A DNA stretch of 48,093 bases, from the sequence record SRR20825019_241, one strand, 5' to 3'. The notes under the pieces were generated by a model. The model ran no database searches. It worked only from the letters and a program-made list of their open reading frames with translations, and was not told where the DNA came from. Below, piece after piece: positions 1 to 48,093 of the stretch (within the stretch, counting starts at the first letter, position 1; each line of letters begins with the position of its first letter). The position numbers were made by a program, and so were the translations under genes.

Positions 1-1
1 T

Positions 2-973
2 TTTGTACTCCTTCTTTTGTTTCCATGCGCCGAAGTTGCTGCACGAATTTTAGGATGGAAAGCTCAGCAAAATTTGGATTACAAAGTAGAATCAACACCT
101 AAGAATTGGCTCCTAGGTGATTCGATCTACGGCATAAAACTCAACGCGGGCAAATTTAAGGTCACACTGAACGATAGCCTAACATTTTCAACGCAACATA
201 CCGAATTTGGAACGCGTAAAATTGCGACAAACGATACTGCATCGAATGAAGTGTTTATTCTCGGCTGCTCCTTCACGTATGGTTATGGAGTGAACACGGA
301 GCTGACTTTTGCGCAACTCATCGCCAATCATTTTCCAACGCAACGAGTAACTAATTTTGCCGTTCCAGGTCATGGTGAAGTCCAAGCGTTGCTGAAGTTA
401 AAGGAGAAAATTTCGTCAGGAGTTGTACCGAAAACCGTCTTATTAGTTTATTCAAAAGAGCATCCACAAAGAAATGTAATGAACCGTAATTACCGTAGCG
501 CACTGCACATAGGGTTTAATAAGTCAAATCAACATGTTGGAACGAGCATGACTTCTGCTAGGTTTCCTTATTTTTCTTCCCCTGAAACAACTGAGTTGAG
601 CTATGTGAAATGGGATGAGATCTATAAAAATTGGATAGGAAGACAAACGTTTGCAATTGTTAATGCACTGCAAACTTCGATAGAAACGGGCGGAGAAGAC
701 AATTCCATGCAAGTAACAGGTTTTGTTTTTAACCAAATTGCAGAGATTTGCACAGAGAATAAGGTAAACTTCGCTATTATAAACTTAGACGATCCAAATT
801 TCACGAAGCATTATCCATCGACTCTTAATACAATTAAGTGCATTTCAGTAGGGTTTGATTTTTCAAATCGTTCGCAGACAAATTATCCATACGATAATCA
901 TCCGAATTCACTTGGGCACACAAGAATTGCGAAAAGAATAATTCCAACGTTAGAAGAAATAATAAATGAATAG
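2..973 (+). CDS. SGNH/GDSL-like hydrolase, membrane anchored (5' end probably outside window)
   Basis: Block I-like LGCSFTYG, block II-like NFAVPGHG and C-terminal DNHPNSLGH (DxH). The frame is open to the window edge (FVLLLLFPCAEV), so the TTG at 17 is probably not the true start. Confidence 0.7.
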   Translation, partial: FVLLLLFPCAEVAARILGWKAQQNLDYKVESTPKNWLLGDSIYGIKLNAGKFKVTLNDSLTFSTQHTEFGTRKIATNDTASNEVFILGCSFTYGYGVNTELTFAQLIANHFPTQRVTNFAVPGHGEVQALLKLKEKISSGVVPKTVLLVYSKEHPQRNVMNRNYRSALHIGFNKSNQHVGTSMTSARFPYFSSPETTELSYVKWDEIYKNWIGRQTFAIVNALQTSIETGGEDNSMQVTGFVFNQIAEICTENKVNFAIINLDDPNFTKHYPSTLNTIKCISVGFDFSNRSQTNYPYDNHPNSLGHTRIAKRIIPTLEEIINE

Positions 974-3173
974 TAATCGTTGGATCGTTATCCCATTGAT
1001 TGTTGGCGTTATCCTTTTTGGATGGTACGCCCAATCTAAGCTGAAATACGATTTCAGCATTTCTACTTTTACAGCAGAAAATAGTAGAGAGTACACCAAC
1101 TATCGTGAGTATTCGGACCAGTTTCCATCCACAGATCAGTATGTTACGATAGGGATTGACCTTGAGAAACCAATAAATAATTGGGGAACATTCCAACGTT
1201 TTGTTGCTTTTAACGATACGCTTGAAAAACTCTATGAAGTACTCAAGTTGAACTCGATAACGGAAACAATTCTTCCACAAAAAGGTATTTTTGGAAAGGT
1301 TAATAAACGATTACTGGGCTGGAAAACTGAGGAGCAGTTTCAGAAGAAGTTTCAGGAGTTGGAGCTGTATCAAGATATTCGCCCAAAGTTTATTTCAGAC
1401 GATAATCATGCCGTAAGAATTTATCTCCAGACGAAAAACTTAGACCTCGAAGAATCAACGTTACTCATTCAAAAGATCAGAGATCTCGGCGCTAAGTTTG
1501 GCTTTAGTAAAGTTCACTTAGTGGGAAAAGGAGCATTTCAAGCCTTTGTTGAGAAAGCTTTTTTTAAGGAAATGATCATCCTCTCGTCATTGGGAATAGT
1601 GCTTTTGGTCGCTCTGTTCTATTTTTTCTTCAGAGGATATAAAAGTGTACTGCTGAGTTTCACGATGTTGATGTTCAACGTATCCTGTACAATGATTTTA
1701 TTCTGGCTGACAGGAATCAAGATCGGAATTTTGACCTTAACCGTTCCTTTGCTTATCGTAGTATTGTCTTTTTGTGATGTTGTTCACATTTTGTATTCCT
1801 ACAAAGCACATGCAACAAAAAAGGCCGATAAATTTGCAATGACCGCGACCGTTAAAAACCTTAATTGGTCGTTATTCTTAACATCTCTAACCACGTTTCT
1901 TGCATTCGCGATCTTCTTTTTAAGTCCAGTAATGGAAATTATAGAGTTTGCGCTAATCACTTGCGGTGGAATTTTTATAGCGTATTTCTCTTCACGATTT
2001 CTTTTTCCAAATCTTATTTTGTTAGTCAAAGTGCCGCCTTTCGAGGGAACGCCTCCGTTAGAAGGTGTAAAGAATGCGTTGATAAAGCGATTGGAAAAGT
2101 CGAAGCGAACCGCAGTAATTGCAATTGCACTTATTCTCTTTCTCGGAGGTTTTGCATTCATGAAAAGTCATATCAACAGCCAACCAGCCTTCGATGGCGA
2201 TTCGAACACTGAAATGGGCAAAGCGATGAAGTTTTTCAATGATAATTTTGAGGGAACACGAAGCATAGAAGTGATTTTGAAAGATACGAATGTGCTTACT
2301 GTTGAGAACATGAAGGTGATTGATTTGATCGATAATTACCTTACAACGGAGTACAAATGCAACTCCGTGTTTAGTTTAAATACGGCGGTTAAACGATTGA
2401 ATAGATACAGTCATTTTGGAAAACCAAGCTTCTATAAATTCCCAGATACTGTTTCCGTGCAATTTTTAAAAGTCATCGAGGATTATTCCGACGCGCTCGG
2501 ACTTCAGAATGCGGTAACCAAAGACCGAAAACTATTGCGTATTTCAGGGCGATTAAGCGAGGCAGATCTCCACAGTATTCGAGGGAGAAATGATAGTCTT
2601 CAGGCCTTTTTGAAGTCATTCAATACCGATACACGCTCTCTATTCATTAGTGGAAATTCGTATGTCAACGATGAGTCTCAGATTCGAGTAACTCGTTATA
2701 TACTTTTGGGAGTGTTGCTAAGTTTGCTGGTCGCTGGACTTCTCATTTGGGTTTTTTATCGTTCGTTTCGTCTAATGATTGCGGCATTAATTCCTAATTT
2801 GTTGCCCTTGTTAGCAGCCCTTTGTCTTATGCCTGTTACGGGAATAGAACTCAATGCTTTCTCCGTTATGGCGCTCTCAATTATTCTTGGACTTTCGGTT
2901 GATGACACGATTTATTTCATCGGAAATTCATTCAAAAGAGGACAGGAACCAACCTTGGATGACCTAAAAAATGGGGTTCGGAGAAACACGTTTCCTGTCG
3001 TTGTAACATCTGTCTTGTTAAGTGTGGGATTTGGAATTTTATCGCTCTCTGGTTTTTCATCTAATCGAGATATTGGAATATTAGTATCTTTAATTCTTCT
3101 TATCGCGCTACTATCGGATTTAATTGTCCTCCCAGCGCTTATGAAATGGATGTTTAAACTAAATAAAACCTAG
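966..3173 (+). CDS. MMPL/RND-family transporter
   Basis: 735 aa with two repeats of (1 TM + large periplasmic loop + 5 TM). TM acidic motifs SFCDVVH and GLSVDDTIYF. Confidence 0.85.
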   Translation: MNSNRWIVIPLIVGVILFGWYAQSKLKYDFSISTFTAENSREYTNYREYSDQFPSTDQYVTIGIDLEKPINNWGTFQRFVAFNDTLEKLYEVLKLNSITETILPQKGIFGKVNKRLLGWKTEEQFQKKFQELELYQDIRPKFISDDNHAVRIYLQTKNLDLEESTLLIQKIRDLGAKFGFSKVHLVGKGAFQAFVEKAFFKEMIILSSLGIVLLVALFYFFFRGYKSVLLSFTMLMFNVSCTMILFWLTGIKIGILTLTVPLLIVVLSFCDVVHILYSYKAHATKKADKFAMTATVKNLNWSLFLTSLTTFLAFAIFFLSPVMEIIEFALITCGGIFIAYFSSRFLFPNLILLVKVPPFEGTPPLEGVKNALIKRLEKSKRTAVIAIALILFLGGFAFMKSHINSQPAFDGDSNTEMGKAMKFFNDNFEGTRSIEVILKDTNVLTVENMKVIDLIDNYLTTEYKCNSVFSLNTAVKRLNRYSHFGKPSFYKFPDTVSVQFLKVIEDYSDALGLQNAVTKDRKLLRISGRLSEADLHSIRGRNDSLQAFLKSFNTDTRSLFISGNSYVNDESQIRVTRYILLGVLLSLLVAGLLIWVFYRSFRLMIAALIPNLLPLLAALCLMPVTGIELNAFSVMALSIILGLSVDDTIYFIGNSFKRGQEPTLDDLKNGVRRNTFPVVVTSVLLSVGFGILSLSGFSSNRDIGILVSLILLIALLSDLIVLPALMKWMFKLNKT

Positions 3174-4637
3174 GTGCCCTACATTATTCTCGCCATTTAT
3201 AGTCTTATTAGTTTAGTGCTCTTAATCTATAGCTGCGTAGAGTTTATGCTGCTTCTGAATTTTATTTTTAGAAAGAAGATTGTAGAAACAAAAGAATGGG
3301 ACGTTTTGCCACATGTTACGATCCAATTACCACTGTACAATGAGAAATTTGTTGTAGAGCGTTTAATTGACGCCATCGTTCGAATAGATTATCCAAAAGA
3401 GAAGTTAGAAATTCAAGTACTTGACGATTCCACCGATGAAACCATTGAAAAGGCAAAACGGAAAGTAGAAGAATACCAAAAACAAGGCTTTGATATCCAA
3501 TACATTCAACGTGAAGATCGCTCTGGATTTAAAGCAGGCGCGCTCGATTATGGACTTCTCTCGGCAAAAGGTGAATTTATTGCCATTTTTGATGCCGATT
3601 TTCTACCAGAAACCATTTTTTTATTGGAATCGATTCCGCATTTTAGCAATGATAAAGTGGGAGTGGTTCAATCGCGATGGGGTTATCTGAACGAAAACTA
3701 TTCTTTCTTAACGAGGTTACAAACGGTCATCTTGAATACGCACTTTTCCGTTGAACAAGCTGGAAGAAACCGGAGCAAAGCTTATATAAACTTTAACGGA
3801 ACCGCGGGGATTTGGTCTAAGAAATGCATTGATGATGCAGGAGGTTGGATGGCGGATACGCTCACAGAGGATTTAGACCTTAGCTTCAGAGCGCAAATGA
3901 AAGGCTGGAAATTCAAGTATGTAATGGAAATCGAGTCTCCTTCTGAATTACCAATTACGTTTCCTGGCTACAAAGCTCAACAGTTTAGATGGGCAAAAGG
4001 CGCCGCTGAATGTGTGAAAAAGAATTTATCAGCACTGTGGAAATCAAATGCGAGCTTTTGGGCAAAATGGATAGGTTCTTTCCACTTACTGAATAGTTCA
4101 GTGTATCTCGTTGTATTGAGTTTTATTTTATTATCGTTCCCGATGTCTTATTCATTGCAACAGCTCAAAGGGAATCCTATGATTGACGCTATTTTGCCGT
4201 TTTTTCTTATTTCGAACCTTTTACTCCTTTGTGTATTTACAGGTGGAAACCTCTATAAATCGAAAAAAGGGGTACTACAATGGTTGGCTTTCCCAATTGT
4301 TTTCCTTGGATTTTTAATTGTAAATATGGGAATGTCCTTGTACATGTCCATTGGTGTAATTGAAGGTTATCTCGGAAAGAAATCTGAATTTGTTCGAACA
4401 CCTAAGTTTAACGTGTTGGCTTCTAAAAAGGAAAAGGTTCAAAAGGCATACACTAAAATTTCATTGACGCCATTGAATATGATTGAGCTCCTAATCGTTT
4501 GTTACGGGGTTTTCCAAATTATCTACGCTTCTTTACACGGTGATCTTTTTGGAGGTATTTTTGCCGCAATGTTTACCGTTGGATTTGGTTACAATGTTGG
4601 GAGTACCGTTTATCACGCCTCGTTCAATAAATCATAA
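3174..4637 (+). CDS. Processive GT2 glycosyltransferase (cellulose synthase-like, CslA/CslC type)
   Basis: QLPLYNE, DDSTD, KAGAL, DADF, TEDLD and QQFRW (QxxRW) motifs, plus N- and C-terminal TM helices. The GTG start abuts the upstream stop. Confidence 0.9.
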   Translation: MPYIILAIYSLISLVLLIYSCVEFMLLLNFIFRKKIVETKEWDVLPHVTIQLPLYNEKFVVERLIDAIVRIDYPKEKLEIQVLDDSTDETIEKAKRKVEEYQKQGFDIQYIQREDRSGFKAGALDYGLLSAKGEFIAIFDADFLPETIFLLESIPHFSNDKVGVVQSRWGYLNENYSFLTRLQTVILNTHFSVEQAGRNRSKAYINFNGTAGIWSKKCIDDAGGWMADTLTEDLDLSFRAQMKGWKFKYVMEIESPSELPITFPGYKAQQFRWAKGAAECVKKNLSALWKSNASFWAKWIGSFHLLNSSVYLVVLSFILLSFPMSYSLQQLKGNPMIDAILPFFLISNLLLLCVFTGGNLYKSKKGVLQWLAFPIVFLGFLIVNMGMSLYMSIGVIEGYLGKKSEFVRTPKFNVLASKKEKVQKAYTKISLTPLNMIELLIVCYGVFQIIYASLHGDLFGGIFAAMFTVGFGYNVGSTVYHASFNKS

Positions 4638-4640
4638 ACT

Positions 4641-5750
4641 ATGAAACGATCAACTATAATTTGGAGTGCATTTGGACTAATGTTGATGACTGCATGCGTT
4701 CTGGAGCCCAAAAAGGATCAAGAAACGATAGCAGTTGACACAAATGAAGTGCCAACCAATTTATCTTTTGAAGAAGCTGAACGATTAGTAACCCTTCCGA
4801 TTGCATGCGTTGATATTGAGTTTCCTAACAAACTGAATCAGGTGATCGCTTCCGAGAAGGATTTACAGGAACCAAGTGAGTTACATCCCGCTTTTTACGG
4901 TTGTTTCGATTGGCACTCTGCGGTTCACGGTCATTGGTCGCTTGTGCGTTTGCTCCGTTCTCATCCTGAATTGAAAGAACGGGAGCGAATTATTTCGGGA
5001 CTCCAAAAGCACTTAACGAAGGAAAATATTACCAAAGAAATAGCGTATTTCGAGAACCCAACTAACCAAGGTTTCGAGCGAATGTACGGATGGGCATGGC
5101 TGCTTAAATTAACGGAGGAGCTAGAACTTTGGAAAGATCCTGCTGCTGCTGAACTCCGAAATAATATTCAACCATTGGCAGCGGTTATTTCTAAAGCGAT
5201 GATCAAATTTCTACCGAAACTAAATTATCCGCTGCGCGACGGAACGCATACAAATACGGCTTTCGGTCTGTCCTTGGCGTATGATTATGCGAGAACAGTC
5301 AACGACCTTGAACTGAAAACGGCCATCGAAAAGCGTGCGAAAGAATTCTATTTAACAGATGAAAATTGTCCGCAGAGTTGGGAGCCGAGTGGCTATGATT
5401 TTCTATCGCCGTGCTTTGAAGAAGCAAATTTGATGCGAAAAATTCTTTCAAAAGATAAATTCGTTCTGTGGATTAATACATTCATGCCTGAGTTATCGTC
5501 ACCAGATTTTAAACTAACTCCTGGAATCGTTTCTGATAGAAACGACGGACATTTGGTGCATTTGGATGGATTGAATTTTAGTCGTGCATGGTGCTTATTT
5601 GGAATTGCCGAAGCGCTCCCAGAAACGCATGGACATCTAGTGAAAGTAGGCAACGACCATATTAAACACTCGCTCCCATTTTTAGTAGGGGATAGCTACG
5701 AAGGTGGACATTGGCTTGCGAGTTTTGCACTCATGGCATTAACTCATTAA
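4641..5750 (+). CDS. DUF2891 family lipoprotein
   Basis: Lipobox LMTAC. Family motifs HPAFYGCFDWHSAVHGHW, FERMYGWAW, HLDGLNFSRAW and YEGGHWLASFA. Confidence 0.88.
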   Translation: MKRSTIIWSAFGLMLMTACVLEPKKDQETIAVDTNEVPTNLSFEEAERLVTLPIACVDIEFPNKLNQVIASEKDLQEPSELHPAFYGCFDWHSAVHGHWSLVRLLRSHPELKERERIISGLQKHLTKENITKEIAYFENPTNQGFERMYGWAWLLKLTEELELWKDPAAAELRNNIQPLAAVISKAMIKFLPKLNYPLRDGTHTNTAFGLSLAYDYARTVNDLELKTAIEKRAKEFYLTDENCPQSWEPSGYDFLSPCFEEANLMRKILSKDKFVLWINTFMPELSSPDFKLTPGIVSDRNDGHLVHLDGLNFSRAWCLFGIAEALPETHGHLVKVGNDHIKHSLPFLVGDSYEGGHWLASFALMALTH

Positions 5751-5761
5751 TTGGTGAAAAC

Positions 5762-5790
5762 AAAAAAACCGCCCTCGAATGAGAGCGGTT
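5762..5790 (-). terminator. Intrinsic terminator between convergent genes
   Basis: On the minus strand: AACCGCTCTC-ATTC-GAGGGCGGTT followed by a T-run. Confidence 0.75.
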
Positions 5791-5811
5791 CCGTATAAAA
5801 AGAGTTATTTC

Positions 5812-7032
5812 TTAATTCTTTACAAAACGCGCTTGAGAAACTCCCGTAGCTGTTTGAACTTGTGCAATGTATGCTCCAGAAGGAAGGTTCGATACATCCA
5901 CAGAATTGGAATTTTGCTCAATCATGATTTTTCCATTCAAAGAAAACACTTTCACATTCTCTATTTTTTCAGCAGAAGAAATAGTTAATACATCGTTTAC
6001 TGGATTTGGATATACAGATAGGATCGCTTGCGTGTTTTCGTTAACTCCTACCGTTGAAGCATAATAGTAATTGTACGTATTATAAACATACAGCATTGAC
6101 GTTCCAAAGTCAAAATCACTATTTTCAAGTTTAGTTAGGAATCCTTGAGCATCATAAGTGAACTCTCTTTTTTCTATCAAGTCACCGCTAAACGTTCCTT
6201 CAATCGTTGAGATTTTTTGATTCGCACCGTATGTATAATCATAAATAATAAGTGCTGGAGTCTGAGGTTGTCCGCCAACTACTTCGAAACCTTCTAATTT
6301 ACTTGGTTTTCCAGCTGTATACGTGTAGTCAACGTCATACGTTTGCTCTAAAGGAGTAGATAGATCTCCTTCTAATATTTGAATATTGCTCAATTCAGTT
6401 CCTGAATAAGTAAGAATACTTTTGTTGTATGCGAACCACTGGCCAGCCGACTGATCGTAGCCGTAATTAGTTGCCTCTATAAGTTGATTGCTAGCGTTGT
6501 AAGTCAAACTGTCAGATGTCGAGTTTACAGATGATCCAGAAGAAAAGTCAAACACATTATGAACAGTCATATTTTGATTTGCATCGTATTCCAATGTTTC
6601 AGCCTGTGTTTGAATCCAATTCGTACCATCAAAATAGTATCTCTCTATTGACGTAGTGTTTCCGCTAGCATTGTATGCATAAACAGTTCGATCGTAAACC
6701 GATTCCGTTTGAGTTACCTGACCTGAAGTGATAGTATAATTGATAACTTCGGCCGGCGACAGTGGAAGTGAACTACCGTTAAAAGTACTCTCTGTTCCAC
6801 AAAGAATTAACGGAAGATCAAAGCCCCAATCGAAAACTGGGTTATCGAATTTAAAGATAGGCTCACTTGAAGTTAATGACCCACCCCATGAAGGATATTG
6901 GTATGAACTCGAATCGATATACTGAATCGCTCCGGTATTGTCATAGTAATACAATGACTTCCCAATCAATTTTTGTTGTGCCTGTGCCCCCATAGCGCTT
7001 GCGAGAACAAGCAATAGTAATGCTTTTTTCAT
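5812..7032 (-). CDS. Secreted repeat protein with T9SS type A C-terminal sorting domain
   Basis: Signal peptide, recurring YxYxxxG/N units, and C-terminal VYPNP...GAYIAQV...RFVKN. Confidence 0.8.
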   Translation of the reverse strand: MKKALLLLVLASAMGAQAQQKLIGKSLYYYDNTGAIQYIDSSSYQYPSWGGSLTSSEPIFKFDNPVFDWGFDLPLILCGTESTFNGSSLPLSPAEVINYTITSGQVTQTESVYDRTVYAYNASGNTTSIERYYFDGTNWIQTQAETLEYDANQNMTVHNVFDFSSGSSVNSTSDSLTYNASNQLIEATNYGYDQSAGQWFAYNKSILTYSGTELSNIQILEGDLSTPLEQTYDVDYTYTAGKPSKLEGFEVVGGQPQTPALIIYDYTYGANQKISTIEGTFSGDLIEKREFTYDAQGFLTKLENSDFDFGTSMLYVYNTYNYYYASTVGVNENTQAILSVYPNPVNDVLTISSAEKIENVKVFSLNGKIMIEQNSNSVDVSNLPSGAYIAQVQTATGVSQARFVKN

Positions 7033-7049
7033 ACAGTTTATAATTTTGG

Positions 7050-7057
7050 CAAATGTA
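7050..7057 (-). promoter_or_regulatory. Bacteroidota sigma70 -7 box (TACATTTG) for the T9SS repeat-protein gene
   Basis: Exact TAnnTTTG 17 nt upstream of the ATG at 7032. Confidence 0.65.
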
Positions 7058-7258
7058 TGAAACGGAATTCACTTGAAAAATTGAAAATCAGTGCTATTAA
7101 CAATTTTTCTGATCGATCTAATTTGGGAGATTGGCGATGTTGGGAGTAAAACCTCCTATTTTCGATTAATTCATCTAATTTGTCGCTGAATAATCGAATT
7201 TGATAGATAAATCAGCTCGAATATTCATTTAACTACCTGAAATAGAGTTCAATTGTCG

Positions 7259-7266
7259 TACCTTTG
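7259..7266 (+). promoter_or_regulatory. Bacteroidota -7 box (TACCTTTG) with no downstream protein gene
   Basis: Exact TAnnTTTG. The next gene downstream is on the opposite strand. Confidence 0.6.
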
Positions 7267-7269
7267 CGT

Positions 7270-7405
7270 TGGTATTTTTGCCGTATAGTATTATGCTCAC
7301 CTTTTATGGATACAGCACAAGCGAGAGAGTCGCTCCCGGTTGACCATAACTGAAGTAGCAACATTAAGAACTTCCCAACAGAACTCCTGCTGGGAAGTTC
7401 TGCGT
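7270..7405 (+). ncRNA. Candidate structured small RNA of unknown family
   Basis: Promoter box upstream. Nested complementary pairs TGCT 7294-7297/AGCA 7357-7360, TTATGG 7304-7309/CCATAA 7344-7349 and AGCGA 7320-7324/TCGCT 7330-7334. Terminator-like hairpin at 7367-7401. Confidence 0.55.
7367..7401. terminator. Probable bidirectional terminator hairpin
   Basis: 11-bp stem AGAACTTCCCA/TGGGAAGTTCT extended by CAG/CTG. It lies 10 nt beyond the helicase stop. Confidence 0.7.
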
Positions 7406-7411
7406 TTAGTC

Positions 7412-10400
7412 TCATTCATAGCGACATTCCCAACCTCTGGAGAAGAGTACACGATGTAAGGTCACGATTTCTTTAGCCTCATGAAGCGTAGAGTATATTT
7501 CTGGAAGATGAAGTACGTTGTCTTCAATCGTCGGTTGCAACCCGAAAGGGAAGCGATGATACGAGTTGGAATCGTAACTTTCAGAAAATCGAATCCATTG
7601 GCGAATAAGATTAATAGACTCGTTTTCGCTTAGTTTAAAATCTTCGGAGCGAACAGAACAGAAGAAATCGATTTGCTTTCTAGCACGCGTTAACAATACA
7701 TTCAGTCGTTTTCTGCCATTGGCTGTATTCATTGGACCAAACCGATGGTGAAATTCTCCGTCAGGATTTCTAGCATAACCAAAGCTGATCAAAAGCTGAT
7801 CACATTCATCACCCTGAACGTTCTCCAATGCTTTAAAAAACGCCTTGTTTTCCGAAATACGATCGTTCAGGTTCTCTTGAGCAAGAGGAGATAGTTGATT
7901 CCAAATGCACATTAGTTGTTCCTCAGAAAAGGCAACGATTCCAAGATCTGAACTGGAGTTCAAGCGCATTTCTATTTCACGTGCAACTTGCTTTGCTTCA
8001 ATAATATTTGTGCGGCCTTCAAAAATTCCCTCAGTGACATAATGATGCACCAAACAGTTATTGGTTTGCTGGTAATGTGGAAAAACTTGAAGGGAGTTCC
8101 CATAGAAATGTTGATTGGAGAATGCGATCAAATCAGCCTGAACACTACGATAATGGTGCTTTAAGACTACTCTCGGGAAATGATAAGACGCCTGATGAAG
8201 AAGATTTACCGTTTCGGATTCCCTAGAAACAAAATAGGAAGTTGGACCCATTTGATGCTCATCTCCTGCCACAATAGCTCGAACGGAACGCTGCAACGCG
8301 CCCAATGAATTTTGGAGTGGAATCTGACTTGCTTCGTCGAAAATAACAACGTCAAAAAGTGATTTTTCCATAGGAAAACAATCCGCTAATTGTGAAGGAT
8401 TGCTTAACCAGATTGGTTTTAACAATTGAATCCATTCACGCGCCTCGGATTGAAACAGTTGACGTAAGGAAGGGTGTTGTCGCGTTTTACTAAACTCTTT
8501 TACAAGAATCGATTTCCCCTTTTTTAAACGTGCTTTTCTTACTTTTTGAGCTGCGTTAAGTTTTTTTGAAGATGAATTTAAGAGTTCATGCGCTTCTTGA
8601 AATTTGATCAATACAGCTTGATTCAGAGAATTGGCAAACTGATCCGCTTCTTCGTCTTCGGCTAGAATGACGCGCTCAATTTTTTCCGCGAGATGCGAGG
8701 GTTGATAATTCGCTAATTGGGGAAAACGCTCCTGGAATTTTGTCTTATGCGAGTGGAGAAGAATCGAACCATACAGCTCGAATGTCTCCGCGAATTGAAA
8801 TACATTAAGGAGTGATGAATCCCATCTTTTCAAATCCGATTGTCGTTGAATCAGCGCTGGAAGTCGTTGCCCGAATAGAAGTAAATAATCAACTACGTTA
8901 TCGTCATTTTTGAAGTTAAAATAAGCTCTAAAATCGCGATAAAGGTTGTTTAAAATGGTATGCTTTTGGGTCAGTTCAGCGCGTTGATCCGAAGAAACGG
9001 AATGATACGCTTCCCAATGAGTTTCTGTAAAATGAGGAAGTGTTTGCTCTATGATCGGAAGTTGGTTTTCAGGATCTGTAATTCCTAAATCGCAAAATTT
9101 AATAAGTATTTGAGATATTTCATGCTCTAGAGACAATTCTCTCTCTCGTTCTTCCAATACGCCCGAGTTACTTTCAAAAGGAATTTGAGACAGTTGATTC
9201 CACCGTTTTTTGAGTTTTCGTCGTTTAAAATAACCTTTGGTGGCAAGCGCGGAACGAAGCGCCGTAACTTCACTCATTGAGGGAGAAATCTTCCAATGCG
9301 AATGGTTCAGCTCCTTTTTCTGAATCATCAGTTTCGCGTAACTAGATGTTAGCTTTAGAAAACGCTTCTGCTCGCGAGAATTTGGTCGAAGAAGCAAATG
9401 ATATGATCGAAATAAATCATTTTCAAACACCTGAAGCTGACTTGCGAGTCGCATGGTTTCTGAAATTTTGCCCCATGTTAACTCCTCGGAAATACCAGAA
9501 AGATTCTTAAGTTGAGTGAGCCAAAACCGAATCTTTTCATCCAATTGAACAAGTTGATCATTTTGGAAAATCGTTGGTTTGCAACGTCCTAGAAGATTGT
9601 TGAGTTGCTCGTCATAAATTTCTTGGAGAGTTGATTTCTCTTGAATGTAAGTCGAAAGTTCGGGAACATTACTCACATATTCATTCGTTGGAGCTACTTC
9701 TGAGAGTAATTTCTGATACTGTGAAAAGGAGATTCCGCCAACAAGATCATTCTGTGAAAGAAGGTCAATCGTCATCTGAAGATTGTTTTCATAATGACCA
9801 GAAATGTGTAAAGGAGCGCTATTTTCAGCTACAAGAGATTCGAAATAATCCCATGAACTTTTTAAGTCAACAAGAAATGCTTTGATATCCTTTTTGGATG
9901 TTGAAATAGAGCTCAAGCGATCTAAATTGAACAAGCCGAGCTTTTTTTGTATCACTTCTAATGCCGCGAATTTTTCGGAAACCACCAATACCGAAGAATC
10001 TTCCGAAGTACATTTTGCGACAATATTGGTGAGTACCTGAGATTTTCCTGTACCCGGAGGACCTTGAATAACCGTATTTTCGTGACTAACGGATTCAAAA
10101 ACACGAACGTGATCTGTATCCGATGGAAACAATTGAAATGGCGAAAGTGAAATCGATTCAGGTGCTTGATTTCCTTCTCCCAAAAGATGCAAAAGTGAAG
10201 AACTCAACTCCGTGGATTGGAGCAATTCTTCTAATTCCTTAATCACAGAGAAGCGATGATGGTGAAAATTACCCAGAATCAACTCCGTTTTTAAAACGGT
10301 CAGTGAAAGTTCAGTGAGAAATACTTCCCAGCGCTCTAGCTGAGGAGATTCAACCAACTCTTCGGGAATAACCACATTTAAGTCTTTCGTTAAATGCCGA

Positions 10401-10762
10401 ATCAAAAACGGATTCACAAACACTGCGTCTTCATCAACTGTGAAGGAATACACGTTTCGGATTTTGTCCAAACGATGCTCCACGGAAGACAAAATTAACG
10501 GAGTACGAACAGTTTTTGCCCCCAATTCCAACGCTACGATTCCATGAACGACGCACAACGGATTAATTCCTGATTCACGTTGCGTATTCTCAGTTTCGCG
10601 GATGAGTTTAGCTGGAATTCTCTCTTTCGGAACAGCATTTAGTTCGGTCAACTCTACTAAATTCCCCTTGTCCAAATGGGCGTTCACGAGAATGTCACTT
10701 ACATTGAAGTAAGAACTCGCCTCAAGAAGCGCAGAGATGGTATTTTTAACATCGGAAGACAC
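7412..10762 (-). CDS. DUF4011-like + SF1 (UPF1/AAA_11-AAA_12 type) helicase
   Basis: Walker A GPPGTGKSQ, Walker B FDEASQ, GDEHQMGP, HYRS, ENVQGDECD and RLNVLLTRAR. The N-terminal RESGINPLCVVHG..TPLIL resembles DUF4011. A long helical insert separates the helicase halves. Confidence 0.85.
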   Translation of the reverse strand: MSSDVKNTISALLEASSYFNVSDILVNAHLDKGNLVELTELNAVPKERIPAKLIRETENTQRESGINPLCVVHGIVALELGAKTVRTPLILSSVEHRLDKIRNVYSFTVDEDAVFVNPFLIRHLTKDLNVVIPEELVESPQLERWEVFLTELSLTVLKTELILGNFHHHRFSVIKELEELLQSTELSSSLLHLLGEGNQAPESISLSPFQLFPSDTDHVRVFESVSHENTVIQGPPGTGKSQVLTNIVAKCTSEDSSVLVVSEKFAALEVIQKKLGLFNLDRLSSISTSKKDIKAFLVDLKSSWDYFESLVAENSAPLHISGHYENNLQMTIDLLSQNDLVGGISFSQYQKLLSEVAPTNEYVSNVPELSTYIQEKSTLQEIYDEQLNNLLGRCKPTIFQNDQLVQLDEKIRFWLTQLKNLSGISEELTWGKISETMRLASQLQVFENDLFRSYHLLLRPNSREQKRFLKLTSSYAKLMIQKKELNHSHWKISPSMSEVTALRSALATKGYFKRRKLKKRWNQLSQIPFESNSGVLEERERELSLEHEISQILIKFCDLGITDPENQLPIIEQTLPHFTETHWEAYHSVSSDQRAELTQKHTILNNLYRDFRAYFNFKNDDNVVDYLLLFGQRLPALIQRQSDLKRWDSSLLNVFQFAETFELYGSILLHSHKTKFQERFPQLANYQPSHLAEKIERVILAEDEEADQFANSLNQAVLIKFQEAHELLNSSSKKLNAAQKVRKARLKKGKSILVKEFSKTRQHPSLRQLFQSEAREWIQLLKPIWLSNPSQLADCFPMEKSLFDVVIFDEASQIPLQNSLGALQRSVRAIVAGDEHQMGPTSYFVSRESETVNLLHQASYHFPRVVLKHHYRSVQADLIAFSNQHFYGNSLQVFPHYQQTNNCLVHHYVTEGIFEGRTNIIEAKQVAREIEMRLNSSSDLGIVAFSEEQLMCIWNQLSPLAQENLNDRISENKAFFKALENVQGDECDQLLISFGYARNPDGEFHHRFGPMNTANGRKRLNVLLTRARKQIDFFCSVRSEDFKLSENESINLIRQWIRFSESYDSNSYHRFPFGLQPTIEDNVLHLPEIYSTLHEAKEIVTLHRVLFSRGWECRYE

Positions 10763-10874
10763 GACGGTAAATTTAAGAAAATAGAAGGCTTTAGAAACGG
10801 CTTTTTGAAGTGATACTCAAGATCAAATCAATACGATGTAAACAAACGGTTACCAAAGGCACTGCACTTTTTGC

Positions 10875-10882
10875 TACTTTTG
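10875..10882 (+). promoter_or_regulatory. -7 box (TACTTTTG) for the metB-trkA-SDR operon
   Basis: Exact TAnnTTTG 32 nt before ATG 10915. Confidence 0.6.
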
Positions 10883-10914
10883 TAAACGTTTTAATCAAAG
10901 TTAAAAAACAAAGG

Positions 10915-12054
10915 ATGAAATTCGGAACGAAAGCAATTCATGCTGGGCTGCATGCTGATGAATCGACAGGTGCGATTATGACTCCGATTTACCAAACATC
11001 TACGTATGTTCAAGACGGCATTGGAAACCACAAAGGATACGAATACTCGAGAACGTTAAATCCAACCAGACATGCCTTGGAAAAGAACCTTGCTGCATTG
11101 GAAAATGGAAAGCATGGCGCTTGTTTTGGATCGGGATTAGCAGCAATCGATTGTGTAATCAAAATGTTGAACCCCGGAGATGAGGTAATTTCAACCAATG
11201 ACCTTTACGGAGGGACATTCCGATTGTTTAAAACGATTTTCGAAAAATATGGAATTAAATTTCACTTTGTAGGAATGGCAGATCCTGCTGCTGTGGAAGC
11301 AAAAGTGAATGAAAATACAAAGCTGATTTGGGTTGAAACTCCTACAAACCCAATGATGAATGTGATTGATATTGAAGCAATGGCGGCAATTTCGAAGAAA
11401 GCTGGAGCAATGTTGTGTGTAGACAATACATTTGCGACGCCCTACTTGCAAAACCCTCTTGATTTGGGTGCAGACATCATTATGCATTCAGTTACGAAAT
11501 ATTTGGGAGGTCACTCGGATGTCGTTATGGGAGCGTTGGTTACTTCCGACGATGCAATTGCAGAAGAAATGTATCGGATTCAGAATTCTTCTGGAGCTGT
11601 TACAGGACCGATGGACTCGTTTTTGGTGCTAAGAGGAATAAAAACACTTCATTTGAGAATGCAGCGTCATTGTGAGAATGGTGAAAAAGTAGCGCATTTT
11701 CTTTTAGAGCATCCAAAAGTGGACAAAGTATATTGGCCGGGATTGGAATCTCATCCGAATCATATTATTGCGAAAAAACAAATGCGTGGTTTCGGCGGAA
11801 TGATTTCCTTTACATTGAAAGGAAATGTGTTGAATGATGCATTGGAACTGGTTGGAAAAACAAAAATATTCGCCTTAGCGGAATCACTTGGTGGAGTGGA
11901 ATCGTTGATCGGTCACCCCGCGTCAATGACACACGGGTCGATTCCAAAAGAAGAACGTGAAAAAACAGGAATTGTTGATTCTTTAATTCGCCTCAGTGTA
12001 GGTGTAGAAGATGCGGAAGACATCGTTGAAGATTTGAAACAGGCACTAGCTTAG
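10915..12054 (+). CDS. metB: PLP-dependent cystathionine gamma-synthase/gamma-lyase (Cys/Met metabolism family)
   Basis: TPIYQTSTY, YEYSR, ETPTNP, DNTFATP, PLP lysine in SVTKYLGGHSD, and AESLGGVESL. Start moved to MKFGTK. Synthase versus lyase cannot be resolved by eye. Confidence 0.9.
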   Translation: MKFGTKAIHAGLHADESTGAIMTPIYQTSTYVQDGIGNHKGYEYSRTLNPTRHALEKNLAALENGKHGACFGSGLAAIDCVIKMLNPGDEVISTNDLYGGTFRLFKTIFEKYGIKFHFVGMADPAAVEAKVNENTKLIWVETPTNPMMNVIDIEAMAAISKKAGAMLCVDNTFATPYLQNPLDLGADIIMHSVTKYLGGHSDVVMGALVTSDDAIAEEMYRIQNSSGAVTGPMDSFLVLRGIKTLHLRMQRHCENGEKVAHFLLEHPKVDKVYWPGLESHPNHIIAKKQMRGFGGMISFTLKGNVLNDALELVGKTKIFALAESLGGVESLIGHPASMTHGSIPKEEREKTGIVDSLIRLSVGVEDAEDIVEDLKQALA

Positions 12055-12068
12055 TTAAAAAAGTAAAG

Positions 12069-12770
12069 ATGAACTATAGTAAGTTTGCAGTAATCGGTGT
12101 TGGTCGCTATGGTGCGACAATTGCACGACGTTTAGCGGAAAAAGGCGCACAAGTATTCGCATTTGATCCAGACGAGGAAAAGATTGAAAGCATTAAAGAT
12201 GATGTGGCTTTTGCCGTAACACTTGATGCAACGGATGTTCGGGCGTTACGTACGCAGAATGTGGGTGATTTGGATGCGGCGGTTGTGGCAATCGGGGAAA
12301 ATTTCGAAGCAACCATTCTTACTTCAGTACATTTATTGGATTTAGGCGTGAAGCGCGTTATTGCGCGTGCAAGCGGTGATCACCAACGACTAATTTTAGA
12401 AAAAATTGGAGTCACCGAAATTCTTACACCGGAAGATGAGGTTGCTTATGTGGTTCGCGAGAAATTGTTGAATCCAAACATTGTTTCGTTTCTTCAGTTG
12501 CCTGATGACCATGAAATTGCTGAGATCAGAGCCCCAAAAGGAGTAATCGGACGAACAATTGATGAAATAGGCTTTCGAAACAAGTACGAAATGACCTTGA
12601 TCACCATCAAAAGAGAGTTTGAGCTAACCAAAAATGGTCTAGACTGTACAGAACAGCACATTTTAGGTGTTCCAAAAGGTGATTTGGAAGTGAGAGAGAA
12701 AGATACCTTAGTTGTGTTTGGTGCGGCGAAGAGCGTTGAGCGTTTCATTGACATCAATCAATCCTTGTGA
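12069..12770 (+). CDS. ktrA: TrkA/KtrA-type K+ uptake NAD-binding (RCK) subunit
   Basis: GVGRYG Rossmann motif, VVAIGENFEA, and TrkA_N + TrkA_C layout. Confidence 0.85.
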   Translation: MNYSKFAVIGVGRYGATIARRLAEKGAQVFAFDPDEEKIESIKDDVAFAVTLDATDVRALRTQNVGDLDAAVVAIGENFEATILTSVHLLDLGVKRVIARASGDHQRLILEKIGVTEILTPEDEVAYVVREKLLNPNIVSFLQLPDDHEIAEIRAPKGVIGRTIDEIGFRNKYEMTLITIKREFELTKNGLDCTEQHILGVPKGDLEVREKDTLVVFGAAKSVERFIDINQSL

Positions 12771-13471
12771 TGGTAATTATTACAGGTGTTTCGAGAGGAC
12801 TCGGGAAGGCGCTTGCAGAGCAATTTTTGGAAGAAGGCAAGACCGTTCTAGGAATTGGAAGATCGTCAAATATTCAACATCCGAATTTTTCTTTTCTAAC
12901 ATGTGATCTATCCAACTTAGCGGATGTTAAAAGTCTTGAATTTAACGAGTTGCCTGATCAGGTGACCTTAATTAACAACGCTGGAATTCTCGGTGAGATA
13001 AATCGTTTGGCAGACATAACAGATTCAGATATCGACACTGTTTTCACGGTCAATGTTTCGGCTGTTGCGATCCTTACTCAAAAAGTATATAACGCCATCA
13101 ATAACAAGAATAATTTCAGCTTGGTAAACATTAGTTCTGGAGCAGCTAAACGAGCGATTCCTTCTTGGTCGTCCTATTGTGCGTCAAAAGCAGCGCTTAA
13201 TATGCTCACAGAAACCTTTGTTGAAGAGGAAAAAGAGCGAGGAAATAGTCCAAAAGTATATATTGTAGCACCTGGAGTCATAGACACAGGAATGCAAGAA
13301 GCAATCAGAAATACTTCTCCAGATCGTTTTTCTAACCATGATAAATTTGTTAACCTAAAGGATAACAATGAGTTATTTTCGCCCGAGGAGGCTGCAAAGA
13401 GAGTCTCTATTCTTTTAAAAATGAACTTTTCTGAAGAGTTACATTTTGACTTAAGGTCGATTAATTCATAA
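12767..13471 (+). CDS. Short-chain dehydrogenase/reductase (benzil/sepiapterin reductase-like)
   Basis: TGVSRGLG, NNAG, NISSGAA, YCASK and APGVIDTGMQ. Confidence 0.88.
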   Translation: MMVIITGVSRGLGKALAEQFLEEGKTVLGIGRSSNIQHPNFSFLTCDLSNLADVKSLEFNELPDQVTLINNAGILGEINRLADITDSDIDTVFTVNVSAVAILTQKVYNAINNKNNFSLVNISSGAAKRAIPSWSSYCASKAALNMLTETFVEEEKERGNSPKVYIVAPGVIDTGMQEAIRNTSPDRFSNHDKFVNLKDNNELFSPEEAAKRVSILLKMNFSEELHFDLRSINS

Positions 13472-13582
13472 TTAGGGATTACAATATTACCATAAGAATT
13501 TAGCGGATTCGTCGAAAATATTTGTGAATAGGTAAGCACTTCCGTATCTTGTACGTCTTATAGAAGAAATACTCAATAAACC

Positions 13583-15769
13583 ATGAAAAAAACTATACTC
13601 TCCCTTTGGGGGATGGTGGCAGTTGCTGCGTCATCATTTGCTCAAACAAGTTCCATTGATGTTCAAAACTGTCGTGAAGGCGAAACAGTAGAATATTGTG
13701 TGACGCACAAAAAAGAAGCAGAATTGCTTCAAAACCCAGCAGCAGCAGCGGCAATGGCGCAAGATAGAATCACCAGAGAACAAGAAATGCTCAATGGCGG
13801 TAATCAACCGGAAGCAACAGTTTACTATATTCCAGTTGTATTTCACGTATTACATAATAACGGAGCAGAGAACATTAGTGACGAGCAAATTTTAGACGCT
13901 CTTGCTATTTTGAATAGAGATTATTCATTGCAAAACGCAGATGCAAATAATGTTCACGCAGATTTTAATGCTGCTACACCTGGAGCAACAGTTATCCCAG
14001 CGAATGTTGAAATTCAATTTCGATTAGCGACAATTTCTCCAAGAAATAATTATTCAGAATGCTTTAGCGGAATAACGCGAACGGTGAATGCAATCACAAA
14101 TGACGGAAGTGATGGAAATGACCAAGTGAATGCAATTGTTGCTGGAAATGATGAGTTCAATGGACAATGGCCAGGCGACAGATACTTGAATATTTTCATT
14201 TGTGGAAATATTGGAGGGGCAGCAGGTTACACTTACCGTCCAAACTCTTTCTTCCCGGGAACAGCAATGAGAAACGGAATTTGGGTACTACACAATTATG
14301 TTGGATCAATCGGAACGTCTTCGACGTATACAAGTCGAACATTGACACACGAAGTAGGACACTGGTTAAACCTTCCGCATCCTTGGGGTTCAACGAACAA
14401 CCCAGGATTGGCGGCAAACTGTAACAGTGATGATAGTGATGATTCACCGTTAATTACAGACACTCCAAATACACGTGGTTCAACTTCTTGTAACCTAAAT
14501 GAAAACTTTTGTGGACCTCGTGCGAACGTAGAGAACTACATGGATTATTCTTATTGTTCAAGAATGTTTACTCCGAGACAAGTAGTTGCAATGAGAAGTG
14601 CGGTCAATTCAAATGTTGCTAACAGAGATAACTTGATCACTACTTCCAACCTTAACTTAGTTGGGGCAAATGGAAACTTGACACTTTGTAAAGCTGAATT
14701 TTCTGCAGATAAAACAACAGTTTGCGTTGGAGATCAAGTAACTTTTGATGATCAAACGTACAGTGCCGTAAATGGTTGGACGTGGACATTCGCAGGTGGA
14801 ACTCCAGCAAATTCAACAGCTCAGAATCCTGTTGTTACATACAGCACTCCAGGAATTTACAACGTTACGTTGCAAGCAACAGACGGATCAAGTTCTGATA
14901 CAGAGGCTAAATCTTCATACATTCGCGTGCTTCCTGATGGAGCAACAATTCCTTTCTTGGAAAGCTTTGAATCGTTCACAACATTTACAAATATAAATGA
15001 GTGGGAGGTTTACAACCCAAGTGGAAACGGTTTCGAATTAACGACAACTGCTGGGCATACAGGAACGAAAAGTGCGAAGTTGAGCAACTACAATCAACCA
15101 GCTGGAAACACAGATGAGTTAATTTCTGCACCAGTGGATTTATCTGGATTAACTTCAGCTGACGCGATTACACTTAGCTTTAGATATGCATACAGAAAAC
15201 GCAGTTCAGGAAACGACGAATGGTTAAAAGTATTTGTTTCTGGTGATTGTGGAGCTGGATGGGCACAACGTAAAACAATTCATGGTTCTTTATTGAGCGA
15301 TGTAGTTGTTACTTCAGCATTTACACCAGCTTCTCAAGCAGATTGGGAGACTGTGCACATGACGAATGTAACAAGCTCTTATTTCACGGATAAGTTCAGA
15401 TATAAATTTGAGTTCGAATCTGACGGAGGAAACAATTTCTATCTTGATGATATCAACATCTATCAAGGTGCTCCATCTGATGTGCTTGTTGCAGACATAG
15501 GAGAAAACGGATTGGAAATCGATGGTTTGTCGGTATATCCAAATCCAACAGACAATGAACTGAATGTACGTTTTTCAATTGCAAATGCAGAGAACGCGTC
15601 TTTGACTATTCAAGATCTTTCTGGAAAAACAGTTCAGAATAATTTTGTAAAAGCGAACGCAGGATCAAATTTAGTAATGATGAATACATCAACATTAGCG
15701 CAAGGAATGTATTTCCTTCAAGTGCGTGTTGGGACAACAAATCAAACTTTGCAGTTTGTTGTTAAATAG
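13583..15769 (+). CDS. M43 (pappalysin/ulilysin-type) zinc metalloprotease with PKD domain and T9SS CTD, paralog 1
   Basis: Signal peptide, IPVVFHVLH, HEVGHWLNLPH zinc motif, Met-turn ENYMDYS, PKD WTWTFAGG, and C-terminal VYPNP...QFVVK. Confidence 0.92.
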   Translation: MKKTILSLWGMVAVAASSFAQTSSIDVQNCREGETVEYCVTHKKEAELLQNPAAAAAMAQDRITREQEMLNGGNQPEATVYYIPVVFHVLHNNGAENISDEQILDALAILNRDYSLQNADANNVHADFNAATPGATVIPANVEIQFRLATISPRNNYSECFSGITRTVNAITNDGSDGNDQVNAIVAGNDEFNGQWPGDRYLNIFICGNIGGAAGYTYRPNSFFPGTAMRNGIWVLHNYVGSIGTSSTYTSRTLTHEVGHWLNLPHPWGSTNNPGLAANCNSDDSDDSPLITDTPNTRGSTSCNLNENFCGPRANVENYMDYSYCSRMFTPRQVVAMRSAVNSNVANRDNLITTSNLNLVGANGNLTLCKAEFSADKTTVCVGDQVTFDDQTYSAVNGWTWTFAGGTPANSTAQNPVVTYSTPGIYNVTLQATDGSSSDTEAKSSYIRVLPDGATIPFLESFESFTTFTNINEWEVYNPSGNGFELTTTAGHTGTKSAKLSNYNQPAGNTDELISAPVDLSGLTSADAITLSFRYAYRKRSSGNDEWLKVFVSGDCGAGWAQRKTIHGSLLSDVVVTSAFTPASQADWETVHMTNVTSSYFTDKFRYKFEFESDGGNNFYLDDINIYQGAPSDVLVADIGENGLEIDGLSVYPNPTDNELNVRFSIANAENASLTIQDLSGKTVQNNFVKANAGSNLVMMNTSTLAQGMYFLQVRVGTTNQTLQFVVK

Positions 15770-15790
15770 AAATCAATAAAGAATGTTTAG

Positions 15791-15822
15791 AAGACCCGTT
15801 CACATAGTGGATGGGTCTTTTT
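15791..15822 (+). terminator. Intrinsic terminator between the two M43 genes
   Basis: AAGACCCGTTCAC-ATA-GTGGATGGGTCTT followed by TTT. Confidence 0.75.
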
Positions 15823-15835
15823 AATCTATAGAAAT

Positions 15836-18010
15836 ATGAAAAATGTATTGATTGTTGGGGCTTTGTTACTAAGTAATCTAGTCCTAGCTCAAAAAACCAC
15901 AGAATGGTGCGGAACGGATCAGTTGATTAAGAATCGAATTGAAAAGTCGCCTGAGTATGCCAATTTTCTTCATCAAAGTTTGATGGCAGCGGCTCGATCT
16001 GGAGGGAATGAAAGTAGTCGCGCTCAGCTAACTATTCCCGTGGTTGTACACATTATTCATGATAATGGAGTTGGAAATATTTCGGACGCACAGGTGTATA
16101 GCGCCATTCAACTCTTAAATGAGGATTATCAAAGAATGAATGCAGATACTTCGGTAACCAGACAAACTGTAGATGCTCCTTTTAAGAACATTGCAGCGGG
16201 AATGGATGTGGAGTTTAAGTTTGCTAAGATCGATCCCAATGGACAATGTACAAATGGAATTGTACGGGTAAATGCGCCTGAATTGGCAAATAATGCAAAC
16301 GACGGATGTAAATTTTCATCCAATGGTGGTTCGGATCAATGGCCACCGGAGCGCTATTTTAACATTTGGGTGGTAAACTCAATTGATAACGGTGGAGCCG
16401 CTGGTATTACGCTTGGTTATGCCTATTATCCTTATGGTGGAGCGGGTACAGAGTATGGTATTTTGATTCGAAATGATGCATTTGGAATTTTGGGAACTGC
16501 AGCATCTTCCGATGGGCGAACGTTAACACATGAAATGGGACACGCGTTGGGTCTTCCGCATATTTTTGATGCAGGTTTCGGTGGTGCAAGTGGATGTCAT
16601 ACAACTGATTGTACAGCAAACGGTGATTATTCGTGCGATACACCGCCACAAACGGAAGCGAATTGGAGTTGCTCACAAACGTGGAATTCTTGTAATTCTG
16701 TGCCAGTTGGAGACGCTTTTGGAACGGACGTGTTTGATCAAATTGAAAATTACATGAGCTACAATTCATGTCAGAACATGTTCTCTCGTGATCAAGTATC
16801 TATTATGGAGGACAACATGAACACCATTGAATTCTTAGATTCATTGCGTTCTCCGTATACGGCTATTCTTACGGGCCTTGACAATGTGGAGGCGCTTTGC
16901 AAGGCAGATTTCGATTCGGATGTAAAGTTGATTTGTGCAGGTTCAAATGTTTCATTCTTCGATTTTAGTTATTACAATCCTGCAACGTGGACGTGGTCAA
17001 TATCTCCGGGAACTTTGGGAACGGACTATGTTTATGTAGGCGGAACTTCTGAAAATTCACCTGAACCAATTGTTCAATTTTTAAAAGGTGGAAGTTATAG
17101 CATTACACTTGTGGTTGCCGACGGTGGTCTATCAGCTTCTAAAACAGCAACAGACTATATTAAAGTATACACGGAGCCCGCGTCTATTCCTTTTATCGAA
17201 GGATTTGAAGGATATACAAACTTTGGTTCAACAACGAATTGGGTCGTAACGAACACCGGAAACAGTCAGGAATTTGAAATCGACAACACGGTGGGACACA
17301 CTGGAACGAAATCGGCTAAATTGAAAAATTATGGCGAATTCGGTCAGAATACTGATGCGCTTATTTCTGCTCCTGTTGATCTCTCTTCTATAGATCAGGC
17401 GACTGGATCGGTAACGGTTAGTTTTAGGTATGCCTACAGAAAGAGACAGGAAAGTACGGTGGAGCGATTGAAAGTGTTTGTTTCAAATGATTGTGGAACC
17501 AATTGGGCGCAACGTAAAACGCTCACAGGGAATCTTCTTTCACCAATTGTAGTAAGTACGCCTTGGAGCCCTCAGGGTAGTGCAGATTGGACAACAGTGC
17601 ACTTGACAAATGTTACGAGTGCATACTTCGTGGAGAATTTCCAATGTAAATTTGAGTTTGAAGGAAGTGGCGGAAACAATTTCTTTATCGACAATATAAA
17701 TATCTATGAAGGCGCTCCGTCGAATGAAATAGTTGGACTTGAGCCAATAGAGGATTCTTTCGGTGGATTATCACTTTACCCAAATCCAGCCGATGATGAA
17801 TTGAATGTTCGCTTTGAAATGAATGCAGCGCAATCGGGAACGGTTGAAATTACTGATGTAACTGGAAAAAGCTTATTTGTTGCTGCAATCAACGCAAACG
17901 TTGGATCCAATCTTGTTTTGATCAATACTGAATCACTTTCAGACGGAAGCTACTTTGTTAAAATGTCGATCGGAGGAACAACACAAGTGAGGCAATTGGT
18001 AATTCGGTAA
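15836..18010 (+). CDS. M43 zinc metalloprotease with PKD domain and T9SS CTD, paralog 2
   Basis: Prosegment WCGTD, HEMGHALGLPH, ENYMSY, the same C-terminal modules as paralog 1, and LYPNP...QLVIR. Confidence 0.92.
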   Translation: MKNVLIVGALLLSNLVLAQKTTEWCGTDQLIKNRIEKSPEYANFLHQSLMAAARSGGNESSRAQLTIPVVVHIIHDNGVGNISDAQVYSAIQLLNEDYQRMNADTSVTRQTVDAPFKNIAAGMDVEFKFAKIDPNGQCTNGIVRVNAPELANNANDGCKFSSNGGSDQWPPERYFNIWVVNSIDNGGAAGITLGYAYYPYGGAGTEYGILIRNDAFGILGTAASSDGRTLTHEMGHALGLPHIFDAGFGGASGCHTTDCTANGDYSCDTPPQTEANWSCSQTWNSCNSVPVGDAFGTDVFDQIENYMSYNSCQNMFSRDQVSIMEDNMNTIEFLDSLRSPYTAILTGLDNVEALCKADFDSDVKLICAGSNVSFFDFSYYNPATWTWSISPGTLGTDYVYVGGTSENSPEPIVQFLKGGSYSITLVVADGGLSASKTATDYIKVYTEPASIPFIEGFEGYTNFGSTTNWVVTNTGNSQEFEIDNTVGHTGTKSAKLKNYGEFGQNTDALISAPVDLSSIDQATGSVTVSFRYAYRKRQESTVERLKVFVSNDCGTNWAQRKTLTGNLLSPIVVSTPWSPQGSADWTTVHLTNVTSAYFVENFQCKFEFEGSGGNNFFIDNINIYEGAPSNEIVGLEPIEDSFGGLSLYPNPADDELNVRFEMNAAQSGTVEITDVTGKSLFVAAINANVGSNLVLINTESLSDGSYFVKMSIGGTTQVRQLVIR

Positions 18011-18016
18011 TTTGAA

Positions 18017-18679
18017 CTAAAGAAAAGTCTCCAGTTGGCGAATTAGGTCTTGTTCACTTGAGTTTGAAAGAACATAATCACAAGTAAAACCGTGCTTTTT
18101 AATAAAGTTGGCTGTGGTTTGACCCCAAGCGATGATTTTTGCCTCTGGAGGAAAGCTATTTTCACGTAAAAATCCTTCCGCATTGGAGGGGCTCGTGAAT
18201 ACATAGAAATCGCAATTGGGAATTTTTGTTGAAGTAACAATCGTCCGATATACGATCATTTCAAGTACGTTCTTCGGATCTAAGTGTTTGGTATATGATT
18301 TATGCGAAGTTTCCGAAAGTGCAAAGAGCACCTTTGAATTTCCGCACCATTTGGAGAATTCGAGGGACGTTTCATCAATATTCCCACTCTGATGAGCAAT
18401 GAAATCAGGTGCGTGACCAATCTCCGTAAGAACTTCGGCTGTTTTTTCTCCTGAACAAGCGACTTTAGTATTGGATGGAATGGAGTTTCTTGAGAAATAA
18501 AAAATAGGTGAGCGTGGACTTCCGAAGAAGATACAGTCAAATTCATCTGGTCGTTCCGATTCTACTCGTTCAAAAGACAAAAATGAATGGGAAACGAGCT
18601 CAATTTTGCGAGTTGCCAGAAAATCCTTTAATACTTCTATTTCCTGAAGAGATTTCGATATGAAAACAGTCCCAGACAC
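18017..18679 (-). CDS. hemD: Uroporphyrinogen-III synthase
   Basis: FFGSP, GEKTA, VYRT, FTSPSNAE and WGQTTA. Directly downstream of hemC. Confidence 0.85.
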   Translation of the reverse strand: MSGTVFISKSLQEIEVLKDFLATRKIELVSHSFLSFERVESERPDEFDCIFFGSPRSPIFYFSRNSIPSNTKVACSGEKTAEVLTEIGHAPDFIAHQSGNIDETSLEFSKWCGNSKVLFALSETSHKSYTKHLDPKNVLEMIVYRTIVTSTKIPNCDFYVFTSPSNAEGFLRENSFPPEAKIIAWGQTTANFIKKHGFTCDYVLSNSSEQDLIRQLETFL

Positions 18680-18684
18680 TGAAT

Positions 18685-19566
18685 TTATGATTGAAGATCA
18701 GCAACAACCTTCTCAGCAAGACCTTCAAAGGAGTCCACAGTGTATTTCAGTTGTGTACATGGTTGATCAAAGCCTTTAGCGTAAGACACGTGTAAAACAT
18801 TTTCTTCTGTGCAATAAACACCAAGAGGAAGCTGACATCCACCTTCCAGTAAATTGAGCACGCGTCGCTCTAAACCAATTCTTTCTTGAACACCTGTATG
18901 ATTCATATTTTGGAGAAGTTCATGCAAAGCGAGGTCTTCCGAACGAATTTGCAACCCTAAAACGCCTTGCGCGGGTGCAGGAACAAATTCCGTTGGATCA
19001 AGTACAACTGTATGAAAATCAGAAAGATCTAACTCCAAGCGATCAACACCCGCTTTGGCTAGAAGAATAGCATCGTAACCACCGTCTCTCAGTTTCTGAA
19101 TTCGCGTAGGAACATTTCCACGTAAATCCTTCAATTCAACATCATTTCTGAAATGAGACATTTGCGCCTTTCTTCGAGCAGAAGATGTCCCAACAATCGC
19201 ATTGTGCTTAAGATCCCATTTCTGAGTTGTATCTGCCGATGTTTTGCGAATGAGCAACAAATCCGATGGATTAGCACGCTCGGAAACACAGGAAATCGAA
19301 AGTCCAGCAGGTGGATTAGTTTCTAAATCTTTATGAGAGTGAACAGCAAGGTCAATTTCGTTGTTCAAAAGAGCATCTTCTATTTCTTTGGTGAAAAATC
19401 CTTTTCCTTCGAGTTTGTCAAAACTTAAATCTTGAATTTTATCGCCTTGCGTAGTGATAATGTTGATTTCAACTTCGCAGTTTAATTTTTCTAATTCTCG
19501 TTTCACAAAGTGAGCCTGCCACAATGCTAAATCGCTCCCACGGGAACCGATAACTACTTTTTTCAT
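18685..19566 (-). CDS. hemC: Hydroxymethylbilane synthase (porphobilinogen deaminase)
   Basis: GSRGSDLALWQA, GKGFFTKEIE, AVHSHKD, GTSSARR, RGNVPTR and LEGGCQLP. Confidence 0.97.
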   Translation of the reverse strand: MKKVVIGSRGSDLALWQAHFVKRELEKLNCEVEINIITTQGDKIQDLSFDKLEGKGFFTKEIEDALLNNEIDLAVHSHKDLETNPPAGLSISCVSERANPSDLLLIRKTSADTTQKWDLKHNAIVGTSSARRKAQMSHFRNDVELKDLRGNVPTRIQKLRDGGYDAILLAKAGVDRLELDLSDFHTVVLDPTEFVPAPAQGVLGLQIRSEDLALHELLQNMNHTGVQERIGLERRVLNLLEGGCQLPLGVYCTEENVLHVSYAKGFDQPCTQLKYTVDSFEGLAEKVVADLQS

Positions 19567-20813
19567 TAAGCGTTTGTTTTGAGGAGAATATCTTTCGCCA
19601 TGAGCATAGGCACGCTCATATATTTCTTCTCCATGTATCCGATCACACGTTCCAACACTTCTCGAGATTGGTCATCAAGTAAGCTGATGTCATTCTTGAA
19701 AACTTCATTCAGTGCAGCGTGCTTAATTTGTTTTACTTTATTGGGCACTTCACGCATCGCAATTTCTATGGAGCGTTCTTTGTAAATACTCAAAAAGGTC
19801 ACTAGCGCCTCGTGCAAAATGATTTCAACACTTTCAACTTCTTTCGAACGTTCTTTCAAGTTCGCATTCGAAATTTTCTGGAGCACTTCTACAGAAATGT
19901 GATGCACGTTGTGATTGGCAACAATTTCTGGGGACAAATCCTGCGGAATAGCAATGTCGATCACTACTTTTCGGTCAGTGTCGCCCTGAAGCAGTTGTGT
20001 ATATATTTCAGGTGTAAGAATATGACTTTCAGAACCTGTACATGTAATAATTATGTCGAAACCGTTTGAATAATCTTTCAGTGCAGATAACGAATGTGCT
20101 TTACCATTTACATCTTTCGCTAGCGATTCTGCCTTTGAAACAGTTCGGTTAAAGACATTAAAATTGGTGAATCCGTGCTTGCGCAAAAAGCGACTCATAT
20201 TGGTGTTTGTAACTCCAGCTCCAATAATCAATACACGGGAGTCGAGAGGAACATTCAAATCTCTTAATCGATGATACGCCAATGAAACGACCGAAACGGG
20301 TCTGCGAGCAATGTTTGTTTCTGTATAAACTTTCTTTGCGGTTTCAATTGTATGCCGCATCAAGATTCGGATCAGATCTCCAGTCAGGCCCATTGCACGA
20401 CAATTGTCGAAAGATGTGCGGACTTGAGTAATAATTTCTCTTTCTCCAACTATCATCGATTCTACTGAGGAAGCTACACGAAGCGCGTGTTCAACGGCGT
20501 TGGCTCCAGTGTACAATTCTGCTGAACTCGAAAGTAACGTGAGTTTTTCTTCGTCAAGTTGAGGATAAAGCTGAGAGAGAAAGAAATGAATAAATGATTC
20601 ATTCACAGGCTGTGTACAACAAAGTGTAAACTCAATACGATTACACGTTGATAAAAACATTAGCTCATTTAAGTGAAGCGCGTCACGTACATTCGAAAGA
20701 CGTTCTTTTTGATTGTCTGGTTCAATATGTGCAAGACCAATTTCACCAACCGCTAAATTGCGATGAGTTAATGCGATGATATGTAAGGTGTTAATACCGT
20801 TGCTCTGAATCAC
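19566..20813 (-). CDS. hemA: Glutamyl-tRNA reductase
   Basis: LSTCNRIE, SMIVGEREI, VSVVSLA, IGAG, NRT and DIAIPQD. Confidence 0.95.
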   Translation of the reverse strand: MIQSNGINTLHIIALTHRNLAVGEIGLAHIEPDNQKERLSNVRDALHLNELMFLSTCNRIEFTLCCTQPVNESFIHFFLSQLYPQLDEEKLTLLSSSAELYTGANAVEHALRVASSVESMIVGEREIITQVRTSFDNCRAMGLTGDLIRILMRHTIETAKKVYTETNIARRPVSVVSLAYHRLRDLNVPLDSRVLIIGAGVTNTNMSRFLRKHGFTNFNVFNRTVSKAESLAKDVNGKAHSLSALKDYSNGFDIIITCTGSESHILTPEIYTQLLQGDTDRKVVIDIAIPQDLSPEIVANHNVHHISVEVLQKISNANLKERSKEVESVEIILHEALVTFLSIYKERSIEIAMREVPNKVKQIKHAALNEVFKNDISLLDDQSREVLERVIGYMEKKYMSVPMLMAKDILLKTNA

Positions 20814-20870
20814 GACACAAATATGCTCAGAACGTAGATTTTTATTGTCATTTTATTGTCATATCTAGCG

Positions 20871-20891
20871 TATTTAGAAGGGTTCTAAATA
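20871..20891. promoter_or_regulatory. 9-3-9 palindrome resembling the Flavobacteriales Fur box
   Basis: Perfect inverted repeat TATTTAGAA-GGG-TTCTAAATA in the hemA/RDD divergent region. Confidence 0.6.
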
Positions 20892-20975
20892 ACTTTGGAA
20901 ATCAATCATAGCAGGGATTTTGGCCGCTCTTGATTATTTCAGTTTATTGGGTATCTTTAACCGACGACAAGCACT

Positions 20976-21749
20976 ATGAAGTCCATTGAATTTGAATCAG
21001 CACAGAATGTAAAGGTCGAGTACGAACTCGCCTCCGTTTTTCAGCGCGCAGCAGCTGCCTTAATTGATTTGGTGGCATTTATAGTCTACTATTTTTTATT
21101 CAGTTTGGTCGTAAGCGGAAGCCAAGACTTCTTCTATCCATCGGGAACAACTCTTCTTATTCAACTTTTACTCGTAAAACTTCCATGGATTTTTTACAAT
21201 CCAGTGATCGAATACCTAACTCACGGACAAAGTTTAGGAAAGTATATTTTAGGAATTCGGGTGGTAACAATGGAAGGCGAAAGGCCAGGTCTACGAGAAG
21301 TATTCACCAGATGGATTTTTAAAGGAGATTTTTTGTGGATTAGTGCTTCGCCACTTTACGCACTATTTTGGATTGTTATTGGTCTGCTCGGAATGGTTTA
21401 TTCTGGCACTTCAGATCGAAGACAACGAATGGGAGATGTAATGGCGAATACGATCATTATCAAAACAAAATCATCGATCCGTTACACATTGAGGGACGTC
21501 CTTTCGATAAAAAATCAAGACAATTACGCACCTGTTTATGTGGACGCTATTCGCTTCACAGATGAGGACATGCTACTGATTAAAAACACAATTCAGCGTG
21601 TGCGTTTGCATCCCAATCCAGAAACAAAAAAGTTTGCAATTGAACTGGCAGATGAGTCGGCAAGATTGCTCGGTCTCCCCGAAACTCCAGAAAAAAGATT
21701 ACAGTTTTTGCAGACACTCTTGCAAGACTATGTAGTTTTGACGCGTTAA
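20976..21749 (+). CDS. RDD family membrane protein
   Basis: ASVFQRAAAALID, GQSLGKYILGIRVV and QRMGDVMANT. Confidence 0.9.
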   Translation: MKSIEFESAQNVKVEYELASVFQRAAAALIDLVAFIVYYFLFSLVVSGSQDFFYPSGTTLLIQLLLVKLPWIFYNPVIEYLTHGQSLGKYILGIRVVTMEGERPGLREVFTRWIFKGDFLWISASPLYALFWIVIGLLGMVYSGTSDRRQRMGDVMANTIIIKTKSSIRYTLRDVLSIKNQDNYAPVYVDAIRFTDEDMLLIKNTIQRVRLHPNPETKKFAIELADESARLLGLPETPEKRLQFLQTLLQDYVVLTR

Positions 21750-21758
21750 ATCGAATTT

Positions 21759-22430
21759 ATGGCAAAACTCATTTTGGTACCAACGCCCATCGGCAATTTG
21801 GAAGATATTACGCTTCGTTCTATTCGTGTTTTGAAAGAAACGGAGTTGATTTTTGCTGAAGATACGAGAGTCACAAAAAAGCTCCTAAATCATTTGGAAA
21901 TTCAAAAAATGGTGCTTCCATTTCATGCACACAACGAACATAAAGCATTGAATGGCGCATTGGATAGAATCAAATCTTCTCTAACGGCTGTGCTCGTTTC
22001 TGACGCTGGAACTCCGGGCATTTCTGACCCTGGATTTTTGCTTGTTAGAGCATGTTTGGAAGAAGGAATTGAAGTAGAATGTTTACCTGGACCAACGGCG
22101 ATGATTCCTGCATTAGTGGCGAGTGGTTTTCCAACGGATCGGTTTGTGTTTGAAGGATTTTTACCTCATAAAAAAGGGAGACAAACCAAATTGAAACTAA
22201 TCGCAGAAGAGGCTAGAACAACTATTTTGTATGAATCTCCTCATAGATTGGTCAAGTGCCTTGGTCAAATAGAAGAATTCATGGGGGCCGATCGTCAGGT
22301 ATGCGTTGCACGTGAGATTACCAAAATGTTTGAGGAATACAAACGCGGAACGGCGGCAGAAATAAAGAAATATTACGAAGATCATCCTCCGAAAGGGGAA
22401 ATCGTGATCATCATTGAAGGGAAGAAATAA
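21759..22430 (+). CDS. rsmI: 16S rRNA (cytidine1402-2'-O)-methyltransferase
   Basis: VPTPIGNLEDIT, AEDTR, SDAGTPGISDPG, YESPHR, REITKMFEE and KGEIV. Confidence 0.96.
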   Translation: MAKLILVPTPIGNLEDITLRSIRVLKETELIFAEDTRVTKKLLNHLEIQKMVLPFHAHNEHKALNGALDRIKSSLTAVLVSDAGTPGISDPGFLLVRACLEEGIEVECLPGPTAMIPALVASGFPTDRFVFEGFLPHKKGRQTKLKLIAEEARTTILYESPHRLVKCLGQIEEFMGADRQVCVAREITKMFEEYKRGTAAEIKKYYEDHPPKGEIVIIIEGKK

Positions 22431-23456
22431 ATGGAAAGTCAAGCATTTTTTTTGTGTAAAACGGGTGCCGCTGCGGACGCGTTTGAATTGAGAGATTTTG
22501 AGCTGCCAGATCCAACTGGAAATGCTGTAATGATTGAATCTGAGGCGTTCGGGTTGAATTACGCGGATGTCATGGCACGAAGAGGATTGTACCGCGAAGC
22601 TCCACCGTTTCCATGTGTTGTTGGATACGAATTGGTGGGTAAAGTGATAAAGTGCGGTCCGGATGCTGATCATTCGCTGATCGGAAAGAGGGTGGTGGCT
22701 TTTTGCCGCTTTGGAGGCTACGCCAAGCATGTTCTTACGGACGATTACGCAACCGTTCCTGTCGGAAATGAAGATGCGTCTGAATTATTGGCTTTGTGCA
22801 CACAGGCGGTAACGGCGTATTACATGTCTGAGTATTTAACACCAATTCATTCATCTGATACAGTATTGATTCATGCTGCTGCTGGCGGTGTGGGTTCTAT
22901 TCTAATTCAATTAGCAAAGTTGAAAGGAGCGCGGGTGATCGCGAAAGTTGGAAGAACTGAAAAAGAAGCATTTGTAACAGCACTCGGAGCCGATTTTGTA
23001 GTGAATTATCGAAAAGGAGATTATGCGGAGCAAATTCAAACTTATTTAAAAGAGGAACGATTGGATATCAGCTACAACCCTGTTGCTGGGTCGACCTATA
23101 GAAAAGACATGGCGTTGCTGGGTTCTGGAGGTAGAATGATTTTATTTGGCGGGTCGGAATTGGCTCAAGGCAAATGGGGAATTTTTTCGAAACTGAACTT
23201 TGTACGGAAAATGGGACTTTTATTACCCATCGGACTCATGATGCGGTCTAAAAATGTGCTCGGTGTAAACATGCTTAAGTTGGCAGACAACAAACCGATT
23301 GTCCTAGAAAGCTGTCTAAAAGCAGTGGTTCAATTGTTCGAAGAAGGGAAAATTAAACCTCAAGTGGGAGGAACGTATCCTGCTGAGCAGTTGGCTGAAG
23401 CGCATGCTGCTCTAGAAAGTGGAAACACAACGGGGAAACTAGCCGTTACATGGTAA
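22431..23456 (+). CDS. MDR-family NAD(P)H quinone oxidoreductase (VAT-1-like)
   Basis: GLNYADVMARRGLY, GYELVG, IHAAAGGVG and C-terminal TGKLAV. Confidence 0.85.
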   Translation: MESQAFFLCKTGAAADAFELRDFELPDPTGNAVMIESEAFGLNYADVMARRGLYREAPPFPCVVGYELVGKVIKCGPDADHSLIGKRVVAFCRFGGYAKHVLTDDYATVPVGNEDASELLALCTQAVTAYYMSEYLTPIHSSDTVLIHAAAGGVGSILIQLAKLKGARVIAKVGRTEKEAFVTALGADFVVNYRKGDYAEQIQTYLKEERLDISYNPVAGSTYRKDMALLGSGGRMILFGGSELAQGKWGIFSKLNFVRKMGLLLPIGLMMRSKNVLGVNMLKLADNKPIVLESCLKAVVQLFEEGKIKPQVGGTYPAEQLAEAHAALESGNTTGKLAVTW

Positions 23457-23474
23457 ATGGGTAAAACTTGATAA

Positions 23475-23819
23475 ATGATCAGTAAGAAGTTAAAATGGTT
23501 CTTATTGGCTGAAACAAAGGCTGAACTCGATGCTTTTTTTGAGTACCGAAATACAGTGATTCATAAAATGATGTTCGGTGAAGTCCTATTGGTGAAAGAA
23601 AACAATAATTTTTCCGCCTTCGAGAATCAATGTCCGCATCAAGGAAAACCGTTAACAGATTGCTCAATTGCTGAGGGACACGTAGTTTGCCCTTTCCATC
23701 AATATCATTTCTCCATTGAAAATGGTCAAGGTCACGGCTTATACTTGGAAAAGTATCCAATCGAAGTACGCGAAGACGAAACTGTTTGGATTGGAAAGGA
23801 AAAATGGCAACTATTTTAA
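23475..23819 (+). CDS. Rieske [2Fe-2S] ferredoxin
   Basis: CPHQG...CPFH ligand motifs. Confidence 0.9.
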   Translation: MISKKLKWFLLAETKAELDAFFEYRNTVIHKMMFGEVLLVKENNNFSAFENQCPHQGKPLTDCSIAEGHVVCPFHQYHFSIENGQGHGLYLEKYPIEVREDETVWIGKEKWQLF

Positions 23820-23855
23820 ACACTTCTTCAAGGCTAAAACAGAAACCTCTTTATA

Positions 23856-24395
23856 TCACGGAGGATAAGGTCCTGTATACTCTAAACACGGATTTGCTCC
23901 AGTAAAACAACGTTTTAATTCTGTAAATAAAGGGCTGCAATCGCTTGTTTCAACATTAAAACTGAAGTCTATGCTGTTCTTCCAATTTTCAAAGCAAGTA
24001 GATGGAGAGTTTGTATAGTTTTCACCTTTAATACTTTTCATCTCGATGAATTTATCCAATGGGAGTAATTTACTCGACTGAATAATAGAGTAATCTCCAG
24101 CTGGAAGAGAGACCGTAAATTTACCTTCTTCATCAGTGGTGATTTTGGTCATTTCTTTCGCAGTATTCGGGCGCTCACCTGAATAAATGTAGAAATCAGC
24201 ATTTTTCACGGGTTCCATGAATCCGTTTTCCATTTCAGGCGTCGGGCGCGCACCTCCACAATAAGGGTTGTGCGTTTGAATCGTACCATTTACCTTAAAT
24301 GTGTTCTTTCCAGATGTCTCTTTGCCTGAATTAGCTGTTGTCCCACATGCGCCCGTCATAAGCAACGCCGAAAAGAATAGATATTTAAAAGCCAT
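23856..24395 (-). CDS. Hypothetical Cys-rich lipoprotein
   Basis: Lipobox MTGAC, YCGGARP, a TTDEEGKF..SLPAGDY beta-sandwich-like segment, and a C-terminal CFTGANPC. Confidence 0.7.
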   Translation of the reverse strand: MAFKYLFFSALLMTGACGTTANSGKETSGKNTFKVNGTIQTHNPYCGGARPTPEMENGFMEPVKNADFYIYSGERPNTAKEMTKITTDEEGKFTVSLPAGDYSIIQSSKLLPLDKFIEMKSIKGENYTNSPSTCFENWKNSIDFSFNVETSDCSPLFTELKRCFTGANPCLEYTGPYPP

Positions 24396-25683
24396 CGAAA
24401 TCTTGTTTTTCTGTGTTTTCCTCTATACGATGTTGCATTTCCTCGTCTGCCCCAGACTTCAAGATAGGAAGTTTTACGAACAATACGTCTTTTACTTTTT
24501 CTCCACGGTACGAAATCAAACCAATCATCATAACAATACTTGTAATCAGAATAGGATAAAGCAGCAATCCAGCGTCGAAATCTGCAATGTTCAACGAGCT
24601 TTTCGCGAGAACGAAGAAAAGTAGAACCGTGATCAATCCTCTTGGAGCAATTAACAATTCTGGGAACATAAACTCCTTTGCGAAAAGACGAAGCGCAATA
24701 AAACGAACGAGGTAAAGTATAGAAACTATTGCCAAACTGTTTACAGCGACTTCCCAATTATACAAGGAACTGATCGTAATGCTTAATCCAAAGACAACAA
24801 AGAAGAACGTTCGAATCAAGAATGCAGATTCCAATGTCAGCGTATGGAAATCATGCAAAATGGGTTTGACTTTTTCGCGATCGAAGAGTTTTGCCATTCG
24901 CCCTGGGAAAAATACATCTGTATTGTTTAAAACGATTCCGAATGTGAGAATAATCAATAGAGAAGAAAGGTGGAAGTACTTTCCAACGGCAAAGAGCAAG
25001 AGGAGTACACCAATTACCAAGAACAGTTTTACTTGCATTCGAAGGTGCTGAAAAAGATAAACCAACGCATACGAAACGATCACAGAAATCAGTATCGTCA
25101 CGAAAATATTTAGAACGATCTCCAGAACCAGTGATCCACCACCTGCGCCGCCTTCTGCGCCAATCATAAAGTAGAAAACCATAATCCCAAGGATGTCGGA
25201 AAAGGTGCTTTCGTAAACCATAAATTCACGCTTTTTTCCTGTCAATCTGCCAACACTTGGAATAATAATGGCACTACTCATAATACTTAACGGGATGGAA
25301 TAAACCACCGCTGTGTAAACATCTGTACTAGGGAAAATGTACAAAAAGAATAAGGTGAGGCCTAACATTGAACCAGCAATCCCGAGAACGGCGACTAGCA
25401 GGGATTTTAAAATTAAACTGGTTTTCTCTCTTTCTAACTTTAGATCCAGAGCGGCTTCGAGAACAATCATTACCAGACCGACATTTCCAAGTACTTCTAG
25501 CGTTGTATCGAGTTTGATGTCTTTGTTCAAAATATTATGCGCGTCCATATATGCCTTAATGCCCATACCTAGTGCGATGAGCATAAGCACGGATGGAATA
25601 TTGGTCTTCTTCGCAAGAATATTGAAGAAGAAACTAAGAATAATTACGCTCGCCAGAGCGATGATTAATAAATATGGATTCAT
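24385..25683 (-). CDS. Cation:proton antiporter (CPA1/NhaP-like)
   Basis: About 12 TM helices, with LEAALDL, YESTFSDILG, TFFF and APRGLIT. Confidence 0.85.
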   Translation of the reverse strand: MNPYLLIIALASVIILSFFFNILAKKTNIPSVLMLIALGMGIKAYMDAHNILNKDIKLDTTLEVLGNVGLVMIVLEAALDLKLEREKTSLILKSLLVAVLGIAGSMLGLTLFFLYIFPSTDVYTAVVYSIPLSIMSSAIIIPSVGRLTGKKREFMVYESTFSDILGIMVFYFMIGAEGGAGGGSLVLEIVLNIFVTILISVIVSYALVYLFQHLRMQVKLFLVIGVLLLLFAVGKYFHLSSLLIILTFGIVLNNTDVFFPGRMAKLFDREKVKPILHDFHTLTLESAFLIRTFFFVVFGLSITISSLYNWEVAVNSLAIVSILYLVRFIALRLFAKEFMFPELLIAPRGLITVLLFFVLAKSSLNIADFDAGLLLYPILITSIVMMIGLISYRGEKVKDVLFVKLPILKSGADEEMQHRIEENTEKQDFDGF

Positions 25684-25781
25684 GCAAATTGGAAATTAGT
25701 GCGCATTTGTTAAACCAAATATAAGAAAACAGAACAATTCTCGCGGTTTGAAGTGGACGATAATCGCTTAAAATGAGGGAT

Positions 25782-25817
25782 AAAGAAAAGTGCAACCTGA
25801 AAAATCAGATTGCACTT
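25782..25817 (-). terminator. Intrinsic terminator after S1 protease 2
   Basis: On the minus strand: AAGTGCAATCTGA-TTTT-TCAGGTTGCACTT followed by TTCTTT. Confidence 0.7.
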
Positions 25818-25852
25818 GTATTTTTTAAGAAGCCCAATCGAGCTCTTTGAGA

Positions 25853-28717
25853 TTACTTTTTAATAATTGCTTTCATTGTTTGAGATTCTATCGTGGAGAT
25901 TCTCAAGAAGTATGTACCATTGGATGTTGATGAAAGATCCACCGTGAACGCTTTTTCCGAACGTAGAGATGAATAAATCACACGGCCTGCGATGTCTAAA
26001 ACAGTCACTGTAAGTTCCGTTGATGTGTTATTTGCCATTTCTATGTAAAACACTCCTTCACTTGGGTTTGGATACAGTGAGAATGAAGATAAATCAAGCT
26101 CCTCGACACTCACTTGTGATCCAACAACGACATTAGAAAGTGTTGCTTGACAACCACTTGCGTCTGTTGCAACAAGGTTATAAGTCCCCGGAGCTAGTCC
26201 TGAGATGTCTTGTGTAGTTGCTGTGAAACCATTTGGTCCAGTCCATGAATACGTTATTGTACCATTTCCTCCAGTTAGACCAGCGTTTATTGCACCATCA
26301 TTTCCTGTCATTTCATCTGTGATGCTTCCTACGGATAAAACAAATGGTGCAGGGCCATTAACTGTTACTGAAATGATAGATGCACATGCGTCTCCATCAA
26401 CGATTGTGATGTTATAATTTCCAGCGGTTAGGTTCGAAAAACTTCCAGCAGGTTGTGCTCCATTCCCTATGTCGAATGTTGCGCCAGATGAGTTTCCTGA
26501 AGCAAAAGTCACAAGGATTGAACCATCGTTCCCATTGAAGCAAGTCACATTTGCACTCGAAGTAGTGAATGTTGAATTACAGGGTGAACTAATACAGAAA
26601 TTATTGATGTCAGAATTTCCGAAAGCAGGATCTGCTAGAGTTGCTAATACATTCGAAGCGCCATCTACCAGAGTATAACTTCCAGTAACGGCACAACTAC
26701 CATCGCTCATTCCATCACCATAATCATCGTAAAGAACAAAATCATAGCAGCCAGGTGCTAAACAGAAAGTTTGAGTAATTGTAGTTTGGTTCGCATAAGC
26801 ACCCGGATCTCCTGCTCCTGCATTTCCTAATCCACCTGGAGGAATTCCAGATGTATTTCCTCCTGACATTACAACGGACATTCCTGAATTGACAATTTCC
26901 CAGTAGGTTTCATATCCCCAACAATCTGTACTGAGCGTCAATGTAACAGCTTGCCCACCAATTGTAGCTGAGAAGTTAGATGTTGCCGCATCGTTCGTTG
27001 GATTTGAATCAGTAGTTCCATTTGGCAACGTTGTAGAAGCATTAAATGTATGCGGTCCTGCAGATACCGTTACTCCTGGCAATGTAATATTTGTTGATCC
27101 ACCAACTGCCAAGTTTCCAGTCCAATTGAAGGTGTTATTTGTTCCTCCGTCCACATCATAGTTAATAGTGATTGAGGTAATTGCATTCGAACCATAGTTT
27201 CTTAATGTCACTTCTGGTGTGATCGTGTTTGTACAAAGGTTTCCTGTTGGGTTAACAATTGCTTGAATTCCACCATCGTCTGCCACAGTTGGTTGATTGG
27301 GATCCCATCCGTCGTTTGTTACCGCAGTTCCACACGCAGCAGGAGCGAGATAGTTTCCAATTCCTAGTCCCCAAGAAACACCAAGACGACCGTAGTAATC
27401 AAACTGTCCGTTGTTTGAAGTTCCAGAACAAGCGGCAGCTCCACCGTATAATTGTCCAATAATTCGTCCATTTTGATCAAAAAGTGGAGATCCAGAAGAA
27501 CCAGGCTCAGTTACACCATCAGACCAAGTACCCAAGTACCAAACTGCGGCCGAAGGACTTCCTGCATTTTGCTGAGTAATGTTGTTTCCATTATCGTTTG
27601 CACGACAAATCTTTTTAATATCTCCAGAAGGGTGGTGAATTCCAGTTACCTGAGTTACGGCTGCTTGAGTATCGTTATTGTTCCATCCAGCGTAGAATAA
27701 TCCCCATGTTTGGGCTGTAGCCGGAGTAAGGTTATTAAGAAGTAAAAGAGCATGATCCGCTTGAGTTCCACTAACCAATATGGTTGCTCCGTTTACTGTA
27801 GTTTGATTGTAATTCGCAGCATTATTGTAACTCGTAGGAGTATTTGCTGTAGTGGCGCACGATAAACTTCCTGGATCGCTTTCGGGAACATCCCAATTAA
27901 AGCGGAACAGCCAGTTTCCAGTTCCACCTCCAAGGCAGTGATTTGCAGTTAAAAAGTATGGAGTACCGTCGTCGCACGTGTTATTCATCAGAGCGCCAGT
28001 ACAAATCCCGCTTCCGCTAACAACAATCATTGCAACGGATCTTATTTGATCATCCCACGCGCTAATTCCTCCAACATAAGGATCAAGTGGACAACGAGCA
28101 TCAATATTGCAATTTCCTGAGCTATTCAGGGCTTTTGCCAGGCTTTGCTGAACGATATTCAAACTGCGATATCCGTGAACAACATTTGAGATCGTAAAAT
28201 GACCTTGACCAGAAACTGAACTTGGCTCAAAGTATTCCACAATAATATGATCACCATGAACGAGGTCTGTACCTAGCTCATTTGAAACGTGATTGTTCAA
28301 CGAAGTGTAAGAACCAATTCGCGCAGTTTTGTCATGATTGTACAAGTCCAAACGTGCACCTGTTGGAAGAAATACATTTTCCAACAATAGGTTCATAGTA
28401 AGTGCTCCATTGGAGATTATTTCTGTTCGCCATACGCGATTTCCATTTGGCAAGTTTGCCCAAGTTCCACCATTTTCTAGAGAAATAGAAACGGGAAATT
28501 TGTATCCAAATCGCCAAGGAACGGATTTGTCTTGATCGTTAACGGCGTCTTCGGCCGCAACAATTGACAAGTCGAAGTTTGGCATCTCGTGCCTTTGTAT
28601 ATGCTGGTTGCTGATTTTGTCTCTCCAACTGATAGGGTCTCCTAAATTGGATACCTGAGACAGGCTTGTAGTAGAAATTAGAGCAAAAGCCCCAATTGCT
28701 AGGATTGTAGTTTTCAT
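25853..28717 (-). CDS. Lysyl endopeptidase-like S1 serine protease with Ig/CARDB-like and SprB-like repeats and T9SS CTD
   Basis: TANHC (His), ADHAL (Asp), HHPSGD and VTEPGSSGSP (Ser). YSWTGPNGF and CFNGNDGSI repeats. LYPNP CTD. Confidence 0.9.
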   Translation of the reverse strand: MKTTILAIGAFALISTTSLSQVSNLGDPISWRDKISNQHIQRHEMPNFDLSIVAAEDAVNDQDKSVPWRFGYKFPVSISLENGGTWANLPNGNRVWRTEIISNGALTMNLLLENVFLPTGARLDLYNHDKTARIGSYTSLNNHVSNELGTDLVHGDHIIVEYFEPSSVSGQGHFTISNVVHGYRSLNIVQQSLAKALNSSGNCNIDARCPLDPYVGGISAWDDQIRSVAMIVVSGSGICTGALMNNTCDDGTPYFLTANHCLGGGTGNWLFRFNWDVPESDPGSLSCATTANTPTSYNNAANYNQTTVNGATILVSGTQADHALLLLNNLTPATAQTWGLFYAGWNNNDTQAAVTQVTGIHHPSGDIKKICRANDNGNNITQQNAGSPSAAVWYLGTWSDGVTEPGSSGSPLFDQNGRIIGQLYGGAAACSGTSNNGQFDYYGRLGVSWGLGIGNYLAPAACGTAVTNDGWDPNQPTVADDGGIQAIVNPTGNLCTNTITPEVTLRNYGSNAITSITINYDVDGGTNNTFNWTGNLAVGGSTNITLPGVTVSAGPHTFNASTTLPNGTTDSNPTNDAATSNFSATIGGQAVTLTLSTDCWGYETYWEIVNSGMSVVMSGGNTSGIPPGGLGNAGAGDPGAYANQTTITQTFCLAPGCYDFVLYDDYGDGMSDGSCAVTGSYTLVDGASNVLATLADPAFGNSDINNFCISSPCNSTFTTSSANVTCFNGNDGSILVTFASGNSSGATFDIGNGAQPAGSFSNLTAGNYNITIVDGDACASIISVTVNGPAPFVLSVGSITDEMTGNDGAINAGLTGGNGTITYSWTGPNGFTATTQDISGLAPGTYNLVATDASGCQATLSNVVVGSQVSVEELDLSSFSLYPNPSEGVFYIEMANNTSTELTVTVLDIAGRVIYSSLRSEKAFTVDLSSTSNGTYFLRISTIESQTMKAIIKK

Positions 28718-28732
28718 ATTATTGGTTTAGTG

Positions 28733-28768
28733 AAAAAAAAAGTTCTGCCCTCGTTTGAAGGCAGAACT
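28733..28768 (-). terminator. Intrinsic terminator between the two S1 protease genes
   Basis: On the minus strand: AGTTCTGCC...GGCAGAACT followed by T8. Confidence 0.8.
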
Positions 28769-28783
28769 GTAATTTTAGCTGTA

Positions 28784-30439
28784 CTAGTTATTTACGATAA
28801 TGGTTTTGTTTACAGTAGTTTGAGCAGTAGTTACTCGAACCATGTAAGAACCATTAGCGGCATTCTTTAAAATAACATTCGCGCTTGAAGCATCTGTAAG
28901 GTCTGTTGAATAAACAATTCGACCCGAGATGTCTGTAACAATAAGTGTTCCTGTTACAAGATTTCCTCCTGCGAAAGAAAGGGTAAACGAACCGTTTGAT
29001 GGGTTCGGGCTTACGTAAAAATCAATGCTTGGTACTGGACGAGAAATTCCCGCTGTACCTGGATTTGGATCGTATCCGTCGAGCACTACTGGTGCAGTAC
29101 CGCAAGAAGCTGGCGCAAGTCGACCACTTACTCCCAATCCCCATGCAACACCCAATCTACCGTAGTAATCGTATTGTCCGTTATCATTCGTTCCTGAACA
29201 AGCCGCCGCGCCACCGTAAAGTTGTCCGATGATTCGTCCATTCTGATCGAAAAGAGGAGATCCAGAAGAGCCAGGCTCCGTTACACCAGAATCCCAATTG
29301 TCAATAAACCAAACTGAAGCTCCAGCCGCAGTATTGTGATAAGGAGCTTGCAATTCTTGACAAATTTTCTTTACATCACCACTTGGATGATGAACTCCAA
29401 TTGCAGAAGAAACGTTCGAAGTGTTGTTTATGTCGCTGCTATTCCAACCAGCATAATAAACTCCCCAATCAATAGCGTCTTGAACAACCATGTTCGTGAT
29501 TCGTAACAATGCGAAATCTGCTTGTGAACCGCTTTCTAAAACCGTTGCTCCATTTGCCGTTTGATCATACGGAGGTCCTGGATTAGTACTTGATGCTGAA
29601 GTTGCACAAGATTCTGTTCCTTCTGGACTTTCCCAGTTAAATCTAAACGCCCAGTTTGATGTTCCACCACCAAGACAGTGATTTGCTGTCAAAAAGTAAG
29701 GTGTTCCGTCGTTACATGTATTGTTGATCAATGCTCCAGAACAAATTCCGTTTCCACCTACAACAATCATTGCTGCAGAACGAATTTGATTTTTCCAAAG
29801 ATCTCCAAGAGGACAGTTTACATCAACATTACACGCGCCAGAATCGTTCAGACCTTTTTGCAAGTCTTTTTGAATGCGTGTAAGACTTCTGTATCCGTGA
29901 ACAACATCTGTGATTGTGAATGATCCTTGACCAGCAACGGCTGTTGGCTCAAAATATTCAACAACGATGTGATCGCCATGAACTAATTCAGTCCCAAGCG
30001 CTTTGTCTTCATTGTTATTTCTCGCAGTATATGCACCAACACGATTTGTTCCTTCTTTATCGTATAAATACAGTTGTCCGCCTTGTGGGATGTATAAATC
30101 TTCTAACAATAGGTTAATTGTCATAGCTCCAGCCGAAGTCAATTCTATTCTCCAAATTCTACCTTCTGGCGTAAGTTGCCATACACCGGAGTTGGTTAAA
30201 TTAAGGTCTGTTGAATGCTTGTGACCAAATCTCCAAGGGTTGGATTTGTCTTGATCATTAATCGCGTCTTCAGCTTGTAGTGCCTCCAAGTTAATTGGTT
30301 GCATTTTCTGAACAGGTACAGTTACATTACTTTGAAATGAACTTTTCCAAGCGATTGGTCCACCCAAGTCTGTCACCTGAGCAAAAGAATTCACACTCAG
30401 AAGAATTGCTGAGAATGAATAGAGTAGTGTTTTTTTCAT
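28784..30439 (-). CDS. Lysyl endopeptidase-like S1 serine protease with T9SS CTD (short paralog)
   Basis: Same triad motifs (TANHC, ADFAL, TEPGSSGSP). Signal peptide begins at MKKTLLYS (30439). VSPNP CTD. Confidence 0.9.
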   Translation of the reverse strand: MKKTLLYSFSAILLSVNSFAQVTDLGGPIAWKSSFQSNVTVPVQKMQPINLEALQAEDAINDQDKSNPWRFGHKHSTDLNLTNSGVWQLTPEGRIWRIELTSAGAMTINLLLEDLYIPQGGQLYLYDKEGTNRVGAYTARNNNEDKALGTELVHGDHIVVEYFEPTAVAGQGSFTITDVVHGYRSLTRIQKDLQKGLNDSGACNVDVNCPLGDLWKNQIRSAAMIVVGGNGICSGALINNTCNDGTPYFLTANHCLGGGTSNWAFRFNWESPEGTESCATSASSTNPGPPYDQTANGATVLESGSQADFALLRITNMVVQDAIDWGVYYAGWNSSDINNTSNVSSAIGVHHPSGDVKKICQELQAPYHNTAAGASVWFIDNWDSGVTEPGSSGSPLFDQNGRIIGQLYGGAAACSGTNDNGQYDYYGRLGVAWGLGVSGRLAPASCGTAPVVLDGYDPNPGTAGISRPVPSIDFYVSPNPSNGSFTLSFAGGNLVTGTLIVTDISGRIVYSTDLTDASSANVILKNAANGSYMVRVTTAQTTVNKTIIVNN

Positions 30440-30459
30440 AGTTCTAGTTTTGCCTAAAT

Positions 30460-31092
30460 TTATTTTCGTTTGATGCTGCAACCTCTAGGCTGTGAGGTAT
30501 TATCTTTAAGAGGAGTGCCATTTGCTAAATGGTCCATTACTTCTACTGCGTAGCTCCTATCTTCAGTGCGTTTTGAATCCCAAGAATTATCGATACTTCC
30601 TTTGAAAGCCAATTTTCCTTTTGAATCAATCACAAAGAGATGAGGTGTAGTTTTTGCTCCGAAAGCATCAGCAAGTTTAGACTTTTCATCCACTAAGTAG
30701 TTCATTTTATACTCCTTTTCCTCTGCACGTTTGATCATTTCTTCCATCGAATCATCATCTGAACGCTTTGCAGCATTAGAATTGATCAATACTAAGCCAA
30801 TATTTGCTTCTGTTGCAGCTTCATAAAGGTCATTATACTGCTTTTCCCACCCTTCAAAATTGCCGTTACCAACAACAAATGGACATGTGTTGCAAGAAAA
30901 AACAACCATTAATCCATTTTCTTTTTTTAGATCAAGTAAAGAATGTGATTTACCATCGATGCCCTCCATTTTTACTTCGAGCATAGGAATTTTGTTCCCA
31001 ATTTCTAATTCTTTGTCTCCGTCTTTTGTAAATGACGATGTTATCAGGGCAATGGTTGGGACGATTAACGCCGCAATAAAAAGTTGTTTCAT
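30460..31092 (-). CDS. Exported thioredoxin-fold/redoxin family protein
   Basis: Signal peptide, CNTCPFV (CxxC), GAKTTPHLF and C-terminal GCSIK. Confidence 0.85.
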   Translation of the reverse strand: MKQLFIAALIVPTIALITSSFTKDGDKELEIGNKIPMLEVKMEGIDGKSHSLLDLKKENGLMVVFSCNTCPFVVGNGNFEGWEKQYNDLYEAATEANIGLVLINSNAAKRSDDDSMEEMIKRAEEKEYKMNYLVDEKSKLADAFGAKTTPHLFVIDSKGKLAFKGSIDNSWDSKRTEDRSYAVEVMDHLANGTPLKDNTSQPRGCSIKRK

Positions 31093-31177
31093 GCTTTATT
31101 TTTTTGTCATTGCAATCATTCCTTCTAAATTTAGCACGAAGATTGCAGTGGAGTTTAACACTGCAAAATACGAAAAT

Positions 31178-32401
31178 ATGCGAAAACTATTGATGATTTT
31201 AGTAGCGACTTGTGCTTCGTGCACATTCGCTCAGACTTTTGAAATTCCAAGTAAGAAGGGCTCATTTTACGATATTATTGAATGGAAAGGAATGGGTGCC
31301 ATTCTGATGAGCAAGGATGCAAATGGTGCAACCAAACAGGTGAATTTGACTCTTGTTGGAGAGCAAGAAACGAGTATTTGGGATCAGAAGTTCATCCCGA
31401 AATCTGAGGAATTCTACTATTTATCGAGTGAAAACGCACGTTATGTTTACTTTTTGGATAATCTAGAGTTGAACAATGGTAAAGTCTATTTTAGTCAATT
31501 GAATTCTGCGGGAAATATAAAAACGAACTCAGTAGATTATGGCAGCGCTATCAAGAAATTGGGCAGTTATGATTACAATAAACTGGAATTAATTAATGTA
31601 GTGGTTACGGATAAAGCTTTGGTTCACCATTTTCGTTACCAAGATAAGGGAGAAAAAAGTATCAGAGAGTTTGTGGTCTTTATGACGCATCATAATTTTT
31701 TGACTTATGCAGTTGAACTTGGTGCAGTTCCTGAAGTTAACTTGAAAGACGCTCGTTACGGTCAGTGGAGTTATATCGGATTCACGGATGATGAGATTTA
31801 CTTCGCCGCCCGAGATTTTGTTTCGAGTAAAAGCGGATGGTCTGTAAAAGGATTTTCATCCAAAGGAAAGCCATTGGAAAGTACATTCCTGAATACACCT
31901 GAAGGATTGTTGTCCATCGAAAATATTGGTTTCGGAACTACCGGAAAATATTATTTGAAGGCAAAATCGACAAAAGAAGCTGGTTTGTTGAGTCAAATCA
32001 ACGGTCATTTTTATCTGCTTGGAGCGCAATCTCGTGGAAATGGGGCAGAATTAATTTTGTTCGATTTAGTTGAAAACAAATGGGTAGAAAAGAATAGTTT
32101 GAACCTAAATTATTTTATCGAGAATAAGTCTTTGGAACTCGGGATTTATCCGATGAATGAAGGAATAGGATATCATCTAGACCACAATGGATACAATAAA
32201 GTGAGTATTCTAAGCTTCGATGGAAAAGATGAAAGTAACCACAACGACTTTTTAGAAGTAATGATTTCCAATCCAAGTAGTGTGCTTCATCCGAAGAAAA
32301 AAGAAGAATTTACTGTAACTTTGCCAACGAAGGTTTTGTATTTCAATACAGAGCAATTGAATAAAGAAAGTACAGTAACGTTTGAACTAAAGGATAAATG
32401 A
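31178..32401 (+). CDS. Hypothetical secreted protein
   Basis: Signal peptide MRKLLMILVATC..TFAQ. The stop overlaps the udk start. The longer ORF start at 30860 overlaps the opposite-strand gene. Confidence 0.7.
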   Translation: MRKLLMILVATCASCTFAQTFEIPSKKGSFYDIIEWKGMGAILMSKDANGATKQVNLTLVGEQETSIWDQKFIPKSEEFYYLSSENARYVYFLDNLELNNGKVYFSQLNSAGNIKTNSVDYGSAIKKLGSYDYNKLELINVVVTDKALVHHFRYQDKGEKSIREFVVFMTHHNFLTYAVELGAVPEVNLKDARYGQWSYIGFTDDEIYFAARDFVSSKSGWSVKGFSSKGKPLESTFLNTPEGLLSIENIGFGTTGKYYLKAKSTKEAGLLSQINGHFYLLGAQSRGNGAELILFDLVENKWVEKNSLNLNYFIENKSLELGIYPMNEGIGYHLDHNGYNKVSILSFDGKDESNHNDFLEVMISNPSSVLHPKKKEEFTVTLPTKVLYFNTEQLNKESTVTFELKDK

Positions 32402-33021
32402 TCGTTGGCATTTGTGGAGGAAGTGGATCAGGTAAAACAACCTTATTAAATAGATTGTTTGATCATTTTGATGATTGTAAACCGAGTGTGTTTTCAATGG
32501 ATAATTATTATTTGCCCATTGATAAACAGGCAATTGATGTAAACGGAGAAGTTAATTTTGACTTGCCGACTGCATTAGATATTAGTCGTTTACAACGCGA
32601 TTTGGCTCTTCTAATTTCCGGTGAATCCATCGTAGTGAAGGAGTACCATTTCAATTCTCCGCCAGACAAGCACGTTTTGATTACCATAAATCCGTCACCG
32701 CTAATTATCGTGGAAGGATTGTTTCTTTTTCATTATGAAGAAGTGCGCAAAATGTTGGATTATTCCATCTTTATTGATGTAGACCCAGCGGTTCAACTAG
32801 ATCGAAGACTCTATCGCGATCAAGAAACAAGAGGATATTCTCGCGAGGCGATTCTTTATCAATGGAAAAACCACGTGACGCCTTGTTATGACAATTATTT
32901 GTTACCTTACCGCAAACAAGCCGATTTCCATTTCAGAAATGATGCTCGTGCCGACGAAGATTTTGAATCCCTAAGCAAAGAGATTTCGTTCCGAATGGTG
33001 GCGCATAAAGCAACATGGTAG
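32398..33021 (+). CDS. udk: Uridine kinase
   Basis: GICGGSGSGKTT, MDNYY, NFDLPTALD, VEGLF and RDQETRG. Confidence 0.9.
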   Translation: MIVGICGGSGSGKTTLLNRLFDHFDDCKPSVFSMDNYYLPIDKQAIDVNGEVNFDLPTALDISRLQRDLALLISGESIVVKEYHFNSPPDKHVLITINPSPLIIVEGLFLFHYEEVRKMLDYSIFIDVDPAVQLDRRLYRDQETRGYSREAILYQWKNHVTPCYDNYLLPYRKQADFHFRNDARADEDFESLSKEISFRMVAHKATW

Positions 33022-36000
33022 CGCGTTTTCTAAAGAAACATTTCTTATTCTTCTTTGCGGTTCTTTGCACCCTCGTTTTTCTATTTTATTTCTATTCGGT
33101 CTCGTCGCATAATCATCAAGGCTCAATCCGACGATTTCAGCGGAACTTCTCTCACATGGAGTCTCAGCTGGATTCTAAACTGGCGTTCTACAAAAAGGAA
33201 ATTGGAAATCATGGACTCACCCCAACTTGGGAGAAATTAAAAGAGAAACACGCAGTGAATATCCATGTGTATGAGAAAGATTCACTGGTATATTGGAATA
33301 CAAATCAACTTCCCATTATTCGCTTTGCAGACATTCATTTCCCCTCGGATGGATTGCTTCACCTCCAGAATGGATGGTATTATGCGAAAACGACAGAAGT
33401 AAAGAACTATACAATTTGCTCGTCATTTCTGATTAAAAGTGATTACACGTACGAAAATCGAGATTTGATCAACACGTTTTCTGAGGAGCTTCCGTTAAAT
33501 TATGCAGCGAATATCTCACTTGAGCTTGAGAAAGGAAACGCTATAAAAAATCGCCAAGGAGAAGATGTATTTGCTCTAGTTGAGTCTGATTTTCATGAAA
33601 TTTCTCACGCCGCGTCGGTGTGGATAACGCTTTTATTGGTAACCGTAATAAGTATTTGGCTTTTTTGGGCTTCAAAAATCTCTTGGAAGTATAAATGGTT
33701 AATTCCCATAGTTGTTGTTTTGCTCCGTTACCTTTCCATTAAGTTCGAATGGTTCGATTTTATGGCGGAATTTGAAACGTACGACCCAAGCTTGTTTGCA
33801 ACAAATCAACTGTTCCCACATTTCTTGGCGTTTATGCTGAACTGCGCGGTGATCGTATATGTGCTAAATAGTTTTTTACTTATAATTCGGAAATCCTCAG
33901 GGCTGAACGGAAGAGTTGTAACGATTTCGAGTTATATATTAAGTCCGATGATCTGGTTGTTCATCGTCTACTTAACCAAAGTGCTCATTGAAAACTCATC
34001 GATTCCGCTGGTCATTGACAAGTTATTTTCTCTAAACGCCTATTCCTTAATGGCGATCGGAAGTATAGGAATCCTTTTTTTTATGTACTATCGCTTTGTT
34101 CGTGGAATTTTAGAGCGTTTGAAATTCCTAGATGTTAGAACAACTTCTCTGGCAGTTGGTACGTTCATTGGTGGTTGCATTTTTCTCTTTTATGAGATCA
34201 CTTATGGAGATGGTTTTCTCTCGGTTGGACTATTCCCCATCTTGTTTTATGGACTTCTGTTGATCATTGTCTACCGAAAGAAATCCGACCCGGAGCTTGC
34301 TGCTGGACTAATGATACTCTTGCTTTTTTCCATGGTTACTGCGGTGAGCATAGGAGAATTTAATCGGAAGAAAGAAAGAGGAGAACGAGAATTATATGCC
34401 AATCGACTTGCTACAGAGAAAAATGTAGAAACAGAAGCCGAATATTCTCTGCTTTCCCAAAAATTGAAGGATGATAATTTCTTGAAGAAGTTTATTTCTC
34501 AGCCTGCAGTGATTAATATTTCTGATTTTCAAGAGGGAATGGAGCGCCGACTGTTTAATGGCTTCTGGGAACGCTATGAAATGAGTTTCAACCTGTTTGG
34601 AGGAGATAACGAAGCGCTCGTTGTGGACCGAAACGATAATGGAACATTGTATGCCGAACTCCAAGATATTATTGATCGCGCTGGCGAAGCGTCGGAATTG
34701 GATTCGAATATTTTCTTCATTAGCGATTACACAGATCAGTATAGTTACATTATTCGTCAAGAGATCAAGGGGAAGAATGGAATAAAACATGCGACACTAT
34801 TTTGTACCTTAAAATCAAAGAAAATTCCTGAGGAAATCGGTTTCCCACGACTCTTGATTTCTCAAAAAGCGAACGTCTTAGAATCACTTGAAGCGTATTC
34901 CATTGCGAAATTCCACAACGGAAAGTTAGTTACGAAGTATGGAAAATTCAGTTATCCTTCAACAAGGAAATCGATGATTCCAAGAAATTTAGCGAACGCG
35001 CAAAAGGGATTCTTTCAATACGGCGAATTTGATCATTATCTATTGGCACGTTCACCCAGAGATGTGGTAATTCTTTCGTTAAAGAATCGGACAACCATAG
35101 ATTTGATCACGTCCTTTTCTTACCTCTTCAGCTTTTTTGGATTAATGCTCCTTCCTTTGCTTTTCAGAGTGAAATCAGGGGGTGGATTTAGACGAACATT
35201 GAGCCTAGCAATGAAGATCCAAATTGTACTTATCGCACTCGTCTTTGTATCTCTACTTTCATTTGGTTGGGGAAGCGGAATTTTTGTCAAAAACCAATAC
35301 AGCCAGTATACAGACGATGTGATCCGTGAAAAACTCAACTCTGTGCAAACGGAAGTTAGGGCAAAATTGGGCTCGTTTGATCAACTAAGCATCGATGAAA
35401 ACGGAAATTACATGCAATACATCTTGCAAAAATTTGCAAAGGTGTTTTTTACCGACATTAACCTCTACGACAACAACGGTTACATTCTTGCGACCTCACG
35501 GCCAAAAGTGTTTAATACAGGACTTCTCAGCGAGCAAATGAACCCAATTGCACTCAAAGAAATGAAGTACAATCAAAAGAGTGATTTTGTACACAATGAG
35601 AGCATCGGCGAGTTAGATTATGCTTCTGCTTACCTTCCGTTTTACAACAATCAAGGGAAGCAAATGGGATTCATTAATCTCCAGCATTTTGGTCAGCAGC
35701 GAGAGCTTGAAAATCAAATTCAGAATTTCCTTGTTGCCATTATCAATGTGTTTATTCTACTCTTAGCAATTTCGATTGTCCTAGCGATTTTCATTTCTAA
35801 CTGGCTAACATCACCGTTGAGAATTCTTCAGGAAAGTTTTGCGAATGTGGAATTTGGAAAGCAAAATGAGCAGATTCTGTACGATAGAGAAGACGAGATT
35901 GGTGCGCTTGTAAAAGATTACAATCAGAAATTGATAGAACTCGAATTTGCGGCAAATCAATTGGCGAAAAATGAACGTGAATCTGCTTGGCGAGAAATGG

Positions 36001-36644
36001 CGAAGCAAGTTGCACATGAAATAAAGAATCCGTTAACCCCAATGAAATTGAGCGTTCAGCAGTTGTTGCGTGTCTACAATCCTGAAGACCCGAAAAGTGG
36101 TGAAAAGCTAACAAAAGTGGCAAGTTCTATTATCGAACAAATAGATGCGCTAACGAGAATCGCGAATGAATTTTCGAATTTTGCCAAAATGCCAAATCCA
36201 AGTGAGGAAAGAATGGATGTGGTTGGATTGATTGAAGGAGTTCGAGAAATGTTCGTTTCGGAAGAACAGGTTAGGATTACCGTACATTCGCCAGTTGTTT
36301 CGGTGGAGATCATGGCAGATAGAAACCAGTTCATTAGAGTCTTTAACAACTTAATTAAAAACGCGATTCAAGCATTGCCAAGCGATCGAGAAGGAGAGAT
36401 TGACATCAGAATTAATGTGATTAAAGACCTCGTGCATATTGACGTAACAGACAATGGAGTTGGAATAGACGAAAACCAACAAGGAAAGATTTTTGTTCCT
36501 TATTTCACGACAAAAAGCACAGGAACAGGATTAGGACTGGCAATGGTTCGTCAGATTATCGAGAATCACAAAGGAACCATCGACTTTGAATCGGAAGCAG
36601 GAAAAGGGACAACATTTATGATTCGTCTGCCGAAAGCGGATTGA
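33015..36644 (+). CDS. Large multi-TM sensor histidine kinase (NtrY-like HisKA/HATPase with HAMP)
   Basis: AWREMAKQVAHEIKNPLTP H-box, NLIKNAIQA, DNGVGI, FVPYFTTK and GTGLGL. HAMP motif DEIGALV. Confidence 0.92.
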   Translation: MVARFLKKHFLFFFAVLCTLVFLFYFYSVSSHNHQGSIRRFQRNFSHMESQLDSKLAFYKKEIGNHGLTPTWEKLKEKHAVNIHVYEKDSLVYWNTNQLPIIRFADIHFPSDGLLHLQNGWYYAKTTEVKNYTICSSFLIKSDYTYENRDLINTFSEELPLNYAANISLELEKGNAIKNRQGEDVFALVESDFHEISHAASVWITLLLVTVISIWLFWASKISWKYKWLIPIVVVLLRYLSIKFEWFDFMAEFETYDPSLFATNQLFPHFLAFMLNCAVIVYVLNSFLLIIRKSSGLNGRVVTISSYILSPMIWLFIVYLTKVLIENSSIPLVIDKLFSLNAYSLMAIGSIGILFFMYYRFVRGILERLKFLDVRTTSLAVGTFIGGCIFLFYEITYGDGFLSVGLFPILFYGLLLIIVYRKKSDPELAAGLMILLLFSMVTAVSIGEFNRKKERGERELYANRLATEKNVETEAEYSLLSQKLKDDNFLKKFISQPAVINISDFQEGMERRLFNGFWERYEMSFNLFGGDNEALVVDRNDNGTLYAELQDIIDRAGEASELDSNIFFISDYTDQYSYIIRQEIKGKNGIKHATLFCTLKSKKIPEEIGFPRLLISQKANVLESLEAYSIAKFHNGKLVTKYGKFSYPSTRKSMIPRNLANAQKGFFQYGEFDHYLLARSPRDVVILSLKNRTTIDLITSFSYLFSFFGLMLLPLLFRVKSGGGFRRTLSLAMKIQIVLIALVFVSLLSFGWGSGIFVKNQYSQYTDDVIREKLNSVQTEVRAKLGSFDQLSIDENGNYMQYILQKFAKVFFTDINLYDNNGYILATSRPKVFNTGLLSEQMNPIALKEMKYNQKSDFVHNESIGELDYASAYLPFYNNQGKQMGFINLQHFGQQRELENQIQNFLVAIINVFILLLAISIVLAIFISNWLTSPLRILQESFANVEFGKQNEQILYDREDEIGALVKDYNQKLIELEFAANQLAKNERESAWREMAKQVAHEIKNPLTPMKLSVQQLLRVYNPEDPKSGEKLTKVASSIIEQIDALTRIANEFSNFAKMPNPSEERMDVVGLIEGVREMFVSEEQVRITVHSPVVSVEIMADRNQFIRVFNNLIKNAIQALPSDREGEIDIRINVIKDLVHIDVTDNGVGIDENQQGKIFVPYFTTKSTGTGLGLAMVRQIIENHKGTIDFESEAGKGTTFMIRLPKAD

Positions 36645-36734
36645 TTTTTTGGAAATTACCTACGACATTTGCACTATTTATTGACAAATAGAGTGTAACT
36701 ATTTGATTCTTTATTACTTTAGAAAATAAAAAAC

Positions 36735-37511
36735 ATGAACAAAATCCTACTAGCGCTTAGTGTGACATTAACGATGTCTGCTCAGGCACAATCTCCTTTA
36801 ACAAGAGCGAACTGTGATGTGACGCTCACGGTAAAAGGCTCTGGCGGAACCAATGGTGTTTCTGTATCATTCAACCCTGTAAGCAAAGTTTATTACACGG
36901 CATTCGCTGGAAATCAATCTTATCCGTTGGAAATTCATGATCTAAAGGGAAAATCGATTAGTACGCAAGAATGTGGTTATGACCTTCGTGGACTGTGGTA
37001 CAATCCGAAGTCAAAAATGTTGCAAGGTATTTCGTATAATAATCAAGGGACTTTTGATATGAAAATCAATGCAGATGGGACGTTGAAAGGTTCGGTTAGC
37101 AGCGATTTTTCGTACGGAATGGATGCCCAAACAGTGGGAACCTACGCAGCAAAAAAGAAATCAGTTATGTTCGTTGAAGGAAACACTGTTTCGTTCTATA
37201 AGATCGGAAAATCAACAGCTAAAACGGTCAAACTTATCCCGAGCAGTCCTAATTTGGAATTGAATACAAATGGACCAATGTACACTGGAGTGAAGAACTA
37301 CGAAATCGCATTGTTCGATGCAAATTCTGAGTCTGTATATTTGTTCAGTGTTAAAACGGGTAAACAAACGGGAAAAGTGGAGTTAAACATGGCAGCATGC
37401 GGCGATATCTACAACGTTCCAGGGAATTTCCGTGTGTCTTACGCAAATGATAGAGTATTCCTTTTTGATACAGACTCTAGAAGTTGGAAAGGTTTTTCGA
37501 TCTTCGATTGA
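36735..37511 (+). CDS. Hypothetical secreted beta-rich protein
   Basis: Signal peptide ending SAQA-Q. No recognisable catalytic motif. Confidence 0.75.
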   Translation: MNKILLALSVTLTMSAQAQSPLTRANCDVTLTVKGSGGTNGVSVSFNPVSKVYYTAFAGNQSYPLEIHDLKGKSISTQECGYDLRGLWYNPKSKMLQGISYNNQGTFDMKINADGTLKGSVSSDFSYGMDAQTVGTYAAKKKSVMFVEGNTVSFYKIGKSTAKTVKLIPSSPNLELNTNGPMYTGVKNYEIALFDANSESVYLFSVKTGKQTGKVELNMAACGDIYNVPGNFRVSYANDRVFLFDTDSRSWKGFSIFD

Positions 37512-37535
37512 TCTAGACTGTTAAAGATAGTTGAG

Positions 37536-37567
37536 CGGGTGATTGATGTATCAATCACCCGTTTTTT
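37536..37567 (+). terminator. Intrinsic terminator
   Basis: CGGGTGATTGA-TGTA-TCAATCACCCG followed by T6. Confidence 0.85.
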
Positions 37568-37774
37568 ATGCTCAATTGTTTTGCAAGGAATCTACCTGAT
37601 TTACCAAATCAAGTATTTTTACTTATCTGATTATCAGTATGTTTAGATAAATTTGTTGAGTAGCCTAACACATATTTATTCGATCTTAGCAATTGCAGAA
37701 TTTCTTGTTTTCGGTTACTTGGCGGTATCCGAAAAGCCTATGCAAATAGAGTAGGAAAGTAAAAATTGTTTAAA

Positions 37775-38338
37775 ATGGCAAAAATTGAAATTAGTATTGT
37801 TAGTTCTTTCGAGCTAGCATGGAATGACAGAGGAAGTGGAGCAACTTTGGATGGCTCATTTTATAATCCAGTATCTATTCCAATTGGATTTAATTCAATG
37901 GGCTCGTATGGTCAAGGTAATTACGATTCTCCAAATGGATCTGTTTTAGTAGTCAAGGAGATAGAAGGAGGAGCATTAGCACATCCTACGGATTATGTTC
38001 AGATTTACAATGATAAAAAATCTGGATCGGATTTGGACGGATCTTTTTGGTTACCAATTCCACCTCAAGGTTATACGGCAATGGGAATATTATGCGTGTC
38101 TGGGTATGATAAGCCAGCGGATGCCGAAGTAGTTTGCTTGCGTAATGATTTGATTGTGGTAGGTTCAGCAGGACAACTCATTTGGGATGATAAGAAATCC
38201 GGAGCAACCTTAGATGGAAGTTTTTGGGAAATAAATGTGAGTGCTGGGACTGTTCACACTGGATTGTTTTGTGGTGCTGGGAATTATAATCCCTCTGACG
38301 CTGCACCCGCAGTTGGAATTAGACACGATGTGCTATAA
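37775..38338 (+). CDS. Vps62/DUF946-related three-repeat protein
   Basis: Repeats LAWNDRGSGATLDGSFY, IYNDKKSGSDLDGSFW and IWDDKKSGATLDGSFW, plus PIPPQGYTAMG and VVCLRNDL. Confidence 0.8.
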   Translation: MAKIEISIVSSFELAWNDRGSGATLDGSFYNPVSIPIGFNSMGSYGQGNYDSPNGSVLVVKEIEGGALAHPTDYVQIYNDKKSGSDLDGSFWLPIPPQGYTAMGILCVSGYDKPADAEVVCLRNDLIVVGSAGQLIWDDKKSGATLDGSFWEINVSAGTVHTGLFCGAGNYNPSDAAPAVGIRHDVL

Positions 38339-38404
38339 TTAGACATCGTGTTTACGTTTGTATGAATGTGCTCAAGAAATAGATCTTGAGCACATTTGTT
38401 TTTC

Positions 38405-38815
38405 TTAGCGTACAATCAATCCAACGCCGAGCGCAATTACACCTAACATCAGGACTACTGCGCCAATGTGCAAGAGCCAAATCAGTTTGGTTGGCACAGT
38501 TACTTGTTTTCCAGCAGCTGCACCGAAGAATCCACCTGCAATCAAAATCGCGGAAGCGGGAATAGAGATTCGTGCAAACCATGTAAGTCCTTCACCTAAG
38601 CCAGTATATTCAGCCAAGATTTGTGCAATTAATGAAAGAATAACGAGCACACCAGCATGAGCGTGTCCAGCGCGAAACATAGATTTTTGGAAAGGTGTCA
38701 ATGGTTCTCCCTTGAATTTTCCGGTGAGAATACTCAATAAAAAATAGCCGCCGAGTTGAATTGTTGGAATGGTGATAAGAATCGTTCCACACATAAGTGT
38801 TGTAATCTCGTTCAT
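38405..38815 (-). CDS. Small 4-TM membrane protein with RAGHAHAG motif
   Basis: Four hydrophobic segments and an FRAGHAHAGVL motif. Confidence 0.8.
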   Translation of the reverse strand: MNEITTLMCGTILITIPTIQLGGYFLLSILTGKFKGEPLTPFQKSMFRAGHAHAGVLVILSLIAQILAEYTGLGEGLTWFARISIPASAILIAGGFFGAAAGKQVTVPTKLIWLLHIGAVVLMLGVIALGVGLIVR

Positions 38816-38831
38816 AAGATATATGTTTTGG

Positions 38832-41201
38832 TTAAAATGTTACGCGATACTGCATAATTGGAAGGAGTCCATTTTGATAAACAGTTCTCACAGCTCCCGC
38901 ATAAGCGTTGTATTGCTGATAGAAAATATTTTGTCTGTTGGTCACGTTCTGAATGTCAAAAGCCCATTCTTGGGTCGCTTTTCTACCGATCAGTTTGTAG
39001 GCAATTCTAAAATTCCCCTTCATGTAGTCGGTATACTGCTTGTCAAACGCGTTGTTAAGGTCACGGACTTCTTGATTGGCTAGGTTACTCTGATCAATCA
39101 ATATTTCTGAATAACGTCCGCCGCCATTCCAAGTGAATTTCACGTCTAAGCTCAACGCAGACTTAAATTTGGCATCTTCTTTATTTTTCCCAAATCTAAA
39201 TTCGTAGCCAAAAAGCGTATTTAGCGTGTGATTGCCGTTAAAAGCAGTGTTTCTCCAAACCTTGTCACTTCCTTGATATTTAGATTCAAAAAGAGATCCA
39301 GTGATTAAAAAGTAAAATCCATTGGTTAATGATTTCTCTATCGTTAACTCAATTCCGTAGTTATACCCAAGGCCGTTATTTACGAGTGTGTCAGGAGCTC
39401 CTGTCGTAAACGTCGCGCCGAAATTCAGTAGCGAATATGAACTCAATTTACTTTCTACAGGCACGTTGGTTAGGTATTGACCGTAAACTTCCGTTTTAAC
39501 GCGAATTCCATGTTTCAATCGTTTTTGGTAGCCGCCAATCACGTGGGTGCTTCTCGTGAAATCTAATTGTTTATTTGGAGTAACGAATGTTCCGTCTGTG
39601 GTTAAAACGCGTTCAAAGTAGAGTTCAATAGGAGCCATTTGACTGTGCATTCCTGTTCCGAATGTAAGCTGCTGATTCTTTTTCATTTTGTATTCTAAAC
39701 CGATTCGTGGTTCAACGGACCATTGATTTGCAAGCGTAAGAATCTGTGTATACAGTCCGCTAACGAGCGTAAAATTCTCTGTGACTCTGAAACGATGCTG
39801 AAAATGTGGTCGAATTAAGGCTGTTGTACCATCAAAATCTCTAATGGCAACGGATTTACCAAGGTCATTTCGGTAAAGTGAATCTAACAGCGAAAGAAAT
39901 AAAATATCGTTGATGATTCCCGCTTTAATGAGGTGGCGATTTGAGAGTTTATTTTGATAATTGAAAACAACCGTTCCCTTGGTGTTTGTAGCGTTACTTG
40001 TAAACGTAGTGAAGGGATTTTCACCGTTTAAATCAAGAGTGTCATTCCGAACATCGTTAAAAGCCGATTGGATTCCTCCGAGAACTTCAAAGAATGAATG
40101 ATCATTGATCCGTTGTTTATGAGAAATTCCCGCTACACCAGAGTTTGAGGCAAAAAAGATATCATTTCCAGTTACTCCCCAAATATCATTTTGATCTTCT
40201 GTGTTTTGTGATAGGATTTCAATATTACTGAGTCCGCCAATTCCAAATACTTGAGTGACTCCTTTTTTTGTTGGAAAGTGAAGTTTAAAACTGATGTCTT
40301 GGTATTTTGGAAGCGCTGCTGTACCGAATTCGATTCCGATTACTTGAAATAATTCGAGCGTAGAATAGCGGTAGTTTACTAAGAAAGAAGATTTTTTCTT
40401 TTTCGAAATTGGACCTTCTGCCATTCCTTCCAATCCATTAAACCCAAGTTGACCCATGAATTCGAATTGTTCGTTATTTCCCTTGCGCATTTTTAGATCG
40501 AAAACACCCGCCAAGGCATTTCCAAACTCGGCAGGAAAAGCACCCGTGTAAAAATCGGAGTTGCTCAAAACATTATTGTTCAGCATAGAAACAGGTCCGC
40601 CCGTGGTTCCAAATCGTGCAAAGTGATTCGGATTTGGAATGTCGAAACCATCCATTCTGTATAATACTCCCGAAGGAGAATTTCCACGAACAATAATGTC
40701 ATTTCTGGAATCGTCAGCGCCTTGAACTCCTGCAAAGTTTTGCGCCATTCGTGCTACATCATTAAAACTTCCCGCGTAACGTTGACTTTCTTCTACCGAG
40801 AATGATCTTGCACTCACCGTTGCTAGCTGATTGATTGGTTCACCGTCTTCACGAGCAACTACTTTTACTTCGTCTACGAGAAGAACTTTTTCCATGAGAG
40901 AAACCTCAAGAACGAGTTCTTTAGATGTTGTGAGCTCCAAGTTTGATAACACACCGTTTTCATATCCATAGGTTGTAACAACAAGTGTATATCGCCCAAC
41001 ACGCACATTCTCGAAACGGAAAACTCCATCCATATTCGTTTTTTGCCGAATAGAATCGGTTTCATTGAAAAGGTAAACCTTCGCATCAGGAATGGAGAGT
41101 TCCGAATATTTGTCCATTACCTTGCCGCGAATAGTTTGGGTAAGTTGACTGGTGGAATAAAATGAGCAAAAGAATAGAAAGAGAAATGTGATTGGTTTCA
41201 T
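38832..41201 (-). CDS. TonB-dependent receptor with N-terminal carboxypeptidase-regulatory-like domain
   Basis: QTIRGKVMD, plug motifs NDIIVRGNSP and IPNPNHF, GAFPAEFGNA, EPR, and a C-terminal YRVTF barrel signature. Start moved to MKPITF. Confidence 0.92.
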   Translation of the reverse strand: MKPITFLFLFFCSFYSTSQLTQTIRGKVMDKYSELSIPDAKVYLFNETDSIRQKTNMDGVFRFENVRVGRYTLVVTTYGYENGVLSNLELTTSKELVLEVSLMEKVLLVDEVKVVAREDGEPINQLATVSARSFSVEESQRYAGSFNDVARMAQNFAGVQGADDSRNDIIVRGNSPSGVLYRMDGFDIPNPNHFARFGTTGGPVSMLNNNVLSNSDFYTGAFPAEFGNALAGVFDLKMRKGNNEQFEFMGQLGFNGLEGMAEGPISKKKKSSFLVNYRYSTLELFQVIGIEFGTAALPKYQDISFKLHFPTKKGVTQVFGIGGLSNIEILSQNTEDQNDIWGVTGNDIFFASNSGVAGISHKQRINDHSFFEVLGGIQSAFNDVRNDTLDLNGENPFTTFTSNATNTKGTVVFNYQNKLSNRHLIKAGIINDILFLSLLDSLYRNDLGKSVAIRDFDGTTALIRPHFQHRFRVTENFTLVSGLYTQILTLANQWSVEPRIGLEYKMKKNQQLTFGTGMHSQMAPIELYFERVLTTDGTFVTPNKQLDFTRSTHVIGGYQKRLKHGIRVKTEVYGQYLTNVPVESKLSSYSLLNFGATFTTGAPDTLVNNGLGYNYGIELTIEKSLTNGFYFLITGSLFESKYQGSDKVWRNTAFNGNHTLNTLFGYEFRFGKNKEDAKFKSALSLDVKFTWNGGGRYSEILIDQSNLANQEVRDLNNAFDKQYTDYMKGNFRIAYKLIGRKATQEWAFDIQNVTNRQNIFYQQYNAYAGAVRTVYQNGLLPIMQYRVTF

Positions 41202-41215
41202 CAGTGTTTTTTTGA

Positions 41216-41299
41216 CAAAGATATTTTCAGAAGGAACAAAGTAAGCGAAAAAGGGCTGAGTAGCCTGAATTAGGGATGAAAAACAAACCCTAGTGACGA
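41216..41299 (-). promoter_or_regulatory. TonB-receptor promoter: -7 box plus four 20-bp-period direct repeats (putative LytTR sites)
   Basis: Minus-strand TCGTCACT (41292-41299), TCATCCCT (41272-41279), TCAGCCCT (41252-41259) and TTGTTCCT (41232-41239), then TATCTTTG (41216-41223). Confidence 0.6.
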
Positions 41300-42168
41300 C
41301 TGTCATTTACAGTGCCGTTCATCAAGCGATTAAATTCATTCACTTTGTATCGAGAGACAGGAATTTTCTCTTCTATTCCGTTTAATTTTAATGCATATCC
41401 TTGGGCATTTCCATTTACGGATTCAATTTTTGAGAGGTTTACAATGTAGCTTCGGTGCGTTTTCATAATTGAAAAAGAGGATTCAGCCAACTGTTCTTCC
41501 AGTTTCGATAACGTAATTCGTTGAAGCTCTTTTTTGGATTCACCCAACTGAAAAAGATAGAACTCAACATAGTTCCCAGAAGCTTTGGCAAAACGAAAAG
41601 ATTCTGACGTAAATGCAATGGATTGATCTTGCCCTTCACCTTCAATAACAATGGTATTGTCAGAAACCTCATAGTTCTTAGTTACGAGCGAAGCACTTTT
41701 ATCGAGATGGTACATTCTTAGTTTGGACTCGAAATGAAACGTAATAAAGACAAACGGAAAGAGTCCAACAGCATGTGTAAAAAGCACACTTTTAGTAAAA
41801 AATACGGGAATAGTTTCTTTTTCGATAAACTCAGGGTAATGGACAAACAATCCAAAAAAGTGATTTAGGACACCAATCACAGTAATAAGGACAAATGCCA
41901 CTAGAATGGACATTCCCACGGTAACGTTTAGATTTCTTTTCGCAGCATAACCGTTCCAAGCGAAAGTATAAATCAAAGAAAGTATCAAAGTGATTATTGT
42001 ATACCCTGTCGCAACGAATAATTTCGACATTTGGATTTCGTCGAGGATGCCAAAAGGTTGAAAGATAAGGAGAAAGAAAAAGACGAAACCCGCAATGCTA
42101 AAGGCGAGAAGAAACTTCGCGCGATTAGTGTCTAATATTGGACAGGGTCTTTTTAAGTATTCCAACAT
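41290..42168 (-). CDS. Membrane-anchored LytTR transcriptional regulator
   Basis: Four N-terminal TM helices. C-terminal ASGNYVEF, KTHRSYIVNL and IPVSR. No receiver domain. Confidence 0.9.
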   Translation of the reverse strand: MLEYLKRPCPILDTNRAKFLLAFSIAGFVFFFLLIFQPFGILDEIQMSKLFVATGYTIITLILSLIYTFAWNGYAAKRNLNVTVGMSILVAFVLITVIGVLNHFFGLFVHYPEFIEKETIPVFFTKSVLFTHAVGLFPFVFITFHFESKLRMYHLDKSASLVTKNYEVSDNTIVIEGEGQDQSIAFTSESFRFAKASGNYVEFYLFQLGESKKELQRITLSKLEEQLAESSFSIMKTHRSYIVNLSKIESVNGNAQGYALKLNGIEEKIPVSRYKVNEFNRLMNGTVNDSRH

Positions 42169-42249
42169 AAAGCAAAAGTGCTAATAATTGAAATAGAAAC
42201 AATGAAAATTCGAAAGATCGTCCCGCTATAATCCCTACATTTGTGAAAC

Positions 42250-43248
42250 ATGGACACCGAAAAAAAGATTGCAGTTATTGGAGGAGGAAGCTGGGCAACT
42301 GCCCTCGTAAAGATTCTTTGCAACAATGTATCAAAAGTAAATTGGTACATGAGAAACGAAGATGCTGTCGAACATATCTTAAATTTTAAACACAATCCAA
42401 ATTATTTGCAATCCGTTGAATTTGATCTATCAAAAATCAGCGTGAGTTCAAATTTGGTAGAGACGATTCAAGAGGCAGAGATGGTAATTATTGCCACGCC
42501 TTCTGCGTTTCTCACGAAGTTGTTTGAAGATTTTCCTAAAGATCTTTTGAAAGATAGAATCGTGTTTTCTGCAGTAAAGGGAATTATTCCTGAATACAAT
42601 GCCATTCCAGCGCGATTCATCCATAAAACATTCGGAACTCCGTATGACAATATTGGAATTATTTGTGGTCCATGTCATGCAGAAGAAGTGGCGCTCGAAC
42701 GATTATCCTATTTAACAATTGCGTGTCAAGATGAAGACGTTTCTGAGCAAATGGCAGAATTTTTGGCGTGCAGGTATATAAAGACGACCGTTTCCGATGA
42801 TCTCTTCGGAACAGAATTGTCGGCGGTTCTCAAAAACGTATACGCAATTGCTTCTGGAGTTTGCGCAGGTTTGGGTTATGGAGATAACTTTCAATCGGTG
42901 CTCATTTCAAATGCTATTCAGGAGATAGAGAACTTTATTGATGAGGTGAGTCCAATCCACAGAGATGTGAAGTCTTCAGCTTATTTGGGCGATTTGTTAG
43001 TTACCGCATATTCTAAGTTTTCGAGAAACCGAACCTTCGGATTTATGATTGGTAAAGGATATTCTGTGAAAACGGCACAGTTGGAAATGGACATGATCGC
43101 CGAAGGATATTATGCGACGAAAAGCCTTTTCGAAATGAACAAAAAGTTTCAAGTCGAAATGCCTATTTTGGAAGCAGTTCACAATATTATCTACGAACGA
43201 ATCTCACCTGTAATTGAGATGCGAATCCTCACGGATAAGTTGAGCTAA
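42250..43248 (+). CDS. gpsA: NAD(P)H-dependent glycerol-3-phosphate dehydrogenase
   Basis: GGGSWATAL, SAVKG, GPCHAEEVA, LKNVYAIASG, GDLLVTAYSKFSRNR and AEG. TACATTTG box at 42236-42243. Confidence 0.95.
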   Translation: MDTEKKIAVIGGGSWATALVKILCNNVSKVNWYMRNEDAVEHILNFKHNPNYLQSVEFDLSKISVSSNLVETIQEAEMVIIATPSAFLTKLFEDFPKDLLKDRIVFSAVKGIIPEYNAIPARFIHKTFGTPYDNIGIICGPCHAEEVALERLSYLTIACQDEDVSEQMAEFLACRYIKTTVSDDLFGTELSAVLKNVYAIASGVCAGLGYGDNFQSVLISNAIQEIENFIDEVSPIHRDVKSSAYLGDLLVTAYSKFSRNRTFGFMIGKGYSVKTAQLEMDMIAEGYYATKSLFEMNKKFQVEMPILEAVHNIIYERISPVIEMRILTDKLS

Positions 43249-43345
43249 AGCGAGAAATTAAAAAATAAACAATTTGTTAAATATTTAATGTTCTTAGGGT
43301 TTATCTCTCTAGATATTGCTACCTTTGCGCCAAATACGCAGAACA

Positions 43346-44617
43346 ATGAAAGTCTTTAAATTTGGTGGTGCTTCAGTGAAAGACGCCCCTGCTGTAAGAA
43401 ACGTAGCGACAATCGTCGAACTTTTTAAGGGAGAAAAACTGGCAATCGTGATCTCAGCAATGGGGAAAACGACCAATGCATTGGAAGAGATTGTTGAAGC
43501 ACTTTGTTCGCGAAATGAAGAGAATTTCAAGAATTTGGTCGAAGAACGACGCGCTTTCCACCTTGCGATCATGAACGAATTGTTTGTTGATCATTCAAAT
43601 GTCATTTTTTCCGAAGTAAACGTAGAATTTGATGAACTTTTGCGAAAATATAGCGACCCGATCCCAGATAATTTTGATTTTGAATACGATCAGATTGTTT
43701 CCTTGGGAGAAGTTATTTCTACGAAGATTGTAAGTGCATTTTTAGCTCAAGAAGGAATCGCATCAGCGTGGATGGATGCTAGAACGCTCATAAGAACAGA
43801 TAGAGCTTATCGCGAAGCAGAGGTAGATTGGAAAACAACGGAATCTCGATTTCAAACCTTATTCATGCCGAAATATACAGATGAAGATGTGTTAATTACG
43901 CAAGGTTTCATTGGTCATACAGCAGAAGGATTAACGACAACATTGGGTCGTGAAGGATCCGATTTTACTGCTGGAATTATCGCATATTGCTGCAATGCAG
44001 AAAGTGTTACGATCTGGAAGGATGTTCCTGGAATGCTCAATGCAGATCCAAAATGGTTCGATAACACCATAAAACTCGATCAAATTTCATTTAAAGAGGC
44101 GATTGAACTATCCTATTACGGTGCATCGGTGATTCACCCTAAAACAATAAAGCCACTTCAAAATAAGGGAATTTCGCTGTTTGTTAAATCATTTATTGAA
44201 CCACATGCCAATGGAACGGTGATTCAAGCTTCAACGGAGAAAGATCATTTGATCCCATCATTCATTTTTAAAATGAATCAAATGCTGATTTCCTTCACTC
44301 CAAAGGATTTTTCGTTTATCGTTGAGCGCAATTTATCGGACATTTTCGAGCGCTTATCTCAGGTAAATGCCAAGATTAATGTGATGCAAAATTCAGCGCT
44401 GGATTTCTCTATTCTCCTCGATGAATCAAAAGTGAATATTGACGAAATTCTTGAGTTATTCGGTGAAACGTATGACGTGAAATATAACGCAGGGTTAGAG
44501 TTAGTGACAATAAGACATTATGATCAAGCAACAATAGATCGCGTAACGGTAGAAAAAGAAATCCTTCTTCAGCAGAAAACACGCGAAACTGCGCGATTAA
44601 TCGTCCGCCAGAAATAG
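43346..44617 (+). CDS. lysC: Aspartate kinase (monofunctional)
   Basis: KFGGASV, SAMGKTTN, TTLGREGSDFTA, WKDVPG..ADP and GASVIHPKT. TACCTTTG box at 43320-43327. Confidence 0.95.
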   Translation: MKVFKFGGASVKDAPAVRNVATIVELFKGEKLAIVISAMGKTTNALEEIVEALCSRNEENFKNLVEERRAFHLAIMNELFVDHSNVIFSEVNVEFDELLRKYSDPIPDNFDFEYDQIVSLGEVISTKIVSAFLAQEGIASAWMDARTLIRTDRAYREAEVDWKTTESRFQTLFMPKYTDEDVLITQGFIGHTAEGLTTTLGREGSDFTAGIIAYCCNAESVTIWKDVPGMLNADPKWFDNTIKLDQISFKEAIELSYYGASVIHPKTIKPLQNKGISLFVKSFIEPHANGTVIQASTEKDHLIPSFIFKMNQMLISFTPKDFSFIVERNLSDIFERLSQVNAKINVMQNSALDFSILLDESKVNIDEILELFGETYDVKYNAGLELVTIRHYDQATIDRVTVEKEILLQQKTRETARLIVRQK

Positions 44618-44635
44618 GCAATAAATACCATAAAG

Positions 44636-44672
44636 TAGTGAGTGTTAAATCCGTTAGCATACACTATTTTTG
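44636..44672 (+). terminator. Weak hairpin + T-tract after lysC, overlapping the feoA -7 box
   Basis: TAGTG-A-GTGTTAA-atccg-TTAGCAT-A-CACTA then TTTTT. TATTTTTG box at 44665-44672. Confidence 0.4.
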
Positions 44673-44678
44673 TAGCGA

Positions 44679-44918
44679 ATGAAAACAATACTCACGAATA
44701 TAGAAAATGGATCATCTGTGATTGTCCAGGGGATTTTGCAATCTGACCTACGCGTGAAGTTAATGGAAATGGGAATCACCGAAGGGAGATTTCTAAAAGT
44801 ATTGTTTCGAGCGCCATTTGGTGATCCAATCGCTGTAAATGTTGATGGCTACGTGCTTTCACTTCGAAGAGATGAAGCTGAACTAATTCAAGTTGAACGT
44901 CAAGAAGTATATGCATGA
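44679..44918 (+). CDS. feoA: Ferrous iron transport protein A
   Basis: KLMEMGI..G, APFGDPI and LSLRRDEA. Confidence 0.95.
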   Translation: MKTILTNIENGSSVIVQGILQSDLRVKLMEMGITEGRFLKVLFRAPFGDPIAVNVDGYVLSLRRDEAELIQVERQEVYA

Positions 44919-46867
44919 AAATTGCCTTGCTCGGTAATCCAAACACTGGAAAAAGCTCGGTTTTTAATTTGCTCACGGGACTCAGACAGCACGTCGGAAA
45001 CTTTCCTGGGGTAACAGTCGATAAAAAGACGGGAGTCATTCAACTCAAAGGAGAAGAGCATGAACTGATCGACTTTCCAGGAACGTATAGTATTTATCCA
45101 AGGTCAAAAGATGAGCGAGTAGTTTACCGCAATCTATCCGATCCTAAAGAAAAAGATCATCCCGATGTAGCAATGGTTGTGCTAGACGCTTCTAATTTAG
45201 AGCGAAACTTACTTCTGTTTTCACAAATATACGACCTTCAGTTGCCGACCTTAATGGTGCTCAATATGAGCGATTTGGTAGCGAAAAGAAATCTCCACCT
45301 CAATATTGAAGAATTAAATAGAATTTTTCCTGAGGCGAAAATCGTAGAATCGAATGCGCGAATTAAGCTAGGCAAGGAAAGAATATTAGAGGCACTTTCG
45401 AGTCTTCCTGAACGAAATGGCAATTCCTTTCATGGAAGTGTGGAGGATATTTGTGCCCTAGATGACTTAGCATCGCAAGAACAGGAAACGACGGCGCGTT
45501 TTGCAAAGATCAAAGAAGTTTTAAAAACCGTTGTTGTCAAAAAGGAAGAAAAGGCTTCGATTTCAGGGAAACTAGACAAAGTACTTGTTCATCCCATTTT
45601 TGGCTACGCTATTTTCGGAGCGATCTTGCTGATCATTTTTCAGTTCATTTATGCGTTCGCAACAATTCCGATGGATCTCATCGACGGAAGTTTTTCGACT
45701 TTCAGTCAATGGCTTTCTGATGTTCTTCCTGGTGGTGTGTTCACCGATTTGCTTACGCAGGGAATCGTACCGGGAATAGGAGGAGTGGTCATTTTCATCC
45801 CGCAAATTGCACTGTTATTCTTTTTCATCGCATTACTTGAAGAATCTGGATATCTGTCTCGAGTCGTTTTCATCATGGACCGATTAATGCGCCCACTTGG
45901 ATTGAATGGAAAAAGTGTTGTTCCACTCATTTCTTCAGTCGCCTGTGCGATTCCAGGGGTGATGTCTGCCAGAACGATTTCTGATTGGAAGGAGCGGATG
46001 ATTACCATTATGGTCGCACCATTGATGAGTTGTAGCGCACGAATTCCGGTATATACATTACTTGTTTCGCTCGTTATTCCCGCAAAGAAAATTGGTGGGT
46101 TCATTAACGTTCAAGGGTTGGTTCTTTTTGGATTGTATGCCTTGGGGACGATCAGCGCTTTGCTTGTGGCTGTGATCCTTAAAAAGCTTATTAAAACCCG
46201 CGAGAAGGGATTCTTGTTATTGGAAATGCCTTCCTATAAAATTCCTCGTTTTGCTAATGTTGGAATCACAGTGTTAGAAAAGGTACGGATTTTTGTATGG
46301 GACGCAGGGAAAGTCATTTTGGCAATTTCGATAATTCTATGGGCGTTGGCGACTTACGGTCCATCCGATAGAATGGAAAAGGCTGCGATTCAAGCGGAAC
46401 ATATTGCAAAAGAACGCGGATTATCGCTAGACGACACCAATCAACTTCGGGCTTCATTGAAACTGGAAAATTCGTTCATTGGAATTATGGGTAAATCGAT
46501 TGAACCCGTTATTGCTCCTTTGGGCTACGATTGGAAAATTGGGATCTCGCTCATTACATCATTTGCCGCCCGAGAAGTCTTCGTAGGTTCTATGGCAACG
46601 ATTTATGCGGTTCAGGATGATGGAGAACATAACAGGCGTTTAATTGATCGTATGCGCGAAGAAAAACGAAGCGATGGAACATTGGTATATAACGTCGCAT
46701 CAGGAGTTAGTTTGATGGTGTTCTATGTCTTCGCAATGCAATGTATGTCCACACTAGCGGTAGTGAAACGAGAAACAAAATCGTGGAAGTGGCCGTTACT
46801 CCAAGTTGGATACATGGGTGTTTTGGCGTATCTTGGAGCGTGGATTACCTATTTAATTCTCAGTTAA
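44915..46867 (+). CDS. feoB: Ferrous iron transport protein B
   Basis: GNPNTGKS, GNFPGVTVD, DFPGTYS, NMSD, and gate motifs LEESGYLSR, MSCSARIP and AAREVFV. Confidence 0.97.
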   Translation: MKIALLGNPNTGKSSVFNLLTGLRQHVGNFPGVTVDKKTGVIQLKGEEHELIDFPGTYSIYPRSKDERVVYRNLSDPKEKDHPDVAMVVLDASNLERNLLLFSQIYDLQLPTLMVLNMSDLVAKRNLHLNIEELNRIFPEAKIVESNARIKLGKERILEALSSLPERNGNSFHGSVEDICALDDLASQEQETTARFAKIKEVLKTVVVKKEEKASISGKLDKVLVHPIFGYAIFGAILLIIFQFIYAFATIPMDLIDGSFSTFSQWLSDVLPGGVFTDLLTQGIVPGIGGVVIFIPQIALLFFFIALLEESGYLSRVVFIMDRLMRPLGLNGKSVVPLISSVACAIPGVMSARTISDWKERMITIMVAPLMSCSARIPVYTLLVSLVIPAKKIGGFINVQGLVLFGLYALGTISALLVAVILKKLIKTREKGFLLLEMPSYKIPRFANVGITVLEKVRIFVWDAGKVILAISIILWALATYGPSDRMEKAAIQAEHIAKERGLSLDDTNQLRASLKLENSFIGIMGKSIEPVIAPLGYDWKIGISLITSFAAREVFVGSMATIYAVQDDGEHNRRLIDRMREEKRSDGTLVYNVASGVSLMVFYVFAMQCMSTLAVVKRETKSWKWPLLQVGYMGVLAYLGAWITYLILS

Positions 46868-46868
46868 G

Positions 46869-47006
46869 ATGACACAGACAGTTCTTGTAATCGTATTTAT
46901 TTCAGCAGCAATTATTTTTCTTGGAATTCGTGCGTATGGGAAGTTCTTTTCCAAAAAAGGAGCATGCGACGGTTGTGCAGTGAGCAAAATGCAAGAATGG
47001 AAATAG
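46869..47006 (+). CDS. FeoB-associated Cys-rich small membrane protein (45 aa, below ORF-track cutoff)
   Basis: MTQTVLVIVFISAAIIFLGIRAYGKFFSKKGACDGCAVSKMQEWK*: one TM helix plus CxxC, starting 1 nt after the feoB stop. Confidence 0.75.
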   Translation: MTQTVLVIVFISAAIIFLGIRAYGKFFSKKGACDGCAVSKMQEWK

Positions 47007-47041
47007 CCAGCTGTTCGCTGAGGACGTTACGATTTTATTTC

Positions 47042-47326
47042 TTAGGCAGAGGTTGGACTTACCTGAATTTGGCCGCCAATTGCTTTCAAAACTTTCATTA
47101 TTGTCGGAAATTGAGGCTTTGATCCGTCAGATAATGCTTTGTACAGACTAGGTCTACTTAACCCTGTTTCTTCAGATATTTTGGTCATTCCAATCGCTTT
47201 TGCAATATGTCCAATTGCATTTTTGACATCTGTATTGTTCCCTTCTTCCGAAACAGTGTTGAGATACTCGGCAATCATTTCTTTATTGTCTAGGTAATCC
47301 GCGATGTCAAATTTTGAAGTTCCCAT
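47042..47326 (-). CDS. Addiction-module antidote protein (HTH antitoxin, HI1420-like)
   Basis: FDIADYLD..EMIAEYL, IAKAIGMTKISEETGLSRPSLYKALS and PQF.TIMKV. Confidence 0.9.
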   Translation of the reverse strand: MGTSKFDIADYLDNKEMIAEYLNTVSEEGNNTDVKNAIGHIAKAIGMTKISEETGLSRPSLYKALSDGSKPQFPTIMKVLKAIGGQIQVSPTSA

Positions 47327-47331
47327 GCGCT

Positions 47332-47520
47332 CTATTTGTTTAATTTTTTCCAGATTTCTTTTGCTTTCAGAATGTCGCTTTCTTGTGACGGCTTATCTCC
47401 AACGATCAGTAGGACGATTATTTTTCCGTACTTTTCTTTAAAGTAAACACGATAACCTTTCGCAAAATTTATGCGTATTTCGCTTATTCCCTCCCCGACA
47501 GGTTATCATTCTCCAAAATG
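47332..47520 (-). pseudogene. RelE/ParE-type addiction-module killer toxin remnant (HI1419-like)
   Basis: Minus-strand translation HFGE**PVGEGISEIRINFAKGYRVYFKEKYGKIIVLLIVGDKPSQESDILKAKEIWKKLNK*. Two adjacent in-frame stops at 47503-47508 and no N-terminal third. Confidence 0.85.
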
Positions 47521-47530
47521 CTACTCGCAA

Positions 47531-47917
47531 TTATTTGAAGTGTTGTTTGATAAACTCAGGATTCTCAAATCGATAAAATATGCCACTTGACCCTGTTCCA
47601 ATTACTTGACTGTTTGTGCTCAAGACGATGGTTGTGTCTGATTTCACAATACAAATTTTATCCCAGCATGCTCCTTTCCAGGGTTCAGGAGAATTTGAGT
47701 AATTTATACCCTCAATTATTTGCTTGATTTTTGATTTGTCGGAAACGGAATGTATAGGAATTTCCGAATCGATCCAATGCAAACAATTCGATCCATCGTA
47801 GTAGTCTATCCGTATAATTCCTTGATTGATGATTTCGCCCTTTTCAGTTTTAAAATACTCTGTATTAGAGCAACTGAAGAGTACAAACGTTAGAATAATT
47901 AGACTTAAATGTTTCAT
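47531..47917 (-). CDS. Hypothetical lipoprotein
   Basis: Lipobox LFSC after a hydrophobic signal; 128 aa. Confidence 0.65.
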   Translation of the reverse strand: MKHLSLIILTFVLFSCSNTEYFKTEKGEIINQGIIRIDYYDGSNCLHWIDSEIPIHSVSDKSKIKQIIEGINYSNSPEPWKGACWDKICIVKSDTTIVLSTNSQVIGTGSSGIFYRFENPEFIKQHFK

Positions 47918-48093
47918 AGAGTAATTTGGAAGGAGACCATGTTGAGATCTATAAACTGTCTAACAATCAATTATTTGTAATGGGTGTGTTTCAAATCCAC
48001 AACATCTCAAAAATCAAGTTCAGACACTACAAAAGAAATAGGTGATCTAGAAAAATCTATTTCCCCTTCCTTTAGATTTAAAACTTGTAAATT

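Follow-up and report, generated by a model that had tools for sequence, protein, structure and literature searches.

The DNA analyzed here is a stretch of 48,093 nucleotides from sequence record SRR20825019_241, referred to as the window, and derives from a Crocinitomicaceae-like member of the Flavobacteriales. Its PLP-dependent enzyme has top matches with at most 87% identity, which belong to metagenome-assembled genomes labelled Taishania, Fluviicola or Crocinitomicaceae. Contigs of four sequencing runs are identical to the window without variation, and none of the public runs containing the sequence is on record as RNA. Spacers between the genes of the window are mostly short; among the 16 with at least 40 nt, the 379-nt spacer at positions 7033-7411, which contains the element described here, ranks third in length. 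Both flanking genes are on the minus strand. The first, which encodes a T9SS sorting tail protein (5812-7032), is accompanied by a -7 box of its own on the minus strand at 7050-7057. The second encodes a DUF4011-type SF1 helicase of 1116 amino acids (7412-10762) and is convergent with the element. A DUF2891 gene on the plus strand (4641-5750) with a hairpin of its own at about 5768-5790 is located on the other side of the T9SS-tail gene. The helicase matches the anti-phage helicase models ProA, Hhe, and PDC-S37 far under their cut-offs (e.g. 368 bits vs 1500) and is shorter than these proteins; in 16 of 80 loci, its gene is found beside that for the PLP enzyme. Several other features are present in the spacer. 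A further plus-strand TAnnTTTG box at 7041-7048 is arranged back to back with the box of the T9SS-tail gene, and at 7141-7158 there is a hairpin of terminator-like appearance with a T-run. Two copies of the motif TTGGGAG (7123-7129 and 7139-7145) are complementary to the left arm of the hairpin at 7367-7401.

A preliminary description of this DNA had proposed a stand-alone structured non-coding RNA next to the helicase gene, with its own promoter and terminator. All of the structural parts named there are found in the minimum free energy or centroid folds of the plus strand at the positions where they had been placed, namely the stems TGCT/AGCA (7294-7297 with 7357-7360), TTATGG/CCATAA (7304-7309 with 7344-7349), and CAGC/GTTG with one G-U pair (7313-7316 with 7339-7342), as well as the apical hairpin AGCGA-GAGAG-TCGCT (7320-7334). 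Nested stems and apical hairpin form a bulged 5' stem-loop (7294-7360), the outer stems of which are not significant (see below). It is followed by a strong hairpin at 7367-7401, a putative terminator, probably for both strands, which occupies the same alignment columns as a hairpin in a related genome. This hairpin consists of two 15-nt arms with 93% complementarity and a 5-nt loop. On the plus strand, 11 + 3 pairs flank an A.C mismatch; on the minus strand the mismatch turns into G.U, resulting in an unbroken stem of 15 pairs. The stem is GC-rich as expected for a terminator, no U-run follows it on either strand, and a consensus terminator scan made no call at 7367-7401 on either strand. Thus, of the terminator claimed for the RNA, the hairpin itself is present, but it is shared at best, as its distance to the helicase stop is 10 nt and, in this window, the fold on the helicase strand is the better one. 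The higher GC content relative to the flanking intergenic DNA, also part of the preliminary description, is borne out, with 0.44-0.47 at 7250-7399 and 0.29-0.34 at 7000-7299.

The whole 139-nt stretch folds with z-scores of -3.93 on the plus strand and -4.06 on the minus strand, and none of 200 shuffles was as stable on either strand. Among 9596 segments of 120 nt from the window, the locus ranks third on the minus strand (-46.5) and about 20th on the plus strand (-40.3), with a background mean of -21.2 (sd 5.0). Most of this signal is contributed by the terminator hairpin. The first hairpin (73 nt) alone reaches -19.2 on the plus and -20.9 on the minus strand, which is only about 2 sd below the 75-nt background (mean -11.4, sd 3.8). 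Both hairpins are slightly more stable on the minus strand in the window. For the outer helix of the first hairpin, shuffling of the flanks gave p values of 0.18 (plus) and 0.08 (minus) in the window, so that the pairing of the TTATGG/CCATAA and TGCT/AGCA stems on the plus strand is not beyond chance; the corresponding values for the homolog in genome G118 are 0.03 (plus) and 0.32 (minus).

Two candidate promoter boxes precede the stem-loop. A sigma-A type -7 box, TACCTTTG, matches the TAnnTTTG consensus at 7259-7266 on the plus strand, and a second one, TATTTTTG, which is absent from the preliminary description, is found at 7273-7280. In Flavobacterium psychrophilum, the TAnnTTTG box is reported to span positions -12 to -5 (PMC9723704), so transcription would start near 7271 or near 7285, respectively. 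In the window as a whole, TAnnTTTG shows no enrichment (54 occurrences vs 49 expected); in intergenic DNA it occurs 10 times vs 3.6 expected, a number reached by 0.2% of shuffles. For the interval 7245-7292, one or more plus-strand boxes are expected by chance with a probability of 0.028, and two or more with a probability of 0.0002. From boxes and terminator, a plus-strand transcript within 7271-7405 is predicted, with a length of about 121-135 nt depending on the box used. The promoter claimed for the RNA thus amounts to consensus boxes, and these are not kept in G118, where the corresponding 204-nt spacer contains no exact TAnnTTTG box.

The homolog in G118 was found with a covariance model for which the window sequence was the only input. 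In a search of 151 genomes, this model had a sole full-length match, G118:C10:300721-300837, with 34.9 bits and an E value of 3.1e-5 per genome. Its second match, in genome G344 (E 0.043), was dropped as it covered the terminator part only. G118 is the closest of 15 genomes tested, with 77% identity for FeoB vs 62-72%; HemA identity is 72% in G118 and 56-68% in four other genomes tested. Of the 34 window ORFs, 27 keep their order along about 60 kb of the G118 contig. At the locus itself the order in G118 is GT2, DUF2891 (plus), element (plus), helicase (minus), and PLP enzyme (plus), and the encoded proteins share 71% (GT2), 67% (DUF2891), 45% (helicase), and 80% (PLP enzyme) identity with their counterparts in the window. 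The element is located between the DUF2891 gene and the convergent helicase gene, with the same place and orientation relative to the helicase as in the window. The G118 spacer is only 204 nt long because the T9SS-tail gene, which stands between element and DUF2891 in the window, is missing there. In this genome set BLAST had missed the homolog, which a single-sequence covariance model combined with a synteny check was able to recover.

Conservation between the two copies is concentrated in a core of 38 nt at 7308-7345 (plus strand). In the alignment to the syntenic copy, the whole block of 112 columns is gapless with 59 identical positions, and the core accounts for 30 identities in 38 nt. 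Within it lie the 5-bp apical stem, which is invariant, a loop that varies, and conserved bases of the internal loop; the apical half-sites AGCGA and TCGCT are unchanged, and four of the five bases between them differ. Four-fold degenerate sites of ten flanking orthologs are identical at 416 of 1254 positions (33%), showing that neutral sites are saturated. With 79% identity against this neutral level, the core is under selection and functional at the nucleotide level. The binomial probability of 30 identities in 38 positions at p = 0.33 is about 1e-8 per placement and <1e-3 over all ungapped placements of the two spacers, and only five of the 16 window spacers with at least 40 nt resemble G118 at E<1e-3. 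As judged from this sequence comparison, the 38-nt core is under purifying selection, and a real, selected element is present.

This element is not catalogued. In a search of Rfam 15 no family was matched by positions 7262-7500 either at gathering score or at E<=10, in line with the preliminary description, which had considered an uncatalogued RNA possible. With positions 7000-7500, four weak snoRNA or FsrA matches were obtained at E<=10, all of them upstream of 7262, and the G118 copy gave only weak matches to miRNA hairpins, located on the terminator. A functional element that is conserved at the nucleotide level and lies outside the catalogued families is therefore supported by both the selected core and the Rfam result. 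Two exclusions made on reading the sequence also held up. ARAGORN reported no tRNA or tmRNA gene in 6900-7600. A cis-acting 5' riboswitch is excluded as no plus-strand gene follows in the window or in G118; in both, the minus-strand helicase gene comes next. Three other candidates were set aside: a type I toxin-antitoxin pair (on reading the G118 sequence, the opposite frame lacks a start over the first 22 codons past the helicase stop, its coding score is not significant, and no homolog was found), a kink-turn in the internal loop (by eye, the required G.A pair is missing), and a chromosome-dimer resolution site (by eye, with no switch of gene orientation here).

The arrangement in G118 suggests an explanation that does not require an independent RNA gene. 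The element could be a 3'-end module, consisting of the 3'-UTR and the terminator region that the DUF2891 and helicase genes share as a convergent pair, and the copy in the window would then be a leftover, stranded by the insertion of the T9SS-tail gene and serving only as terminator of the helicase gene. In G118, the element begins about 90 nt past the DUF2891 stop on the same strand, and neither an exact -7 box nor, according to the scan, another terminator-like site lies in between. The G118 hairpin is preceded by an A-run and followed by TTTTT, and fails the terminator scan with its long loop. Furthermore, window and G118 both have the terminator directly next to the helicase stop, and in the window it pairs better on the helicase strand. 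However, the core is still 79% identical even though the copy in the window has lost its position downstream of DUF2891, a terminator would not need the conserved internal-loop sequence, and two -7 boxes precede the window copy. In relatives, 10 of the 21 DUF2891 loci with a convergent helicase have spacers of only about 3-63 nt, indicating that the gene pair does without such a module. For these reasons the 3'-end module is regarded as unlikely, and a lineage-restricted plus-strand small RNA that stands alone in this window remains the tentatively favored reading.

Whether the plus strand is the relevant one can be judged from the consensus structure. In the ungapped alignment of the two sequences, the consensus fold of the plus strand has an energy of -25.2 kcal/mol (z -7.0; none of 500 column shuffles as low), and that of the minus strand -17.1 kcal/mol (z -3.7). 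The 21 consensus pairs are formed in all 42 of 42 cells. Four pairs change on both sides, three of them in the terminator stem, and three more have a one-sided change that yields G.U in each case, a pairing available to the plus strand only. The terminator stem uses the same ten column pairs in both genomes, with three compensatory double changes and, in addition, two changes from C-G to U.G. Controls with slid sequences were 31-48% paired and contained no double changes; 29 of the 500 shuffles made as a pair-count control reached the observed values, which have to be read in view of a tested structure derived from the same two sequences. With two sequences the covariation is thin: none is seen inside the core, and the 5-bp apical stem is uninformative on pairing because it is invariant. 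In addition, convergent genes would be expected to have a compensated terminator between them whether or not a small RNA is present. In total, four double and three wobble changes preserve the pairing, as seen in two sequences. The core hairpin precedes the terminator only on the plus strand, so that the order of the parts is sensible as a transcript only on this strand. On the basis of the two aligned sequences, consensus fold, wobble pairs, and hairpin-then-terminator layout favor the plus strand.

A minus-strand element, i.e. a structured 3'-UTR of the helicase mRNA, would be in line with the position of the element beside the helicase stop in both genomes and with the slightly more stable minus-strand fold in the window (-46.5 vs -40.3). 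This stability is not shared by G118, the minus strand of which folds poorly (-30.7, z -1.6, with 12 of 200 shuffles as good), while its plus strand reaches -39.6 (z -3.7). The minus-strand consensus fold is the weaker one, all three one-sided changes turn into A.C or C.A on this strand, and the core comes after the strong hairpin and would therefore mostly not be transcribed. A helicase 3'-UTR is accordingly considered improbable.

Selection at the nucleotide level could also act on the DNA itself. The inverted repeat AGCGA-N5-TCGCT with its flanks could be the binding site of a protein, as might be expected from two invariant half-sites around a spacer in which four of five bases differ, from the lack of covariation inside the core, and from its single occurrence in the G118 genome. 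The conserved flanks are asymmetric, though, no promoter is nearby except the candidate's own, and the fixed, gapless distance to the compensated hairpin suggests that core and hairpin belong to one transcript. We therefore see little chance for a DNA-level site.

As an alternative to an RNA, a peptide of 15-16 codons (ATG at 7293 or 7306, plus strand) had been mentioned in the preliminary description, and the minus strand contains an ORF of 60 codons (7233-7415). The ATG of the latter overlaps the TGA of the helicase gene (ATGA) in a classic coupling arrangement, both genomes keep its frame open over the aligned block, with a hydrophobic middle part, and one plus-strand frame has a z-score of 2.2. 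Yet no frame survives correction for six frames in a column-shuffle analysis (best uncorrected value 0.018; minus frame 0.11), and the ends of the ORFs differ, the plus-strand ORFs of the window stopping where G118 reads on. On reading the G118 sequence, the minus frame continues in phase from the TAA of the helicase gene, and its first 22 codons include no start. In the frame of ATG 7293, a comparison by hand showed that five of six conserved residues have identical codons despite saturated synonymous sites. The 60-aa product has no Pfam family, and a search among proteins of 33-105 aa gave none with three 5-residue words in common. A small protein gene on either strand is thus very unlikely, and the 15-16 codon peptide in particular found no support. 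What probability the readings discussed here leave over falls to an element with no function beyond termination.

The selected element appears to be restricted to a narrow lineage. With blastn and nhmmer, the 156-nt region gave nothing below E 1.8 in 80 syntenic PLP loci; BLAST against 401 genomes of the family returned only two matches of 20-22 nt, which is chance level, and there was no match in five named relatives. The homology search by blastn and nhmmer, which the preliminary description had put forward, thus yielded nothing beyond chance in the sets searched. Among metagenome contigs reached via the helicase C-terminus, two loci with 58-61% identity were found, neither with similar downstream sequence. 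A second model, R2, built from the window and G118 sequences, detected no further member in 82 loci, in 150 relatives of G118 (with one copy in G118 itself), in 39 relatives searched with laxer filters, or in 150 other genomes of the order. With the filters off, it found none in 24 of 30 DUF2891 loci (best E 7.2), the loci left out being L100 (from genome G003), L107 (G118 itself), and L123-L126. The core pattern with up to three mismatches occurs in one of 401 family genomes, G118 itself, and has no match in viral contigs; plasmid and phage collections contain no match either, and no comparable hairpins are present downstream of helicase orthologs in 12 loci. Since the genome sets are samples, these results mean that further copies were not found in the sets searched, rather than that they are absent.

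The preliminary description had also mentioned similar sequences in Flavobacteriaceae carrying TTACGG/CCGTAA at the central stem as a compensatory change. No such copies were detected by the model in 150 other sampled genomes of the order, and the core pattern was not found in the 400 other sampled genomes of the family. The sole homolog has a different outer stem of the first hairpin, which is register-shifted relative to the window. Such Flavobacteriaceae copies thus found no support in the genomes searched. The junction between DUF2891 and helicase genes is itself variable in relatives (L097-L126), where spacer lengths range between about 3 nt and about 1300 nt, with unrelated ORFs of about 95-350 codons, several of which are on the helicase strand directly after the helicase gene.

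Taken over all readings, the element is probably a lineage-restricted plus-strand small RNA or a 3'-end RNA element, as far as sequence comparison can tell. The single reading that we prefer, tentatively and with somewhat less than half of our confidence, is a lineage-restricted small RNA from the plus strand that is stand-alone in this window. Such an RNA would have a length of about 120-135 nt and would consist of a short 5' leader, the bulged stem-loop with the core at 7308-7345, a linker of about 20 nt, and the hairpin at 7367-7401, which would end the plus-strand transcript and probably also the convergent helicase mRNA. In the window the DUF2891 gene has its own hairpin and is separated from the element by a 1.2-kb gene on the opposite strand, so read-through from DUF2891 cannot supply the RNA. 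Cut off from same-strand genes in this way, the element would need its own sigma-A promoter, for which the boxes at 7259 and 7273 are the candidates. As the conserved bases are mostly in the apical stem and the internal loops, the hairpin would be recognized as a shape, by a protein or by the loop of another RNA, rather than through a long linear seed. Transcription, start site, and action in trans are all inferred. Of the stand-alone non-coding RNA as first proposed, the selected and uncatalogued element and the preference for the plus strand have stood, but the promoter box is not kept in G118 and the terminator is shared at best.

A more specific role, in which the RNA is a dedicated partner of the DUF4011-type helicase and the conserved hairpin its RNA ligand or regulator, would explain why the element stayed beside the helicase gene after a gene was inserted on the DUF2891 side. 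The sole support for this partnership is adjacency in two genomes, and we regard it as highly improbable.

Several known systems resemble the element in part. Like bidirectional intrinsic terminators, it has a GC-rich hairpin with compensated stem changes between converging genes; however, the window copy has no U-run on either strand, and the conserved 38-nt core about 20 nt upstream would be left unexplained by a terminator. Small RNAs derived from 3'-UTRs are known in enterobacteria. The G118 element is likewise in the position of the DUF2891 3'-UTR and shares the only terminator of this gene, whereas the window element has been detached from DUF2891 by the inserted opposite-strand gene. 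In the Flavobacteriales, a report on F. psychrophilum (PMC9723704) describes "Indep" small RNAs such as Rfp18, which are intergenic like the element. As described there, the Rfp small RNAs also share a TAnnTTTG box, strong predicted folding, and conservation limited to close relatives. The likeness is one of description: the conserved part of the element is a hairpin core, not a demonstrated pairing loop, and the element is a predicted transcript that matches no Rfam family by sequence or model. The small RNAs detected by dRNA-seq in Bacteroides thetaiotaomicron (PMC7366714) have the same phylum-wide promoter type and represent the same general kind of gene; they have mapped transcript ends, in contrast to the element, which is known from sequence, and no homology between them was found. 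A literature search on small RNAs in Fluviicola, one named genus of the family, gave no paper on such RNAs. If transcribed, the element would represent a new, uncatalogued family of small RNAs in the Crocinitomicaceae, an abundant aquatic family of the Flavobacteriales. Its distribution is narrow, with two genomes known to carry it, and as a kind of gene it would be ordinary.

Other intergenic regions of the window have features of their own. Among all 120-nt segments of the window, the lowest folding energy (-47 kcal/mol) belongs to 38291-38430, where a perfect 13-bp hairpin (38365-38396) between the convergent genes 37766-38338 (plus) and 38405-38815 (minus) is probably a bidirectional terminator. 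Slightly upstream, a DUF805b RNA (RF02914) was identified at 37719-37757 (plus strand) with 41.8 bits, the sole Rfam match in the window above the gathering score. Upstream of it are a TAnnTTTG box (37648-37655) and a hairpin (37536-37561). For the surrounding gene block (36735-42168), no match was seen in the 80 kb of G118 used for comparison. The second longest spacer of the window (23457-23855, 399 nt) shows no similarity to the syntenic G118 region. Four other spacers are conserved in G118, at 13472-13582 (74 nt at 85%), 20814-20975 (80 nt at 80%), 44618-44914 (284 nt at 72%, a block upstream of feoB), and 46868-47530 (122 nt at 62%); these may represent 5'-UTRs, promoters, or small genes under the ORF cut-off of 120 codons.
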